From Escherichia coli (GTDB lineage Bacteria; Pseudomonadota; Gammaproteobacteria; Enterobacterales; Enterobacteriaceae), in NCBI RefSeq assembly GCF_003334255.1, contig NZ_QOWU01000019.1: a stretch of DNA of 64,000 nucleotides, one strand, 5' to 3'. Below the pieces are notes generated by a model. The model saw only the letters and a list, made by a program, of their open reading frames with translations, searched no databases and was not told the origin of the DNA. The position numbers were made by a program, and so were the translations under genes. Shown here piece after piece: positions 1 through 64,000 of the stretch (positions are counted from its first letter, which is position 1; the number at the start of each line of letters is the position of its first letter).

Positions 1-11001: not shown

Positions 11002-11973
11002 TTACTTAGCTGCCTGAATATCAGCCAGCATTGGGGCAAGGGCTGGGTTGTCCTTAGCGAAGTTTGCGTACATTGGCTGTACTTTCTCGATAAACGGAGC
11101 TTTATCTACCTGGTAGACTTTCACGCCCATTTTATCCAGTTTTGCAAATTCTTGTTTCTCTTCCTCGCTCCACAAGTCTTTCATGTAGCTCATTGATTCT
11201 TTAGCTGCTTTTAATATAACTGCCTGATTTTCCTGGCTAAGTTTATCAAACGCAGCATTGCTCATCAGAACCACATCGGGAACCATAGTGTGTTCGTCAA
11301 GGCTGAAGGATTTTGCCACTTCACCGTGACGCATGGTAGTCAGCGCCATCACGCTGTTTTCTGCCATATCGACCACACCCTGCTGTAAGGCTGTATACAA
11401 CTCGCCGTAATCCAGTGGCGTCGGGTTACCGCCCATGACTTTGATCATTTCAACTGCGCCAGGGCTTGGCTGGACACGGACTTTCATGCCTTTCAGATCG
11501 TCTGGTTTCAGTACTGGTTTATTGCCATAGAAACTGCGGGCGCCTCCATCATAAAAAGTCAGCCCGAAATAACCTTTGCTTTTCGTTGAGTCGAGGATTT
11601 TTCTCCCGATATCGCCCTGCATGACCTGATAATAATGATCACGATCGCGGAACAAATAAGGCAGGCTAAATAATTTATAGGAATTTTCAAATGCTTCCAT
11701 TTCTGCCGCATTGGTTTTTACCAGGGGAATAGCGCCAGAACGAATCAGCTCCATTGTTTCTCGTTGAGTACCCAATGTTCCATTTGGATAAATACGAATA
11801 GTAATATCACCGTTAGAGTACTCTTTGCTCTTTTTCGCAAAGAACTCCATCGCTTTATGAACAGGATGAGACTTATCCTGATTATGACTCAGTTTTAATG
11901 TCACTGCCCAGGACTGGCTTGCGGATAACATAAGAACAGCACCGATAATGCCAGCGGATACTTTTATTTTCAT
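11002..11973 (-). CDS. TRAP transporter substrate-binding protein (DctP family)
   Basis: 323 aa with signal peptide; co-located with DctM and DctQ homologues. Confidence 0.8.
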   Translation of the reverse strand: MKIKVSAGIIGAVLMLSASQSWAVTLKLSHNQDKSHPVHKAMEFFAKKSKEYSNGDITIRIYPNGTLGTQRETMELIRSGAIPLVKTNAAEMEAFENSYKLFSLPYLFRDRDHYYQVMQGDIGRKILDSTKSKGYFGLTFYDGGARSFYGNKPVLKPDDLKGMKVRVQPSPGAVEMIKVMGGNPTPLDYGELYTALQQGVVDMAENSVMALTTMRHGEVAKSFSLDEHTMVPDVVLMSNAAFDKLSQENQAVILKAAKESMSYMKDLWSEEEKQEFAKLDKMGVKVYQVDKAPFIEKVQPMYANFAKDNPALAPMLADIQAAK

Positions 11974-12025
11974 AGATGTTCCTTTTCTAATAAATATGGC
12001 GGCAGGTGCCGCCAGTGAATGCGCA

Positions 12026-13327
12026 TCAGTAGCCCAGTGCTCTTGGCAATGCCATACTGATTTGCGGAATATAGGTCACCATTGCCAGCACCAATACCAT
12101 CACGGCATAGAATGGCAGCATAGGTTTGATAATTTTATTAATCGGTAATTTAGATACACTACAACCGACAAATAACACACTGCCTACAGGCGGAGTACAA
12201 ATACCGATACACATGTTCAGTACCATGACAATACCAAAGTGAATCGGGTCCATGCCCAGTTCGGTGACAACCGGTAAAAATATCGGCGTAAAAATCAGTA
12301 CCGCCGGTGTCATATCCATAAAAGTGCCGATAATCAACAGGATAATATTGATAATAAGCAGGATTATTATTGGGTTGTCAGAAATAGTGTTAAGCAAATC
12401 GAGAATCAGGAAGGGAACGTCAGCGTTTGACATTGCCCATGACATACCCATCGAAGAACCAATTAATAACAAGACAATTGCAGTGGTAATAACGGATTCC
12501 AGAAATATTTTAGGTAAATCTTTAACTGAGATTTCACGATAAAGAACCAGTGCAAGGAAAAGGGTATAAATTACTGCAATTGCGGAGGCCTCTGTCGGGG
12601 TAAAAATACCACTTAATACACCCCCCATAATTAAAATAATCAGGAAAATACTGGGGATAGCCATCCATATCGCAACGCCAGCCTGGCGTAAAGTCGGGCG
12701 TTCTGGCTTTGGATAACCGCGACGTACCGCGATAATACCGGCTATTACCATCAGTGCCAGACCCAGCAAAATTCCCGGAACATAACCCGCCAGGAACAGT
12801 GCGGCAATAGAAGTACCACCACTGACCAGTGAATAGACGATTAACGTATTACTTGGTGGAATAAGCAAACCCGTCGGGGCAGAGGCAACGTTAACCGCAG
12901 TACTGAATGCCGGGTCGTAACCCTCTTTAACCTGTTGCGGATGCATGACGCCGCCCATCGCAGCCGCCGAAGCCACGGCTGAACCAGAAATTGCCCCGAA
13001 CAGCATATTGGCGAGAATATTACAGTGGGCAAGTGAGCCTGGCAGACGACCGCCGAGAATACGGGCAAAGTTGATTAATCGTCGCGCTATTCCTCCATGG
13101 TTCATAATGTTGCCAGACAAGATAAAAAATGGGATTGCCAACAACGTAAAACTATCTAACCCGGAGGCTAACTTTTGGGAAACCACACTCAATGCTGAGT
13201 TGAAATCGAGTTGTGTGGAAATTGATGCCAGTGTCGATAAACCAATGGCATAAACAATAGGTACACCTAATGCCAACATAAAAAAGAAGGCACCAAATAA
13301 CACAATAATCGGTAACCAGTAATCCAT
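12026..13327 (-). CDS. TRAP transporter large permease (DctM family)
   Basis: 433 aa polytopic membrane protein. Confidence 0.85.
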   Translation of the reverse strand: MDYWLPIIVLFGAFFFMLALGVPIVYAIGLSTLASISTQLDFNSALSVVSQKLASGLDSFTLLAIPFFILSGNIMNHGGIARRLINFARILGGRLPGSLAHCNILANMLFGAISGSAVASAAAMGGVMHPQQVKEGYDPAFSTAVNVASAPTGLLIPPSNTLIVYSLVSGGTSIAALFLAGYVPGILLGLALMVIAGIIAVRRGYPKPERPTLRQAGVAIWMAIPSIFLIILIMGGVLSGIFTPTEASAIAVIYTLFLALVLYREISVKDLPKIFLESVITTAIVLLLIGSSMGMSWAMSNADVPFLILDLLNTISDNPIIILLIINIILLIIGTFMDMTPAVLIFTPIFLPVVTELGMDPIHFGIVMVLNMCIGICTPPVGSVLFVGCSVSKLPINKIIKPMLPFYAVMVLVLAMVTYIPQISMALPRALGY

Positions 13328-13369
13328 AATTTCTCCATTCCTACTATGGTTGGTTGTTGTTTGTTATCT

Positions 13370-13870
13370 TTAGAGTGGTTGTTTAAGTTCGGTTAAAACC
13401 ATATCTATGGTGTATATAATAATAAGTACACCACTAATCGGGATGCTCATATAGATATATCCCATTTGCCAGCCTAAAGCGGGCGAGGTCTGACCTGAAT
13501 CGAATGTATCCATCGTTAATAGCCCACCACCATATACCATAATGATGGTTGCGAAGATAATAACGATAATCTGAATACACAAAAATAAATGACGTCGGGC
13601 TTTTCCTTTCAGCATCATAGGTAGCAGGTCAATCGCCAGATGCCGGTTTTGCCCTGCGGTGTATGCCCCACCAAAAAGTCCAAGACAAATAAAGAGCAAA
13701 CGGCTGAGTTCATCTGTAAAAATACTGGGACTAGTAAATATAAATCGTGCAGCCACCTGCCACGTCACACATGCCACGATGATCGCCAAAATGGTAATGT
13801 TCAATGCTGCAAGCAGAGCATTAATAGATCTAATTATATTTCGCATAGTGATTAACCTTTGCAATATCAT
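13370..13870 (-). CDS. TRAP transporter small permease (DctQ family)
   Basis: 166 aa, four hydrophobic segments; immediately upstream of DctM. Confidence 0.75.
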   Translation of the reverse strand: MILQRLITMRNIIRSINALLAALNITILAIIVACVTWQVAARFIFTSPSIFTDELSRLLFICLGLFGGAYTAGQNRHLAIDLLPMMLKGKARRHLFLCIQIIVIIFATIIMVYGGGLLTMDTFDSGQTSPALGWQMGYIYMSIPISGVLIIIYTIDMVLTELKQPL

Positions 13871-15948
13871 TCATCCTGTGGCTGGTAAATTGTCCCATTA
13901 AGAAAACCAGGCCAGTTTTTTTCAAACCAAATACCTCGGATAATAGGAAACTCACGAACAGGTGTTTCTCTGACGTGAAAGATACCGTTGCAATAATGAA
14001 TAAGTAGTTTATCTTTTTTATCCTCAGTACGCTCTGAACGAAAGCGCCAGGCATCACAAAAACCATTTCGTGTTTGCGGAATAGAATTTCCATCCCTGTC
14101 GAGAATAATACGTGCTCCCCGACTACCACCACCTGCGTCAATATAATGCGTTAATTGCGTTAATACGGCGGCAGAAGTCAGTGCCATATGCCGCCACATA
14201 AACAGCTCGGCAACTTCACCCACATGTTTGATAGCCAATCCATGCCGTTGGACAAATTCGCTCAATAGCAGGGCATCGCGAGTGGCGCGTCGGACTTTAT
14301 CGGCATGGCAAATAAATCCCGCATGGTCAGACATTCGTGCCTGAATTTTTTCTCTCACAACCGACAACGGCATCCCGGTCCCGTTATCGTGCGCCTGAGT
14401 AATGATCTCTCTTATAGAAGCCAGTGTAGGAGCTACCAGCTGTGCTATATCTCCATCAATATTCCGCTTTTGCGTGCAACCAATAAAACGTGCCAGACGA
14501 ACAGCAAAAACCTGCCCGGCATTCAATGCTGCACCACCAGGGCGAGTGACGCCGTGTGTGCCAGCAACTTCCCCCACGGCGAAACAGCCGGGCAGGGAGG
14601 TTTGTCCCCAGATATCCACTTCAATGCCGCCATTCATATGCTGATTATTCATGGCAAACTGCAAAGGCTGTGTGGTGAGATCGTAACCGTGCATCTTATA
14701 CAGCGAGATAGACAGCGGATTCATTCGTTGCAGCCGTTCGATGGGCGATGGTGCCAGAGCGTCGTTATTTTCCAGATACGCGCGAACGTCGTCGTCCAGT
14801 CGATCTAATGAGAACGGCAGGTCACCCGGCACCGCTTCAGGATTGCGATTGAAATCCATAAATACCTGACGCCCTGATTGCTGCTCTTGCGCTACTGCCA
14901 TATCTAACAAGCTGGAGCCAAAATCCATCACCCGAGTGGCGTGGAACGGCCACTGATAGCCTTTACGGAAAATGTTTGAAGCCAGCTCCTGGGTGGTGCG
15001 ATAGTAATCCGCGAGGAAGTTATACTCGTTACCCTCAGCATCCACGGAATAGATATACGGGATCACCTGTACATAGGTGCCGGATAAATTCCACGGAAAC
15101 GTGCTACGCGGCGTGCCTATACCAAACTGGCTTTCGGTCAGATTGGTTAGCGTCAGGCCTTCCTCCAGCGCCAGCCCCAGCGAGCCAAAACATTTGTGTG
15201 GGTACACACTGTCGCGATAAAGCTCGCCAGGCCCTCCTGTTGCCAGTACCACATTGGGCGCAGTCACAATTGCCAGCCCCCAAGGGTTATGGGCGCGATG
15301 ACCGGTCGCGAGGATTGCCCCCGCAACACGGTCTTCGCCGTTTTCGTCACGCTGATGCAGCAGTTTAATCACTGTTGCACTGGTCAACACTGGAATGGCG
15401 AGGCGCTGTACTTCTTCCAACAGCACTTTCACCATTAACCTTGAGGTACGCGGCCCACACGAGGTTGCACGCCCGGCTTCGTCATGGTCGGTTTGATAAC
15501 GAAGAATCGCGCCATAGCGATCTTCCGGTAATTCCAGACCAAGATATTGCAACCCGCCAAGAGTGTGCAGAGAACCTACCGCTTCGACATAAGCGGTGTC
15601 GTGATCCATCGCCCCACCGCTCGCCAGTGCCTCTGCCAGTTTGGTGAAGTTGTCGCCGTTGCCCGCGGTAGCGGCGGTAAACAGTGTCTGTTTATCGGAA
15701 CCAGAACATGCCGACGTCCCCATATATAACCCGGCGGTGGCGATCAGCACATTTTGCTGGCGGCGTTTAAGTTCCACAGCTGCACGCAGCCCGGCTGCAC
15801 CACTGCCGACTACCAGGGCATCTGTTTGCCAGAGTGGGTAATCAACACCGTCTACCGTGACAACCCATGCGGGCTCTGCCTGTGCAAAACCCTTTGGGAA
15901 AGTAACGTGCGTCAGCGCATCAAGGATGGTGTCATCAAGCTGACTCAT
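13867..15948 (-). CDS. FAD-dependent oxidoreductase (fumarate reductase/succinate dehydrogenase flavoprotein-like FAD domain plus C-terminal extension)
   Basis: 693 aa; dinucleotide-binding motif VVGSGAAGLRAA near N-terminus; translationally coupled to neighbours. Confidence 0.6.
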   Translation of the reverse strand: MSQLDDTILDALTHVTFPKGFAQAEPAWVVTVDGVDYPLWQTDALVVGSGAAGLRAAVELKRRQQNVLIATAGLYMGTSACSGSDKQTLFTAATAGNGDNFTKLAEALASGGAMDHDTAYVEAVGSLHTLGGLQYLGLELPEDRYGAILRYQTDHDEAGRATSCGPRTSRLMVKVLLEEVQRLAIPVLTSATVIKLLHQRDENGEDRVAGAILATGHRAHNPWGLAIVTAPNVVLATGGPGELYRDSVYPHKCFGSLGLALEEGLTLTNLTESQFGIGTPRSTFPWNLSGTYVQVIPYIYSVDAEGNEYNFLADYYRTTQELASNIFRKGYQWPFHATRVMDFGSSLLDMAVAQEQQSGRQVFMDFNRNPEAVPGDLPFSLDRLDDDVRAYLENNDALAPSPIERLQRMNPLSISLYKMHGYDLTTQPLQFAMNNQHMNGGIEVDIWGQTSLPGCFAVGEVAGTHGVTRPGGAALNAGQVFAVRLARFIGCTQKRNIDGDIAQLVAPTLASIREIITQAHDNGTGMPLSVVREKIQARMSDHAGFICHADKVRRATRDALLLSEFVQRHGLAIKHVGEVAELFMWRHMALTSAAVLTQLTHYIDAGGGSRGARIILDRDGNSIPQTRNGFCDAWRFRSERTEDKKDKLLIHYCNGIFHVRETPVREFPIIRGIWFEKNWPGFLNGTIYQPQDE

Positions 15949-17486
15949 GCATCCTCCATCGGCGTAAACAGGCTACTTTCCATCAGGCGTGGGTGCTTGA
16001 TAATTGGACGGAAAGCCATATACGGCAGAATGTCGCGCTCAATCTCCACACCCGGCGCGATTTCAATTAATTCAACGCCTTCTGCCGTTAACTGGAATAC
16101 TGCGCGTTCAGTGATATACAACACTTCCTGACCACTTTGCTGTGCGTAGGCGGCGCTAAAAGTGATTTTTTCCACCTTGGTAACCAGTTTAGGGATTTGA
16201 CCTGACTGGGCGATATGCAAGCCATCTGGTGTTATATCGATCTTGCTGCCTTTAGCGTCGAACGTGCCGCAGAACACCACTTTACGGGCATTTTGCGCAA
16301 TTTCGAGAAATCCGCCGGGGCCAATCAGATTGCCATTGAGATGGGAGACGTTGACGTTACCGTACTGATCCATCTCTCCCATGCCGAGGAAGGTGATATC
16401 GATCCCTCCGCCACTGTAGAACTCAAATTGATCGAGTGATGGAATAATGGCATCGGCGTTGCGGGCGCAGCCGAAAAACGCATCATCCAGCATCATGCCG
16501 TTATGTACGCCTTGCTCGACGCTCAGCCATAAACTTTGGTAAGGAACGCCTTCGCGCAGCGCTACTCCTGGAATGCCGCCGGGAATACCAAAGCCAAAGT
16601 TGGTTGAAGCGCCAGCTACCAGTTCGCGTGCTGCCCGACGGGCAATCAGGCGACGTACCGGATGACTAACCAGTTCAATAGCGTCGTTAGAACTCAGACG
16701 GCGATGTTGGCCGCTGATGGTCAGGTCGTAACCGCCAAGATAGGTTTGTGGTTGTTCGCGGTGTTCAACGATGCCATCAACCAGAATGCCCGGTAATTTG
16801 ACCCGGCGTGGTTCAATCGCGCCAGCTTCCAGCACATCGCGTACCTGTACGAACACTTTGCCGCCGCTGTTGTGTGCTGCCAGCGCCATGGAATAGCTAT
16901 CCATATCAATCGCTTCTTCTTCAAGGCTGACGTTGCCTCGAGGATCGGCATAAGTGCCACGCAAAATCGCGTAATCCACTTTGAAAGGGCGATAACGAAG
17001 TTTGGTTTCACCGTCGATTTCAATCAGTTCTACCAGCTCGTCGGTAGTGCATTCATTCGACTTACCGCCGCCATTGCGTGGATCAACAAACGATCCCAGC
17101 CCAACGTGGGTAAAAAGCCCCGGACGTCCGGCGCCGATCTCCCGTAGCAGTGCCTGAATCACGCCACCAGGAAAGCAGTAGGCTTCAATCGTGTTATTTT
17201 TTACCAGCGCCTGCATTTTGGGCGACCAGGTAAAGTGCCCGGCAATAATGCGTTTGAGCATCTCTGCGTGCGCAAAACGATTAGTGCCTTTGCAGTCGCG
17301 ATCGCCAATACCCAGCGAGTGGATTAGCGTCAGGTCGCGAGGGTGTCCGGTTTGCAGGAAACGCGCTTCAATAGCAGCCAGAATATGGTCGGCTTCCACC
17401 ATACCGCCGCCGTTACCGCTAATAGCAATAGTCGCACCGTCCTGAATTTGCGCCGCCAGTGCCTCGGCGGTTGTTATCTTACGCAT
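15945..17486 (-). CDS. Family I CoA-transferase (fused A/B subunits; acetate/3-oxoacid CoA-transferase-like)
   Basis: 513 aa; overall resemblance to fused-subunit CoA-transferases. Confidence 0.65.
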   Translation of the reverse strand: MRKITTAEALAAQIQDGATIAISGNGGGMVEADHILAAIEARFLQTGHPRDLTLIHSLGIGDRDCKGTNRFAHAEMLKRIIAGHFTWSPKMQALVKNNTIEAYCFPGGVIQALLREIGAGRPGLFTHVGLGSFVDPRNGGGKSNECTTDELVELIEIDGETKLRYRPFKVDYAILRGTYADPRGNVSLEEEAIDMDSYSMALAAHNSGGKVFVQVRDVLEAGAIEPRRVKLPGILVDGIVEHREQPQTYLGGYDLTISGQHRRLSSNDAIELVSHPVRRLIARRAARELVAGASTNFGFGIPGGIPGVALREGVPYQSLWLSVEQGVHNGMMLDDAFFGCARNADAIIPSLDQFEFYSGGGIDITFLGMGEMDQYGNVNVSHLNGNLIGPGGFLEIAQNARKVVFCGTFDAKGSKIDITPDGLHIAQSGQIPKLVTKVEKITFSAAYAQQSGQEVLYITERAVFQLTAEGVELIEIAPGVEIERDILPYMAFRPIIKHPRLMESSLFTPMEDA

Positions 17487-17495
17487 ACAATTTCC

Positions 17496-18278
17496 TTATT
17501 GATTATGGAAGCTCACGCTACTTTTTTCGGCAAAGGCGCGCGTCGCCTGCTGGCAATCCTGAGTGGCAGACATTAATCCGGCCAGTAGCTGGTGCGGGTA
17601 ATCGGCATGTTTATTTTCCAGTGCCAGAATCAGTTGCTTAATATGCGCCAGTGCCACCGGGCCGCATTTTTCCAGCTGCGCTAACTGGTTCGCCATCCAG
17701 CTTTCCACCTGTTCTTTTTCTACCACTTCATCAATTAAATTCGCCGCCTGGGCTTCCTGCGCCGTCAGGCGTTTACCCAGCATCAGCATCTGGCGACCGA
17801 CCACCGGACCAACCTGATTAAGCACACGTTCAATGCCCATCCAGCCAGGCACCATGCCGAGCATCACTTCCGGGTTAGAGAATTTCGCGCCGGGGCGGGC
17901 AATACGAATATCGCAGCACAAGGCCAGTTCAATACCACCGCCGATGGTATGACCGTTGAGATTCGCAACGGTTAATTGGGGTAAGTTTCGCAGGCGATTA
18001 AAAACGTCATTACCGCGTTTAATCCATTTTCTGCCCATATCTAATGGCGAATAGGCCGACCACGATTTAATATCGCCGCCCGCACAAAAGAATTTATCGC
18101 CGGTTGCCGTTAATTCGACTAATCGTAATGTGGTGTCGTTTTCAATTTCATTTAAATAATGGTCGAGAGATTCGATCATCTCTTCGTTAATAGCATGACA
18201 TTTATCTTCACGGTTCAATGTCAGGCGGCAGGAAGCCGCCGCTCTGCTGAACAGAACGGGTTGGTCACTCATGATCAT
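17496..18278 (-). CDS. Enoyl-CoA hydratase/isomerase (crotonase family)
   Basis: 260 aa; crotonase-fold motifs (FCAGGDIK). Confidence 0.75.
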   Translation of the reverse strand: MIMSDQPVLFSRAAASCRLTLNREDKCHAINEEMIESLDHYLNEIENDTTLRLVELTATGDKFFCAGGDIKSWSAYSPLDMGRKWIKRGNDVFNRLRNLPQLTVANLNGHTIGGGIELALCCDIRIARPGAKFSNPEVMLGMVPGWMGIERVLNQVGPVVGRQMLMLGKRLTAQEAQAANLIDEVVEKEQVESWMANQLAQLEKCGPVALAHIKQLILALENKHADYPHQLLAGLMSATQDCQQATRAFAEKSSVSFHNQ

Positions 18279-18281
18279 TCC

Positions 18282-19124
18282 TTAACAATAATGCGCGATG
18301 CGATCGACGCTAATATCCAGCGTGCTGTTAATATCTTTTTGCCACCAGTACGGCGAGAATATTTCCAGTTCAATAGCGCCATTAAATCCGGCGTTTTCAA
18401 CCAGCCGACGAATTGACGGAATATTGATGACGCCATCTCCCGGCATACCACGGTCATTGACCAGATCAGTGGTCGGCACTAACCAGTCGGAAACATGAAA
18501 CGCGAGGATGCGTTTTCCGGCACGCAGGATCTGACTGGCGAGATCCGGATCCCACCAGACGTGATAAACATCCACCGCCACGCCGAGGCCAAACTCACCA
18601 TCGGGATCGAGTTCATCACACCAGTCCAGCGCCTGGCGTAACGTGCACAGGCAAGAGCGATCGGCAGCTGTCATCGGGTGCAGTGGCTCCAGCGCAATTG
18701 GCACGCCGACATCTTTCGAATGTGGCAGCAACTGGCGAATCCCTTGTTTCACTTGTTCTCGCGCTTCATATAGATCTTTAGTGCCCGTTGGCAGACCGCC
18801 AACCACCTGCATATAACAGGCGGCGTTAAGCACCGCTGCGTCGTCCAGCGCCCGGCGGTTATCATCAATCGCCAGTTTGCGTTCCGCCAGTGTCGGCGCG
18901 GTGTAGTAAGTGCTACGGCACAAACCGGAAACGCTCATGTTACTGGCGGCAAGCTGGTGGGCGATTTGCTGGAGATCTTCACCTTGCAACTCCCTGCGCC
19001 AGGGAGCAATCGCGCCAATACCACGCGCGGCGCAGGCATCAATAATGGCGGGTAGCGGCGTTTTATAGCCCAGTGTTGCGGTATTGATACTGAATAAATC
19101 CGGGCGTTGTAACAGATCTCTCAT
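18282..19124 (-). CDS. Sugar phosphate isomerase/epimerase-family protein (xylose isomerase-like TIM barrel)
   Basis: 280 aa; family-level resemblance only. Confidence 0.55.
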   Translation of the reverse strand: MRDLLQRPDLFSINTATLGYKTPLPAIIDACAARGIGAIAPWRRELQGEDLQQIAHQLAASNMSVSGLCRSTYYTAPTLAERKLAIDDNRRALDDAAVLNAACYMQVVGGLPTGTKDLYEAREQVKQGIRQLLPHSKDVGVPIALEPLHPMTAADRSCLCTLRQALDWCDELDPDGEFGLGVAVDVYHVWWDPDLASQILRAGKRILAFHVSDWLVPTTDLVNDRGMPGDGVINIPSIRRLVENAGFNGAIELEIFSPYWWQKDINSTLDISVDRIAHYC

Positions 19125-19133
19125 GATTCAGCC

Positions 19134-19967
19134 TCAGAAGCGCGGCATACTTAAGCCGCCGTCGATGGCGACCGCCTGACCACAGGTGTAAATCAGTTTA
19201 CCTTCCGCCATCGCGCGGACAGTGGAAGCAATATCAGCCGGATAACCCCAACGTCCCCACGGCACCAGACCTTTGGCAATCAGTTCGTCGTAATAAGCCG
19301 TTGCCGGAATAGTCATATCAGTTTTGATGAGACCTGGGCGCACTTCATAAACGCCAATTTGTTCATTACAAAGGCGAGCTGCAAATAGACGAGCAGCGGC
19401 AGAAACGGCGGTTTTGGCAATGGTGTATTCGCCGCGATTCATCGCCAGCATGATGGCGTTGATGGAACTGACGAAAATAATCGAGCGGTGCGGCAGTTCC
19501 GCTTCCGGTTTCGGCTGTGCCAGTAAACGCTTACTGAATGCCTGAGCAAGGAAGAACGGCGCGCGGGTGTTAATGGCAATGTTTTGATCGAAGCTGTCTG
19601 GTTCGAGGTCGAGGAGGTCACCGCGTTTTTTCACTGAAATGCCTGCGTTGTTGAGCAGGCAGTCCAGACGTCCCCACAGGTTTTGCGCCGCGTCGAGCAT
19701 CTCTTCATGCAAGGAGAGATCGCCGACATCGGCAGGGAAGCAAATCACTTCCACGCCTTCAGCTATACATTCTTGTTGTGTGATATGCAGTTTTTCTACG
19801 CTGTCGGCATCGGGAAGATCGTTAATCAGCAGGTTAAATCCGCCACGAGCAAGCTCCAGCGCACAGCCCTTTCCAATACCACGAGCGGCTCCGGTAATCA
19901 CGGCAACAGGACGAGTGGATTTCATACAATAGCTCTCTTTTTTTGAATATTGTTTTCTAAGTGACAA
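19134..19967 (-). CDS. Short-chain dehydrogenase/reductase (SDR); true start probably at MKSTRPVAVITG (~19925)
   Basis: VAVITGAARGIGKG Rossmann motif. Confidence 0.8.
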   Translation of the reverse strand: MSLRKQYSKKESYCMKSTRPVAVITGAARGIGKGCALELARGGFNLLINDLPDADSVEKLHITQQECIAEGVEVICFPADVGDLSLHEEMLDAAQNLWGRLDCLLNNAGISVKKRGDLLDLEPDSFDQNIAINTRAPFFLAQAFSKRLLAQPKPEAELPHRSIIFVSSINAIMLAMNRGEYTIAKTAVSAAARLFAARLCNEQIGVYEVRPGLIKTDMTIPATAYYDELIAKGLVPWGRWGYPADIASTVRAMAEGKLIYTCGQAVAIDGGLSMPRF

Positions 19968-20113
19968 TTAGCTTGCGACGTGCCGCAAGAAAGATCAACC
20001 ATCTGGTTGGTTGATATGCGATAGTGATCACAGGACATTTGATAACTTGATGAAAGTACAAGTTTTTATCCTTTTTACTGGAGCTTCTAATTAATCGGGT
20101 TAAGATAGTTATC

Positions 20114-20785
20114 TTGAAGAGGTCGTGGGGAAGCGTTATGTATCTTGATACCAGCAACGTACAGAGCCTGAAGGAAAAGCTGCTGTTATGCGCGGTTAAT
20201 GAATTTGCCGAATATGGTTATGAAGGGGCCAGGGTCGATAATATTGTTAAGGCTGCGGGGTGTAGTAAACAGACGGTTTATCATCACTTTGGTAATAAAG
20301 AAAATTTATTTATTGAAGTACTGGAATATACCTGGAACGATATTCGACAAAAAGAAAAGGCCCTTGATTTCTCAGATCTTCCGCCACAAAAAGCCATTGA
20401 GAAAATTATTGATTTTACATGGGATTATTATATTGCTAATCCCTGGTTTTTAAAAATTGTGCATAGTGAAAATCAAAGTAAAGGTGTGCATTATGCAAAA
20501 TCACAGCGTCTCTTAGAAATTAACCATGCGCACTTGCAGTTAATGGAATCCTTATTGGATGAAGGGAAGAAACACAATATTTTTAAGCCAGATATCGACC
20601 CATTGCAGGTGAATATTAATATTGCTGCGCTTGGCGGATATTATTTGATCAACCAGCATACGCTTGGCCTGGTTTATCATATCAGTATGGTTTCCCCCCA
20701 GGCACTGGAAGCCAGACGTAAGGTCATCAAAGAGACAATCCTTAGCTGGCTTTTGGTTGACCCTTCATCTACCGCGCACGAATAA
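20114..20785 (+). CDS. TetR-family transcriptional regulator (full-length counterpart of the K-12 ytfA remnant, by position)
   Basis: N-terminal TetR HTH ([44 protein letters not shown]); divergent from the catabolic operon; 3' end overlaps ytfB 3' end. Confidence 0.8.
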
Positions 20786-21443
20786 AACTGCCATCCGGCT
20801 GGCGGGTGAACAGGACCTGTTGATTATTCCCCGTATCAATGGTTAAGCCCGTCACCACGCCGCTGGCGTTCTGGCGGATTTTCACCATTTGCCCGTTTTG
20901 CAAATTACTCAGCGGCTTACCCGCGCCTTCTACCTGCGCCATTGCATAGACATCGGTAGCGGGCAGTCCGTGGTCGCGGAACAGCTGCGCCATCGTTTTA
21001 CCGGGTTCGACACGGTAAGAGCGCCATTGATTATCAATTCCGCTATCTGGCTGGAATGGTTGTGTTTGGGTAGTTTGCGGCTGTTCTTCTGGCTGGCCTT
21101 CCTGTATAGGTTCTGGAGCGACCGGAGCCACCTGATCAGGATCATTTTGTGGTGTGACTAATTGCGCCCGCAGCTGTTCTTCTGTCGGCGGTTGTGATTG
21201 CGACTGAATATCTAACTGCGCTTCACGCGTCACCACCGGCGCGTTGGGCGTATCATCAGATGGAAGCAGAAATCCGACCACCAATATAATGGCGGCAATA
21301 ATGATCCCCCGACGATGCATCGGCGGCAGCGGGTCCATGAAGCGAAAATTGTCCGGCGCGTGCCAGACTTTCTCCAGGGTTGGTTTTAGTTCAAAGCGCC
21401 CGGGCATGGTTTCCTCCTGCTCCGCGTCTTGTTCCTCAATCAT
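20769..21443 (-). CDS. ytfB: Cell-division/OapA-domain protein YtfB
   Basis: 224 aa; single TM then Pro/Gln-rich linker and C-terminal domain; conserved position before fklB. Confidence 0.8.
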
Positions 21444-21625
21444 AGCCTATGAATAAGCTAACGCTATGATGTCCGTGGTAAACCCGCCTTTATTATATTC
21501 ATACGGGATATTGCTATTGTTTCTTTTTCCCCGGGATTTGTCATCATTCCTGCGACAAAGTTTTACCCAAAGAAGTGTGGCTGATATGCTGCCCGCTACT
21601 TTTATACCCTAAGAAAGGAAATACG

Positions 21626-22246
21626 ATGACCACCCCAACTTTTGACACCATCGAAGCGCAAGCAAGCTACGGCATTGGTTTACAGGTAGGCCAACAACTG
21701 AGTGAATCTGGCCTGCAAGGGCTGCTGCCGGAGGCGCTGGTGGCTGGTATTGCAGATGCGCTGGAAGGCAAACATCCGGCTGTTCCGGTTGATGTGGTGC
21801 ATCGCGCGCTGCGTGAAATCCACGAACGCGCCGATGCCGTTCGTCGTCAGCGTTTCCAGGCGATGGCTGCCGAAGGTGTGAAATATCTTGAAGAAAATGC
21901 CAAAAAAGAAGGTGTGAACAGCACCGAATCTGGCCTGCAATTCCGCGTGATCAACCAGGGTGAAGGCGCAATTCCGGCACGTACTGACCGCGTTCGTGTT
22001 CATTACACCGGTAAACTGATCGACGGCACCGTGTTTGACAGCTCCGTTGCTCGTGGTGAACCCGCTGAATTCCCGGTTAATGGCGTGATCCCTGGCTGGA
22101 TTGAAGCACTGACTCTGATGCCGGTAGGTTCTAAATGGGAACTGACTATCCCGCAGGAACTGGCATATGGCGAGCGCGGCGCAGGCGCATCCATCCCTCC
22201 GTTCAGCACCCTGGTGTTTGAAGTCGAACTGCTGGAAATCCTCTAA
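21626..22246 (+). CDS. fklB: FKBP-type peptidyl-prolyl cis-trans isomerase
   Basis: [25 protein letters not shown]...; FKBP C-terminal domain. Confidence 0.9.
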
Positions 22247-22554
22247 GCAGCGCATTCTGTTCCCCTCGAACCAGAGGGGAGCAGGCATTCAGCAATAAAC
22301 CCTTCAGTTTGCCAAACGGCGCTATTTTGTGTTGCAAAGACCCCGTAAGCGTGTATTTTTGTGAGCTGTTTCGCGTTATCACCGTGATATGACACTCACT
22401 TTAAACATAAAATTAACATTAGATCTAAATCTTAGTATTCATCCCGCGTATTGTTACCTAATATCGATGAGTCCCGATACAGATTCGTCGTATCATAGAC
22501 TGACTAAAGGCCGTAGAGCCTGAACAACACAGACAGGTACAGGAAGAAAAAAAC

Positions 22555-23967
22555 ATGGTAGATCAGGTAAAAGTCGTTGCCGATGATCAGGCTCCGGCTG
22601 AACAGTCGCTACGGCGCAATCTCACAAACCGACATATTCAGCTTATTGCCATTGGCGGTGCCATTGGTACGGGGTTGTTTATGGGGTCTGGCAAAACGAT
22701 TAGCCTTGCCGGGCCGTCGATCATTTTCGTTTATATGATCATCGGTTTTATGCTCTTTTTCGTGATGCGGGCAATGGGGGAATTGCTGCTTTCGAATCTG
22801 GAATACAAATCTTTTAGTGACTTCGCTTCCGATTTACTCGGGCCGTGGGCAGGATATTTCACCGGCTGGACTTACTGGTTCTGCTGGGTTGTAACCGGTA
22901 TGGCAGACGTGGTGGCGATCACTGCTTATGCTCAGTTCTGGTTCCCCGATCTCTCCGACTGGGTCGCCTCGCTGGCGGTGATAGTGCTGCTGTTGACGCT
23001 CAACCTTGCCACCGTGAAAATGTTCGGTGAGATGGAGTTCTGGTTTGCGATGATCAAAATCGTCGCCATCGTGTCGCTGATTGTCGTCGGCCTGGTCATG
23101 GTGGCGATGCACTTTCAGTCACCGACCGGTGTGGAAGCGTCATTCGCGCATTTGTGGAATGACGGCGGCTGGTTCCCGAAAGGTTTAAGTGGCTTCTTTG
23201 CCGGATTCCAGATAGCGGTTTTCGCTTTCGTGGGGATTGAGCTGGTAGGTACAACAGCTGCGGAAACCAAAGATCCGGAGAAATCACTGCCACGCGCGAT
23301 TAACTCCATTCCGATCCGTATCATTATGTTCTACGTCTTCGCGCTGATTGTGATTATGTCCGTGACGCCGTGGAGTTCGGTAGTCCCGGAGAAAAGCCCG
23401 TTTGTTGAACTGTTCGTGTTGGTAGGGCTGCCTGCTGCCGCAAGCGTGATCAACTTTGTGGTGCTGACCTCTGCGGCGTCTTCCGCTAACAGCGGCGTCT
23501 TCTCTACCAGCCGTATGCTGTTTGGTCTGGCGCAGGAAGGTGTGGCACCGAAAGCGTTCGCTAAACTTTCTAAGCGCGCAGTACCAGCGAAAGGGCTGAC
23601 CTTCTCCTGCATCTGCCTGCTCGGTGGCGTGGTGATGCTGTATGTGAATCCTAGCGTGATTGGCGCGTTCACGATGATTACAACCGTTTCCGCGATTCTG
23701 TTTATGTTCGTCTGGACGATTATCCTTTGCTCGTACCTGGTTTACCGCAAACAGCGTCCTCATCTGCATGAGAAGTCGATCTACAAGATGCCGCTCGGCA
23801 AGCTGATGTGCTGGGTATGTATGGCGTTCTTTGTGTTCGTGGTCGTGTTGCTGACACTGGAAGATGACACTCGCCAGGCGCTGTTGGTCACCCCGCTGTG
23901 GTTTATCGCACTGGGGCTGGGCTGGTTGTTTATTGGTAAGAAGCGGGCTGCTGAACTGCGGAAATAA
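22555..23967 (+). CDS. cycA: D-serine/D-alanine/glycine:proton symporter (APC family)
   Basis: 470 aa; amino-acid permease signature. Confidence 0.9.
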   Translation: MVDQVKVVADDQAPAEQSLRRNLTNRHIQLIAIGGAIGTGLFMGSGKTISLAGPSIIFVYMIIGFMLFFVMRAMGELLLSNLEYKSFSDFASDLLGPWAGYFTGWTYWFCWVVTGMADVVAITAYAQFWFPDLSDWVASLAVIVLLLTLNLATVKMFGEMEFWFAMIKIVAIVSLIVVGLVMVAMHFQSPTGVEASFAHLWNDGGWFPKGLSGFFAGFQIAVFAFVGIELVGTTAAETKDPEKSLPRAINSIPIRIIMFYVFALIVIMSVTPWSSVVPEKSPFVELFVLVGLPAAASVINFVVLTSAASSANSGVFSTSRMLFGLAQEGVAPKAFAKLSKRAVPAKGLTFSCICLLGGVVMLYVNPSVIGAFTMITTVSAILFMFVWTIILCSYLVYRKQRPHLHEKSIYKMPLGKLMCWVCMAFFVFVVVLLTLEDDTRQALLVTPLWFIALGLGWLFIGKKRAAELRK

Positions 23968-24011
23968 CCGCATTATCATGCTGGATGGCGCAATGCCATC
24001 CAGCTTTTAGA

Positions 24012-24674
24012 TTACTCACCCGCCAGCGCGCGTGGGAACAGTACATTGTTTTCCAGACTGATGTGATCCATCAGGTCATCAATCAGTTCATTAATGCCGT
24101 TATACATCGCTTTCCAGGTGGTGCAGGCTTCTGGCGGCGGTGTGACGTTATTGGTAGTGTGTTTGATCACTTCCAGCAGTTCGCCCGCTTCATCGTGCTC
24201 GCTTTCCATTACGCTGATTGGCCCCATTGCCTGGCTGCCCATGCCTTGTTTGATCATCGGGAAGAGGATCTGCTCTTCTTTCATCATGTGGCTGGAAAGC
24301 TCTTCATGCAGCATGGTCAGGTATTTTGTCAGCCCTTTTGGCACGCTCGGTTTGTCGGCGTGAACGCGCTCGACTTTAGTCGCTTGCAGGATCAGCTCCG
24401 GCAGTTGCTCGCGGTGACGATCGTGGTAGCGCACGATGATATGGTCGATGATTTCTGCCAGCGGGGCGCTACGCCAGTCTTTCTCAATCGGTTGTTCAGC
24501 AAGCTTTGCCAGCTCAGCTTCAATGACCTCAACATCCAGTTCTTTACGTGCCGCCGCACGCGCCAGCGTTTGCTTACCGCCGCAGCAGTAATCCATATCA
24601 TATTTACGAAACAGAGCCGAAGCGCGAGGGATAGAGAGCGCCAGTTCACCTAAAGGTTGGTCGCGATAAGCCAT
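24012..24674 (-). CDS. ytfE: Iron-sulfur cluster repair di-iron protein
   Basis: 220 aa; [33 protein letters not shown]. Confidence 0.9.
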
Positions 24675-24781
24675 AGCTGATACCTCATTCTTAATAAGAT
24701 AAGATGTATTTTAAATGCATCTTTAAGGCAAATGCTATAACCCTTACGTAGCAGAGGCTTATTTAACTCACTGCCAGTATG

Positions 24782-25756
24782 TCAACTTTCTGAGACAGAT
24801 TCAGTTAAAGGCTTTTCCGGTTTTGCTCTGACTGCAATGACCACGCCAACCACTAACAGCGCGATACCGCTCAGCGTCATCAGCGGCGGCATTTGCTGGC
24901 GTATCAAAAAGGTGTACAGCAAACCTGCCAGTGTTTCGAAAACGATCAGCGGCCCGAGAATCACTGTCGGTAATCGCTGGCTGGCGACGTTCCAGCAGAG
25001 TGCGCCAACCCATGAGCAAAGCACGGCTATCGCAACCATCAGACTAATAAACACCAGCGGACGGGGGCCAAAAGGTAAGGAGAAGTCCGGCGTTTGTATA
25101 TTCAGCCAGTAACAGGCGACGAGATAGCCGATGAGAGAAACCGGCAGCGTGACCAGCGCCTGCGCCGTCGCCCACATCATCGGATGTTTGTCGGGATTTT
25201 CCCGCAGCCAGCGGGCGTTGCGCAGGGCATACCATGCCCAGCAGACCACGGAAACTAACGCTAGCACGATGCCAGAGGTATAACGTGCCCAGTCAAAATC
25301 GGGGAGTCCGTGGTTTAACTCAGCAATATTCACACACGCCAGGCCGATGCCAATACAAATCAGTGCCGGGGCGAGTTTTCCCCACGCGAGTTTGCCGTCG
25401 CGCTGGCTATAAAGCAGATTGGCAAAGACAGGAATGACCACCGGCAGGGTGCCAATAATCATCGTAGAAACAGGCGCGCCAGTACGTTGAATGGCACTGG
25501 CAAGGCAGAAGTAATAGATGAGGTTGCCCATCATAGTGAGCATCAAGGCGGTAAGCCAGTCGCGACGCGCCAACTGACGCAGACGCACGCGTCCCAGCCA
25601 GGCAATGGGTAGCGCAATTAACCCTAACGCCAGATAACGCCCCATCGACTGCAACATCGCCGGGTATTCCGGCACGATCAACGGCCCGACAAAAATAAGC
25701 CCCCACATCAACCCTGCTAACAGGGCGTACAGCACGCCGCTAATCATTACTGGCAT
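24782..25756 (-). CDS. ytfF: DMT-superfamily inner-membrane transporter YtfF
   Basis: 324 aa, about 10 TM segments. Confidence 0.8.
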   Translation of the reverse strand: MPVMISGVLYALLAGLMWGLIFVGPLIVPEYPAMLQSMGRYLALGLIALPIAWLGRVRLRQLARRDWLTALMLTMMGNLIYYFCLASAIQRTGAPVSTMIIGTLPVVIPVFANLLYSQRDGKLAWGKLAPALICIGIGLACVNIAELNHGLPDFDWARYTSGIVLALVSVVCWAWYALRNARWLRENPDKHPMMWATAQALVTLPVSLIGYLVACYWLNIQTPDFSLPFGPRPLVFISLMVAIAVLCSWVGALCWNVASQRLPTVILGPLIVFETLAGLLYTFLIRQQMPPLMTLSGIALLVVGVVIAVRAKPEKPLTESVSES

Positions 25757-25855
25757 CCATTGGTCTGTCAGAAGAAACGTTCAGGAAGCAGACATGATTG
25801 CTCCCGGCATCCCGTCATTATCAGAGAGGATGCGGGAGGATGCCACTTTAATTAA

Positions 25856-26716
25856 CTATTTATTAACATTAAAAAGATGGCTTACGCTTTCGGCTAACGT
25901 TGTCGTTGGGCGGCCAATCAATTTGCTCAGCGTTTTGCTGTCATCAAACAGACCGCCTTTCGATGCGCCAACGTCAGAATCCGCCAGCATATCCGCCAGT
26001 CCGTCAGGCAGGCCAACGCTTTTCAGCGCCGCAGCGAAATCGGTTTCGCTCAGATTTTGATAGGTAACCTGTTTGCCGCTCTGTTTGGTCAGCTCTGCCG
26101 CTAACTGTGTCAACGTCCAGGCACTATCGCCCGCCAGCTCGTAAACCTTGCCTTCGTGACCGGCTTCGCTAATCACGCATGCCGCAGCTGCCGCATAATC
26201 TGCCCGCGTTGCCGAGGCAATTTTGCCATCGCCCGCGGCACCGATAAATACGCCGTGCTCCAGTGCTGCCGGGGCGCTGGCGAGATAGTTTTCGGTGTAC
26301 CAGCCGTTGCGCAGCAGGGTGTAAACGATGCCAGAATCAGCCAACATTTTCTCCGTCTCGATGTGCTCATCGGCGAGGCCGAGCGGAGATTTATCCGCGT
26401 GAAGCAGACTGGTATAAGCGATAAATTTCACGCCAGCCGTCTTTCCGGCATTAATAACATTACGATGCTGCGGGGCACGTTGACCCACTTCGCTGGAAGA
26501 GATCAGCAGTAGTTTTTCCACTCCCTGAAGTGCAGATGTCAGTGCGGCTTCATCGCCGTAGTCAGCCTGACGCACGGTAATGCCTTGTGCTGTCAGTGCC
26601 TGGGCTTTTGCCGGATTACGAACGATAGCCACTATTTGGCTGGCAGGAACCGTTTTCATCAAGGATTTAATAACATAGTGACCAAGTTGGCCAGTGGCAC
26701 CAGTAATAGCGATCAT
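25856..26716 (-). CDS. qorB: NAD(P)H:quinone oxidoreductase (NmrA-like)
   Basis: 286 aa; MIAITGATGQLGHYVIK Rossmann motif. Confidence 0.85.
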   Translation of the reverse strand: MIAITGATGQLGHYVIKSLMKTVPASQIVAIVRNPAKAQALTAQGITVRQADYGDEAALTSALQGVEKLLLISSSEVGQRAPQHRNVINAGKTAGVKFIAYTSLLHADKSPLGLADEHIETEKMLADSGIVYTLLRNGWYTENYLASAPAALEHGVFIGAAGDGKIASATRADYAAAAACVISEAGHEGKVYELAGDSAWTLTQLAAELTKQSGKQVTYQNLSETDFAAALKSVGLPDGLADMLADSDVGASKGGLFDDSKTLSKLIGRPTTTLAESVSHLFNVNK

Positions 26717-26804
26717 GGGAAGTCTCCATCGTTTTGTCTTGTGTTTAAATACGCTAACACCTAAACTTACTTTTAGTAAGTACGTACAAAAAGGTAAGTA
26801 TGAA

Positions 26805-27185
26805 ATGAGTCAGGTTAGCCTGTCACAACAACTGAAAGAGGGTAATCTCTTTGCGGAACAGTGCCCGTCGCGCGAGGTGTTGAAACACGTCACCAGCCGT
26901 TGGGGGGTGTTGATTCTGGTGGCGCTACGCGAAGGTACTCATCGCTTTAGCGACCTGCGGCGCAAAATCGGTGGGGTGAGTGAAAAGATGCTTGCGCAGT
27001 CGTTACAGGCGTTAGAACAGGATGGTTTTCTTAACCGTATCGCGTATCCGGTGGTGCCGCCGCATGTGGAATATAGCCTCACGCCGCTGGGCGAGCAGGT
27101 GAGCGAAAAGGTTGCTGCACTGGTGGACTGGATTGAGTTGAATTTGCCCGAGGTGTTGGCGGTGCGGGATGAACGTGCGGCATAA
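26805..27185 (+). CDS. ytfH: HxlR-family transcriptional regulator YtfH
   Basis: Start MSQVSLSQQL inside the track ORF 26694-27185; winged-helix region. Confidence 0.8.
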   Translation: MSQVSLSQQLKEGNLFAEQCPSREVLKHVTSRWGVLILVALREGTHRFSDLRRKIGGVSEKMLAQSLQALEQDGFLNRIAYPVVPPHVEYSLTPLGEQVSEKVAALVDWIELNLPEVLAVRDERAA

Positions 27186-27280
27186 CTGCCGGCTGCGCTT
27201 ATCCGGCCTACGGTTCATGACTTGTAGGGCGGATAAGATGCGCCAGCATCGCATCCGACAAAAGTGCCGGATGCGGTTGA
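27186..27280. repeat. REP/BIME palindromic units between ytfH and cpdB
   Basis: gccggctgcgcttatccggcctac and inverted copies gtagggcggataag..., tgccggatgcgg. Confidence 0.6.
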
Positions 27281-27307
27281 TGATTTATAGGCCGAAAAAG
27301 AAGTGTA

Positions 27308-29251
27308 TTACTTACTCAAATCCACCTGATAAATCGCAAACCCGATATCATCGGTCGCGACTTTATTCATCGGATATTGCCCTTTCTCTTTAATAAACGC
27401 CGCGGCTTTATCTGATGGAGAGGTTTCGAAACGGATATCCAGTTTCTTATCGCCAGCTATCGGTGCTAAACGCCAGTTGTTATCTGCCGCCGGGTGAATT
27501 TCCCCCGCACGTTTCGACTCATCAGCAATCCACGCTGCCAGCACCGAGCGGTTCTCATCCGGTGAAGCAAAAGCGATATGGCTGTCGCCCGTACCGGCAA
27601 ATTTGCCGCCGTAAGCGCGATAGTTATTGGTGGCAACCAGGAACATGGCGTTCGGATCAATCGGCTTGCCATTAAAGGTCAGGTTCTTAATCCTTTCCGC
27701 ATTGGCATTAACCATCTGGCACTCGCCGTCATAACGGGCAGGCTGGGTAACATCAATCTGATAATTCACACCATCAATCACATCAAAGTTATAGGTGCGG
27801 AAACCATCCCAGTTGATGAGTGACTGTGGTTTCGTGTTGTCAGGATCAATCTGGTTAAACTGTCCGGCGGAGCACTCCAGCCACTCTTTCACCTCTTTAC
27901 CGCTGGCTTTCACCACAATCAGCGTATTGGGGTAGAGATAAAGATCGGCGGCATTACGGAAGGTCAACTGGCCTTTTTCCACCTCCACATAGCTTGCCGG
28001 ATCATTTTTGCGACCACCAACTTTAAACGGTGCAGCAGCTGAAAGCACCGGCAGTTTTGCCAGATCCGGATCGCCCTGAATGTAATGCTCGACATACGCT
28101 TTTTGCGCGTTGTTCACCACCTGCACGGTCGGATCGTCCTGCACCAGCGCCAGATAGCTATACATATTGTCGGCGGATTTACCGATTGGCTTGCTGACGA
28201 ACTGGCGTGTGGCATCGTGATCGGCTTTGAGTGTTTCTACCAGCTTGCTGTCTTCCGCCGCGAGGGATTTTTTATTGGCGATGTCGTAAATCGGCCGTGC
28301 TTCCGCTTTCGCCTGCGTCACCTGCCATTTACCGCTGTTATTACTGAGTTGTAAGTCGACCACCCCAAGATGATCGCCCCACATGCCCGGCATTACCGCC
28401 GGAACACCATTCAGCGTGCCTTTCGCGATATCAGCCCCTTCGATATCAGCAAAATCTTTACCTGGGAAAACGGCGTGAGCATGGCCAAACATAATGGCGT
28501 TAACGCCAGGAATTTCACTGAGGTAATAAACTGAGTTTTCCGCCATCACTTTATACGGATCGGCAGATAGCCCGGAATGCGCCAGAACGACAACGACATC
28601 GGCACCTTTCTCGCGCATTTCAGGCACGTATTTGCGCACGGTTTCGGTAATATCATTCACCGTCACTTTTCCGGATAAATTAGCTTTATCCCAGCCCATG
28701 ATTTGCGGCGGCACGACGCCAATATAGCCAATCTTCAGCGTCTGTTTTTTTCCGTCTTTATCGACCACTTCGGTATCTTTAATTAAATACGGTGTAAACA
28801 TTGGCTGTTTGGTTCTGGCGTCAATGACGTTGGCATTTACATAAGGGAATTTCGCTCCCGCCAACGCATTTTTCAGGTAATCCAGACCGTAGTTAAATTC
28901 ATGATTGCCGAGTGTACCGACCGTATAATCCAGCGTATTCAGCGCCTTATAAACCGGATGAACATCACCTGCTTTTAATCCTTTCGCCGATATGTAATCG
29001 GCCAGCGGACTCCCCTGAATCAAATCGCCGTTATCGACCAGTACGCTGTTTTTCACTTCATTGCGGGCATCGTTAATCAGGCTTGCCGTACGTACCAGTC
29101 CGAATTTTTCCGTGGCGGTGTCTTTGTAATAATCGAAATCCATCATGTTGCTATGCAGATCAGTGGTTTCCATGATACGTAGATCGACCGTCGCTGCATT
29201 CACACTGGCGGCAATCAGCGTGGCCAGGAGCGTTGCGCTAAACTTAATCAT
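27308..29251 (-). CDS. cpdB: 2',3'-cyclic-nucleotide 2'-phosphodiesterase/3'-nucleotidase (periplasmic)
   Basis: Start [19 protein letters not shown] (signal peptide); metallophosphatase motifs. Confidence 0.9.
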
Positions 29252-29440
29252 CAGGGACATCCTTTTATCATCGGGAATACGAAAGAAAAGGGAGAATAAA
29301 CGCCTTACTTATAGAACAGTGAAGAATGCCACAATTTTACGCTTTGAAAATGATGACACTATCACAGTTGGCGCATTCATTAACGATAGGGTATAAGTAA
29401 AACAATAAGTTAACACCGCTCACAGAGACGAGGTGGAGAA

Positions 29441-30181
29441 ATGTTAGATCAAGTATGCCAGCTTGCACGGAATGCAGGCGATGCCATTATGCAGGTCTAC
29501 GACGGGACGAAACCGATGGACGTCGTCAGCAAAGCGGACAATTCTCCGGTAACGGCAGCGGATATTGCCGCTCACACCGTTATCATGGACGGTTTACGTA
29601 CGCTGACACCGGATATTCCGGTCCTTTCTGAAGAAGATCCTCCCGGTTGGGAAGTCCGTCAGCACTGGCAGCGTTACTGGCTGGTAGACCCGCTGGATGG
29701 TACTAAAGAGTTTATTAAACGTAATGGCGAATTCACCGTTAACATTGCGCTCATTGACCATGGCAAACCGATTTTAGGTGTGGTGTATGCGCCGGTAATG
29801 AACATAATGTACAGCGCGGCAGAAGGCAAGGCCTGGAAAGAAGAGTGCGGTGTGCGCAAGCAGATTCAGGTCCGCGATGCGCGCCCGCCGCTGGTGGTTA
29901 TCAGCCGTTCCCATGCAGATGCGGAGCTGAAAGAGTATCTGCAACAGCTTGGCGAACATCAGACCACGTCCATCGGCTCTTCGCTGAAATTCTGCCTGGT
30001 GGCGGAAGGGCAGGCGCAGCTGTACCCGCGCTTCGGACCAACGAATATTTGGGATACCGCCGCTGGTCATGCTGTGGCTGCAGCTGCCGGAGCGCACGTT
30101 CATGACTGGCAGGGTAAACCGCTGGATTACACTCCGCGCGAGTCGTTCCTGAATCCGGGATTCAGAGTGTCTATTTATTAA
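29441..30181 (+). CDS. cysQ: 3'(2'),5'-bisphosphate nucleotidase
   Basis: 246 aa; inositol monophosphatase family ([12 protein letters not shown]). Confidence 0.9.
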
Positions 30182-30728
30182 TTAATTTATGCAGCAGGTC
30201 CATCACTTGCTGCACCTCTTCCTGTGTGAGCGCCCCGTCTTTGGCCCATTGCACGCGACCATCCTTATCCAGCACCACTACAGCGGAACTTTCTTCATCC
30301 AGCTGCCAGGCACCGCGCGCGACGCCATTGCTATCGACAATAAACTGCGACCAGGGATAAAGCTTTTTATTACTCTCCAGACTGCTGCGCACAAACATCC
30401 CTGAACCCGGAATCGCGTCGTCGGTGTTAACAATGGTGGTGGTCTGGTAGCGATCGTGCGGTAACTTCGCTGATTTAATCGCTTCAATCAGCGTCGCGTT
30501 TTTCTCTTTTGCAGAGGTGCGACCAGCAATATGTTGCAGTACTCGCACTTTTCCCACTAACTGTGCGCTGTTCCAGGTTTTGTAGCTAAACTGATCTTTA
30601 TCAAGCACCAACTCGCCTCGATCGGTAATGCCAATCGGCGGCACTCGCTGACCGGTTTCGAACTGATGTGCGGAAGCCATCATCGGCAACAGCAGGCAGG
30701 TGAGTGCCAGAATCTTGCGTAGGGTCAT
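30171..30728 (-). CDS. ytfJ: Periplasmic protein YtfJ
   Basis: 185 aa with signal peptide; conserved position. Confidence 0.8.
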
Positions 30729-31052
30729 GGTGTTTCCTTCTTATGATATGCAGGTGATCCGACCACTTGGGTCTGAGTTTTAATCATATGTGCTATTTAT
30801 CGAATTTCCCGCAAGTGTGATGCCAGTTTGCGGTCAAGCGCACAAATCATATGAAAAATGAATGCTTATACTGAAGACCGCGCTTCGGTAAAAAGATAAT
30901 TCTGAATAATTGTAACCTTTAGGTAAAAAAAGTTATACGCGGTGGAAACATTGCCCGGATAGTCTATAGTCACTAAGCATTAAAATTTGCGCCTCATAAT
31001 AGTTGGGCCGATTGTGGCACCGCACAGGCGTAATACTCAGCAGGAGATAACA

Positions 31053-31259
31053 ATGAAAATTTTCCAACGGTACAACCCACTTCAGGTGGCGAAGTACGTA
31101 AAGATCCTGTTCCGTGGACGGTTATACATCAAGGACGTTGGCGCTTTTGAATTTGATAAGGGTAAGATTCTTATCCCAAAAGTGAAGGATAAGCTGCATT
31201 TGTCAGTGATGTCCGAAGTTAACCGTCAGGTTATGCGTCTGCAAACAGAGATGGCTTAA
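31053..31259 (+). CDS. ytfK: Small stress-induced protein YtfK
   Basis: [40 protein letters not shown]... (68 aa). Confidence 0.8.
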
Positions 31260-31320
31260 CCAAAGTGCTATGCAGTAATAAGACGGCTCCTGATTCAGGA
31301 GCCGTTGATGTTTCTGGGGG

Positions 31321-32664
31321 TTACGCGACGCTTTCTTCTTTATCTTTAGCGTCAGGCAGTTTTGGCGAAAGGGCGGTGGCCTTGCTGTCGATCCGGGTCA
31401 CCAGCAGCTGGTCGATGCGGTAGTTATCGATATCCACCACTTCAAATTTGTAGCCGGCGAATTTCACCGAATCGGTGCGTTTCGGGATCTTACGCAGCAT
31501 AAACATCATAAAGCCGCCGATGGTTTCGTAGTTGCCCGACTGCGGGAACTCGTCAATATCCAGCACGCGCATGACGTCGTCAATTGGGGTGCCGCCGTCA
31601 ATCAGCCATGAGTTCTCATCACGGGCGACAATCTGCTCTTCCAGCCCCTGACCGACTAGATCGCCCATCAGCGTGGTCATCACGTCATTGAGGGTGATGA
31701 TCCCCACCACCAGCGCGTACTCGTTCATGATCACCGCGAAGTCTTCACCTGCGGTTTTAAAACTTTCCAACGCCTCTGAAAGGGTTAACGTATCCGGCAC
31801 AATCAGCGTGTTGCGAATTTGTACGCCGCTGTTCAGTGCCAGGCTTTGGTTAGCCAGCACGCGGTTCAGCAGGTCTTTAGAATCGACATAGCCGATGATG
31901 TGGTCAATATCTTCATTACAGACGAGGAACTTAGAGTGCGGATGTTCCGCCACCTTATTCTTCAGGCTTTGCTCATCTTCGTGGAGATCAAACCAAATCA
32001 CGTTTTCACGCGGTGTCATTGACGACGGAACGGTACGGGATTCCAGCTCAAAGACGTTTTCAATCAGCTCGTGTTCCTGTTTACGTAACACGCCCGCCAG
32101 CGCACCGGCTTCCACTACCGCGTAGATGTCATCAGAAGTGATGTCATCTTTACGTACCATTGGCAGTTTGAAAATACGGAAGATTATGTTCGCCAGTCCG
32201 TTGAAGAACCACACCAGCGGGGTGCAAACGTACAGGCAGAAGCGCATCGGGTTGATGATACGCAAAGCGACAGCTTCTGGCGCAATCATACCGATGCGTT
32301 TCGGGGTTAAATCCGCAAACAGGATAAACATGCCAGTCACTAACGAGAAAGAGAGAATAAAGCTCAGTTGCTCAGAGAGCTCTGCCGACATATAGCGGGA
32401 GAACAGGCTGTGAAAAGCTGGAGAAAATGCCGCATCACCGACGATACCGCCGAGAATCGCCACTGCGTTCAGACCGATTTGGACCACGGTAAAGAACATG
32501 CCGGGATTTTCCTGCATATTCAGAACGCGTTGGGCATTTATATTGCCTTCATCAGCCAGCAGTTTAAGTTTGATTTTGCGTGAGGCGGCAAGTGAGATCT
32601 CGGACATCGAGAAGAACGCACTTACAGCGATCAAGCAGAGTATGACTAAAATACTGTTTAACAT
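31321..32664 (-). CDS. ytfL: CNNM/UPF0053-family inner-membrane protein (DUF21-CBS-CorC)
   Basis: 447 aa; N-terminal TM domain then CBS pair. Confidence 0.85.
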   Translation of the reverse strand: MLNSILVILCLIAVSAFFSMSEISLAASRKIKLKLLADEGNINAQRVLNMQENPGMFFTVVQIGLNAVAILGGIVGDAAFSPAFHSLFSRYMSAELSEQLSFILSFSLVTGMFILFADLTPKRIGMIAPEAVALRIINPMRFCLYVCTPLVWFFNGLANIIFRIFKLPMVRKDDITSDDIYAVVEAGALAGVLRKQEHELIENVFELESRTVPSSMTPRENVIWFDLHEDEQSLKNKVAEHPHSKFLVCNEDIDHIIGYVDSKDLLNRVLANQSLALNSGVQIRNTLIVPDTLTLSEALESFKTAGEDFAVIMNEYALVVGIITLNDVMTTLMGDLVGQGLEEQIVARDENSWLIDGGTPIDDVMRVLDIDEFPQSGNYETIGGFMMFMLRKIPKRTDSVKFAGYKFEVVDIDNYRIDQLLVTRIDSKATALSPKLPDAKDKEESVA

Positions 32665-32839
32665 ATCTTATCCGACCTTTCAGGCCAGATCCTCGGAAGG
32701 GGAAGTTGATTAATTTGTGTGAAATACACATTGAAAGCCGATTCGAAGAAAGTGAACCGGCATTTTCAGTGGCTAGTATAGCGTAAGGTACTGTAAAGTC
32801 GCCAGAGGGTTAAAATTCAGACTGCTGATAAATGCAATA

Positions 32840-32942
32840 CTGCCTGATGCGCTATGCCAATCAGGCCTACGCAGTCCTTGCAATATATTGAATTTGGACG
32901 ATTTTGTAGGCCTGGTAAGGCGTTTACGCCGCATCTGGCATA
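32840..32942. repeat. REP/BIME palindromic units between ytfL and msrA
   Basis: tgcctgatgcgctatgccaatcaggcctac and inverted copy gtaggcctggtaaggcgtttacgccgcatctggca. Confidence 0.6.
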
Positions 32943-32986
32943 AATAAAGCGCACTTTATCAACAATCTACATTTGTACCCGTAACG

Positions 32987-33625
32987 CTATGCTTCCGGTG
33001 GCAGACAGACGCCAATTCCGCCAATTCCACAGTAACCATACGGGTTTTTATGCAGATATTGCTGGTGGTCATCTTCGGCATAATAAAACGGTGTGGCGTT
33101 AGCGATTTCCGTGGTGATGTGACGATCATCATCGGCGGCAAGCATCGCCGCCTGAAAACGTTCCAGACTGGCGCGAGCTGCGGCATCCTGTTCTGGGGTC
33201 AGCGGATAAATCGCTGAACGATACTGCGTGCCGTGGTCATTGCCCTGACGCATTCCCTGGGCGGGATCGTGATTCTCCCAAAATACCTGTAGCAACTGCT
33301 CATAGCTGATGACGGAAGGATCGTAAACAATGCGTACCGCTTCGGCATGACCCGTATCACCGGAGCACACTTCCCGATAAGTCGGATTTGGCGTATAGCC
33401 TCCGGTATAGCCTGCGGCGGTGCTGTAAACGCCGGGTAACTGCCAGAACAGACGCTCCACACCCCAGAAACAACCCATCGCAAAAATGGCAATCTCCATT
33501 CCGTCAGGTACATTGGTCATTGAGTGACCGTTGACCGCATGCAGCGTGGCTACGGGCATCGGGGTGTTACGTCCAGGCAGGGCATCGGCGGGGGAAACCA
33601 GATGCTTTTTATCAAATAAACTCAT
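32987..33625 (-). CDS. msrA: Peptide methionine sulfoxide reductase A
   Basis: Start [19 protein letters not shown]; GCFWG active-site motif. Confidence 0.9.
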
Positions 33626-33788
33626 GGTGTCGCTCTCCCGAAAATCGGTCATTGGGGTTAAGGTTGTAACAAGAGGCGTATTTGCACACAATAACCACCG
33701 TGAATAGGTCTAAAGTAAAACATAAGAAATATTTGGGGTTTAGTCTGCTTTTTAATCCATATTACTGGATTTTTGTTAAGCCGTTTAA

Positions 33789-39340
<5,552 letters not shown>

Positions 39341-39342
39341 CA

Positions 39343-39684
39343 ATGCGAATATTTGTCTACGGCAGTTTACGCCACAAACAAGGCAACAGTCACTGGATGA
39401 CCAATGCCCAGTTACTGGGCGATTTCAGTATCGATAACTACCAGTTGTATAGCCTGGGCCACTATCCAGGCGCAGTTCCGGGGAACGGAACAGTACACGG
39501 TGAAGTTTATCGTATTGACAACGCCACGCTGGCCGAACTTGATGCCTTGCGCACCAGGGGCGGTGAATACGCGCGCCAGTTGATTCAGACGCCGTACGGG
39601 AGTGCATGGATGTACGTTTATCAACGACCCGTCGATGGATTAAAGCTAATTGAAAGCGGCGACTGGTTAGACAGGGATAAGTAA
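39343..39684 (+). CDS. ytfP: Gamma-glutamylcyclotransferase-family protein YtfP
   Basis: 113 aa; MRIFVYGSLRHKQGNSHWM. Confidence 0.8.
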   Translation: MRIFVYGSLRHKQGNSHWMTNAQLLGDFSIDNYQLYSLGHYPGAVPGNGTVHGEVYRIDNATLAELDALRTRGGEYARQLIQTPYGSAWMYVYQRPVDGLKLIESGDWLDRDK

Positions 39685-39841
39685 TAATAAAAGCACGCCA
39701 CCTTCGGGTGGCGCGAAAACTGATGTAATGCAATGAAAAATAAAGGATTATTTTTCGAGTTGTCCACATATTGCCATGGCGTTCTAAATTTTTTTGGTGA
39801 GACTATCTCTGCTTGTTGTTTTCACCGCCAGGTTGTTAAAC

Positions 39842-39881
39842 AAAAAAAGCCCACAGTTTTTACGCTGCGGGCTTTGTTTTT
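39842..39881. terminator. Bidirectional rho-independent terminator (ytfP on plus; Hok-like transcript on minus)
   Basis: aaaaaaa-gcccacag-tttttacg-ctgcgggc-tttgttttt: hairpin flanked by A-run and T-run. Confidence 0.65.
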
Positions 39882-39966
39882 CTTTGTGACTTGCGTGTGA
39901 GGGTGCGACTTTCGACCGAACCTTCGGCAACCGGATAGCGGGGGCTTTCACCCCCGCTGCGGTTTC

Positions 39967-40107
39967 TTACTGTTTACACTGCAAGAACGCCGCAAATTCT
40001 GACCACATGATGTTAAGTCTGAACTCACACGGCGAACGGTGTATCATCCAGATGGTCAACAACATGGTTAAGCATAAAATGCTCACGATGATCGTTTTTT
40101 GCGGCAT
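39967..40107 (-). CDS. Candidate Hok/Gef-family type I toxin (46 aa, single TM helix)
   Basis: AAGGAG Shine-Dalgarno 9 nt upstream of ATG; MPQKTIIVSILCLTMLLTIWMIHRSPCEFRLNIMWSEFAAFLQCKQ; resembles recalled Hok motifs (CLT..LL, R-S-x-C-E-F-R, E-F-A-A-F); below the track's 60 aa cutoff. Confidence 0.45.
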   Translation of the reverse strand: MPQKTIIVSILCLTMLLTIWMIHRSPCEFRLNIMWSEFAAFLQCKQ

Positions 40108-40169
40108 AGCGCTTGACTCCTTTTACAGGGAGGCGCTAACCTTCCACTTGTCTAGGGTAGGAATGGTTA

Positions 40170-40210
40170 GGGCCTCGGGTTAAACAATATGTTTGACTCG
40201 GGGCCTTTTC
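40170..40210 (+). ncRNA. Candidate antisense (Sok-like) RNA 3' end: plus-strand intrinsic terminator within the 5' leader of the Hok-like gene
   Basis: Imperfect hairpin gggcctcggg...ctcggggcc followed by tttt on the plus strand only; no plus-strand CDS ends here. Confidence 0.3.
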
Positions 40211-40241
40211 ACATCCGGCCTTCAGGTAATCCTTCCAGCCG

Positions 40242-40544
40242 TCAGCCGAAAGGCACCCGCGCGTAATGTACAGTTTTTGACTGGGAGGCGCAATCGCCCA
40301 GGGGTAGGCTGAGTTGATCCCTTCCCCGGTGGCATGATTTGAAAGCGTCTGCGGGGACGACTCCCCGTTCTTCGGTGGGTTGCGGACGGCATACGGTTCT
40401 CACGACAAACTCGTGCGTCACAAAGGTGGCGCTGCATTCAATGTTGTTGCACTGGTAATATTTCTCCCTGATTGTTCCTGTATCGTTGGCGTCGCGGCTT
40501 GTTCTGGTGCGGGTACTTGCTCCGCAGTATGGGCAAGGATGCAT
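40242..40544 (-). CDS. ogr: Late-gene transcriptional activator, Ogr/Delta zinc-finger family
   Basis: MHPCPYCGASTRTRTSR...YYQCNNIECSATF: Cys4 zinc-finger pattern of P2 Ogr. Confidence 0.75.
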   Translation of the reverse strand: MHPCPYCGASTRTRTSRDANDTGTIREKYYQCNNIECSATFVTHEFVVRTVCRPQPTEERGVVPADAFKSCHRGRDQLSLPLGDCASQSKTVHYARVPFG

Positions 40545-40585
40545 GATGGTCCCCCAGGCTGAAACGGGGTGGGCTCGCGCTCATT

Positions 40586-41731
40586 CTAGCCAGTTGTGGC
40601 GCGCTCTGCTATCCAGTCTGCGATTTTTGCTTCCAGCTCCAGTCTGGTGGTGAAGCCGCTGTCGTCGATGACGTGCTCAATGCGCGAAATAATCCAGTCC
40701 TGATTGTCAATGTCGCTCTTGAACCCGGATACCGTGCCGTGCATCTCTGGATACAGGTCGGCGCGTCCGCGCGCCAGCGTGATGCTGAATTCTGCTGCAC
40801 CCCGCTGAAGTTGCTGCCAGCGTGCGGCAGCTGCGCGACGCGCGGCTTCTTCGTTCGGGTAGGTTTTTCTCAGCACATACACATTGCCTTCTGCGCCTTC
40901 CATGTATCCACCCTCCCGTGAACTGCTTTTCTCCGGCTTCTGTGTGGTTTTCGCGTTTCGCTTTTTCACGTTCACGGCCTTCTTCTGGCCGAACTTTAAA
41001 TCCAGCCAGTAAGCTTTCACTCCGGTATAGGCTTTTCTGTCAGCAATGCGAAAGCGATGACTGTCGCCATCCGAGCGGGTCAGGGCGAATGAGGGGAGGG
41101 CGCGCCCGCTGGCTGTCACACCGCCACCCGGCAGAATGAACAGCAGGCACCCGTTTTTTACGGTGGTTATTGCACCCAGCATGTCAGCCATACGCGTGAG
41201 GAACGAGATGTCGCTTTCCTCTGTCTGGTCTGCATGGTCGATTTCGATATTCATCAGCATTTCGCTGATTTGTGCTTTCAGTCCGTAACGGTGCGCGATG
41301 GCAGATACCACACGCTCAACGGTCACGTCATGCCAGGAGACTTCGCGTTTCACGTTAAACTCTTCGCGAAAATCCGCACTGTTCGCGGATATGGTCAGCT
41401 TATCCGGCGGACCTTCGTGGCTCACTTCGTCCACCACAAACGCCCCCTTGCGAGTGAGGCTTTCACCTTTCCATCCCATCGCCAGCGATAATCGTGTTCC
41501 GCGCTCCGGAAGTACCACCCCGCCGTCGGCGTCGTCGATTTCCAGTGTCACCCTGTCAGCCTCAAAACCCCTGTTGTCTGTCATGGTCAGGCTCATGATG
41601 CGCTGCGTGATGTTCTTCAGGCTGGCATCTTTCCCTTCCAGTGTGATAGTGAAGTCTGGCACCCTAACGGTATCTTCCGCTGCATCCAGTGCGCTGTTGA
41701 TGTGATGTGTTACTGATTCAGTGATGCTCAT
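40586..41731 (-). CDS. D: Tail protein gpD
   Basis: 381 aa; P2 gpD-like length and position next to ogr. Confidence 0.8.
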   Translation of the reverse strand: MSITESVTHHINSALDAAEDTVRVPDFTITLEGKDASLKNITQRIMSLTMTDNRGFEADRVTLEIDDADGGVVLPERGTRLSLAMGWKGESLTRKGAFVVDEVSHEGPPDKLTISANSADFREEFNVKREVSWHDVTVERVVSAIAHRYGLKAQISEMLMNIEIDHADQTEESDISFLTRMADMLGAITTVKNGCLLFILPGGGVTASGRALPSFALTRSDGDSHRFRIADRKAYTGVKAYWLDLKFGQKKAVNVKKRNAKTTQKPEKSSSREGGYMEGAEGNVYVLRKTYPNEEAARRAAAARWQQLQRGAAEFSITLARGRADLYPEMHGTVSGFKSDIDNQDWIISRIEHVIDDSGFTTRLELEAKIADWIAERATTG

Positions 41732-41791
41732 GATATCCCTCCCGTGTGCGTATCATCCCACGCGTACCTTGTCGTTTCTGTCCGGCTCTGT

Positions 41792-41809
41792 TGTAAAAAA
41801 ATCCCCACA
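41792..41809. promoter_or_regulatory. Ogr-box-like dyad TGT-N12-ACA between divergent D and FI genes (candidate late promoter element)
   Basis: tgt-aaaaaaatcccc-aca; centre about 55 nt from plausible start sites on both strands. Confidence 0.45.
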
Positions 41810-41884
41810 GCCCGCATCAGGTGAGGGCTGTGCGCCAATGGTGGATTATTCAGGCGAGCATAAACACAACTGATGGTGAATCGT

Positions 41885-43078
41885 ATGGCTGAAAAACGAT
41901 TTCACGGTGTGCGCGTCACGGAGAATACCGACCTTGTGACGGCCATTAATGACGTTGATTCCAGCGTCATTGGTATTGTTGCCGTTGCAGATGATGCGGA
42001 TACCGGGCAGTTCCCCCTTAACAAGCCAGTGCTGATTACCCGTGTATCTTCTGTTCTGGGGAAGGCCGGGAAAGCGGGCACGCTTTATAAGGCCCTTAAA
42101 GCGATATCTGACCAGGTCAGTACACGGGTGATTGTCGTTCGCGTGGAGGCGGCAAAAGAGGGGGCTGAGAATAAAACACAGGATCAACTGGTCATTGGTA
42201 CCACGGAAGAAGACGGAAGCTACAGCGGTATGCAGGCGCTTCTGGTTGCCGAACAGATGGAAGGTATTGGTTACCGACCCCGCATTCTTGCCGCTCCGGG
42301 CCTTGAATCGGATGCTGTCACGGCTGCACTGGTGACTGTTGCCGGAAAAATGCGCGCATTTGCGTATTCCGGCTGCCCTGGCTGCACAAAACCGTCCGAT
42401 GCTATTGCGTTTCGTAAAAAGATTTCCGGTCGCGAAATCATGCTTCTGTGGCCTGATTTCATTGCGTTCAACCCGGTGTCCGGTAAAAACGAAACCTTCC
42501 CGGCTGCGGCGTATGCGTGCGGTCTTCGTGCCCGACTCGACCATGAACAGGGCTGGCATCGCTCCCTTTCTAACATGCCTGTGAAAAATGTTCTTGGGGT
42601 GCCAGCGTCTGTTTCCTGGTCACTTCAGGATGAAAACAGCGATGCCAACACGCTGAACAACAGCGAGGTGACCACTCTTATTCACCAGGGCGACGGCTCC
42701 TTCCGTTTCTGGGGTAACCGTACGCCGGAAACTGCGGAGTACATCTTTGAGGTGTACACACGTACGGCGCAGCAACTGGCTGACACCATTGCGGAGGCGC
42801 AACTTCAGATAGTGGATTCACCGCTTACGCCTGCCAATGCTAAGGATGCCGTGAGCGCTATCAAGGCAAAGCTGGATGCACTGGTGACAGCCGGAAAACT
42901 CATCGGGGCTGAGTGCTGGTTCGATATCATCGACAACGGCACAACCAGTCTTCGTCAGGGCATTGTGCGTATTCGCTACAAATACACGCCTGTTCCGCCG
43001 ATGGAGTGTATGGAACTCTATCAGACGTTTACCGACGAGTTCTTCAGCTCTGCTTTTGCATCTCTTGGAGGTAGCTAA
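41885..43078 (+). CDS. FI: Tail sheath protein gpFI
   Basis: Recalled P2 FI similarity (NKPVLIT, LWPDF, GWHRSLSN, FRFWGNRT). Confidence 0.9.
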   Translation: MAEKRFHGVRVTENTDLVTAINDVDSSVIGIVAVADDADTGQFPLNKPVLITRVSSVLGKAGKAGTLYKALKAISDQVSTRVIVVRVEAAKEGAENKTQDQLVIGTTEEDGSYSGMQALLVAEQMEGIGYRPRILAAPGLESDAVTAALVTVAGKMRAFAYSGCPGCTKPSDAIAFRKKISGREIMLLWPDFIAFNPVSGKNETFPAAAYACGLRARLDHEQGWHRSLSNMPVKNVLGVPASVSWSLQDENSDANTLNNSEVTTLIHQGDGSFRFWGNRTPETAEYIFEVYTRTAQQLADTIAEAQLQIVDSPLTPANAKDAVSAIKAKLDALVTAGKLIGAECWFDIIDNGTTSLRQGIVRIRYKYTPVPPMECMELYQTFTDEFFSSAFASLGGS

Positions 43079-43590
43079 TGGCCGTACCAAAAAAACTTCG
43101 TGTGTTTACCGTCTTTGTGGACGGTGACAACAAGCTGGGAAAGGTGACGTCTTTTACCCCGCCAAAACTGACCCGTAAAACAGAGTCGTATCGCGGGGCG
43201 GGGATGCCAGGCTCTGCGTCGGTGGATCTCGGTCTTGATGATGGTGCACTGGATCTCTCCTTTGCGGTTGGTGGCGTCGATCGTCACATCTTTGCCAAAT
43301 ACGCCGCCGGTATTGATGCCGTGCGTGTTCGCTTCTCGGGTGAATACTATTCCGAAGAAGGGATTGAGTACGTCGATATTGAAGCCCGTGGTCGCATTGT
43401 CGAAATCGACAAGGGCGAGGCCAAACAGGGTGAAGATACCGAACATACCTATGCGATGAAATGCACCTGGTACAAGCTCAGCGTTGATAACAGCGATGTT
43501 ATTGAAATCGACGTGCTGAACTTCATCTGGCGCATTGATGGTAAGGATGTTCTTCCTGACCGCACCCGCTCCATGCTGGGGCTTGGCTGA
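43078..43590 (+). CDS. FII: Tail tube protein gpFII
   Basis: 170 aa; MAVPKKLRVFTVFVDGDNKLGKVTSFTPPKL; ATGA overlap with FI. Confidence 0.9.
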   Translation: MAVPKKLRVFTVFVDGDNKLGKVTSFTPPKLTRKTESYRGAGMPGSASVDLGLDDGALDLSFAVGGVDRHIFAKYAAGIDAVRVRFSGEYYSEEGIEYVDIEARGRIVEIDKGEAKQGEDTEHTYAMKCTWYKLSVDNSDVIEIDVLNFIWRIDGKDVLPDRTRSMLGLG

Positions 43591-43641
43591 TAGTTAAATC
43601 TGATAACAGGGGCGGCGTCCTGTTGCCCCGGGAGAAAAATA

Positions 43642-44022
43642 ATGGATCAGACTGAAGAAAATATCGTGACGAATGACACAGATGCTGTGACGAATGGCGA
43701 CACGGAAAACGCAGAGGCGATCGCAAATGACACGGTTAATCTCAGGGTTCCTGTTGTCTGCGGTAATAAGACGGTTTCCAGCGTGAAGATTGGGGCGCTT
43801 GCGCGTCAGGTGGGCTCGCTTCGAGGGATCCGCATGACGGACCTGTTCAACACCGATGTTGATGCTGCCGCCATTTTTCTGGAACGCGTAACTGAACCTC
43901 ACCTCAGCCGCGCGGCACTTATGTCAATGTGCCCGGAAGACTTCTTTAAACTGTACGAGGTGGCAGTCGGTTTTTTGCTTCCCTCGTCAGCGAAGAAGGC
44001 GCAGGAGGCGGGCGGCGCGTAA
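43642..44022 (+). CDS. E: Tail assembly chaperone gpE (E' extension by -1 frameshift to about 44177)
   Basis: 126 aa; P2 gpE-like C-terminal half; slippery site near the 3' end. Confidence 0.8.
   Translation: MDQTEENIVTNDTDAVTNGDTENAEAIANDTVNLRVPVVCGNKTVSSVKIGALARQVGSLRGIRMTDLFNTDVDAAAIFLERVTEPHLSRAALMSMCPEDFFKLYEVAVGFLLPSSAKKAQEAGGA
43971..43977 (+). other. Programmed -1 ribosomal frameshift slippery heptamer T_TTT_TTG (gpE to gpE+E')
   Basis: In E frame GGT TTT TTG; the -1 frame stays open for about 65 codons to a TAA at 44175-44177 overlapping the T start. Confidence 0.65.
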
Positions 44023-44169
44023 CGCTTCTTGCTTTTGATTACGTTGAAGATATTGTCGCTGATATAGCCGTTGTATTTCACTGGTCGCCCTCTGAAATCT
44101 TTGTGATGACTCCCGGTGAACTGGTTGCCTGGCGAGAACGGGCGGCCGTCAGAACCGGGAATCATAACG

Positions 44170-47001
44170 ATGAGTAATAATCTCCAGATACGTGTAGCCC
44201 TTACTGCGGTCGACCGTCTCACTCAACCCGTCAGGCGCGCCCGGGAAATGACCGGCGCGCTTTCTGAATCTCTTTCCTCCACGCAGAACGCTCTTAAGTC
44301 ACTCCAGCGAAGCAGTGATGCGTTTTCCCGTGCCCGCCAGCAGGTGACCTCGACTGAAAACAGCCTGAACGAGGCGCGTGCGCGACTTCAGCGCCTCCAG
44401 GAGGCCCAGCGTACTGGCACGACACTAACGGAAAAACAGCAGGAAGCTATCCGCTCGCTGACTGCGAAGATTGATCGCCTTAATACGGTTTATTCCCTCC
44501 ACAAATCCCGACTTAGCGAAGCCGGTCGCGAACTGGAAGCCCACGGCATACGGGCTGACGGAAGTAACCGCGCTGTGGAGGAAGCAATCAGGCGAACGCA
44601 GGAATACAACGATCAGCTTGAGCGCCAGCAGGCTCAGCTTGCACGCGTCACGCAGGCGCAGCAACGCTATGACCGTGTTAAGGATATTGCCGGTAAGCTC
44701 AGTCAGCGCGGTGCTGTTGCCATGGCGGCTGGCAGTGCCGGTCTGTATGCTGCCGGTCGCGCGGTTGCACCAGTTGTTGAAGAGCAACGGCAGGGGGCGC
44801 TCATTGCGGCACAGAGTGGCGGCAGCGCAGAAGACGGCCAGCGCTACAGCCGTATGATTCAGAGCATCCGTGCGTCAGGTGCGGCCACGGATATCGCGAT
44901 GATTTCGGAAGCAGCAGCTGCGGCGCAAAGCACGCTTGGCGCACTGGGTACCGTAGGGACTGAAGAACTGGAAAGGGTGACACGGCAGGCAATCGATCTT
45001 GCTCAGGTCACCGGCGGTAATGTGGCTGAACAGGTTCAGGCTGCTGGCATTATGCTGAAAAACGGGCTTGCCGCAAATGCAGGTGAGGCCGTCGACCTGA
45101 TGGCGGCAGGGATGCAGAAAATGTCTGCCGAAATGCGCGGCGAACTTCCTGAAATTCTGCATGAGTATTCCACGCATTTCCGCAATATGGGGCTATCCGG
45201 CTCTGAAACCATGACGCTGCTTGTCAGCATGGCGCAGCAGGGGAAATTCGCCCTGGATAAAACCGGCGATGCTGTCAAAGAATTCAGTATTCGCGGCTCG
45301 GATATGTCCAAATCCAGCGTTGAAGCCTATGAGCTGATTGGCCTTAACGCTGAAAGAATGTCGTCAGCGATCGCCAGTGGCGGCGCGGCCGCGCGTGAAG
45401 CGATGCGTCGCACCGCGTCAGGTCTGTTACAGATTCAGGATCCTGCAGAAAGGGCCAATGCGGCGATAGCGCTGTTCGGCACACCCATTGAAGATCTGGC
45501 TGTTGACCAGATCCCGGATTTTCTCCGGTCGCTTGCAACGGTATCTGACCGTATGGGGCTGGTTCAGGGAACCGCCCGGCGAATGGGGGATGTTCTGCGT
45601 GACAACCTCGGCGGCGACACCGATCGTCTGTCCGGCATTTTCTCCGGTATTCGCAGTGATGTTGTGTCGCTGGTTACTGATGATATCCGCGAGCTTGTAC
45701 AGGCTGTTGCTTCTGTGGGTGAACGCTTCAGGTCGTGGGTTCAGGAAAACCCGCAGCTTGTACGCACGCTGACTCTTACCGTGGGTGGCGTGCTTGCGGC
45801 CACAACGGCCATTGGTGCGTTGTCTGTCGGAGGTGGGTTACTGACGGGGATTTTTGCAAAACTTCAGCTTGGCTCTGCGCTTCTTGGTGGCGGGCTATCC
45901 TCGCTTACAAACGGTGTTGGTGGTCTTGCTCTTCGCCTGTCCGGCCTTCCGGCACTGTGGGGGATGGTCTCCGGTGCGGTTTCTGTGCTGGGCGGGGTGC
46001 TTTCCGGTCTTCTCAGTCCTGTTGGTCTCGTGATTGCTGCTCTTGCCGGTGGGGCGCTGCTCATATGGCGTCACTGGGAACAGGTTAAGGCGTTCATGCT
46101 CGGCACATTCCGGTCGCTGTGGGCTGGCCTTGCGCCTGTTCGTGAAAGTATTGCTCAGTTTGCGCCGTTGTTTGATCTGGTGTCGGGTGCGGTGTCCACG
46201 GTGTTTGACTGGTTTACCCGGTTACTCACGCCTGTTCAGGCCAGCAACGAATCTCTTGAACGGTGTACGTCTGCGGGAGAAAGCTTCGGTCGTGTACTTA
46301 GTGGGGCGATATCGCTTGCGCTTACGCCGCTGAAGGCGCTGATGGATGGACTTGCCTGGGTACTGGAAAAGCTTGGCGTGCTGCCTGATGAAGCTGAAAG
46401 GGCGCGCCGGAAACTGGAGGATGCACAGCGGGCTTCGCTTCTTCAGGGCAAGCTCTCCCTGCTTCAGGGGGATGTTAATGCCATTATCTCGCCCGCTAAG
46501 CCAGTTGATGGCAATGATAAAGGTAATAATGGTGGCAAGCCTTCTGTCATAAACGACGGCACCAGTGGCGTTCTTCGCAGGCTCAAAGGTATCGAGGGTA
46601 ATACGTCGGGTATGCTTCAGGAAGCCCGCAAGCGTATCGGTCCTGGCGATATCGTGTTTAAAAATCTCCCCCGTGCGCTGGCTGTTCGCGGGCAGTGGAA
46701 TGAACCGACTGTTGCACCCGGGCTTCCGCTTATGCCAGCGTTTTCGCCTGTGTCTCCGGCGGTTTCCCCGGATTCTTCCCGTCCTGTGGAGGTTAAGCGG
46801 TGGGATCCGGTGTCCCCGACACCCCGGGAGCCTTCGCGCTCTCCTGAACCGCCGCCTGTGTACGGTGGTGATATTCATGTTCACCTTCACAACGTGGTTA
46901 CGCAGAACCCTCGCGACCTTGCCAGAATGGTGGGGGAGGCGGTACGGGAAGAAATTCGCAGACAATCCGGCGGTATGAACAGTTTCCGCGATCGTGATTA
47001 G
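44170..47001 (+). CDS. T: Tail tape measure protein gpT
   Basis: Start MSNNLQIRVALT; coiled-coil N-terminal region, Gly/Ala-rich hydrophobic middle, Pro-rich C-terminus. Confidence 0.85.
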   Translation: MSNNLQIRVALTAVDRLTQPVRRAREMTGALSESLSSTQNALKSLQRSSDAFSRARQQVTSTENSLNEARARLQRLQEAQRTGTTLTEKQQEAIRSLTAKIDRLNTVYSLHKSRLSEAGRELEAHGIRADGSNRAVEEAIRRTQEYNDQLERQQAQLARVTQAQQRYDRVKDIAGKLSQRGAVAMAAGSAGLYAAGRAVAPVVEEQRQGALIAAQSGGSAEDGQRYSRMIQSIRASGAATDIAMISEAAAAAQSTLGALGTVGTEELERVTRQAIDLAQVTGGNVAEQVQAAGIMLKNGLAANAGEAVDLMAAGMQKMSAEMRGELPEILHEYSTHFRNMGLSGSETMTLLVSMAQQGKFALDKTGDAVKEFSIRGSDMSKSSVEAYELIGLNAERMSSAIASGGAAAREAMRRTASGLLQIQDPAERANAAIALFGTPIEDLAVDQIPDFLRSLATVSDRMGLVQGTARRMGDVLRDNLGGDTDRLSGIFSGIRSDVVSLVTDDIRELVQAVASVGERFRSWVQENPQLVRTLTLTVGGVLAATTAIGALSVGGGLLTGIFAKLQLGSALLGGGLSSLTNGVGGLALRLSGLPALWGMVSGAVSVLGGVLSGLLSPVGLVIAALAGGALLIWRHWEQVKAFMLGTFRSLWAGLAPVRESIAQFAPLFDLVSGAVSTVFDWFTRLLTPVQASNESLERCTSAGESFGRVLSGAISLALTPLKALMDGLAWVLEKLGVLPDEAERARRKLEDAQRASLLQGKLSLLQGDVNAIISPAKPVDGNDKGNNGGKPSVINDGTSGVLRRLKGIEGNTSGMLQEARKRIGPGDIVFKNLPRALAVRGQWNEPTVAPGLPLMPAFSPVSPAVSPDSSRPVEVKRWDPVSPTPREPSRSPEPPPVYGGDIHVHLHNVVTQNPRDLARMVGEAVREEIRRQSGGMNSFRDRD

Positions 47002-47003
47002 GA

Positions 47004-47477
47004 GTGATGGTTATGATGATGATTTACGGCATGTTTGTTTTTCAGTTAAGCACACTGCCACACCAACAAATACAACAGTCCCGTAACTGGAGGCATGTAA
47101 AGAACGAGCGAATCAACCGCTCAGCCAGCTGGCAGTATATCGGCGCGGGTGACGATACCATCACGCTTTCGGGTTTGCTCTACCCGGAAATTACGGGCGG
47201 TGAAGTCTCCCTGACCGCACTGACCAGCCAGGCTTACGTCGGGCGACCATGGCCGCTGATTGATGGGGTAGGGCAGATTTACGGGATGTATGTCATTACC
47301 GGGCTTAACACCACCCGCTCTGAACTTGATCGCTATGGTCGGGCAAGAAAGATTGAGTTTACTGTCACTTTTGAGCGTGTGGATGAAGATCTGCGTGAAC
47401 GTCTTCAGTCCTCGTCGCTTGGTGATCTTGCGAATAACGTTAAAGGTGCCCTGAATAATCTGTCCATTCCGGTTTAA
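47004..47477 (+). CDS. U: Tail protein gpU
   Basis: 157 aa; follows T as in the P2 FETUD operon. Confidence 0.8.
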   Translation: MMVMMMIYGMFVFQLSTLPHQQIQQSRNWRHVKNERINRSASWQYIGAGDDTITLSGLLYPEITGGEVSLTALTSQAYVGRPWPLIDGVGQIYGMYVITGLNTTRSELDRYGRARKIEFTVTFERVDEDLRERLQSSSLGDLANNVKGALNNLSIPV

Positions 47478-47483
47478 ATAATA

Positions 47484-47508
47484 ACGCCCTGGTGTCAGGG
47501 CGTTTTTG
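47484..47508 (+). terminator. Rho-independent terminator after U (convergent with G)
   Basis: acgccctg-gtgt-cagggcgt followed by ttttt. Confidence 0.65.
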
Positions 47509-47512
47509 CTGT

Positions 47513-48121
47513 TCATCTTTCGGTGGCGGGTTCTTCCTGTGTGGGCCAGCCCACAACGTAACGCTGAATGGCCTCCGCATCCTGAAGTTCTGCAATCTCT
47601 TTTTTCATGTTGCGCTGGCGCACATGAATTTCCATTCCCTTCGCGAACATTGCCTGTTGCGCGGCTTCACTCAGCGCAATCAGTTCTTCCGCAGTCATGG
47701 GGACGTCGTTGTTGTCTGCGTCTGTCCAGAAAAACTTCTCCGGGAGATTGCCTTCTTTTGCTGCGATAACTGATGGGCCAAGGCGATCCTGTGTTTCCTT
47801 TCCATAATCCCAGTTACGGCCATTAAAGCTGAAAATATAACTGGCTGATTCCATTCTGTTCCGCCAGGCGTTGATCCCGGCGGTTTTGAGTTCTCTGGCT
47901 TTTTCCGGGCTGATGGATGGCTGTACATATTCTGCAATTTCACCGGCCTCTCCTCTCAGACAAGCGGCATAAATATCCCGCCCGTATGCTTCGGTATCGC
48001 TGGCTGTTGCAGTGAAAGGAACCGCCTGCTCAATGTGCTCAAACTTCACCATGCAATTGACAGCAGTGTGCTCTTTATCTGCCCATTGCGGATTGCTTAT
48101 TTTTTCCACATTCATGTTCAT
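47513..48121 (-). CDS. G: Tail fiber assembly protein gpG-like
   Basis: Likely start MNVEKISNPQW just after the H stop; position equivalent to P2 G; sequence match weaker than for other genes. Confidence 0.6.
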   Translation of the reverse strand: MNMNVEKISNPQWADKEHTAVNCMVKFEHIEQAVPFTATASDTEAYGRDIYAACLRGEAGEIAEYVQPSISPEKARELKTAGINAWRNRMESASYIFSFNGRNWDYGKETQDRLGPSVIAAKEGNLPEKFFWTDADNNDVPMTAEELIALSEAAQQAMFAKGMEIHVRQRNMKKEIAELQDAEAIQRYVVGWPTQEEPATER

Positions 48122-48131
48122 CTCCTGTCTG

Positions 48132-64000: not shown

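Follow-up and report, generated by a model that had tools for sequence, protein, structure and literature searches.

A stretch of Escherichia coli DNA of 64,000 nucleotides (the window) carries, between rplI and ytfB, genes for a TRAP transporter, five enzymes and a TetR-family regulator, and the question that these genes raise is which compound they bring into the cell and by what route they degrade it. The sequence-only reading that preceded this analysis had suggested uptake of an organic acid, followed by CoA activation and hydration or oxidation. The explanation that fits the evidence best, to which we give a probability of roughly 0.55 as a whole, is a catabolic operon for a hexuronate-like sugar acid that would normally be repressed by the TetR protein and possibly activated by CRP.

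Layout and distribution of the operon

Eight co-directional, closely set genes on the minus strand and a divergent TetR gene lie between rpsF-priB-rpsR-rplI on one side and ytfB-fklB-cycA on the other, and all nine ORFs are intact, as the sequence-only reading had described. The outer limits that it gave, 11002–20785, stand as well, whereas its starts for the SDR, hydratase, DctQ and TetR genes, taken from the longest ORFs, shift by 6–42 nt when start codons follow the RefSeq annotation of near-identical gene copies in E. coli C122. The gaps along the operon are 9, 9, 9, −4 (an ATGA overlap), 20, 42 and 52 nt. A Shine-Dalgarno-like motif accompanies each of these junctions, in keeping with the proposal that the genes are mostly translationally coupled, and profile and structure matches uphold the families assigned to DctP, DctM, the FAD enzyme, the TIM barrel and the CoA-transferase. 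A terminator-like scan predicts a dctM/dctP intercistronic stem-loop at 11997–12014 (minus strand), and a terminator scan places a G+C-rich hairpin between an A-run and a T-run at 10912–10938, which would serve the convergent genes rplI and dctP as a common terminator in both directions. In comparison with the syntenic locus of Klebsiella huaxiensis, dN/dS is 0.03–0.07 in the eight genes for which it could be calculated, which indicates strong purifying selection and therefore real genes rather than chance ORFs; from these sequence data, the rplI-ytfB operon is most likely a functional catabolic operon.

In Escherichia, Klebsiella and Salmonella alike, the operon lies between rplI and ytfB, with synteny of the locus observed for K. 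oxytoca, K. huaxiensis and Salmonella. Among 5426 complete E. coli genomes, the five-enzyme block is present in 3115; 1448 genomes carry the form of the cluster with the TRAP transporter, and 1686 a form with a DgoT-like MFS transporter. Genomes of the K-12 type lack the intact cluster and keep a decayed form, in which rplI is followed by yjfZ, then by 102 bp left over from the SDR gene, and by ytfA, a TetR gene that has lost its N-terminal part. The earlier suggestion that K-12 retains remnants here thus holds for ytfA but not for yjfZ, which was rejected as a relic: this DUF2686 gene has no relation to the cluster and in some strains is present alongside the intact MFS form.

Two importers and the class of the substrate

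The TRAP subunits are encoded on the minus strand by the genes for DctQ (small permease, 158 aa, 13370–13846; RefSeq annotation of the C122 ortholog, PF04290 on the K. huaxiensis ortholog), DctM (large permease, 433 aa, 12026–13327; TIGR00786, 458 bits, cut-off 268) and DctP (periplasmic solute-binding subunit, 323 aa with a signal-peptide-like N-terminus, 11002–11973; TIGR00787, 246 bits, cut-off 175). The boundary of recombination between the TRAP and MFS forms lies within the flavoenzyme gene, near its 3' end, at 13885–14108: megablast homology to MFS-form genomes begins at query base 3209 (window 14108), and the more sensitive blastn reaches 13885. The flavoenzymes of the two forms are 94% identical overall and diverge in their final ~80 residues, and the left boundary of the variable module lies at ~10951, just past the terminator hairpin. 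In addition, the TRAP genes have a G+C content of 41–45% and the enzyme genes one of 50–55%. On these comparisons, TRAP and MFS are seen as two interchangeable carboxylate importers for one enzyme block.

Both importers point to sugar acids. The MFS transporter belongs to the D-galactonate/ACS family (TIGR00893, 315 bits; DgoT, E 2e-40), and DctP falls in the hexuronate-binding clade, where its best PDB matches are glucuronate/galacturonate binders of the EFI (E 1e-60 to 1e-71), the solved structures closest to it (PMC7660916). With the known hexuronate TRAP transporters, namely Salmonella STM3169-3171, the EFI proteins Bamb_6123 (4N15), Apre_1383 (4N91) and Bpro_3107 (4MHF), and the uxu-linked DctPQM of Vibrio and Aeromonas, the system shares the three-component architecture and, by alignment, the predicted ligand contacts N31, Q32, N206 and D233 as well as the clamp arginines R146 and R166. 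In the first step, DctP would bind the acid through this Arg146/Arg166 carboxylate clamp and DctQM would import it. The uptake of an organic acid is therefore supported and can be narrowed to a sugar-acid, hexuronate-like ligand.

The ligand may nevertheless differ from the known ones. DctP relatives of 56–59% identity sit in the uxaC-uxuB-uxuA-kdgK-eda-beta-glucuronidase (glucuronate) regulons of Vibrio and Aeromonas, whereas the cluster TRAP is linked to five unrelated enzymes and not to uxaC, uxuAB, kdgK or eda. Moreover, the four cluster-linked DctPs share private residues (K34, T66, T87, F140, S207 and D188), including a change from AENN to AENS beside the contact Asn206, and these substitutions argue for a ligand related to, but different from, that of the glucuronate/galacturonate binders. 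E. coli catabolises glucuronate and galacturonate via ExuT, UxaC and UxuAB, so an identical substrate would be redundant. In the Biolog PM1/PM2 panels, no sugar acid was used by BL21, which has the MFS form, but not by K-12, so that either the substrate lies outside the panel or the operon was uninduced.

A proposed order of enzymatic steps

Catalytic motifs are kept in every cluster enzyme, and none of the enzymes reaches the cut-off of a function-specific NCBIfam model that would give the substrate; the only cut-off passed is that of PRK12745 by the SDR, a generic '3-ketoacyl-ACP reductase' model uninformative on substrate. Among solved structures, the nearest are either structural-genomics entries without annotation or a protein labelled 'putative sugar isomerase', and the AFDB relatives are unnamed.

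The signature enzyme of the cluster is the FAD-dependent oxidoreductase (693 aa, 13867–15948, minus strand; PF00890, E 8e-28), which stands alone and is a divergent representative of the FrdA/SdhA/NadB flavoprotein fold. With FrdA, SdhA and L-aspartate oxidase (NadB) it shares the FAD_binding_2 domain and the four-domain fold (AF2 model, pLDDT 89; best PDB match FrdA, TM 0.66, 17% identity). However, it is only 15–19% identical to them, has an invariant Gly276 in place of the catalytic His of the cap domain, a larger cap region with the family-specific invariant motifs GSDKQ and KGYQWPF, and an extra C-terminal beta-domain, and it is without an Fe-S partner gene. In the family profile, H437 and R469 align with H351 and R386 of NadB. 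With this carboxylate-binding pair retained, the enzyme might, as the fourth step of the route, perform two-electron redox chemistry at C-alpha/C-beta (or C2) beside the carboxylate, a guess drawn from the fold and the two residues.

The flavoenzyme family (422 representative clusters at E<1e-30) is widespread, occurring in carbohydrate clusters of many phyla, and its commonest partners are an SDR and a TIM barrel, although part of the SDR co-occurrence may be non-orthologous because it was scored at a loose threshold of at least 30% identity. Neighbours in other phyla include sugar ABC transporters, LacI regulators, Gfo/Idh/MocA and GMC oxidoreductases, KDG-kinase-like kinases and KDPG aldolase. 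The trio of flavoenzyme, SDR and TIM barrel occurs without CoA genes in Brenneria, the Pseudescherichia group, Verrucomicrobia and Lentisphaerae; a hydratase and/or CoA-transferase homolog was found in the examined flanks of the flavoenzyme at 15 of 80 loci, both at 8. In Rhizobium, the CoA-transferase/hydratase pair and the flavoenzyme share one sugar operon, and a gut Clostridia locus combines flavoenzyme and pair with a fructuronate-reductase-like gene and LacI.

The fumarate reductase fold also invites a reductive, mainly anaerobic interpretation, in which the flavoenzyme, as a soluble enoate/fumarate-type reductase, would reduce an unsaturated acid formed from the imported compound, so that this acid served in the gut as an electron sink rather than a carbon source. 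Electron-sink enzymes are known among the soluble relatives, for instance the urocanate and acrylate reductases. The family is found in many anaerobes (Clostridia, Lentisphaerae, Planctomycetes, Succinatimonas), some Phycisphaerae loci have a large OYE/GltD-like NAD(P)H oxidoreductase upstream, and an aerobic Biolog phenotype was not seen. Yet the E. coli cluster encodes neither an electron-donor module nor any other redox partner for the flavoenzyme, and members of the family are just as frequent in operons of aerobic Rhizobium and Rhodobacteraceae whose last genes encode a kinase and an aldolase, a sign of assimilation. We regard this interpretation as quite improbable, though it is compatible with the sugar-acid reading.

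For the steps before the flavoenzyme, the sugar-acid reading turns to its two commonest partners. The SDR (263 aa, 19134–19925, minus strand; NF009386, 417 bits) is a classical short-chain dehydrogenase/reductase with the motifs TGAARGIG, NNAG, S153 and Y167-x3-K171; Asp36 ends beta-2, and the enzyme is probably NAD-dependent. It would, as the second step, turn a ring or chain hydroxyl into a ketone. The xylose-isomerase-like TIM-barrel metalloenzyme (280 aa, 18282–19124, minus strand; PF01261, E 2e-37) is 50% identical to SMc04130 (3qc0/3ju2) and 40% to 7vpf, all three without assigned function, and matches no equivalog (IolO, 28 vs 300 bits; Hyi, 26 vs 353). The next structural tier comprises IolI, ketose 3-epimerases, QuiC1, Hyi and YcjR. 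As the third step, it is proposed to enolise beside the ketone and to isomerise, epimerise or beta-eliminate, by analogy with IolI, IolE-type enzymes, YcjR, Hyi and dehydroshikimate dehydratase, which are structurally related to it and act in this way; it is thus a putative keto-sugar(-acid) isomerase, epimerase or dehydratase.

A dehydrogenase with a xylose-isomerase-like TIM barrel acting beside the new carbonyl is known from the pathways of myo-inositol (IolG/IolE/IolI), levoglucosan (LgdA/LgdB), 3-keto-glycosides (YcjS/YcjR; BT2157-2159) and L-threonate/D-erythronate (LtnD/OtnI). The dehydrogenase is an SDR here and a Gfo/Idh/MocA protein in sister clusters: relatives of the TIM barrel sit in TetR-Gfo-TIM-carboxylate-transporter clusters with DHDPS-family enzymes, and the best, sub-threshold, matches of the Gfo/Idh/MocA neighbours are levoglucosan dehydrogenase and IolG. 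Unlike our cluster, these pathways have neither an FrdA-like flavoenzyme nor a CoA-transferase/crotonase pair.

The structural relation of the TIM barrel to the dehydroshikimate-dehydratase domain of QuiC1 (5hmq) raises a hydroaromatic or carbocyclic acid of pyranuronate shape, such as quinate, shikimate or a related cyclohexane-carboxylate, which would be dehydrogenated by the SDR, dehydrated by the TIM barrel, converted to a CoA thioester and desaturated or reduced in its ring by the flavoenzyme. The Brenneria version has a PcaK-like aromatic-acid/H+ symporter, alicyclic-acid pathways (Bad/Ali) employ CoA, crotonases and SDRs, and the paralogous YdiF presumably adjoins ydiB/aroD in K-12. Such a substrate is nonetheless very doubtful: the QuiC1 match is distant (19% identity) and no nearer than ketose epimerases, the sugar ABC transporters, KDG kinase and KDPG aldolase beside the flavoenzyme in other phyla are not aromatic-pathway genes, and five Biolog replicates of BL21(DE3), with the MFS form, showed no growth on quinic acid (PMC6150544 S6/S7).

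The two CoA enzymes remain. The fused family-I CoA-transferase (513 aa, 15945–17486, minus strand; YdiF, PDB 2ahu, E 1e-113) resembles E. coli K-12 YdiF and Pct of Megasphaera and Clostridium in its single-chain alpha-beta fusion of about 515–530 aa and its catalytic glutamate (E324, motif SVEQG, aligned with Glu333 of YdiF), differs from them in genomic context, and stays under the FadX equivalog cut-off (383 vs 750 bits). Its near-identical BL21 counterpart ECD_04073, termed putative, reported as 46% identical to M. elsdenii propionyl-CoA transferase and unexpressed in five laboratory conditions (PMC6150544), is the only mention of a cluster gene that our literature search recovered; no paper on the pathway was found, and no match to a fully characterised pathway, as the sequence-only reading had anticipated. 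The enoyl-CoA hydratase of crotonase fold (258 aa, 17496–18272, minus strand; best NCBIfam match short-chain enoyl-CoA hydratase, 151 bits, under its cut-off) keeps both catalytic glutamates in GGGIE (E115) and PEVMLG (E135). As the fifth step, the CoA-transferase would activate a short-chain acid product, with acetyl-CoA the likely donor, and the crotonase would then hydrate or dehydrate the acyl-CoA for housekeeping acyl-CoA metabolism.

An enterobacterial precedent for sugar-acid catabolism via CoA thioesters is the 2-deoxy-D-ribonate route of Klebsiella michiganensis (Price et al. 2019, PMC6365646), whose cluster likewise combines a CoA-transferase with MFS sugar-acid transporters. It lies at another locus, with genes for a CoA synthetase, beta-hydroxyacyl-CoA dehydrogenase, thiolase, lactonase and glycerate kinase, and is without flavoenzyme, TIM barrel or crotonase.

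Formally, the CoA-transferase, hydratase, FabG-like SDR and a flavin dehydrogenase make up one turn of beta-oxidation, and the sequence-only reading had essentially followed this scheme for a small hydroxylated or unsaturated non-carbohydrate acid. The CoA-transferase would activate the imported acid, the flavoenzyme desaturate or saturate the acyl-CoA, the crotonase hydrate it and the SDR oxidise the 3-hydroxyacyl-CoA, with housekeeping thiolases finishing the route and the TIM barrel a mere accessory isomerase. The short-chain specificity of Pct/YdiF-like enzymes would suit this, and a locus from a betaproteobacterium also contains an acyl-CoA dehydrogenase/ETF set together with a MaoC dehydratase. 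However, both alternative transporters belong to sugar-acid families, the trio without CoA genes recurs in several lineages in clearly carbohydrate contexts, the substrates of FrdA/NadB-type enzymes, whose His/Arg pair is kept, are free carboxylates, and conservation of the TIM barrel (dN/dS 0.047) matches that of the other cluster genes. We therefore hold this self-contained route to be rather unlikely. CoA activation is probably not the opening step; the CoA steps more likely act on a later, smaller intermediate, because the flavoenzyme's commonest partners come without CoA genes and the CoA-transferase is of the short-chain propionate type. The order of steps two to five is our inferred proposal, and because aldolase, lyase and thiolase genes are all absent from the cluster, its gene content does not suffice to complete the pathway.

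Regulation and significance

The TetR/AcrR-family regulator (215 aa, 20138–20785, plus strand; RefSeq annotation, TetR_N and TetR_C_29 on orthologs), whose gene overlaps ytfB by 17 bp at its 3' end, has weak, sub-cut-off matches to models of FadR (Bacillus), RutR and AcuR; the fatty-acid regulator FadR and the acrylate regulator AcuR would favour the beta-oxidation-like route. The intergenic region between the SDR and TetR genes, singled out earlier for an operator search, contains in its divergent promoter region a perfect 8-6-8 palindrome, ATCAACCA-N6-TGGTTGAT, at 19994–20015, a candidate TetR operator. The core of the palindrome, CAACCA-N6-TGGTTG, occurs once in the window, where 0.18 copies would be expected, and does not vary between E. 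coli B2, K. oxytoca, K. huaxiensis and Salmonella, whereas the region overall is only 61% conserved. Two bp away, at 20017–20032, lies a CRP-like site, TGTGATCACTATCGCA on the operon strand, with one mismatch to TGTGA-N6-TCACA and both half-sites conserved across the same four genomes; it stays a candidate because such sites in the window are no commoner than chance. The lack of CoA-transferase expression in BL21 under the five laboratory conditions (PMC6150544) would fit such repression, from which TetR is presumably released by the substrate or an acyl-CoA intermediate acting as effector.

Taken as a whole, the cluster most likely represents an uncharacterised pathway that uses an unstudied flavoenzyme family, and over half of E. 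coli genomes carry intact an operon that survives in K-12 only as debris.

Organisation and control of the operon between rplI and ytfB

The site between rpsF-priB-rpsR-rplI on the left and ytfB-fklB-cycA on the right is occupied, at 11002–20785, by eight genes that all run on the minus strand and a ninth, divergent one on the plus strand, and every reading frame was found intact in an ORF check. The gene arrangement described in the sequence-only reading is confirmed, with four start codons slightly corrected, gene starts being taken here from the RefSeq start codons of near-identical copies (E. coli C122). Counted from the promoter, the operon begins with an SDR (19925–19134), followed by a xylose-isomerase-like TIM barrel (19124–18282), an enoyl-CoA hydratase (18272–17496), a fused family-I CoA-transferase (17486–15945) and a 693-aa FAD_binding_2 flavoenzyme (15948–13867), and its distal end, still on the minus strand, consists of DctQ, DctM and DctP in that order (13846–11002). 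The divergent gene encodes a TetR regulator (20138–20785, plus strand). Spacers along the operon are 9, 9, 9, -4, 20, 42 and 52 nt, with a Shine-Dalgarno-like motif before each downstream gene, and the negative value marks a 4-nt overlap (ATGA) of the CoA-transferase and flavoenzyme genes. In some database entries these two are fused into a single product with both PF01144 and PF00890 (P0002, 1078 aa; P0034, 973 aa; P0086, 1043 aa); because the genes overlap, such entries probably reflect frameshifts or annotation errors, although the fusions may be real.

A terminator scan placed a hairpin able to serve both directions, rplI and dctP, at 10912–10938. Between dctM and dctP, a G+C-rich stem-loop, TGGCGGCACCTGCCGCCA, at 11997–12014 could stabilise the mRNA or cause attenuation, and in this way set how much binding protein is made. 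At their 3' ends, the convergent genes for TetR and ytfB overlap by 17 bp of coding sequence (20769–20785), and this overlap is kept in K-12, where TetR survives only as a C-terminal fragment (ytfA).

TetR_N and TetR_C_29 domains are recorded on orthologs of the regulator. The sequence-only reading had looked to the divergent intergenic region, 212 bp long, for a TetR operator, and the search there yielded a perfect 8-6-8 palindrome, ATCAACCA-N6-TGGTTGAT, at 19994–20015. Its core occurs once in the window versus 0.18 expected and is invariant in E. coli B2, K. oxytoca, K. huaxiensis and Salmonella, in a region that is 61% conserved overall; by sequence and position this palindrome is the best candidate for the operator. 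A CRP-like candidate site with one mismatch and conserved half-sites lies two bases away (20017–20032), and while the count of CRP-like sites in the window is at chance level, its position and conservation keep this one a candidate. Apart from it, the window has a single CRP-like match near the consensus, TGTGATGAACTTCAAA, at 9256–9271, between yjfY and rpsF. Sigma-70-like matches were no more numerous than in shuffled sequence (13 versus 14.3), and no promoter was assigned. The BL21 CoA-transferase gene, ECD_04073, which K-12 lacks and whose product shares 46% identity with the propionyl-CoA transferase of Megasphaera elsdenii, showed no expression in five transcriptome conditions and was therefore omitted from the BL21(DE3) model (PMC6150544). 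Such silence under laboratory conditions fits repression.

Distribution, decay in K-12 and exchange of the transporter module

The five-enzyme block, from the SDR to the flavoenzyme, is present at a coverage of at least 80% in 3115 of 5426 complete E. coli genomes, and two mutually exclusive transporter forms exist: the TRAP form, with DctPQM as in the window, in 1448 genomes, and the MFS form, with a 425-aa transporter, in 1686. The latter is exemplified by the BL21-type locus (L002) and the locus of the B2 strain 83972 (L003). In strain 83972, an HTH-domain gene and a frameshifted HipA-family toxin gene lie between rplI and the MFS gene (L003:2493–4256). Genomes 100% identical to the window span ~776 bp beyond the query length, which suggests an insertion.

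In K-12-type genomes, rplI is followed by yjfZ, by a 102-bp remnant of the SDR gene (81% identity to window 19735–19836) and by an N-terminally truncated TetR gene. The earlier suggestion that the cluster is the intact form of a decayed K-12 locus stands for the SDR relic and the truncated TetR gene (ytfA) and falls for yjfZ, a DUF2686 gene unrelated to the cluster, which is not a relic of it because it occurs together with the intact MFS form in some strains. IS609 sits inside the TetR gene in O157-type genomes. The splitting of this gene by IS609 (tnpA and TnpB) in O157 and other lineages is a sign of ongoing decay, and so is an IS5 within the enzyme block of strain DLI.6n.

The same rplI-ytfB site holds the MFS form in K. 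oxytoca and some Salmonella and the TRAP form in K. huaxiensis; judging from such sequence comparisons, the locus is old. The dN/dS ratio against K. huaxiensis is 0.03–0.07 for eight of the nine genes, the exception being dctM, whose dS is too saturated for the ratio (dN 0.033), and the genes are therefore maintained by selection. That the cluster is a non-functional relic is ruled out by these ratios and the intact ORFs.

As K. oxytoca carries the MFS form and K. huaxiensis the TRAP form, the polymorphism is common to genera. Its right-hand breakpoint is fixed, within the 3' end of the flavoenzyme gene (DNA boundaries 13885–14108); the flavoenzyme alleles of the two forms are 94% identical overall and diverge over the last ~80 residues, which therefore move with the transporter. 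The TRAP genes have a GC content of 41–45%, versus 50–55% for the enzyme genes. This trans-specific transporter polymorphism with a fixed breakpoint gives the cluster some wider interest, and the swap of a TRAP for an MFS importer, found in Escherichia as well as Klebsiella, is a clear-cut natural case of one transporter module replacing another.

Importers and the class of substrate

The transporter in the window has all three components of a DctPQM-type TRAP system, namely a binding protein and the small and large membrane subunits, which RefSeq names DctP, DctQ and DctM: DctP scores 246.5 bits with TIGR00787 (cut-off 175), DctM 458 bits with TIGR00786 (cut-off 268), and PF04290 is recorded on the K. 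huaxiensis ortholog of DctQ. Among solved structures, those that match DctP best (E 1e-56 to 1e-71) are EFI TRAP binding proteins, of which 4N15, 4N91 and 4MHF are documented glucuronate/galacturonate binders (PMC7660916). In STM3169, glucuronate is contacted by N35, Q36, R150, R170, N210 and D237 (PMC7660916), and DctP keeps every one of these reported contacts, as N31, Q32, R146, R166, N206 and D233; R146 and R166, the matches of R150 and R170 and the arginines expected to clamp the ligand's carboxylate in a TRAP binding protein, are invariant in the DctP alignment (A3). The equivalent of STM3169 E74 is Gln70 in DctP, as it is likewise in the Vibrio and Aeromonas proteins encoded within glucuronate regulons.

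Outside the cluster-linked group, the closest DctP relatives belong to Vibrionaceae, Aeromonas and Providencia (53–61% identity). Those of V. cholerae and A. veronii (56–59% identity) lie within classic glucuronate regulons (loci L094 and L095) that comprise UxaC, a mannitol-dehydrogenase-family reductase, UxuA, a PfkB kinase, KDPG aldolase and a GntR/FCD regulator, with a GH2 beta-glucuronidase-type gene in addition in V. cholerae. By the gene content of the window and the C122 locus, none of uxaC, uxuA, uxuB, kdgK and eda is in or adjoining the cluster. Private substitutions, among them AENN to AENS adjoining N206, are common to the four DctPs that accompany these enzymes (E. coli, K. huaxiensis and two others) and suggest a ligand related, but not identical, to that of the glucuronate binders.

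The MFS transporter reaches 315 bits with TIGR00893 and matches DgoT at E 2e-40, within the anion:cation symporter group typified by carriers of D-galactonate, glucarate and hexuronate. The derivation of two unrelated importers from sugar-acid families is the strongest evidence for the substrate class. The interpretation in the sequence-only reading, uptake and catabolism of an organic acid, is supported, and its substrate class can now be narrowed, given the families of both importers, to a hexuronate-like sugar acid. The best explanation of the cluster, to which we give a probability of roughly 0.55, is a TetR-repressed operon for the uptake and catabolism of such an acid.

Enzymes, the flavoenzyme family and a possible route

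The SDR has TGAARGIG at 11, NNAG at 92, S153 and Y167/K171, and Asp36 suggests that it is NAD-dependent. It is the only enzyme of the cluster to pass an NCBIfam model, PRK12745, itself uncharacterised (NF009386, 417 bits, cut-off 250). The TIM barrel (PF01261, E 1.8e-37; AF2 model pLDDT 87.5, TM 0.88 to 3qc0) falls in no characterised subfamily, with 28 bits for IolO (cut-off 300) and 26 bits for Hyi (cut-off 353), and is 15–21% identical to characterised structures; E146, D185, H188, H210, D213 and E252, invariant in the TIM-barrel alignment (A4), presumably serve as metal ligands. Its closest solved relatives, functionally unannotated, are SMc04130 (3qc0 and 3ju2, from structural genomics) at 50% and 7vpf, a 'novel putative sugar isomerase', at 40%. 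The CoA-transferase aligns with YdiF (2ahu) over residues 6–508, has fused alpha and beta domains and keeps the catalytic Glu on which the glutamyl-CoA thioester forms (E324 in SVEQG, YdiF E333). The hydratase has both catalytic glutamates, E115 in GGGIE and E135 in PEVMLG, which we take from the motifs to be the equivalents of rat ECH E144 and E164; many ECH models match it at 100–150 bits, none above its equivalog cut-off.

Relatives of the TIM barrel at ~50% identity are found in sibling clusters of TetR, Gfo/Idh/MocA, TIM and an MFS or TTT carboxylate transporter, on a plasmid or chromid of Paraburkholderia, Erwinia, Paroceanicella and Sinorhizobium (loci L097–L100); the Paraburkholderia cluster also has a CoA-transferase and MaoC. 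These clusters, among them the SMc04130 neighbourhood, are uncharacterised throughout. In the flavoenzyme's place they carry a ~390-aa DHDPS-family protein, as if a non-orthologous enzyme had taken over one step. Enzymes of the DHDPS family have 2-keto-3-deoxy acids as substrates, and their presence here points again to sugar-acid chemistry.

The flavoenzyme matches PF00890 over residues 43–475 (E 8.4e-28), with the dinucleotide-binding motif GSGAAG at residue 48, and its AF2 model (pLDDT 89) has the FrdA four-domain plan plus a C-terminal beta-domain. The closest structures are FrdA/SdhA, at only 15–19% identity, and an AFDB50 fold search returned unnamed proteins only. In the family profile, H437 and R469 align with NadB H351 and R386, the pair that holds the substrate carboxylate. 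Opposite the NadB cap-domain His H244 (NQFHP) stands the invariant Gly276 (SQFGIG), the cap is otherwise unalignable, and the full dicarboxylate active site of FrdA/SdhA/NadB, with its two His/Arg pairs that include the cap-domain His and a proton-shuttle Arg, is not found in the flavoenzyme, whose enlarged cap carries family-specific invariant motifs. From these residues, it seems to work like a soluble FrdA/NadB-type enzyme acting beside a carboxylate, though without the full family active site. No Fe-S subunit gene (FrdB/SdhB) of the kind found with respiratory complexes is adjacent in the window cluster or the syntenic loci. A reductive role, in which the flavoenzyme would be an electron sink, is compatible with a sugar-acid operon and has a slight chance of being right.

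Full-length members of the flavoenzyme family form 422 representative clusters at E<1e-30, with 35–58% identity. Neighbours were clustered and annotated for 80 loci from Alpha-, Beta- and Gammaproteobacteria, Planctomycetota, Lentisphaerae, Verrucomicrobia, Clostridia and others, leaving out metagenome contigs of the closest representatives, which are too short for context. An SDR is the commonest neighbour (30 of the 80 loci, at a loose threshold), and a TIM-barrel ortholog occurs in 12, usually with a Gfo/Idh/MocA dehydrogenase. The order is TetR-SDR-Gfo-TIM-MFS-FAD in Pseudescherichia, Phytobacter and Mangrovibacter, TIM-Gfo-SDR-FAD in Verrucomicrobia and Lentisphaerae, and TetR-SDR-TIM-FAD, with a PcaK-like MFS and without CoA genes, in Brenneria. 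Rhodobacteraceae and Rhizobium have a sugar ABC system, two GMC oxidoreductases, a levoglucosan-dehydrogenase-like Gfo and LacI before the flavoenzyme and a KDG-kinase-like kinase after it, and in Phycisphaerae the enzyme is accompanied by an SDR and KDPG aldolase. The family is unstudied, widely distributed and always placed in carbohydrate contexts, which gives the cluster some wider interest.

A homolog of the hydratase and/or the CoA-transferase lies within the 10-kb flanks of the flavoenzyme in 15 of the 80 loci, with both in eight; one such locus, from gut Clostridia, also carries LacI and a fructuronate-reductase-like gene. In Rhizobium, a complete operon on a megaplasmid consists of CoA-transferase, enoyl-CoA hydratase, aldehyde dehydrogenase, sugar ABC, GMC, GMC, Gfo, FAD enzyme, sugar kinase and aldolase, and the CoA-transferase/hydratase pair therefore accompanies the flavoenzyme in an unmistakably carbohydrate operon too. 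The same pair might be read as part of a beta-oxidation-like route for a non-carbohydrate acid, which we consider rather unlikely.

These searches gave no evidence that the cluster is a known pathway. The sequence-only reading had called it uncharacterised, and this holds, since none of its enzymes scores above the cut-off of a function-specific NCBIfam model; the type of system is familiar, a locally regulated catabolic operon of transporter plus enzymes. A literature search on the cluster genes, on their relatives (SMc04130, 7VPF) and on glucuronate combined with CoA-transferase, hydratase and TRAP found no functional study, the sole relevant report being PMC6150544. Deoxyribonate catabolism in K. 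michiganensis also has an acyl-CoA route and was rejected as a match because its gene set differs (PMC6365646): it includes a CoA synthetase, a beta-hydroxyacyl-CoA dehydrogenase, a thiolase and a glycerate kinase, whereas the window cluster lacks all four.

For a hexuronate-like acid, import would be followed by oxidation of a hydroxyl by the SDR, isomerisation or beta-elimination by the TIM barrel beside the new carbonyl, a flavin-dependent redox step beside the carboxylate, and disposal of a short-chain acid fragment in CoA-thioester form via the Pct-type transferase and the crotonase; the steps after import are inferred from family chemistry and gene neighbourhoods. Several points argue against so simple a reading. 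Another route for glucuronate and galacturonate already operates in E. coli, the cluster encodes no aldolase, lyase or thiolase with which the pathway could be completed, and in Biolog comparisons of BL21 and K-12 the cluster accounts for no carbon source and no sugar acid separates the two strains. In the same assays BL21 does not grow on quinate, which weakens a hydroaromatic-acid route, an improbable reading. Glucuronamide was weakly positive in BL21(DE3) and negative in K-12 and REL606 (PMC6150544 S6/S7), with no consistent link to the cluster.

More tentatively, and at less than even odds, the sugar-acid operon may represent an undescribed route, in which a new stand-alone family of FrdA-like flavoenzymes, ranging from Enterobacteriaceae to Planctomycetes and Clostridia, would convert a uronate-type intermediate, oxidised or eliminated beforehand, in a redox reaction that is new, and carbon would partly leave as short-chain acyl-CoA through the Pct-type CoA-transferase and the crotonase. 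The substrate would then be a host or plant hexuronate analogue beyond Uxa/Uxu, such as iduronate, a keto-aldonate or a uronate that is methylated or unsaturated, and this, if true, would explain a locus kept by most commensal and pathogenic E. coli and lost in K-12.

Carriers include B, C, B2/uropathogenic and many commensal E. coli lineages, Klebsiella and some Salmonella, and the operon was missed by the genetics and biochemistry that defined E. coli metabolism because K-12 lacks it. The identity of the substrate would correct strain-specific metabolic reconstructions, the BL21 model having explicitly omitted the CoA-transferase gene, and would give models of colonisation of the gut and urinary tract a further nutrient niche, while solving the pathway would give a function to a flavoenzyme family of hundreds of sequence clusters across phyla.

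Follow-up and report, generated by a model that had tools for sequence, protein, structure and literature searches.

A predicted hok/sok-type toxin–antitoxin cassette without a conserved mok reading frame, carried as cargo by a P2-like prophage of Escherichia coli

The structured, ORF-poor 460 bp that separate the ogr-like gene from the attachment (att) site of a P2-like prophage in Escherichia coli can be accounted for by a toxin–antitoxin (TA) locus. This locus is very probably a hok/sok-type type I TA cassette of about 400–460 bp, an item of accessory cargo located between ogr and att, which combines a HokA-like 46-aa membrane toxin with a Sok-like antisense RNA and in which control would be exerted directly on the hok ribosome-binding site. 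It lies in a stretch of 64,000 nucleotides (contig NZ_QOWU01000019.1, assembly GCF_003334255.1) that is referred to here as the window. Both the toxin family and this kind of cargo were known before, and the locus is an ordinary example of them, its apparent loss of mok raising one small, testable question. Moreover, it is already catalogued and not new, since near-identical loci are annotated in RefSeq; an earlier reading made from the letters of the window (hereafter, the sequence-only reading) had called it invisible to the ORF track, which is correct for the 60-aa track used there and for that track only. The antisense RNA gene and the ends of the mRNA, which no database annotates, are placed in the following.

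The toxin gene corresponds to a minus-strand ORF of 46 codons (39967..40107) with the translation MPQKTIIVSILCLTMLLTIWMIHRSPCEFRLNIMWSEFAAFLQCKQ (46 aa), a peptide that the Hok catalogue of 2026 assigns to cluster 82. A Shine–Dalgarno (SD) sequence, AAGGAG (40117..40122, minus strand), precedes its ATG (40107) by 9 nt, the ORF and the SD being as the sequence-only reading had described them. That reading had also assigned the peptide to the Hok/Gef family, and profile searches bear this out: Pfam PF01848 (HOK_GEF) matches residues 9–44 over model positions 7–42 of 42 (E = 6.9e-6), and PHROG 251, named 'MokW-like host killing', covers the peptide from end to end (residues 1–46, E = 3.6e-19). 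By profile match, the ORF product is thus a Hok/Gef family toxin, its toxicity being predicted. The NCBIfam HokA model NF007290 recognizes it as well (E = 2.9e-9), with a score of 36.8 bits that falls under the curated cut-off of 89 bits and, therefore, the peptide is by this score HokA-like rather than a HokA orthologue; its identity with K-12 HokA amounts to 45% (BLASTP). All database relatives of the peptide come from E. coli and bear the name 'Hok/Gef family protein'.

The single transmembrane helix and the Hok/Gef motifs that had been read from the peptide are also found, as an uncharged stretch from I6 to I22 that fits a single N-terminal hydrophobic helix and as residues M1, C12, T14, C27, E28, and E37, which align to family-conserved positions through the HokA alignment. 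The family logo in the Hok catalogue preprint marks M1, C16, T18, L30, C31, E32, and E41 as conserved (10.1101/2025.08.07.668861), and the sole departure of the present peptide is Pro26, where the family has Leu, this proline being invariant within cluster 82. Every one of the 18 distinct coding sequences of the clade has 46 codons and, relative to the copy in the window, they show dN/dS values of 0.10–0.45 at dS of up to about 1.1, which are the values of a peptide under purifying selection.

The locus is situated between ytfP (39343–39684) and the ogr-like ORF (40242–40544), as the sequence-only reading had placed it, but it lies within the prophage and not at its junction with the host, since similarity to K-12 reaches no further than 39713, a position that falls within both the ytfP terminator hairpin and the 17-bp att core GCCACCTTCGGGTGGCG. 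This core (39697..39713, not assigned to a strand) forms the end of the prophage and coincides with the ytfP terminator hairpin; it is regarded as the att core because, in strain DETEC-S792 (NZ_CP116067), which carries a prophage inserted at the same site, GCCACCTTCGGGTGGCG is found a second time, between the integrase of the prophage and chpS. The cassette sits about 125 bp inside the att core, which itself remains outside the cassette. The prophage at the ytfP terminator is P2-like, and its gene content includes Cox, the integrase, a replication endonuclease, D, the ogr-like protein, and the tail sheath and tube proteins. The 100-aa ogr ORF overlaps the cassette by 17 codons and ends with a stop at 40242, inside the hok leader, and no terminator between ogr and hok was found in the sequence or by a simple scan; thus, transcription of ogr can enter hok and oppose, or collide with, transcription of Sok. 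The overlap and the possible read-through are a structural hint, read from the sequence, toward a link with prophage induction.

The same cassette occurs with ogr and D in prophages inserted beside serS, and two free phages of the P2-like type, P88 and Chuche, carry it between an ogr-like gene and com/methylase/int. In Stx-converting phages, it is found next to lom with 79–85% identity, and the homology shared between the cassette and the Stx phages stops at fbi, the fold-back inhibition element of the hok mRNA. Among complete E. coli genomes, 715 of 5426 (13%) carry the cassette, in up to 7 copies per genome and at 895 places in all, and among the matches listed in these genomes the PGAP name is 'Hok/Gef family protein'. 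Alignment of 20 cassettes, drawn from E. coli genomes in RefSeq, phages in GenBank, and contigs in IMG/VR, delimits a conserved block that starts exactly at the hok −35 and stops at GCACCC (39901), with unrelated sequence on both flanks. Since the boundaries of the cassette are the hok −35 and fbi across unrelated contexts, and the att core falls outside them, the cassette is mobile phage cargo that accompanies ogr and D to further sites in the chromosome. The sequence-only reading had left a choice between phage cargo and a junction addiction module; the former stands, whereas the latter is rejected, the cassette being inside the att core and moving with the phage. A contig scan of species-representative genomes with the cluster alignment, in which the two peptide patterns used were strict, returned no relatives, and this distribution suggests a clade confined to mobile elements of E. 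coli and Shigella.

Among catalogued Hok proteins, the peptide falls into cluster 82, whose sister is cluster 72, in the 2026 preprint on Hok diversity, where cluster 82 is a high-abundance cluster at 60% identity (bioRxiv 10.1101/2025.08.07.668861). Its member 82_1289, MPQKTIIVGMLCLTMLLTVWVLHASPCEFRVSFMWSEIAAFLQCKP, was cloned and assayed for toxicity and, since it is absent from the three non-toxic constructs, counts as a cluster-mate toxic on induction in that study, which was devoted to coding sequences and explicitly left Mok, Sok, and the mRNA structure unanalysed (10.1101/2025.08.07.668861). 82_1289 matches two database relatives of the peptide that are 74–76% identical to it (P0006/P0007). 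The same preprint reports hok genes to be enriched in prophages (10.1101/2025.08.07.668861), and one such prophage-borne pair is hokW-sokW of the Stx2 prophage Sp5, which shares the PHROG family name with the present locus and which experiments have established as a type I TA system that aids lysis after induction (Takada et al. 2021, PMC8621323). However, judged from its primer-encoded N-terminus and its leader, through which the two were compared, hokW appears to be a different system: HokW has 51 aa and is a HokC/D-like paralogue with the N-terminus MKQQKAM encoded by primer YO-357, and its leader starts with GGGTGCTTGAGGC, which is hokC-like, and reads GGGTGCTTGAGGCTATC, unlike that of the window locus. 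The cassette of the window belongs to a different cluster, and in Stx phages it adjoins lom.

These comparisons bear on what the cassette may do for its carrier. A role other than prophage addiction, either as help in lysis and phage release on induction or as abortive infection against other phages, is a real possibility, though one held with somewhat less than even confidence. For the former, hokW-sokW advances lysis and doubles the release of Sp5 (PMC8621323). The arrangement of the locus would also suit a function upon induction, given that the ogr ORF runs into the hok leader with no terminator before hok. As for abortive infection, the hok/sok system of plasmid R1 reportedly excludes phage T4. 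Against it, the preprint on Hok diversity saw no enrichment of hok beside defence systems (10.1101/2025.08.07.668861). This alternative concerns the role of the cassette and not its identity and is compatible with a hok/sok-type cassette as the best explanation of the locus; prophage addiction, a lysis aid on induction, and the exclusion of other phages are candidate roles that are not mutually exclusive.

The predicted hok mRNA contains the elements by which such a cassette would be regulated. A promoter read from the sequence on the minus strand (40265..40293) consists of a −35 element, TTGCGC (40288–40293), a 17-nt spacer, and a −10 element, TACATT (40265–40270), with the +1 predicted at G 40258. 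The full-length transcript would extend over about 420 nt (39839..40258, minus strand) and include the leader, the coding sequence, a 3' UTR with the fold-back element, and the terminator. Its 5' end is formed by the tac element GGGUGCCUUUCGGCUGA (40242..40258, minus strand), which is invariant in all cassettes and present as a single copy within the window, and which pairs with fbi in the minimum free energy (MFE) structure of the full-length RNA but switches to AGGCCCC (ucb) when the RNA is folded in truncated form. The hok leader (40096..40258, minus strand) matches the Rfam model RF01794 ('sok') over model positions 1–157 of 157 with 44.7 bits (E = 5.4e-8), which lies below the gathering score of 59, so that the match goes unreported at the gathering threshold; despite its name, this model lies on the strand of the hok mRNA and ends at the start codon. 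In the 3' UTR, a strong G+C-rich stem-loop, CAGCGGGGG-UGAAAG-CCCCCGCU (39937..39959, minus strand), is followed by the fbi element GGUCGAAAGUCGCACCC (39901..39917, minus strand), which pairs with the 5' end of the mRNA, and by a Rho-independent terminator downstream of fbi (39839..39875, minus strand), with its stem at 39846–39875 and a T-run to about 39839, for which a terminator scan gives 11 pairs and a T7 run. Hence, the structured 3' region and the intrinsic terminator that the sequence-only reading had reported are both present. Cassettes in other contexts have, at the same place, a terminator of a different sequence class. By analogy with R1 hok, the 3' UTR stem-loop probably protects the 3' end of the mRNA after processing (PMC9841398).

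The full-length RNA has an MFE of −170.3 kcal/mol (z = −8.2 relative to shuffles), with tac and fbi paired, so that the Hok-type fold-back structure that the sequence-only reading had proposed to look for by folding appears in the MFE structure. The consensus fold of 19 distinct cassettes comprises 98 pairs, which are 97.9% paired across the cassettes, and includes 17 compensatory pairs, in comparison with 7.9 ± 1.7 in column shuffles and at most 3 in slid registers. Compensation is concentrated in the 3' stem-loop, in helices of the coding region, and in a long-range helix between the Sok-target region and the 3' UTR; helix 16, the 3' UTR stem-loop, shows compensatory changes in 4 of 9 pairs, and helices 1 and 2 (tac/fbi) remain 97–99% paired in the 19 cassettes despite two sequence variants of fbi. 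The tac/fbi fold-back between the 5' and 3' ends of the hok mRNA is, at the level of structure modelling, a covariation-supported structure. Taken together, the z value of −8.2, the full-length match to RF01794, and the conservation in hundreds of genomes place the locus beyond chance. Rfam matches to Thr_leader at 39820–39963 (E 0.15–0.87) were dismissed as terminator look-alikes.

On the plus strand, a gene for a Sok-like antisense RNA, complementary to the hok leader, is predicted. The putative RNA, of about 61 nt (40150..40210, both ends predicted), would start at the purine at 40150 and folds with −27 kcal/mol so that some 20 nt at its 5' end stay single-stranded as a tail ahead of a terminator hairpin. 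This hairpin is a perfect one of 18 bp (40170–40205), followed by UUUU at 40206–40209, with the U-run on the plus strand only, in agreement with the hairpin specific for that strand that had been noticed earlier in the presumed 5' leader. A candidate promoter (40113..40142, plus strand) is made up of a −35 element, TTGACT (40113–40118), which overlaps the hok SD, an 18-nt spacer, and a −10 element, TAACCT (40137–40142), which matches the consensus at only 3 of 6 positions, is invariant in 19 of 19 cassettes, and is identical in the intact hokA locus. The sequence layout expected of an antisense regulator is present, from the −35 that overlaps the hok SD and the −10 to the 5' tail and the terminator hairpin, and the position, length, and shape of the RNA match those of the annotated SokC of K-12 (59 nt). 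A simple promoter scan called neither the hok nor the Sok promoter, both being weak by consensus, and a simple terminator scan did not flag the hairpin at 40170–40205, its U-run having just 3–4 U; K-12 SokC likewise ends in a short U-run. As they are too weak for a simple consensus scan, the calls of the promoters and of the Sok terminator rest on homology and conservation.

The closest named toxin system is hokA/mokA/sokA of the E. coli chromosome, which is disrupted by IS150 in K-12 and intact in NZ_CP028192. The present cassette shares with it the MPQK N-terminus, both cysteines, and the AAFL.CK tail of the toxin, as well as, in the leader, the GGGUGC 5' end, GAGGC, the AAGGUUAGCCUC box, and the Sok −10 TAACCT. 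In contrast, hokA encodes a toxin of 50 aa rather than 46, has some 11 nt more in the segment ahead of the SD, and possesses an ATG-initiated mokA, 7 nt after GAGG and in frame with hok. With hok/mok/sok of plasmid R1, as described in PMC9841398, the cassette has in common the tac/fbi fold-back and, as predicted features, the alternative ucb and dcb pairings, the metastable hairpin at the 5' end, the stem-loop thought to shield the 3' end, a putative Sok that would be complementary to the leader, and a helix between the start region of hok and the codons of the AAF motif. However, the R1 system is located on a plasmid and contains mok, whereas the cassette described here is located on a prophage, has no mok, and scores below gathering in Rfam.

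The lack of a conserved mok reading frame seems to be the only non-routine feature of the locus. GAGGC (40172..40176, minus strand) is the invariant homologue of the mok SD and is followed by no start codon: a canonical start (ATG, GTG, or TTG) 4–15 nt after GAGG is missing from all 20 cassettes examined, the hok frame upstream of its start is closed by TAA or TAG, and the segment from GAGGC to the SD varies in the cassette alignment by indels whose lengths are not divisible by three. In R1, as in hokA and hokC, a mok ORF opens 7–8 nt after a GAGG, with an ATG in hokA and hokC, and runs into hok. A literature search for mok-less hok loci among openly searchable papers yielded nothing relevant. 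In R1, mok must be translated at least as far as the hok SD (PMC9841398), and since no mok leader ORF is conserved in the present cassettes, control would act directly on the hok ribosome-binding site.

Folding of the mRNA suggests how this could occur. In the full-length fold, the anti-SD GCGCCUCC (40129..40136, minus strand), which includes a dcb-like GCCUC, sequesters the SD in an interrupted hairpin of 8 bp (−8.9 kcal/mol), and GAGGC is paired to GGCC (ucb). In a fold of the truncated RNA without fbi, tac pairs with AGGCCCC and GAGGC with GCCUC, so that the SD is left in a 3-bp helix only, although it is still predicted to be paired, which counts against its full exposure. The anti-SD hairpin re-forms when the Sok-complementary stretch (nt 49–109) is blocked in the fold. 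These alternative pairings, tac/ucb and SD/dcb, which are predicted after 3' truncation, are also helices of the Rfam model alignment; the helices of the SD/anti-SD switch are invariant, so that covariation speaks neither for nor against them.

Thus, a three-state mechanism can be proposed in which, apart from the tac/fbi pairing, the steps are drawn from family homology and folding. The full-length mRNA would be locked by the tac–fbi pairing, with the hok SD held in the 8-bp anti-SD hairpin. Slow 3' trimming would then remove fbi and allow tac to pair with ucb, whereupon the free GAGGC could capture the anti-SD (GCCUC) and expose the SD. The 5' tail of Sok would bind the 14-nt apical loop, and the duplex would extend over GAGGC, so that the anti-SD hairpin could re-form, while the duplex between Sok and the mRNA would presumably be cut by RNase III. 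If Sok were depleted or not resupplied, for example upon loss or induction of the prophage, Hok would be made and could damage the inner membrane. A more specific proposal, put forward tentatively and with confidence a little short of even, is that clusters 82 and 72 are mok-less hok/sok systems in which GAGGC would have ceased to recruit ribosomes and would serve purely as an anti-anti-SD that unmasks the hok ribosome-binding site after 3' processing and in which Sok would reverse this step; through the indel-rich loop and tail, cassettes that reside together or in tandem might then differ in Sok specificity and be orthogonal to one another.

It is rather unlikely that a mok-like leader is instead translated from a non-canonical start and that the classical translational coupling is retained. 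In the window, an AUU at 40162–40164 aligns exactly with the mokC ATG, 8 nt after GAGG and with the identical spacing, and would open a 13-codon uORF that ends at a UAA overlapping the hok SD. This ATT is in frame at −57, with the stop at −18, both in the window and in cassette L008, and an ATC occupies the equivalent place in four others (L014, L015, L016, and L018); moreover, a uORF of this kind could suffice, as translation of mok in R1 need only reach the hok SD (PMC9841398). However, three cassettes (L001, L002, and L012) read ATC-TAA at this place, L005 has a stop after 3 codons, and three more (L003, L004, and L011) have no candidate start, in a segment whose indels, as noted above, do not preserve a reading frame.

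Several chromosomal hok loci have been reported to show no post-segregational killing, according to work cited in the preprint on Hok diversity (10.1101/2025.08.07.668861). That the cassette is a regulatory fossil, conserved through recent spread, in which Hok is never translated natively for want of mok and no killing takes place in situ, could be argued from such loci, from the requirement for mok translation up to the hok SD in R1 (PMC9841398), and from the absence of mok from the hok cassettes described here, but it is unlikely in view of the dN/dS of 0.1–0.45 at dS up to about 1.1 in 18 distinct coding sequences that all keep 46 codons, the maintenance of RNA helices by compensatory changes, the persistence of the cassette across several lineages of phage and in 13% of the complete genomes of E. 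coli, and a loss of mok that is common to two diverged peptide clusters. Taken together, the mok loss in two clusters, the selection, the covariation, and the persistence point to a stable functional state rather than to decay, and a hok/sok-type cassette, with control that appears to act at the hok ribosome-binding site, remains the preferred reading.

A clade as widespread as this one, found in 13% of the complete E. coli genomes, would, on this preferred reading, have kept every element of the R1 RNA switch while losing mok. If confirmed, this would mean that translational coupling through a leader peptide is not obligatory for the control of hok, and the clade could serve as a simpler model of the three-state RNA switch. 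As regards the remaining coding potential of the region, a 58-aa ORF on the plus strand (40007–40183), antisense to hok, was considered a product of chance, and the other small ORFs nearby were treated in the same way.

The hok mRNA contains a 10-bp helix in which the start codon region of hok (AUGCCGCAAA, window 40098-40107) is paired with the codons of the conserved EFAAF motif (UUUGCGGCGU, window 39987-39996), corresponding to columns 152-161 and 263-272 of alignment A2, which compiles the distinct cassettes. Across these cassettes the helix is 99.5% paired, thus an RNA constraint may account for part of the apparent conservation of the Hok peptide. A long-range helix joins the distal part of the Sok-target stem (window ~40141-40151; A2 columns 108-116) to the 3' UTR directly before the fold-back element fbi (window ~39926-39935; A2 columns 326-334). 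Compensatory changes are found in 4 of its 8 pairs, the strongest covariation of the molecule with the exception of the 3' stem-loop. At the peptide level, the conserved Cys27 is replaced by Tyr (SPYEF) in one cluster member, protein P0004; for HokB-like toxins, the preprint on Hok diversity (10.1101/2025.08.07.668861) describes A-to-I recoding by TadA that converts Tyr (UAC-G) into Cys at this position.

Upstream of hok, the ogr-like ORF (window 40242-40544, minus strand) encodes 100 aa, with the match to the phage regulator profile covering only residues 4-64. Its 3' end, comprising ~17 codons and the stop, lies inside the hok cassette and spans the predicted promoter as well as the leader's first 17 nt. 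The terminator scan of the window placed none between ogr and hok, thus read-through of ogr transcription into hok would be possible. In Chuche, a free P2-like phage, the region between ogr and int (L004 1451-2393) harbors a com-like gene and a DNA methyltransferase in addition to the hok cassette; therefore, the interval between ogr and att seems to serve generally as a cargo site among these phages. The att core of the P2-like prophage is the 17-bp hairpin of the ytfP terminator, GCCACCTTCGGGTGGCG, located at window 39697-39713 and at ~11301-11317 in the compared locus L022; a terminator for ytfP is rebuilt upon prophage integration. Related prophages adjacent to serS have the ogr-hok end in common and diverge outward from position 39838.

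Tandem pairs of hok cassettes belonging to this clade occur in several phage contigs of IMG/VR, with a spacing of ~460-720 bp, at positions 3000 and 3472 (L008), 2542 and 3000 (L010), 2527 and 3000 (L011), 3000 and 3724 (L014), and 2211-2561 and 2681-3033 (L016). Some of these pairs combine one cassette of cluster 82, the Hok peptide cluster of the window, with one of its sister cluster 72. The tandem copies differ mainly within the indel-rich segment that constitutes the predicted 5' tail of Sok and the target loop, as if these differences were a means of keeping the antitoxins orthogonal.

The Rfam family RF01794 bears the name 'sok antitoxin'. Its alignment lies on the strand of the hok mRNA (window 40096-40258, minus strand) and stops at the start codon AUG of hok, thus a match to this family marks the toxin leader and not the antitoxin strand; the present match scores below gathering and standard Rfam annotation would miss it. 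Elsewhere in the window, the gathering-level matches are the RpsF leader (9369-9453, plus strand), the ES239 sRNA (29252-29374, plus strand), STnc450 (32726-32783, minus strand), and ES036 (CssrF; 32863-32905, minus strand), all of them ordinary core-genome RNAs of E. coli.

Follow-up and report, generated by a model that had tools for sequence, protein, structure and literature searches.

In the reference record of phage P2 the tail-shaft genes form the F operon (pF-FI-FII-E-E'-T-U-D, then ogr). This operon lies downstream of G and of Z/fun, which sit between G and pF; it is co-directional with V-G, continues into D and ogr and is served by an Ogr-type activator. For the head genes of P2 a single activator site (3057-3087) is annotated for both pP (start 3016) and pO (start 3127), two divergent promoters that were mapped experimentally. 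Smp131 was described likewise, with one activator site for both divergent promoters (PMC3931495). A different tail layout is found in the annotated genomes of P88 and PhiSM (Xuanwuvirus), where hok, ogr and D, with ogr downstream of D, are encoded on the minus strand, FI, FII, E, E', T and U on the plus strand, and the fibre and baseplate genes on the minus strand. The order D(-)/FI..U(+)/G(-) is also present in phiT5282H (Novemvirus), ST16-OXA48phi5.4 (Reipivirus), 3LV2017 (Reginaelenavirus), SEN4 (Senquatrovirus) and Serratia phage KSP20, the GenBank record of which already mentions gpD-like and gpFI-like genes on opposite strands. P88 was reported to be inducible and lytic on E. coli strains, and PhiSM and SEN4 were reported to form plaques (PMC6456863, PMC5261728). 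An explicit description of the inversion was not found in the papers on P88, SEN4, PhiSM and PP4/KSP20 or in a 2026 paper on P2-like diversity, and no literature commenting on the inversion or on a D/FI promoter was found in the library searched.

Gene order of the tail module

The DNA analyzed here was a stretch of 64,000 nucleotides from Escherichia coli (contig NZ_QOWU01000019.1), in the following called the window. It contains a prophage, the boundary of which was placed at about 39838, where similarity to the prophage copy in locus L003 starts. The PGAP annotation of this copy (~99.7-99.8% identical) was used for the gene starts of FI (41885 rather than 41873), T (44170) and U (47013). 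The following features were identified.

39967-40107, minus strand: hok/gef-like toxin gene at the prophage end (NCBIfam HokA/Hok family, E 2.9e-9, under the curated cut-off)
40242-40544, minus strand: ogr/Delta-like zinc-finger late activator, 100 aa (Pfam Ogr_Delta PF04606, E 1.6e-15; PHROG 603)
40586-41731, minus strand: D, gpD tail/baseplate hub ("late control D"; PHROG 52, E 1.7e-153)
41885-43078, plus strand: FI, tail sheath (PHROG 23, E 3.7e-113; 73% identity to the P88 sheath, 46% to P2 FI)
43078-43590, plus strand: FII, tail tube (NCBIfam TIGR01611 tail_tube, 113 bits, exceeding the cut-off of 102.75)
43642-44177, plus strand: E and E', tail assembly chaperones (PHROG 103; E stop at 44022)
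44170-47001, plus strand: T, tape measure protein (PHROG 28, E 2e-120; TIGR01760 domain)
47013-47477, plus strand: gpU tail protein (PHROG 76, E 4.4e-70; 49% identity to P2 U)
47483-47504: predicted intrinsic terminator, bidirectional, where the convergent U and G-position genes meet (9-bp stem, 4-nt loop)
47513-48115, minus strand: tail fibre assembly protein in G position, DUF4376 (PHROG 1141, E 6e-79; PGAP annotation of L003)

Homologues of FI, FII, E, T, U, D and Ogr were all present, which identifies a P2-like (Peduoviridae) tail-shaft and late-control module. By BLASTP the D protein was 48% identical to P2 gpD across its full length (365 aa, E 4e-120), while the ogr-like product shared 46% identity with P2 Ogr over 54 aligned aa; the remaining tail-module proteins showed 25-49% identity to P2 (tblastn). 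In the E frame the -1 slip site T TTT TTG (43971-43977) was found, the same as in P2, with the predicted E' frame open to 44177. The element encodes its own Ogr/Delta zinc-finger activator with a cysteine spacing of CX2CX24CX4C, compared to CX2CX22CX4C in P2 Ogr (PMC3931495). The gene for this activator sits directly downstream of D. The gene in L003 identical to the hok/gef-like gene of the window carries the PGAP name "Hok/Gef family protein". An Rfam scan of the window from 39 to 64 kb gave no match.

In agreement with the first-pass annotation of this DNA, gene calls and homology placed ogr and D on the minus strand, FI, FII, E/E', T and U (41885-47477) on the plus strand and G through R on the minus strand. 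The gene in G position is the last of the R-to-G minus-strand run, beyond which H, I, J, W, V, S and R follow, all on the minus strand. Against the P2 reference record the tail block is inverted, as the first-pass annotation had stated. The window holds the same genes as the P2 F operon, but they do not form the canonical co-directional FI-FII-E-T-U-D-ogr unit downstream of G: the operon ends with U and points in the opposite direction.

Distribution of the inverted layout

When the tail block was compared by megablast to 50,697 phage records, it matched only at the tail-fibre-assembly end, and relatives were therefore located by a protein-level search. The 8.1-kb block with both junctions was found as one collinear piece in 16 complete E. 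coli genomes (98.7-99.7% identity), in two further complete genomes at 88% identity and in independent IMG/VR contigs. An assembly error, or a rearrangement private to one genome, has a negligible probability in view of the 16 independently assembled complete genomes that are collinear across both junctions, and of the IMG/VR contigs and seven separately sequenced phages that share the layout. The earlier judgement that the arrangement looks functional rather than misassembled was thus borne out, also by P88, PhiSM and SEN4, which have the same layout and were reported viable. Its implied novelty was not, since reference P2-like phages from five ICTV Peduoviridae genera, together with Serratia phage KSP20, share the arrangement. 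The layout is already known from annotated reference genomes and is an ordinary trait of a lineage.

Among the named phages, P88 and PhiSM come closest. They carry the same dyad in the D/FI spacer, and their FI and D proteins are each 73% identical to those of the window, whereas T and E reach only 31-39%. In ICTV practice, members of one genus share a nucleotide similarity of about 70% over the genome. Using megablast, only ~12% of the 24 kb of prophage aligned with P88, PhiSM and P884B11, at ~72% identity, which places it below the similarity expected within the genus Xuanwuvirus of P88. Judged by these nucleotide comparisons, the prophage is not the same species as P88/PhiSM and probably also not the same genus. 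SEN4 (Salmonella), phiT5282H (Enterobacter), ST16-OXA48phi5.4 and 3LV2017 (both Klebsiella) and KSP20 (Serratia) have the inverted tail-shaft operon as well. They are more distant (FI 54-67%), infect other hosts and carry different cargo at the G/U junction and past ogr, e.g. a DUF262 gene pair and cpdA.

The U/G junction

At the U/G junction, where a terminator had been proposed, a hairpin was indeed found. It folds with -16.3 and -16.1 kcal/mol on the two strands (z -3.9 and -5.4), and none of 200 shuffled sequences folded as well. A T-run follows on the plus strand and a weaker tail, ATTATTT, on the minus strand. The convergent U and G-position genes would end at a shared two-way terminator. 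The Z/fun cargo site of P2 had been regarded as absent. This is correct insofar as G no longer adjoins FI and the junction in the window is empty. In relatives, however, the G/U junction beside G does carry cargo, namely, in P88 and PhiSM, an invertase together with alternative fibre genes and, in ST16-OXA48phi5.4, the DUF262 gene pair.

The window differs from P88 and PhiSM at this junction. In those phages U and G are separated by a DNA invertase gene and an invertible segment with alternative fibre genes, in the window only by the 35-bp terminator spacer. An invertase gene adjoining U in P88 and PhiSM raises the question whether the whole FI-U block is a programmed segment flipped by a site-specific invertase, in the way known from tail-fibre segments in P88, Mu and P1. 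A search for short inverted repeats at the junctions, suggested by the first-pass annotation, did yield a 17-of-22 repeat with an exact 11-mer (41844-41865/47439-47460) near both of them, which was equalled in 1 of 200 shuffles. This repeat was absent, however, from relatives with FI and D 89-96% identical and from all other members. Furthermore, no invertase gene was annotated in the L003 copy across the stretch covered, from ogr to the replication gene, the orientation was identical in every copy found, and flipping would part FI from a conserved promoter geometry. Cin/Gin/Hin-type systems are marked by a recombinase gene together with an inverted crossover site at either end of the segment and the occurrence of both orientations in populations; this combination was not seen in the annotated stretch and the copies compared, and we regard a programmed switch as highly improbable. 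The repeat was also considered as a scar of a past inversion and rejected; given its absence from relatives at 89-96% identity and from all other members it was treated as chance or as private to this lineage.

Origin of the inversion

Neighbour-joining trees were calculated for FI and D from 25 loci, a small sample with 6 canonical ones. In each tree all 19 inverted loci fell into one clade, with the window inside, while P2, Aeromonas LPM4, Mannheimia 587AP1 and L015-17, all with canonical order, remained outside. In line with this, the FI protein of the window was 54-73% identical to members of the inverted lineage and at most 48% identical to canonical phages, and FI and D both grouped with the P88/SEN4-type lineage and not with the canonical phages. 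The inverted layout has a single origin; the grouping of the 19 loci to the exclusion of the canonical phages suggests that pF-FI-U was inverted once, long ago. In the P88/SEN4 lineage of Peduoviridae this event would have flipped the tail-shaft operon (pF, FI, FII, E/E', T, U) between G and D, the promoter pF turning along with the operon, and the inversion would now be fixed.

An unrooted comparison of two layouts gives by itself no direction of change, and the P88-type order could be ancestral, with the P2 order arising from a reverse inversion. We consider this improbable: in every lineage sampled outside the clade U is adjacent to D and co-directional with it (P2, Aeromonas LPM4, Mannheimia 587AP1, L015-17 and Burkholderia KS5, where D adjoins U on the same strand; PMC3091744), whereas the inverted loci form one nested clade. 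As best explanation overall we propose that the pF-FI-U operon was flipped by one old inversion, and that D-ogr is read from a divergent promoter on the same dyad (probability roughly 85%).

The D/FI spacer as a predicted divergent promoter region

If pF was moved with its operon, D and ogr would have been severed from it. They are also unreachable from upstream on their own strand, with the 5.6-kb FI-U block antisense and the terminator at the U/G junction. The elements found between D and FI are the following.

41732-41884: D/FI spacer, 153 bp, proposed bidirectional late promoter region (ungapped, dyad-anchored comparison of 13 distinct relatives)
41752-41760, minus strand: predicted extended -10 element TGgGATGAT of the divergent D-ogr promoter (46 bp from the dyad centre; predicted start ~41745)
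41789-41809: Ogr-box-type dyad TGTTGT-N12-ACA (exact match; centre 41800.5)
41844-41849, plus strand: predicted pF -10 hexamer GATTAT (predicted start ~41856)

The gap had been given as 140 bp and is 153 bp long after PGAP correction; the gap itself and the TGT-N12-ACA dyad in it (41792-41809, 7.5 bp off the spacer middle) had been recognized correctly. The bare motif TGT-N12-ACA was not enriched in the window (9 found, 14.3 expected). For the longer TGTTGT-N12-A(C/G)A, 4 occurrences compared to 1.0 expected were counted, two of them in the divergent late-gene spacers D/FI and O/P. Since the bare motif lacked enrichment, weight was given only to the longer motif, to where it lies and to how well it is conserved. 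The longer motif was present in 13 of 13 distinct D/FI spacers at 81.5-88.5 bp from the FI ATG, with AGA instead of ACA as promoter-proximal half-site in five of them. The distance is 84.5 bp in the window and 82.5 bp for the pF site of P2. The D/FI spacers of SEN4, phiT5282H, ST16-OXA48phi5.4, 3LV2017 and KSP20 are 139-181 bp long and combine the dyad with symmetric -10 elements. A third Ogr box upstream of R/V was looked for by reading the sequence, and no convincing candidate was seen.

Outside the dyad and the ribosome-binding site, conservation in the ungapped comparison was confined to two sets of columns, TG..A...T towards D and A..AT towards FI. The A..AT pattern of the predicted pF -10 element was kept 46 bp from the dyad centre, shifted one base further (47 bp) in L021 and L024; its geometry resembles that of pF in the annotation of the P2 record. 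On the D side TG, A2 and T6 were conserved at a constant offset (A2 and T6 in 13 of 13 spacers, TGn in 12 of 13), a consistent -35 element was not found across the 13 spacers, and the predicted D leader is short (~14 nt). A hairpin of -18.6 kcal/mol at 41806-41832, with U7 behind it on the minus strand, overlaps the stretch between the dyad and the predicted pF -10 element. It was rejected as a functional terminator, as it is lineage-specific, not conserved even in close relatives, and located between the two predicted transcription starts.

Given -10 elements at ~46 bp to the left and right of the dyad centre, transcription would start ~55 bp from the centre in each direction. D and ogr would then be transcribed from a promoter of their own, divergent from pF and relying on the same palindromic Ogr-binding dyad. 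We infer from this geometry that one Ogr site may drive both pF and the D-ogr promoter, as pP and pO of P2 share one site. There, too, one dyad stands midway between divergent late units, ~55 bp from each start, and the O/P spacer of the window resembles pP/pO with the same extended motif. In contrast to the mapped head-gene promoters of P2, the D/FI pair is predicted and serves tail genes.

The D-side element is an extended -10 (TGn) and could act without activator. Extended -10 elements can work with sigma-70 in the absence of a -35 element or an activator. The dyad might thus serve pF only, and D-ogr be transcribed constitutively or early, outside of Ogr control; the TGn in 12 of 13 spacers would fit, and P2 ogr also has its own pF-independent promoter. 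What speaks against such an activator-independent promoter, and makes it rather unlikely in our view, is the exact distance of 46 bp between the D-side -10 element and the dyad centre, held across otherwise unalignable spacers; were the dyad irrelevant, this spacing would have no reason to be kept. Moreover, D is a structural late gene, and P2 and Smp131 already use one site both ways (PMC3931495). We therefore lean, with some reserve, toward an Ogr box that was carried along with pF and co-opted leftward, which would have created a new Ogr-dependent D-ogr promoter and then locked the D/FI spacer at ~140-180 bp, cargo-free in at least five genera. Under Ogr control the D promoter would retain the late read-through into ogr, since ogr lies downstream of D; P2 obtains this read-through from pF.

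Implications

For annotators, the layout described here is not to be flagged as a misassembly. A short comparative note on the inversion would be new as text, not as data. As a synapomorphy, the inverted layout cleanly sets the P88/SEN4 group of Peduoviridae apart from the P2-type phages. The 'Z/fun' cargo hotspot of P2 moved with G to the G/U junction and was not lost. Two divergent tail promoters working from one Ogr site are a testable prediction that extends the pP/pO precedent. If it holds true, the D-ogr promoter would form a positive-feedback loop on the activator, and this phage lineage would illustrate how, in nature, regulation can survive the cutting and flipping of an operon when the activator site is symmetric.

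Gene Order and Boundaries of the Prophage

The left edge of the prophage was placed at about 39838, the point from which the window matches a second copy, carried by E. coli G1/2 (NZ_CP060083; L003). Gene starts were taken from the PGAP annotation of this 99.7% identical copy.

Gene order of the prophage from its left edge rightward.
39967-40107, minus strand: hok/gef-like type I toxin gene, outermost prophage gene, beyond ogr
40242-40544, minus strand: ogr/Delta-type zinc-finger gene (Pfam PF04606, E 1.6e-15; 46% identity to P2 Ogr)
40586-41731, minus strand: D (48% identity to P2 gpD, full length)
41885-43078, plus strand: FI
43078-43590, plus strand: FII
43642-44022, plus strand: E
open to 44177, plus strand: E', with access predicted from the sequence via a canonical -1 slip site (T TTT TTG, 43971-43977)
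44170-47001, plus strand: T
47013-47477, plus strand: U
47513-48115, minus strand: tail-fibre-assembly gene in the G position
rightward beyond the G-position gene, minus strand: H, I, J, W, V, S, R, lysis genes, X, L, M, N, O
last of the rightward series, plus strand: P, Q

The chromosomal stretch 35561-39684 encodes proteins of 1259 and 113 amino acids, which, by eye from the translations, we take to be TamB-like and YtfP-like. In E. coli G1/2 the same prophage (99.8% identity over 24 kb) adjoins serS, whereas here it adjoins ytfP. About 35 nt are similar between the flanking chromosomal sequences (window 39700-39838 versus L003 19560-19644), AAAATAAAGGATTATTTTTCGAGTTGTCCACATA versus AAAATAAAAGGGATTTATTTTCAGGTGTCCATATAA, which suggests alternative att sites that have their core in common.

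Several individual genes deserve mention. A hok/gef-like gene is found at the same place in phage P88, and an Rfam scan of 39-64 kb detected neither Sok nor any other Rfam family. The Ogr homologue has 100 amino acids, about 45 of which form a C-terminal tail, and its cysteines are spaced CX2CX24CX4C, while P2 Ogr has 72 amino acids and the spacing CX2CX22CX4C. Tail fibre H (48132-49730, minus strand) contains a collagen-like Gly-X-Y run of about 50 residues. Between the lysis genes and R lies the gene of a 656-amino-acid cargo protein (53769-55739, minus strand) with DUF1737, SASA-type carbohydrate acetylesterase and DUF6645 domains, followed by a small DUF1378 ORF (53540-53704, minus strand). 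Its domains would suit a deacetylase acting on surface sugars, possibly in lysogenic conversion or to modify receptors.

The Inverted Layout Is Widespread

In the P2 reference record FI, FII, E, E', T, U, D and ogr share the strand of O to G, and Z/fun lies between G and pF, the promoter ahead of FI. This comparison bears out the first-pass annotation, which had described FI to U as flipped relative to P2, with D and ogr left in place. Its view that the arrangement is real and not a misassembly also holds: 16 complete E. coli genomes contain the 8.1-kb stretch 40200-48300 as a single collinear block, 98.7-99.7% identical to the window. Two further E. coli genomes carry it at 88%, and IMG/VR contigs contain it as well. 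A search of phage records gave no DNA-level match to the tail block proper, its fibre-assembly end excepted. At the protein level, the sheath is 54-73% identical to the sheaths of named phages, and every one of these sheath relatives that was examined had the same arrangement, namely P88 (NC_026014), PhiSM (OR565851), phiT5282H, Klebsiella phage ST16-OXA48phi5.4, 3LV2017, SEN4 and Serratia phage KSP20. Five genera recognised by the ICTV within Peduoviridae are represented among these reference phages.

According to published reports, P88 can be induced chemically and lyses a range of E. coli strains, PhiSM is released spontaneously and forms plaques, and SEN4 also forms plaques (PMC6456863, PMC5261728). 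As these three phages are reported viable, the layout works. The inverted layout is thus neither an artefact nor new, and the novelty proposed earlier fails since reference P2-like phages already have it. Several reference genomes already contain the arrangement in annotated form, and in this sense it is known; the GenBank notes of KSP20 already mark gpD-like and gpFI-like genes on opposite strands. No text commenting on the inversion was found in the literature searched. In the P88 record the ogr homologue (L001 1091-1339) was left unannotated, and in the PhiSM record (L023 2294-4745) product names are off by one gene, with D called ogr and the sheath called D.

Layout, spacer architecture and protein phylogeny all assign the prophage to the P88/SEN4-type lineage. 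Only about 12% of the 24 kb aligns to P88 DNA, at roughly 72%, so that it is too distant for a Xuanwuvirus species.

Origin of the Inversion

The layout was surveyed by local tblastn over 26 fetched loci. All 19 loci with an FI at least 54% identical to the FI of the window were inverted. The canonical layout was found in P2, Aeromonas phage LPM4, Mannheimia phage 587AP1 and three IMG/VR contigs; in Burkholderia phage KS5, D and U are adjacent on one strand (PMC3091744). Neighbour-joining trees were built for FI, which lies within the flipped block, and for D, which lies outside. Both trees united all inverted loci in one clade with SEN4 as the deepest branch and the canonical phages outside. 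The simplest reading of layouts and trees is one old inversion of the pF-to-U segment, after which genes within and outside the block would have evolved together.

A programmed invertible segment, in which the FI-U block would still switch orientation, is very unlikely, because no invertase gene is annotated across the ogr-to-replication-gene stretch of the identical copy L003 and no opposite-orientation copy was found among the copies compared. An imperfect inverted repeat brackets the flipped block (41844-41865/47439-47460, 17 of 22 positions, with the exact 11-mer GATTATTCAGG/CCTGAATAATC), and 1 of 200 shuffles gave an equally good one. It is missing from relatives with FI and D 89-96% identical and from all others compared. 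Being private to the lineage of the window, the repeat is probably due to chance and was rejected as an inversion scar; no scar remains.

The U/G Junction

The predicted terminator between U and G was confirmed as a hairpin with a 9-bp stem within 47478-47512. On the plus strand the hairpin has a T-run, and its minus-strand counterpart is weaker. The folding energy came to about -16 kcal/mol whichever strand was taken, a value that none of the shuffled sequences reached. The proposed loss of the Z/fun cargo site stood in part: the junction is empty here, but the site has in effect moved, with cargo found at G/U in relatives. P88 (L001 8251-10399) and PhiSM (L023 9175-11086) each carry a DNA invertase and an alternative tail-fibre cassette there, and ST16-OXA48phi5.4 a DUF262 gene pair (L020 7809-9712). 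The G/U junction is therefore a cargo hotspot in relatives and merely empty in the window.

Immediately beyond, 47513-48300 (minus strand), with the G-position gene and the end of H, shows 86-89% DNA identity to the unrelated E. coli phages PhiR12, PhiR5 and P-Eib, and the rest of the tail block is without a DNA match. At its fibre end the tail block therefore has a mosaic joint.

The D/FI Spacer as a Proposed Shared Promoter Region

With the PGAP-based starts the D/FI spacer measures 153 bp, and not the 140 bp given initially. The reported TGT-N12-ACA dyad is present at 41792-41809. Among relatives with the inverted layout, the Ogr-box-type dyad TGTTGT-N12-A(C/G)A occurs in all 13 distinct spacers, with 81.5-88.5 bp between its centre and the FI start codon. 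For the pF activator site annotated in P2, the corresponding distance is 82.5 bp, and the pF promoter would have travelled together with the flipped operon.

The 13 spacers were anchored at the dyad centre and compared ungapped. Besides the dyad and the ribosome-binding sites, only -10-like hexamers were conserved. The FI-side hexamer follows the pattern A..AT (predicted -10 in the window, GATTAT, 41844-41849). The D-side element, TG..A...T, resembles an extended -10 (predicted in the window as TGgGATGAT, 41752-41760, minus strand), with A2 and T6 invariant in 13/13. Both hexamers are centred 46 bp from the dyad centre, with one additional base in two FI-side sequences. With this spacing, transcription is predicted to start about 55 bp to either side of the dyad centre, near 41856 on the plus strand and 41745 on the minus strand, in agreement with the annotated geometry of P2 late promoters. 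According to the P2 annotation, the divergent promoters pP and pO have a single activator site in common, at 55-56 bp from both starts, and a site shared in this way is also described for Smp131 (PMC3931495).

Transcription from upstream on its own strand cannot serve D, as 5.6 kb of FI-U in antisense orientation and a terminator intervene. We infer that a single Ogr site would drive pF rightward and a D-ogr promoter leftward. The main rival takes the D-side element as an activator-independent extended -10 promoter, which we regard as rather unlikely. The shared Ogr site also fits the finding that the spacer is never occupied by cargo, its length being 139-181 bp in 13/13 relatives. The extended motif was found four times in the window versus 1.0 expected, with two of the four in the two divergent late spacers, that of D/FI and that of O/P (60783-60803). 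The other two matches fall into coding sequence, in FII (43112-43132, minus strand) and in the G-position gene (47710-47730, plus strand), and are probably chance.

A hairpin within the D/FI spacer (41806-41832, -18.6 kcal/mol, followed by U7 on the minus strand) is terminator-like. It lies between the two predicted divergent starts, is not kept in close relatives and is private to the lineage of the window; it was not regarded as functional.

If the Ogr box at D/FI does act in both directions, this would modestly extend the pP/pO precedent in a way that can be tested.

Follow-up and report, generated by a model that had tools for sequence, protein, structure and literature searches.

A predicted Ogr-type activator site shared by the divergent tail genes D and FI in a P88-like prophage of Escherichia coli

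Within a stretch of 64,000 nt of Escherichia coli DNA (GCF_003334255.1, NZ_QOWU01000019.1; hereafter, the window), the gap separating the divergent tail genes D and FI of a P2-family prophage probably constitutes a bidirectional late promoter region of the P2 type, organized around one site for the Ogr-family activator encoded by the prophage itself. That a single Ogr box could serve both genes was the original prediction, made from the sequence of this DNA, and the support gathered for it in this work is comparative in nature: the presence of an ogr gene, the conservation of the site, the symmetric spacings on its two sides, and the promoter layout known from phage P2. The use of one Ogr box by two divergent late promoters is already established at the PP/PO region of P2; our results would add a second pair of this kind, D/FI, apparently created by the inversion of the FI-U gene block in P88-like phages.

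Gene order and lineage of the prophage

The prophage occupies approximately 39.84-64 kb of the window, within the host E. coli chromosome, where it adjoins tamB (35561-39340) and ytfP (39343-39684). At its left end, a hok-like toxin ORF on the minus strand lies beside a homologue of ogr (40242-40544, minus strand), which is in turn preceded by D (40586-41731, minus strand), encoding the tail protein designated 'late control D'; the latter gene was recognized by tblastn, and its annotation is matched by the RefSeq record of a near-identical E. coli locus. D is divergent from FI (41885-43078, plus strand), the tail sheath gene, likewise identified by tblastn, which heads an inverted FI-FII-E-T-U block (41885-47477, plus strand). 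According to the ORF map and to PHROG matches, U is followed by the tail-fibre, baseplate, R/S, lysis and head genes on the minus strand, down to O (59877-60713, minus strand, with its ATG at 60713), and then by P (60871-62604) and Q on the plus strand. The overall order, namely ogr-D (minus), FI-FII-E-T-U (plus), G to O (minus) and P-Q (plus), corresponds to that of P2 with the FI-U segment inverted; because of this inversion, D, which closes the F operon in P2, is here transcribed away from FI.

The prophage is a P88-like (Xuanwuvirus/Novemvirus-related) member of the Peduoviridae with a P2-type set of structural genes. Its closest phages are P88, Xuanwuvirus P884B11, Citrobacter phiSM and Enterobacter phiT5282H, with 67-73% amino-acid identity, and the same inverted layout was found in P88 and phiT5282H. 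In tblastn searches, D displayed 72% identity to the D proteins of P88 and phiT5282H, and FI 73% identity to P88-like sheath proteins, the alignments of the latter beginning at the methionine encoded at 41885. When the D-FI region was compared with the phage collection at the nucleotide level, no match was returned, and relatives were retrieved through protein-level searches; since the region lacks a nucleotide-level match to any phage record, we regard this prophage as representing a distinct lineage.

The ogr homologue is a 100-aa ORF with a CX2C-X24-CX4C arrangement, as an Ogr/Delta zinc-finger late activator. It matches the Pfam family Ogr_Delta (PF04606, E = 1.6e-15) and PHROG 603 (transcriptional regulator), its product shares 46% identity with P2 Ogr over 54 aa, and the RefSeq record of the near-identical E. 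coli locus designates it ogr/Delta-like; in the P88 record, ogr lacks annotation. The gene lies 41 nt downstream of D. Among the related loci recovered from viral contigs, an Ogr homologue was present in 76 of 80, some of the loci ending soon after D; ogr was located next to D in 56 loci, and beyond inserted cargo DNA in 21. A -10-like hexamer, TAGAAT (40583-40588, minus strand), overlaps the D stop codon and is assigned to a predicted promoter of ogr. In nearly all relatives, a TAGAAT/TAAAAT-like hexamer precedes the ATG of ogr by approximately 30-45 nt, even in the 21 loci whose ogr and D are separated by cargo DNA. The P2 record carries an annotated ogr promoter at the corresponding place.

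The predicted activator boxes and their conservation

The D/FI gap measures 153 bp, between the first base of the D start codon (41731, minus strand) and the ATG of FI (41885, plus strand). The latter was taken as the FI start given that all relatives align from that methionine, while the in-frame ATG located upstream of it, at 41873, shows no conservation. The gap contains the dyad TGTAAAAAAATCCCCACA at 41792-41809, a perfect match to TGT-N12-ACA, just as the original prediction had located it. In its extended form, the predicted Ogr-type activator box reads TGTTGT-AAAAAAATCCCC-ACAG (41789-41810, no strand assigned), with a core at 41792-41809 centered at 41800.5, and its 20-bp form, TTGT-N12-ACAG, comprises 41791-41810. 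The distances of about 70 nt to D and 84 nt to FI proposed earlier agree with those measured from the box center to the respective ATGs (69.5 and 84.5 nt), and the estimate that the bare pattern would occur by chance in a few percent of such gaps holds as well, with computed values of approximately 3.0% for the D/FI gap (153 bp) and 3.1% for the gap between O and P. The spacer of the D/FI box in the window includes an A7 tract.

Bare TGT-N12-ACA is not enriched in the window, with 9 matches versus 14.3 expected from shuffled sequences. The extended motif TGTTGT-N12-A[G/C]A was found four times versus 1.01 expected, with all four matches inside the prophage; two of these fall exactly in the D/FI and O/P gaps, an event with a chance of approximately 0.2% per gap. 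The other two, at 43112-43132 (minus strand, in FII) and 47710-47730 (plus strand, within a tail-fibre gene), were weighed as possible additional late promoters and set aside: neither faces a gene start, the former is restricted to the window's clade (3 of 80 loci), and both are probably chance occurrences. A position matrix built from the 25-nt boxes of the relatives was also discarded as a detector, given that it ranked the O/P box second and left the D/FI box outside the top ten; the D/FI box was missed because the matrix was trained on the GC-rich spacer of the P88 clade, whereas that of the window's clade is A-rich and C-rich. Motif detection was thus based on the half-sites only.

Conservation was assessed in 80 loci from viral contigs, each with a gene for a close relative of D, together with P88 and phiT5282H. 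All 82 related loci having both genes display the divergent D/FI arrangement, and 60 distinct D/FI gaps were obtained from 83 related loci, from which 13 representatives less than 85% identical were selected. Although the mean non-coding identity among these representatives is 49%, TTGT, the 12-nt length of the spacer and the A[G/C]A right half are invariant across the 60 distinct gaps, and the most conserved columns among the 13 representatives are GTTGT, the two A residues of the right half, a GTGA located toward FI, and both -10 elements described below. The dyad is the best-conserved non-coding block and the sole strong island of its type in the 60 gaps, and the window and every relative have a single TTGT-N12-A[G/C]A island between D and FI. 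The spacer sequence, A tract included, is not conserved among relatives. Of the occurrences of the extended motif in the 418 kb covered by the 80 loci, 75 fall at the D/FI position, 2 more lie there in opposite orientation, and 5 are located elsewhere. The right half reads AGA in most relatives, and ACA in three clades, the window's among them. A perfect dyad is thus a trait of particular clades, while the site itself is universal. Taken together, these comparisons indicate that the D/FI dyad is not a product of chance.

Other candidate features of the gap were rejected. A 50-aa ORF (41721-41873) has no conserved frame, its alignment across the gap being full of indels and substitutions, and the 43-aa ORF annotated at the same place in P88 likewise shows no conserved reading frame. 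A terminator-like hairpin at 41744-41767 belongs to a class of sites no commoner than in shuffled sequences, with nothing transcribed into it. An Rfam scan of 39700-42100 detected no RNA family in the D/FI gap.

The second TGT-N12-ACA, previously reported for the O/P divergent region, was also found in its place and conserved in relatives. It corresponds to the dyad TGTAAGAGCGTGGCGACA at 60786-60803, and is contained in a predicted activator box TGTTGT-AAGAGCGTGGCG-ACAA (60783-60804, no strand assigned; 20-bp form, 60785-60804) centered at 60794.5, whose distance to the start codon of O is constant among 35 distinct O/P gaps. We consider that P most likely starts at the ATG at 60871 rather than at 60826, because close relatives are conserved only from 60871, with a Shine-Dalgarno sequence (AAGGGGG) upstream; with this start, the O/P gap measures 157 bp. 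A -10-like hexamer lies on each side of the box, at 33-34 nt from its ends: CATCAT (60746-60751, minus strand) faces O, and TACTCT (60839-60844, plus strand), more distant by one base, faces P. The right halves of the D/FI and O/P boxes agree within each genome: ACA in both boxes of the window and of contig 3300029738_000139, AGAAC in both of P88, and AGACC in both of phiT5282H. Such matching right halves are what a phage-specific activator recognizing both boxes would produce, although four lineages are too few for statistics.

Predicted core promoters and the readings weighed

Toward FI, a -35-like element, GTGAGG (41821-41826, plus strand), is followed after a 17-bp spacer by a -10 hexamer, GATTAT (41844-41849, plus strand), both being assigned to a predicted FI promoter. 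GTGA (41821-41824) is nearly invariant in the 13 divergent representatives and conserved across all relatives, and the -10 element is conserved as xAxxAT, located exactly 33 nt from the box in 60 of 60 distinct relatives. A promoter facing D must also lie in the D/FI gap, since D has no other upstream DNA. The candidate consists of an extended -10 element, TG-G-GATGAT (41752-41760, minus strand), in which the TG is invariant and the second and sixth positions of the hexamer are conserved (xAxxxT) in all 60 distinct relatives, with the TG at 30-31 nt and the hexamer at 33-34 nt from the box; this side is devoid of a conserved -35-like element. Each of the two hexamers is weak, with 4 of 6 matches. 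In the window, they are mirror-symmetric, each located 33 nt from its end of the 20-bp box.

These spacings were expressed as a rule, in which the hexamer lies 33 nt from the 20-bp box (the form beginning with TTGT) and transcription starts 7 nt past the hexamer. Applied to P2, the rule returns exactly the annotated starts at 3016 and 3127, with TAGCCT and GAAACT as hexamers. In the window, the -10 positions yield predicted starts at 41745 (±1 nt, minus strand) for D, with a 14-nt leader that includes a Shine-Dalgarno sequence (GGGAGGG, 41737-41743), and at 41856 (±1 nt, plus strand) for FI, with a 29-nt leader. The two predicted starts would be 111 bp apart, each at 55.5 nt from the box center.

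Three other readings of the gap were weighed against a shared Ogr site, two of which concern the identity of the box. That the dyad is a chance match devoid of function agrees with the roughly 3% expectation per gap and the lack of overall enrichment of the bare pattern, and with the placement of two of the four extended matches inside coding sequence; however, we consider this extremely improbable, given that the half-sites, the spacer length and both -10 distances are invariant despite a non-coding identity of about 49%, and that the extended motif is so strongly concentrated at the D/FI position of the related loci. The conserved island could instead bind a protein other than Ogr, the candidates being nucleoid proteins of the host, regulators of the LysR type and other phage regulators. 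LysR-type regulators recognize T-N11-A motifs, the bare pattern is loose as well as unenriched in the window, and the A7 tract of the spacer might point to DNA bending or to binding by a nucleoid protein. Conversely, this tract is not conserved in relatives, nearly all of which carry ogr, and in four lineages the O/P gap carries this bipartite motif again, with a right half identical to that of the D/FI box of the same genome. Furthermore, published motifs of the Ogr family agree with the box in sequence, spacing and distance to the promoter (PMC3931495, PMC5694545, PMC3152322), and we hold recognition by a different protein to be very unlikely.

The third reading accepts a genuine Ogr box, which would activate the FI operon only, with D and ogr being expressed from a nearby activator-independent extended -10 promoter. 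Sigma-70 promoters with an extended -10 element can dispense with both a -35 element and an activator, and the D side carries precisely an invariant TGn, with no conserved counterpart of the -35-like GTGA found on the FI side. In addition, the annotation of P2 indicates that ogr has a promoter of its own there and that its expression precedes that of the late genes, so that early expression of D-ogr is conceivable. Nevertheless, an independent promoter would hardly account for the distance of 30-31 nt maintained between TG and box in the 60 distinct sequences, though the intervening bases are largely unconserved, nor for the mirror symmetry of the hexamers, which is that of P2 PP/PO, where both promoters are late and one site is annotated. 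D is moreover a structural tail protein, required along with the products of FI-U, and an early D-ogr transcript would be unnecessary in view of the conserved -10 element of ogr itself. This reading is thus unlikely in our opinion, even though Ogr dependence is less certain for D than for FI, because an extended -10 promoter can fire activator-free.

Under the shared-site reading, which we favor, synthesis of Ogr would begin from the promoter of its gene (TAGAAT, where D ends), after which the protein would bind the dyad TTGT-N12-ACAG (41791-41810). [quoted passage not shown] Weighing against this reading are the weakness of the -10-like hexamers used to predict the starts, the shortness of the D leader (about 14 nt), the AGA that replaces ACA in most relatives, and the low rank of the D/FI box in the matrix built from the relatives. 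Transcription from PD probably continues into ogr, because no terminator was seen in the 41-nt D-ogr gap. As the FI-U block is inverted in the P88-like lineage, D is placed beyond the reach of PF, and therefore needs its own promoter. Regarding the origin of this arrangement, we tentatively raise the possibility, without favoring it, that the symmetry of the box allowed the FI-U inversion, that a mirror-image extended -10 element gave rise to PD, and that PD, D and ogr form a positive-feedback loop. If true, Ogr would drive its own gene directly through this loop, making the late switch sharper than that of P2.

Relation to known late promoters

In the literature searched, we found no description of a shared D/FI site, and the papers on P88 are silent on promoters. 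P88-like records carry no annotated late promoters. The present analysis provides a concrete, predicted promoter map for the tail genes of the P88-like prophages, which are widespread in E. coli, Klebsiella, Enterobacter and Citrobacter, along with a spacing rule by which similar promoters may be found (hexamer, 33 nt, 20-bp box, 33 nt, hexamer). It also suggests that the design of P2, with one box and two promoters, is reused wherever the gene order makes a divergent late pair. This leaves the understanding of P2-type late regulation unchanged, and we regard the finding as well supported and unsurprising.

Ogr binds inverted repeats centered near -55, and contact with the alpha subunit of RNA polymerase is required (PMC3152322). 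The closest likeness to the D/FI gap is offered by PP/PO of P2, whose record annotates a single 'activator binding site; pO, pP promoters' at 3057-3087, with starts at 3016 and 3127, 111 bp apart. In both regions, one Ogr-type box with the TTGT-N12 layout lies between back-to-back late operons, and -10-like hexamers are located 33 nt beyond either end of the box; the starts predicted for the window, like those mapped experimentally in P2, would be 111 bp apart, each 55.5 nt from the center. The two regions differ in the right half, CCA in P2 and ACA in the window, where it completes a perfect dyad, and in the core promoters, to which the window adds the extended -10 TG on the D side and the -35-like GTGA on the FI side. 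In terms of gene position, however, the direct counterpart of PP/PO in the window is the O/P gap, whose box and hexamers conform to this plan as well, apart from the extra base on the P side, whereas D and FI, divergent in the window, are co-directional in P2 and belong to one operon. The orthologous FI operon of P2 is served by PF (activator site at 17555-17583, start at 17626-17628), with a TTGT-N12-CCAA box centered at about -56.5. PF acts in a single direction, its transcript extending from FI to D and, late in infection, into ogr; in contrast, PF of the window cannot reach D.

A comparable economy was described for phage Smp131, in which the late-promoter consensus TGT-N12-ACA was reported and one dyad was assigned to both PP' and PO' (PMC3931495). 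The motif belongs to the same family and is read on both strands, although the assignment is based on sequence and the shared site is located at P/O and not at D/FI. The P2-like phages of Ralstonia, phiRSY1 and phiRSA1, carry an extended motif of this family, TGTTGT-X13-ACAACA, likewise assigned from the sequence and located upstream of their late operons, with a spacer of 13 nt versus 12 nt in the window (PMC5694545). Beyond the P2 group, the arrangement that we propose for D/FI resembles the class I activator sites shared by divergent bacterial promoters, in which a symmetric site allows contact with the alpha C-terminal domain on either side, with the difference that Ogr is a small phage zinc-finger protein and not a helix-turn-helix regulator.

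Box-like sequences and the spacer of the D/FI site

The predicted Ogr site between the divergent tail gene D and tail sheath gene FI (the D/FI box, TGT-N12-ACA, 41792-41809) has a spacer (41795-41806) that reads A7-TCCCC in the clade of the window, and that is GC-rich in nearly all relatives, i.e., the viral-contig loci encoding close D homologues, together with phages P88 and phiT5282H (e.g., CGCCGTGGCGGG). Recognition clearly does not depend on the base sequence of the spacer, whose A-tract might be involved in DNA bending. Two further matches, both of the form TGTTGT-N12-AGA, were located within coding sequence: one in a tail-fibre gene (47710-47730, + strand), which obtained the top score (19 bits) with the position matrix trained on the boxes of the relatives, the other at the FII start (43112-43132, - strand), which occurs in no clade but that of the window (3 of 80 loci).

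The terminase gene P and a possible accessory gene of the late operon

The second predicted Ogr site, the O/P box (60786-60803), lies between the divergent genes O and P. The longest open reading frame of the terminase gene P begins at 60826; conservation among close relatives begins only at the ATG at 60871, which is preceded by AAGGGGG, and this ATG is probably the true start of P. With P starting at this position, the O/P box is symmetric between both genes.

A 656-aa protein is encoded at 53769-55739 (- strand), with the lysis genes on one side and tail gene R on the other. Besides DUF1737 and DUF6645, the protein contains a SASA (sialate O-acetylesterase-like) domain; its PHROG match is family 143, of unknown function. 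The gene looks like a carbohydrate-esterase cargo or accessory gene within the late operon.

The ogr-proximal end of the prophage

The left prophage boundary was located at about 39838-39842. Among 5426 complete E. coli genomes, just 2 have this prophage adjoining ytfP, and the homologous ogr-D end, from about 39840 onwards, occupies other chromosomal sites in many other complete genomes of this species. This end also carries a hok/sok-type toxin-antitoxin module (39967-40258, - strand), composed of a Hok/Gef-like reading frame of 46 aa (39967-40107, - strand) and an Rfam match to the sok antitoxin (40096-40258; 44.7 bits, E = 3e-8, under the gathering score of 59), which overlaps the ogr reading frame (100 aa) at the latter's 3' end.

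The late activator gene ogr in the window, P88 and P2

A near-consensus -10 hexamer, TAGAAT (40583-40588, - strand), overlaps the stop codon of D about 35 nt upstream of ogr. Nearly all relatives carry an equivalent hexamer, including those with cargo DNA between D and ogr; this element probably serves as the promoter of ogr itself, as in P2. Phage P88 (NC_026014) has a hok/gef gene at the position equivalent to the hok/sok module, and its records contain no annotated gene from D (ending at 34433) to hok (34928). A clear Ogr homologue is encoded at 34476-34700 (tblastn, E = 1e-15); what is missing from P88, the reference genome for its phage group, is simply the annotation of the late activator. 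Regarding the protein itself, the zinc finger of the window Ogr (40242-40544, - strand) is CX2C-X24-CX4C, whereas that of P2 Ogr has X22 instead. The window Ogr is also extended at its C-terminus, where it carries a conserved ...SHRG(R) motif that is common to P88-like phages and that P2 Ogr lacks.

Follow-up and report, generated by a model that had tools for sequence, protein, structure and literature searches.

The tail genes of a P88-like, P2-family prophage were analyzed in a 64,000-nt stretch of an Escherichia coli contig, referred to here as the window (Table 1). Gene E, for which RefSeq gives the annotation "phage tail assembly protein" in an identical genome, is flanked by the tube gene FII and the tape measure gene T, and every structural gene in the window is present at full length. 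A terminator-like hairpin downstream of U marks the point where the FI-U operon and the convergent fibre operon meet. Large ORFs to the left of the prophage, considered as possible defence or cargo genes, proved to be the host genes tamA, tamB, msrA, paeA, and ytfP. The identical tail block adjoins different host genes depending on the strain, either serS or ytfP, which is consistent with recent mobility. Among its carriers are E. coli SW070917 and G1/2, at 99.9-100% identity.

Table 1. Features of the tail module around gene E (positions in the window).
Feature	Position	Strand	Basis
Gene D, late control D / tail protein	40586..41731	-	phrog_52 1.7e-153; divergent from FI as in P88
Tail sheath gene FI	41873..43078	+	phrog_23 3.7e-113
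Tail tube gene FII, 170 aa, immediately 5' of E	43078..43590	+	TIGR01611 1.2e-32, above curated cutoff
RBS-like GGGAG upstream of E	43630-43634	+	sequence
Gene E, 126-aa tail assembly chaperone	43642..44022	+	ORF translation; phrog_103 1.5e-23; PF10109 weak (0.0018)
-1 open stretch, 75 codons + TAA	43950..44177	+	translation; PF06528; phrog_1756; substitution pattern
SD-like GAGGTG, candidate stimulator	43957..43962	+	8 nt 5' of heptamer; anti-SD duplex -10.4 kcal/mol
Slippery heptamer T_TTT_TTG	43971..43977	+	direct reading; X_XXY_YYZ register; 0-frame G-F-L
Conceptual E+E' CDS, 178 aa	join(43642..43977, 43977..44177)	+	BLASTP to P2 E+E'; AlphaFold2 model
Tape measure gene T, 943 aa	44170..47001	+	phrog_28 7.5e-119; TIGR01760; RefSeq start the same in identical genome
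Tail gene U	47004..47477	+	phrog_76 4.4e-70
Bidirectional terminator-like hairpin	47483..47504	both	consensus scan only, 9-bp stem on both strands

Direct reading of the sequence places the codons GGT TTT TTG at 43969-43977 on the plus strand, in frame with the ORF 43642..44022. Translation of the -1 frame revealed a closing TAA at 43947-43949, followed by 75 open codons up to a TAA at 44175-44177. This open stretch overlaps E by 73 nt, and the part read after a shift, E', covers 43977-44174 (66 codons). The E' stop sits within the motif ATGAGTAA (44170-44177), in which the ATG of T begins at 44170. A preliminary description of this DNA had reported the heptamer T_TTT_TTG at 43971-43977 and a -1 frame open to the TAA at 44175-44177, and both proved exact to the base; a -1-frame stop shortly after the heptamer, which it had named as the observation that would speak against a frameshift, is absent. 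The sequence TTTAAAC at 43945-43951 was discarded as a slip site, being out of register and including the TAA of the -1 frame.

Both frames carry tail chaperone signatures. In Pfam, the 0-frame half has a weak match (PF10109, E 0.0018); the -1 frame matches PF06528 "Phage P2 GpE" (Phage_P2_GpE; 6.5e-14, fusion residues 139-174) and phrog_1756 (7.6e-27). In BLASTP searches, the conceptual fusion aligned with P2 E+E' without a break in colinearity at the junction and with the E part covered (36% identity, E 4e-29); no match was returned by an NCBIfam search with the fusion. The AlphaFold2 model of the fusion has a mean pLDDT of 80.9 and a pTM of 0.72. Solved structures of tail assembly chaperones include those of HK97 (2ob9) and YqbN (3klu). 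The identification as P2-family E/E' made in the preliminary description is borne out by phrog_103 in the 0 frame, by PF06528 and phrog_1756 in the -1 frame, and by the TTTTTTG of P2 in the same register.

By itself, a heptamer followed by an open -1 frame is weak evidence, as the pattern recurs by chance in the window. Among ATG-initiated ORFs of at least 100 aa, we counted 53 in-frame X_XXY_YYZ heptamers (Y=A/T) across the 64 kb. Eight of these, located for the most part in spurious antisense ORFs, precede 60 or more open -1 codons. In long ORFs of the window, 5.4% of the -1 positions are open for at least 68 codons. The bare pattern is therefore not rare and the case rests on other evidence: the protein domain encoded in the -1 frame, the conservation of that frame, and the pattern of its substitutions raise the site far above chance.

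Conservation was analyzed in relatives drawn from a protein database, viral contigs, and phage and E. coli collections; none were recovered when the fusion protein alone was scanned against a genome-contig collection of representatives. A tblastn search with the fusion hit 399 phage records, 131 of them covering at least 80% of the query, and among the 60 matches listed nearly all with this coverage consisted of two joined pieces. An in-frame X_XXY_YYZ heptamer lies within the E/E' overlap in all 96 distinct sequences (105 loci), 93 located by script and the remaining three by hand. Its sequence varies (TTTTTTG, CCCTTTC, AAATTTT, TTTTTTC, TTTTTTA, and GGGAAAG), as tandem tRNA slippage would predict and a requirement for one fixed sequence would not. 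TTTTTTG in the same register and in a G/S/N/D-F-L context is found in P2, 186, and 18 other loci. In-frame TTTTTTG is common to P2, 186, KS14, and Carl1, and the records of the latter three annotate a probable frameshift (186) or a joined E+E' (KS14 and Carl1). In most related loci, the E' stop and the T start overlap or abut.

A scan of the -1 ORF for ATG, GTG, and TTG found none in this clade before 23-24 codons from the stop. The conserved ADIA...HW domain begins 39 codons ahead of the E' stop, upstream of the first possible start, so that E' has no start codon of its own ahead of its conserved domain. In the stretch read only as E', 12 of the 16 variable sites fall at codon position 3 of the -1 frame (3/1/12 by position; binomial P 8e-4), and close relatives differ by 20 synonymous and 6 nonsynonymous changes in this frame versus 4:20 and 2:23 in the other two, all of them small, pooled counts from few, phylogenetically non-independent relatives. 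Judged by this pattern in a small, non-independent sample, the -1 frame is under purifying selection at the protein level. Values of omega among close relatives range from 0.03 to 0.43 over tube, E, E', and T (tube, 0.03-0.07; tube and T together, 0.03-0.11; E', at most 0.2).

Taken from the sequence, these observations argue strongly, at a probability that we put at roughly 0.93, that gene E of this prophage holds a programmed -1 ribosomal frameshift site that yields E+E'. We infer the slippage in this prophage, its efficiency, and the binding partners as follows. Most ribosomes would read through GGT TTT TTG and terminate at 44020-44022, producing the 126-aa E. A minority would slip back by one base with tRNA-Phe and tRNA-Leu on TTT TTG, both re-pairing with TTT TTT, resume in the -1 frame with the codon GCT at 43977, and end at the TAA at 44175-44177 to give the 178-aa E+E'. 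The tryptic junction peptide expected after tandem slippage with the TTG decoded is LYEVAVGFLASLVSEEGAGGGR; a slip in the P site only would instead give LYEVAVGFFASLVSEEGAGGGR. If the pair works like P2 E/E+E' and lambda G/GT, the tape measure protein T would be bound by the E part common to both proteins, the E' part would recruit the tail tube protein, and both E and E+E' would be absent from the virion. A fixed slip frequency would set the ratio of E to E+E'; for P2 relatives, the published efficiency is 2-3 times lambda's roughly 1:30.

The same fusion could in principle arise if RNA polymerase stuttered on the six T residues and added one U in some transcripts. One inserted base in this run would give the same protein, and runs of six T or longer are present in most relatives, e.g., CC-TTTTTTG. 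However, efficient transcriptional slippage in bacteria usually wants runs of ~8-9 or more, and 31 of the 96 distinct sequences were counted as lacking any heptamer with a run of six (C_CCT_TTC in 14, A_AAT_TTT alone in 14, T_TTT_TTC in two, and G_GGA_AAG in one). CCCTTTC, AAATTTT, and GGGAAAG obey the two-tRNA re-pairing rule and are poor substrates for polymerase stuttering. As the P2 event is moreover described as translational (PMC3091744, PMC5009743), we regard a transcriptional origin as very improbable compared with ribosomal frameshifting.

Still less credible is that E' is a separate small protein made from an independent -1-frame start. This reading would account for the 23-aa CDS annotated in the identical genome, for the 41-51 aa "GpE family" CDSs annotated in relatives, and for the E' CDSs in the P88 and Chuche records; yet the only ATG/GTG codons of this clade lie past the start of the domain, the 41-aa calls begin at a non-canonical ATT (44052 in the window), selection on the -1 frame reaches upstream of any start, and every relative keeps the in-frame heptamer. 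That the site and the open frame merely persist unused in a decaying prophage has the least to recommend it and is hardly believable. The window does hold only part of the prophage, and of 5,426 complete E. coli genomes just 14 carry this rare lineage at ≥99% identity, but the structural genes are full length throughout the window, the omega values for tube, T, and E' are low, and the occurrence of an identical tail block beside serS or ytfP fits a recently mobile element. Programmed ribosomal frameshifting accordingly remains our reading of the locus.

A dnaX-type arrangement, i.e., a conserved upstream SD-like element together with a downstream stem-loop, does not apply here. The 100 nt starting at the heptamer fold no better than shuffled sequences (z 0.14), the sole local hairpin begins ~24 nt past the heptamer and loses two pairs to synonymous changes in one relative (L009), and an Rfam search of 43400-44400 at E values up to 1 gave no match, so that a downstream stimulatory RNA structure was rejected. 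Upstream, the anti-SD duplex of GAGGTG (-10.4 kcal/mol) ranks in the top 0.7% of background windows. An SD-like signal was pronounced in an initial set of 19 loci (mean -7.4 vs -3.0 kcal/mol, P 4e-8). In a broader sample of 55 distinct upstream sequences, 37% of the TTTTTTG sites reach -6 or lower versus 16% of background, and the element is missing from whole sub-lineages; a family-wide stimulator was therefore demoted to a lineage-specific lead. GAGGTG could raise the slip frequency as in dnaX, and translation of T could be coupled mainly to termination by frameshifted ribosomes, since the SD ahead of T is weak, at background level, and its ATG overlaps the E' stop. We consider this combination unlikely, and neither part is established for P2-family phages in the literature cited here. 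If true, the coupling would hard-wire the stoichiometry of E+E' to T.

The closest published precedent is P2, whose E and E+E' products and FETUD operon are known from Christie et al. 2002 as summarised in PMC3931495 and PMC3091744. According to these summaries and PMC5009743, P2 makes two polypeptides with a common N-terminus at a fixed ratio, and tail assembly requires both. P2 shares with our prophage the heptamer T_TTT_TTG along with its codon register and its G-F-L context, the placement of E/E' between FII and T, homology of both halves, and an E' that lacks a usable start; a downstream RNA structure is likewise reported missing (PMC3091744). In P2 and 186, the E' stop also overlaps the T start in the motif ATGAGTAA. 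In contrast, E has 126 aa here and 91 in P2 because of a ~27-residue acidic, predicted-disordered N-terminal extension, E+E' has 178 aa versus 142 and a longer Gly-rich linker past the shift site, and the overlap is 73 nt versus 37 nt (P2 values from PMC3091744). Moreover, unlike in P2, the operon lies on one strand and the baseplate and fibre genes on the other, and D stands apart from the operon.

This layout is that of the P88-like phages (Xuanwuvirus: P88, Chuche, and Shae_phiSM), in which D on the minus strand is followed by FI, FII, E, E', T, and U on the plus strand and by fibre genes on the minus strand. These phages also resemble our prophage in the sizes of E (~121-126 aa) and the fusion (~176-178 aa) and in carrying hok/gef and ogr beside D, although E/E' is only ~68% identical to theirs in DNA and ~40% in protein. 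P88 has two overlapping heptamers (A_AAT_TTT_TTG), Shae_phiSM retains A_AAT_TTT alone, and the P88-like phages lack the upstream SD-like element found here. P88 itself is an inducible, plaque-forming myovirus (PMC5285337).

Further afield, the lambda G and GT chaperones are described by Levin et al. 1993 and Xu et al. 2004, 2013, and 2014, as reviewed in PMC5009743, and the lambda heptamer G_GGA_AAG is also used by one relative, Mannheimia PHL101. With E. coli dnaX (A_AAA_AAG, preceded by an SD-like element and followed by a hairpin), the site shares a tandem-slippage heptamer, and members of this clade also have the SD-like GAGGTG 8 nt ahead of it. It differs in lacking the hairpin, in that the P2 family as a whole does not conserve the SD-like element, and in that the frameshift product is longer, not shorter, than the 0-frame product.

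The preliminary description had taken the intact frameshift site as an argument that an "inverted" tail module is functional. The site is intact, but on its own it argues only weakly for a working module; a better case is made by neighbouring genes of full length and by the apparent purifying selection acting on the tube gene, E, E', and T. Likewise, the opposite orientation of FI-U holds, but not a rearrangement. As this orientation is normal P88-like architecture and not damage, the worry over an inverted module is removed and the tail module looks competent.

The P2-family frameshift at this locus is an already known, ordinary, and expected textbook recoding site, and the practical value of our analysis lies in annotation. 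In identical prophages, RefSeq gives a 126-aa "tail assembly protein" and a 23-aa ORF and annotates neither the frameshift nor the 178-aa product. The 23-aa ORF is meaningless, and since the 178-aa product is omitted, proteomic or functional readings would miss a tail-assembly protein, E+E', that the P2 literature treats as required. From a single start codon, P2-family phages make both E and E+E' as tail-assembly chaperones, and the site that lets them do so is intact in this prophage.

E and its -1-frame extension E' in this prophage most probably (about 0.93) constitute a programmed -1 ribosomal frameshift, in which tandem slippage on T_TTT_TTG gives a P2-type tail assembly chaperone pair. 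Direct reading of 43400-44400 revealed the E ORF (126 aa) with GGGAG upstream at 43630-43634, and the codons GGT TTT TTG at 43969-43977 in the E frame, which thus place the heptamer in X_XXY_YYZ register, exactly where the preliminary description had located it. Translation of the -1 frame gives a TAA at 43947-43949, then 75 open codons and a closing TAA at 44175-44177; this end point and its overlap with the tape measure start had also been described correctly, and an early -1 stop after the slippery site, named there as counter-evidence, was looked for and is absent. The closing TAA sits within ATGAGTAA, whose ATG opens a 943-aa tape measure ORF, the same start as in RefSeq for a 100% identical genome. 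The conceptual E+E' fusion, read in the 0 frame through TTG and then from GCT at 43977, comprises 178 aa. Residues 1-27 of E (43642-43725) extend the N-terminus by an acidic, low-complexity stretch, which is predicted to be disordered (pLDDT < 50), differs in length among close relatives (six additional codons in the related locus L009) and is lacking in P2 E. Between the tube gene and E, an 8-bp hairpin, GC-rich and lacking a U tract (43609-43629; z -1.4, not significant), matches in position the annotated partial terminator (tI) of phage 186.

Features of the E/E' region, its surroundings and related loci
Feature	Position	Strand or frame	Remark
hok/gef	39967-40107	-	
ogr		-	
D (late control D)	40586-41731	-	
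FI (sheath)	41873-43078	+	
FII (tube)	43078-43590	+	TIGR01611 above its cutoff
E	43642-44022	+	
SD-like GAGGTG	43957-43962	+	8-nt spacer to heptamer
Slippery heptamer T_TTT_TTG	43971-43977	+	direct reading
RefSeq 'hypothetical protein', 23 aa	44106-44177; 5529-5600 in L024 (SW070917 locus)	-1 frame	
T (tape measure)	ATG 44170	+	TIGR01760, phrog_28
U (tail gene)	47004-47477	+	
Bidirectional terminator-like hairpin, 9-bp, GC-rich	47483-47504	scores on both strands	consensus match only
Alternative heptamers in related loci	L014 728; L015 734; L021 782; L025 1494; L090		all in register, same place

Both halves of the fusion are homologous to P2 E+E'. In Pfam, the fusion matched PF06528 ("Phage P2 GpE", residues 139-174, 6.5e-14) and weakly PF10109 ("Phage tail assembly chaperone proteins, E, or 41 or 14", residues 31-112, 0.0018), while PHROGs assigned the 0-frame part to phrog_103 (1.5e-23) and residues 114-178 to phrog_1756 (7.6e-27). 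BLASTP against P2 E+E', derived from the P2 record, gave 36% identity (E 4e-29) in an alignment that is colinear across the ...VGFL... junction. Together with FII and T as flanking genes, the PF06528 match and the colinear alignment bear out the proposed P2-family tail chaperone arrangement.

The host side of the window, E. coli chromosome, runs from cpdB through cysQ, ytfJ, paeA, msrA, tamA and tamB to ytfP, directly past which a P2-family prophage begins. FI, FII, E, E', T and U all lie on the plus strand, opposite to D; fibre, baseplate, tail-completion, lysis and head genes follow on the minus strand past the hairpin behind U, and terminase and portal genes on the plus strand reach the window end, all of these prophage genes being full length. 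The hairpin, where FI-U and the convergent fibre operon meet, is a likely bidirectional terminator. The tail module had been called inverted, which holds for its strand relative to D and the fibre and baseplate genes but not as a local inversion: P88 and Chuche have exactly this D(-)/FI-U(+)/fibre(-) layout, and P88 can be induced with mitomycin, forms plaques and has a contractile tail of ~137-140 nm (PMC5285337). The block's orientation (40586-49814) is thus a lineage trait of P88-like (Xuanwuvirus) phages and no lesion. The lineage is rare, with the block found at ≥99% identity in 14 of 5,426 complete E. coli genomes, and it lies beside different host genes in two strains: the prophage end (hok/gef, ogr) adjoins ytfP and tamB here (39343-40107), and a 100% identical tail block adjoins serS in SW070917 (L024 1-1534). 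Between the lysis genes and the tail-completion gene R, a 656-aa minus-strand ORF (53769-55739) matched only phrog_143 (unknown function, 3e-297), and PADLOC and NCBIfam searches gave no match.

As a bare pattern, a heptamer followed by an open -1 frame is not above chance. A count over both strands of the window, in ATG-initiated ORFs no shorter than 100 aa, gave 53 in-register X_XXY_YYZ heptamers; eight of these, mostly in spurious antisense ORFs, precede at least 60 open -1 codons. Within long ORFs, a -1 position stays open for 68 codons or more in 5.4% of cases. What carries the case is therefore the coding content and evolution of the -1 frame.

When the fusion was searched by tblastn in 50,697 phage records, 399 matched, 131 of them with at least 80% query coverage; among the rows listed, nearly all such matches consist of two joined pieces, the hallmark of a frame switch at a shared position. 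The comparison drew on 25 fetched loci. Some are close relatives at 84-100% DNA identity, several of which come from E. coli; the distant ones are P2, 186 and phages of Klebsiella, Salmonella, Yersinia, Citrobacter, Mannheimia, Burkholderia and Ralstonia. Of the 24 sequences analysed first (the window and 23 of the fetched loci), 20 have TTTTTTG in the same register, and in P2 it gives a 91-aa E, a 142-aa E+E' and a 37-nt overlap, in agreement with published values (PMC3091744; PMC3931495). The phage 186 record describes its product as "probably produced by a translational frameshift", and the KS14 and Carl1 records annotate joined E+E' CDSs. The four exceptions are all in register and run into the GpE domain. 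L010 retains TTTTTTG behind an upstream assembly indel; this Logan contig (ERR4561010) carries frame-breaking indels in sheath, E and T, which reflect either poor assembly quality or decay of the copy. Klebsiella Kp4845-1 has C_CCT_TTC instead, Shae_phiSM has A_AAT_TTT 3 nt upstream, and Mannheimia PHL101 has G_GGA_AAG, the heptamer of lambda; the E. coli relative L025 has T_TTT_TTC. C_CCT_TTC recurs in the Klebsiella group and A_AAT_TTT in some P88-like phages, and T_TTT_TTA was also seen. With the fusion alignment as query, the best 80 of 572 relatives were taken from viral contigs, and a motif-anchored script run over all 96 distinct sequences detected an in-register heptamer within the overlap in 93; the remaining three were missed for procedural reasons (TTTTTTG is present in L018 and L020 on the earlier analysis, and L010 has the indel).

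Selection on the -1 frame was assessed by comparing the window with four distinct close relatives at 84-92% DNA identity. In the E'-only stretch (44023-44174), variable sites number 3/1/12 at -1-frame codon positions 1/2/3 (binomial P for 12 or more of the 16 falling at position 3, 8e-4). Nei-Gojobori counts pooled against the window gave 20 synonymous and 6 nonsynonymous changes in the E' frame, versus 4 and 20 in the E frame and 2 and 23 in the +1 frame. This pattern, from a small sample of related sequences, is supporting evidence for -1-frame coding, not proof. The flanking genes are likewise constrained, with omega at 0.03-0.07 in tube, 0.22-0.43 in the part of E ahead of the site and 0.06-0.11 in T.

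E+E' could instead arise by transcriptional slippage, but the heptamers of relatives include non-homopolymeric ones. A place kept while its sequence varies is what tandem tRNA slippage would predict, and argues against both coincidence and a required homopolymer run, leaving transcriptional slippage improbable. Independent initiation of E' is less probable still: in the window's clade, the -1 ORF contains no ATG, GTG or TTG until 23-24 codons ahead of its stop, whereas the conserved ADIA..F.W domain starts 39 codons ahead, and the relatives' 41-aa "GpE family" CDS calls use a non-canonical start codon. Judged from these reading frames, the domain can only be reached from E. That the site is an unused relic seems least probable of all, given the purifying selection and the presence of the identical block beside other chromosomal genes in another strain.

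Under programmed frameshifting, ribosomes remaining in the 0 frame would produce the 126-aa E and a minority slipping on T_TTT_TTG the 178-aa E+E'. In P2 and lambda, E binds the tape measure and E' recruits the tube protein, both being missing from virions, and P2-type slippage is reported to be 2-3 times as efficient as lambda's roughly 1:30 (PMC5009743); by analogy, the proteins of this prophage would have the same roles. When folded, the 100 nt from the heptamer onward are no more stable than shuffled sequences (z 0.14), in agreement with the lack of downstream structure reported for P2 and Burkholderia phages (PMC3091744), and Rfam gave no match at 43400-44400. The upstream GAGGTG forms a -10.4 kcal/mol duplex with the anti-SD (top 0.7% of background windows), and similar elements occur in P2, 186, Burkholderia and Ralstonia phages. 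Across 55 distinct upstream sequences, duplexes at -6 or lower are modestly enriched (37% vs 16% background), and neither the P88 group nor the large CC-TTTTTTG group has the element, making GAGGTG a candidate, lineage-specific stimulator and a lead. In most loci, the stop of E' either overlaps the start of T or directly adjoins it, with the same overlapping motif in the window, P2 and 186, and Shine-Dalgarno sequences before T are at background level; T translation may thus be coupled to termination of frameshifted ribosomes.

RefSeq annotates the identical genome with the 126-aa E and a 23-aa -1-frame 'hypothetical protein', and no frameshift. The E/E' frameshift is an already known feature, of which this is one more instance in a little-studied P88-like sub-lineage; its practical upshot is that the annotation of E/E' needs correcting.
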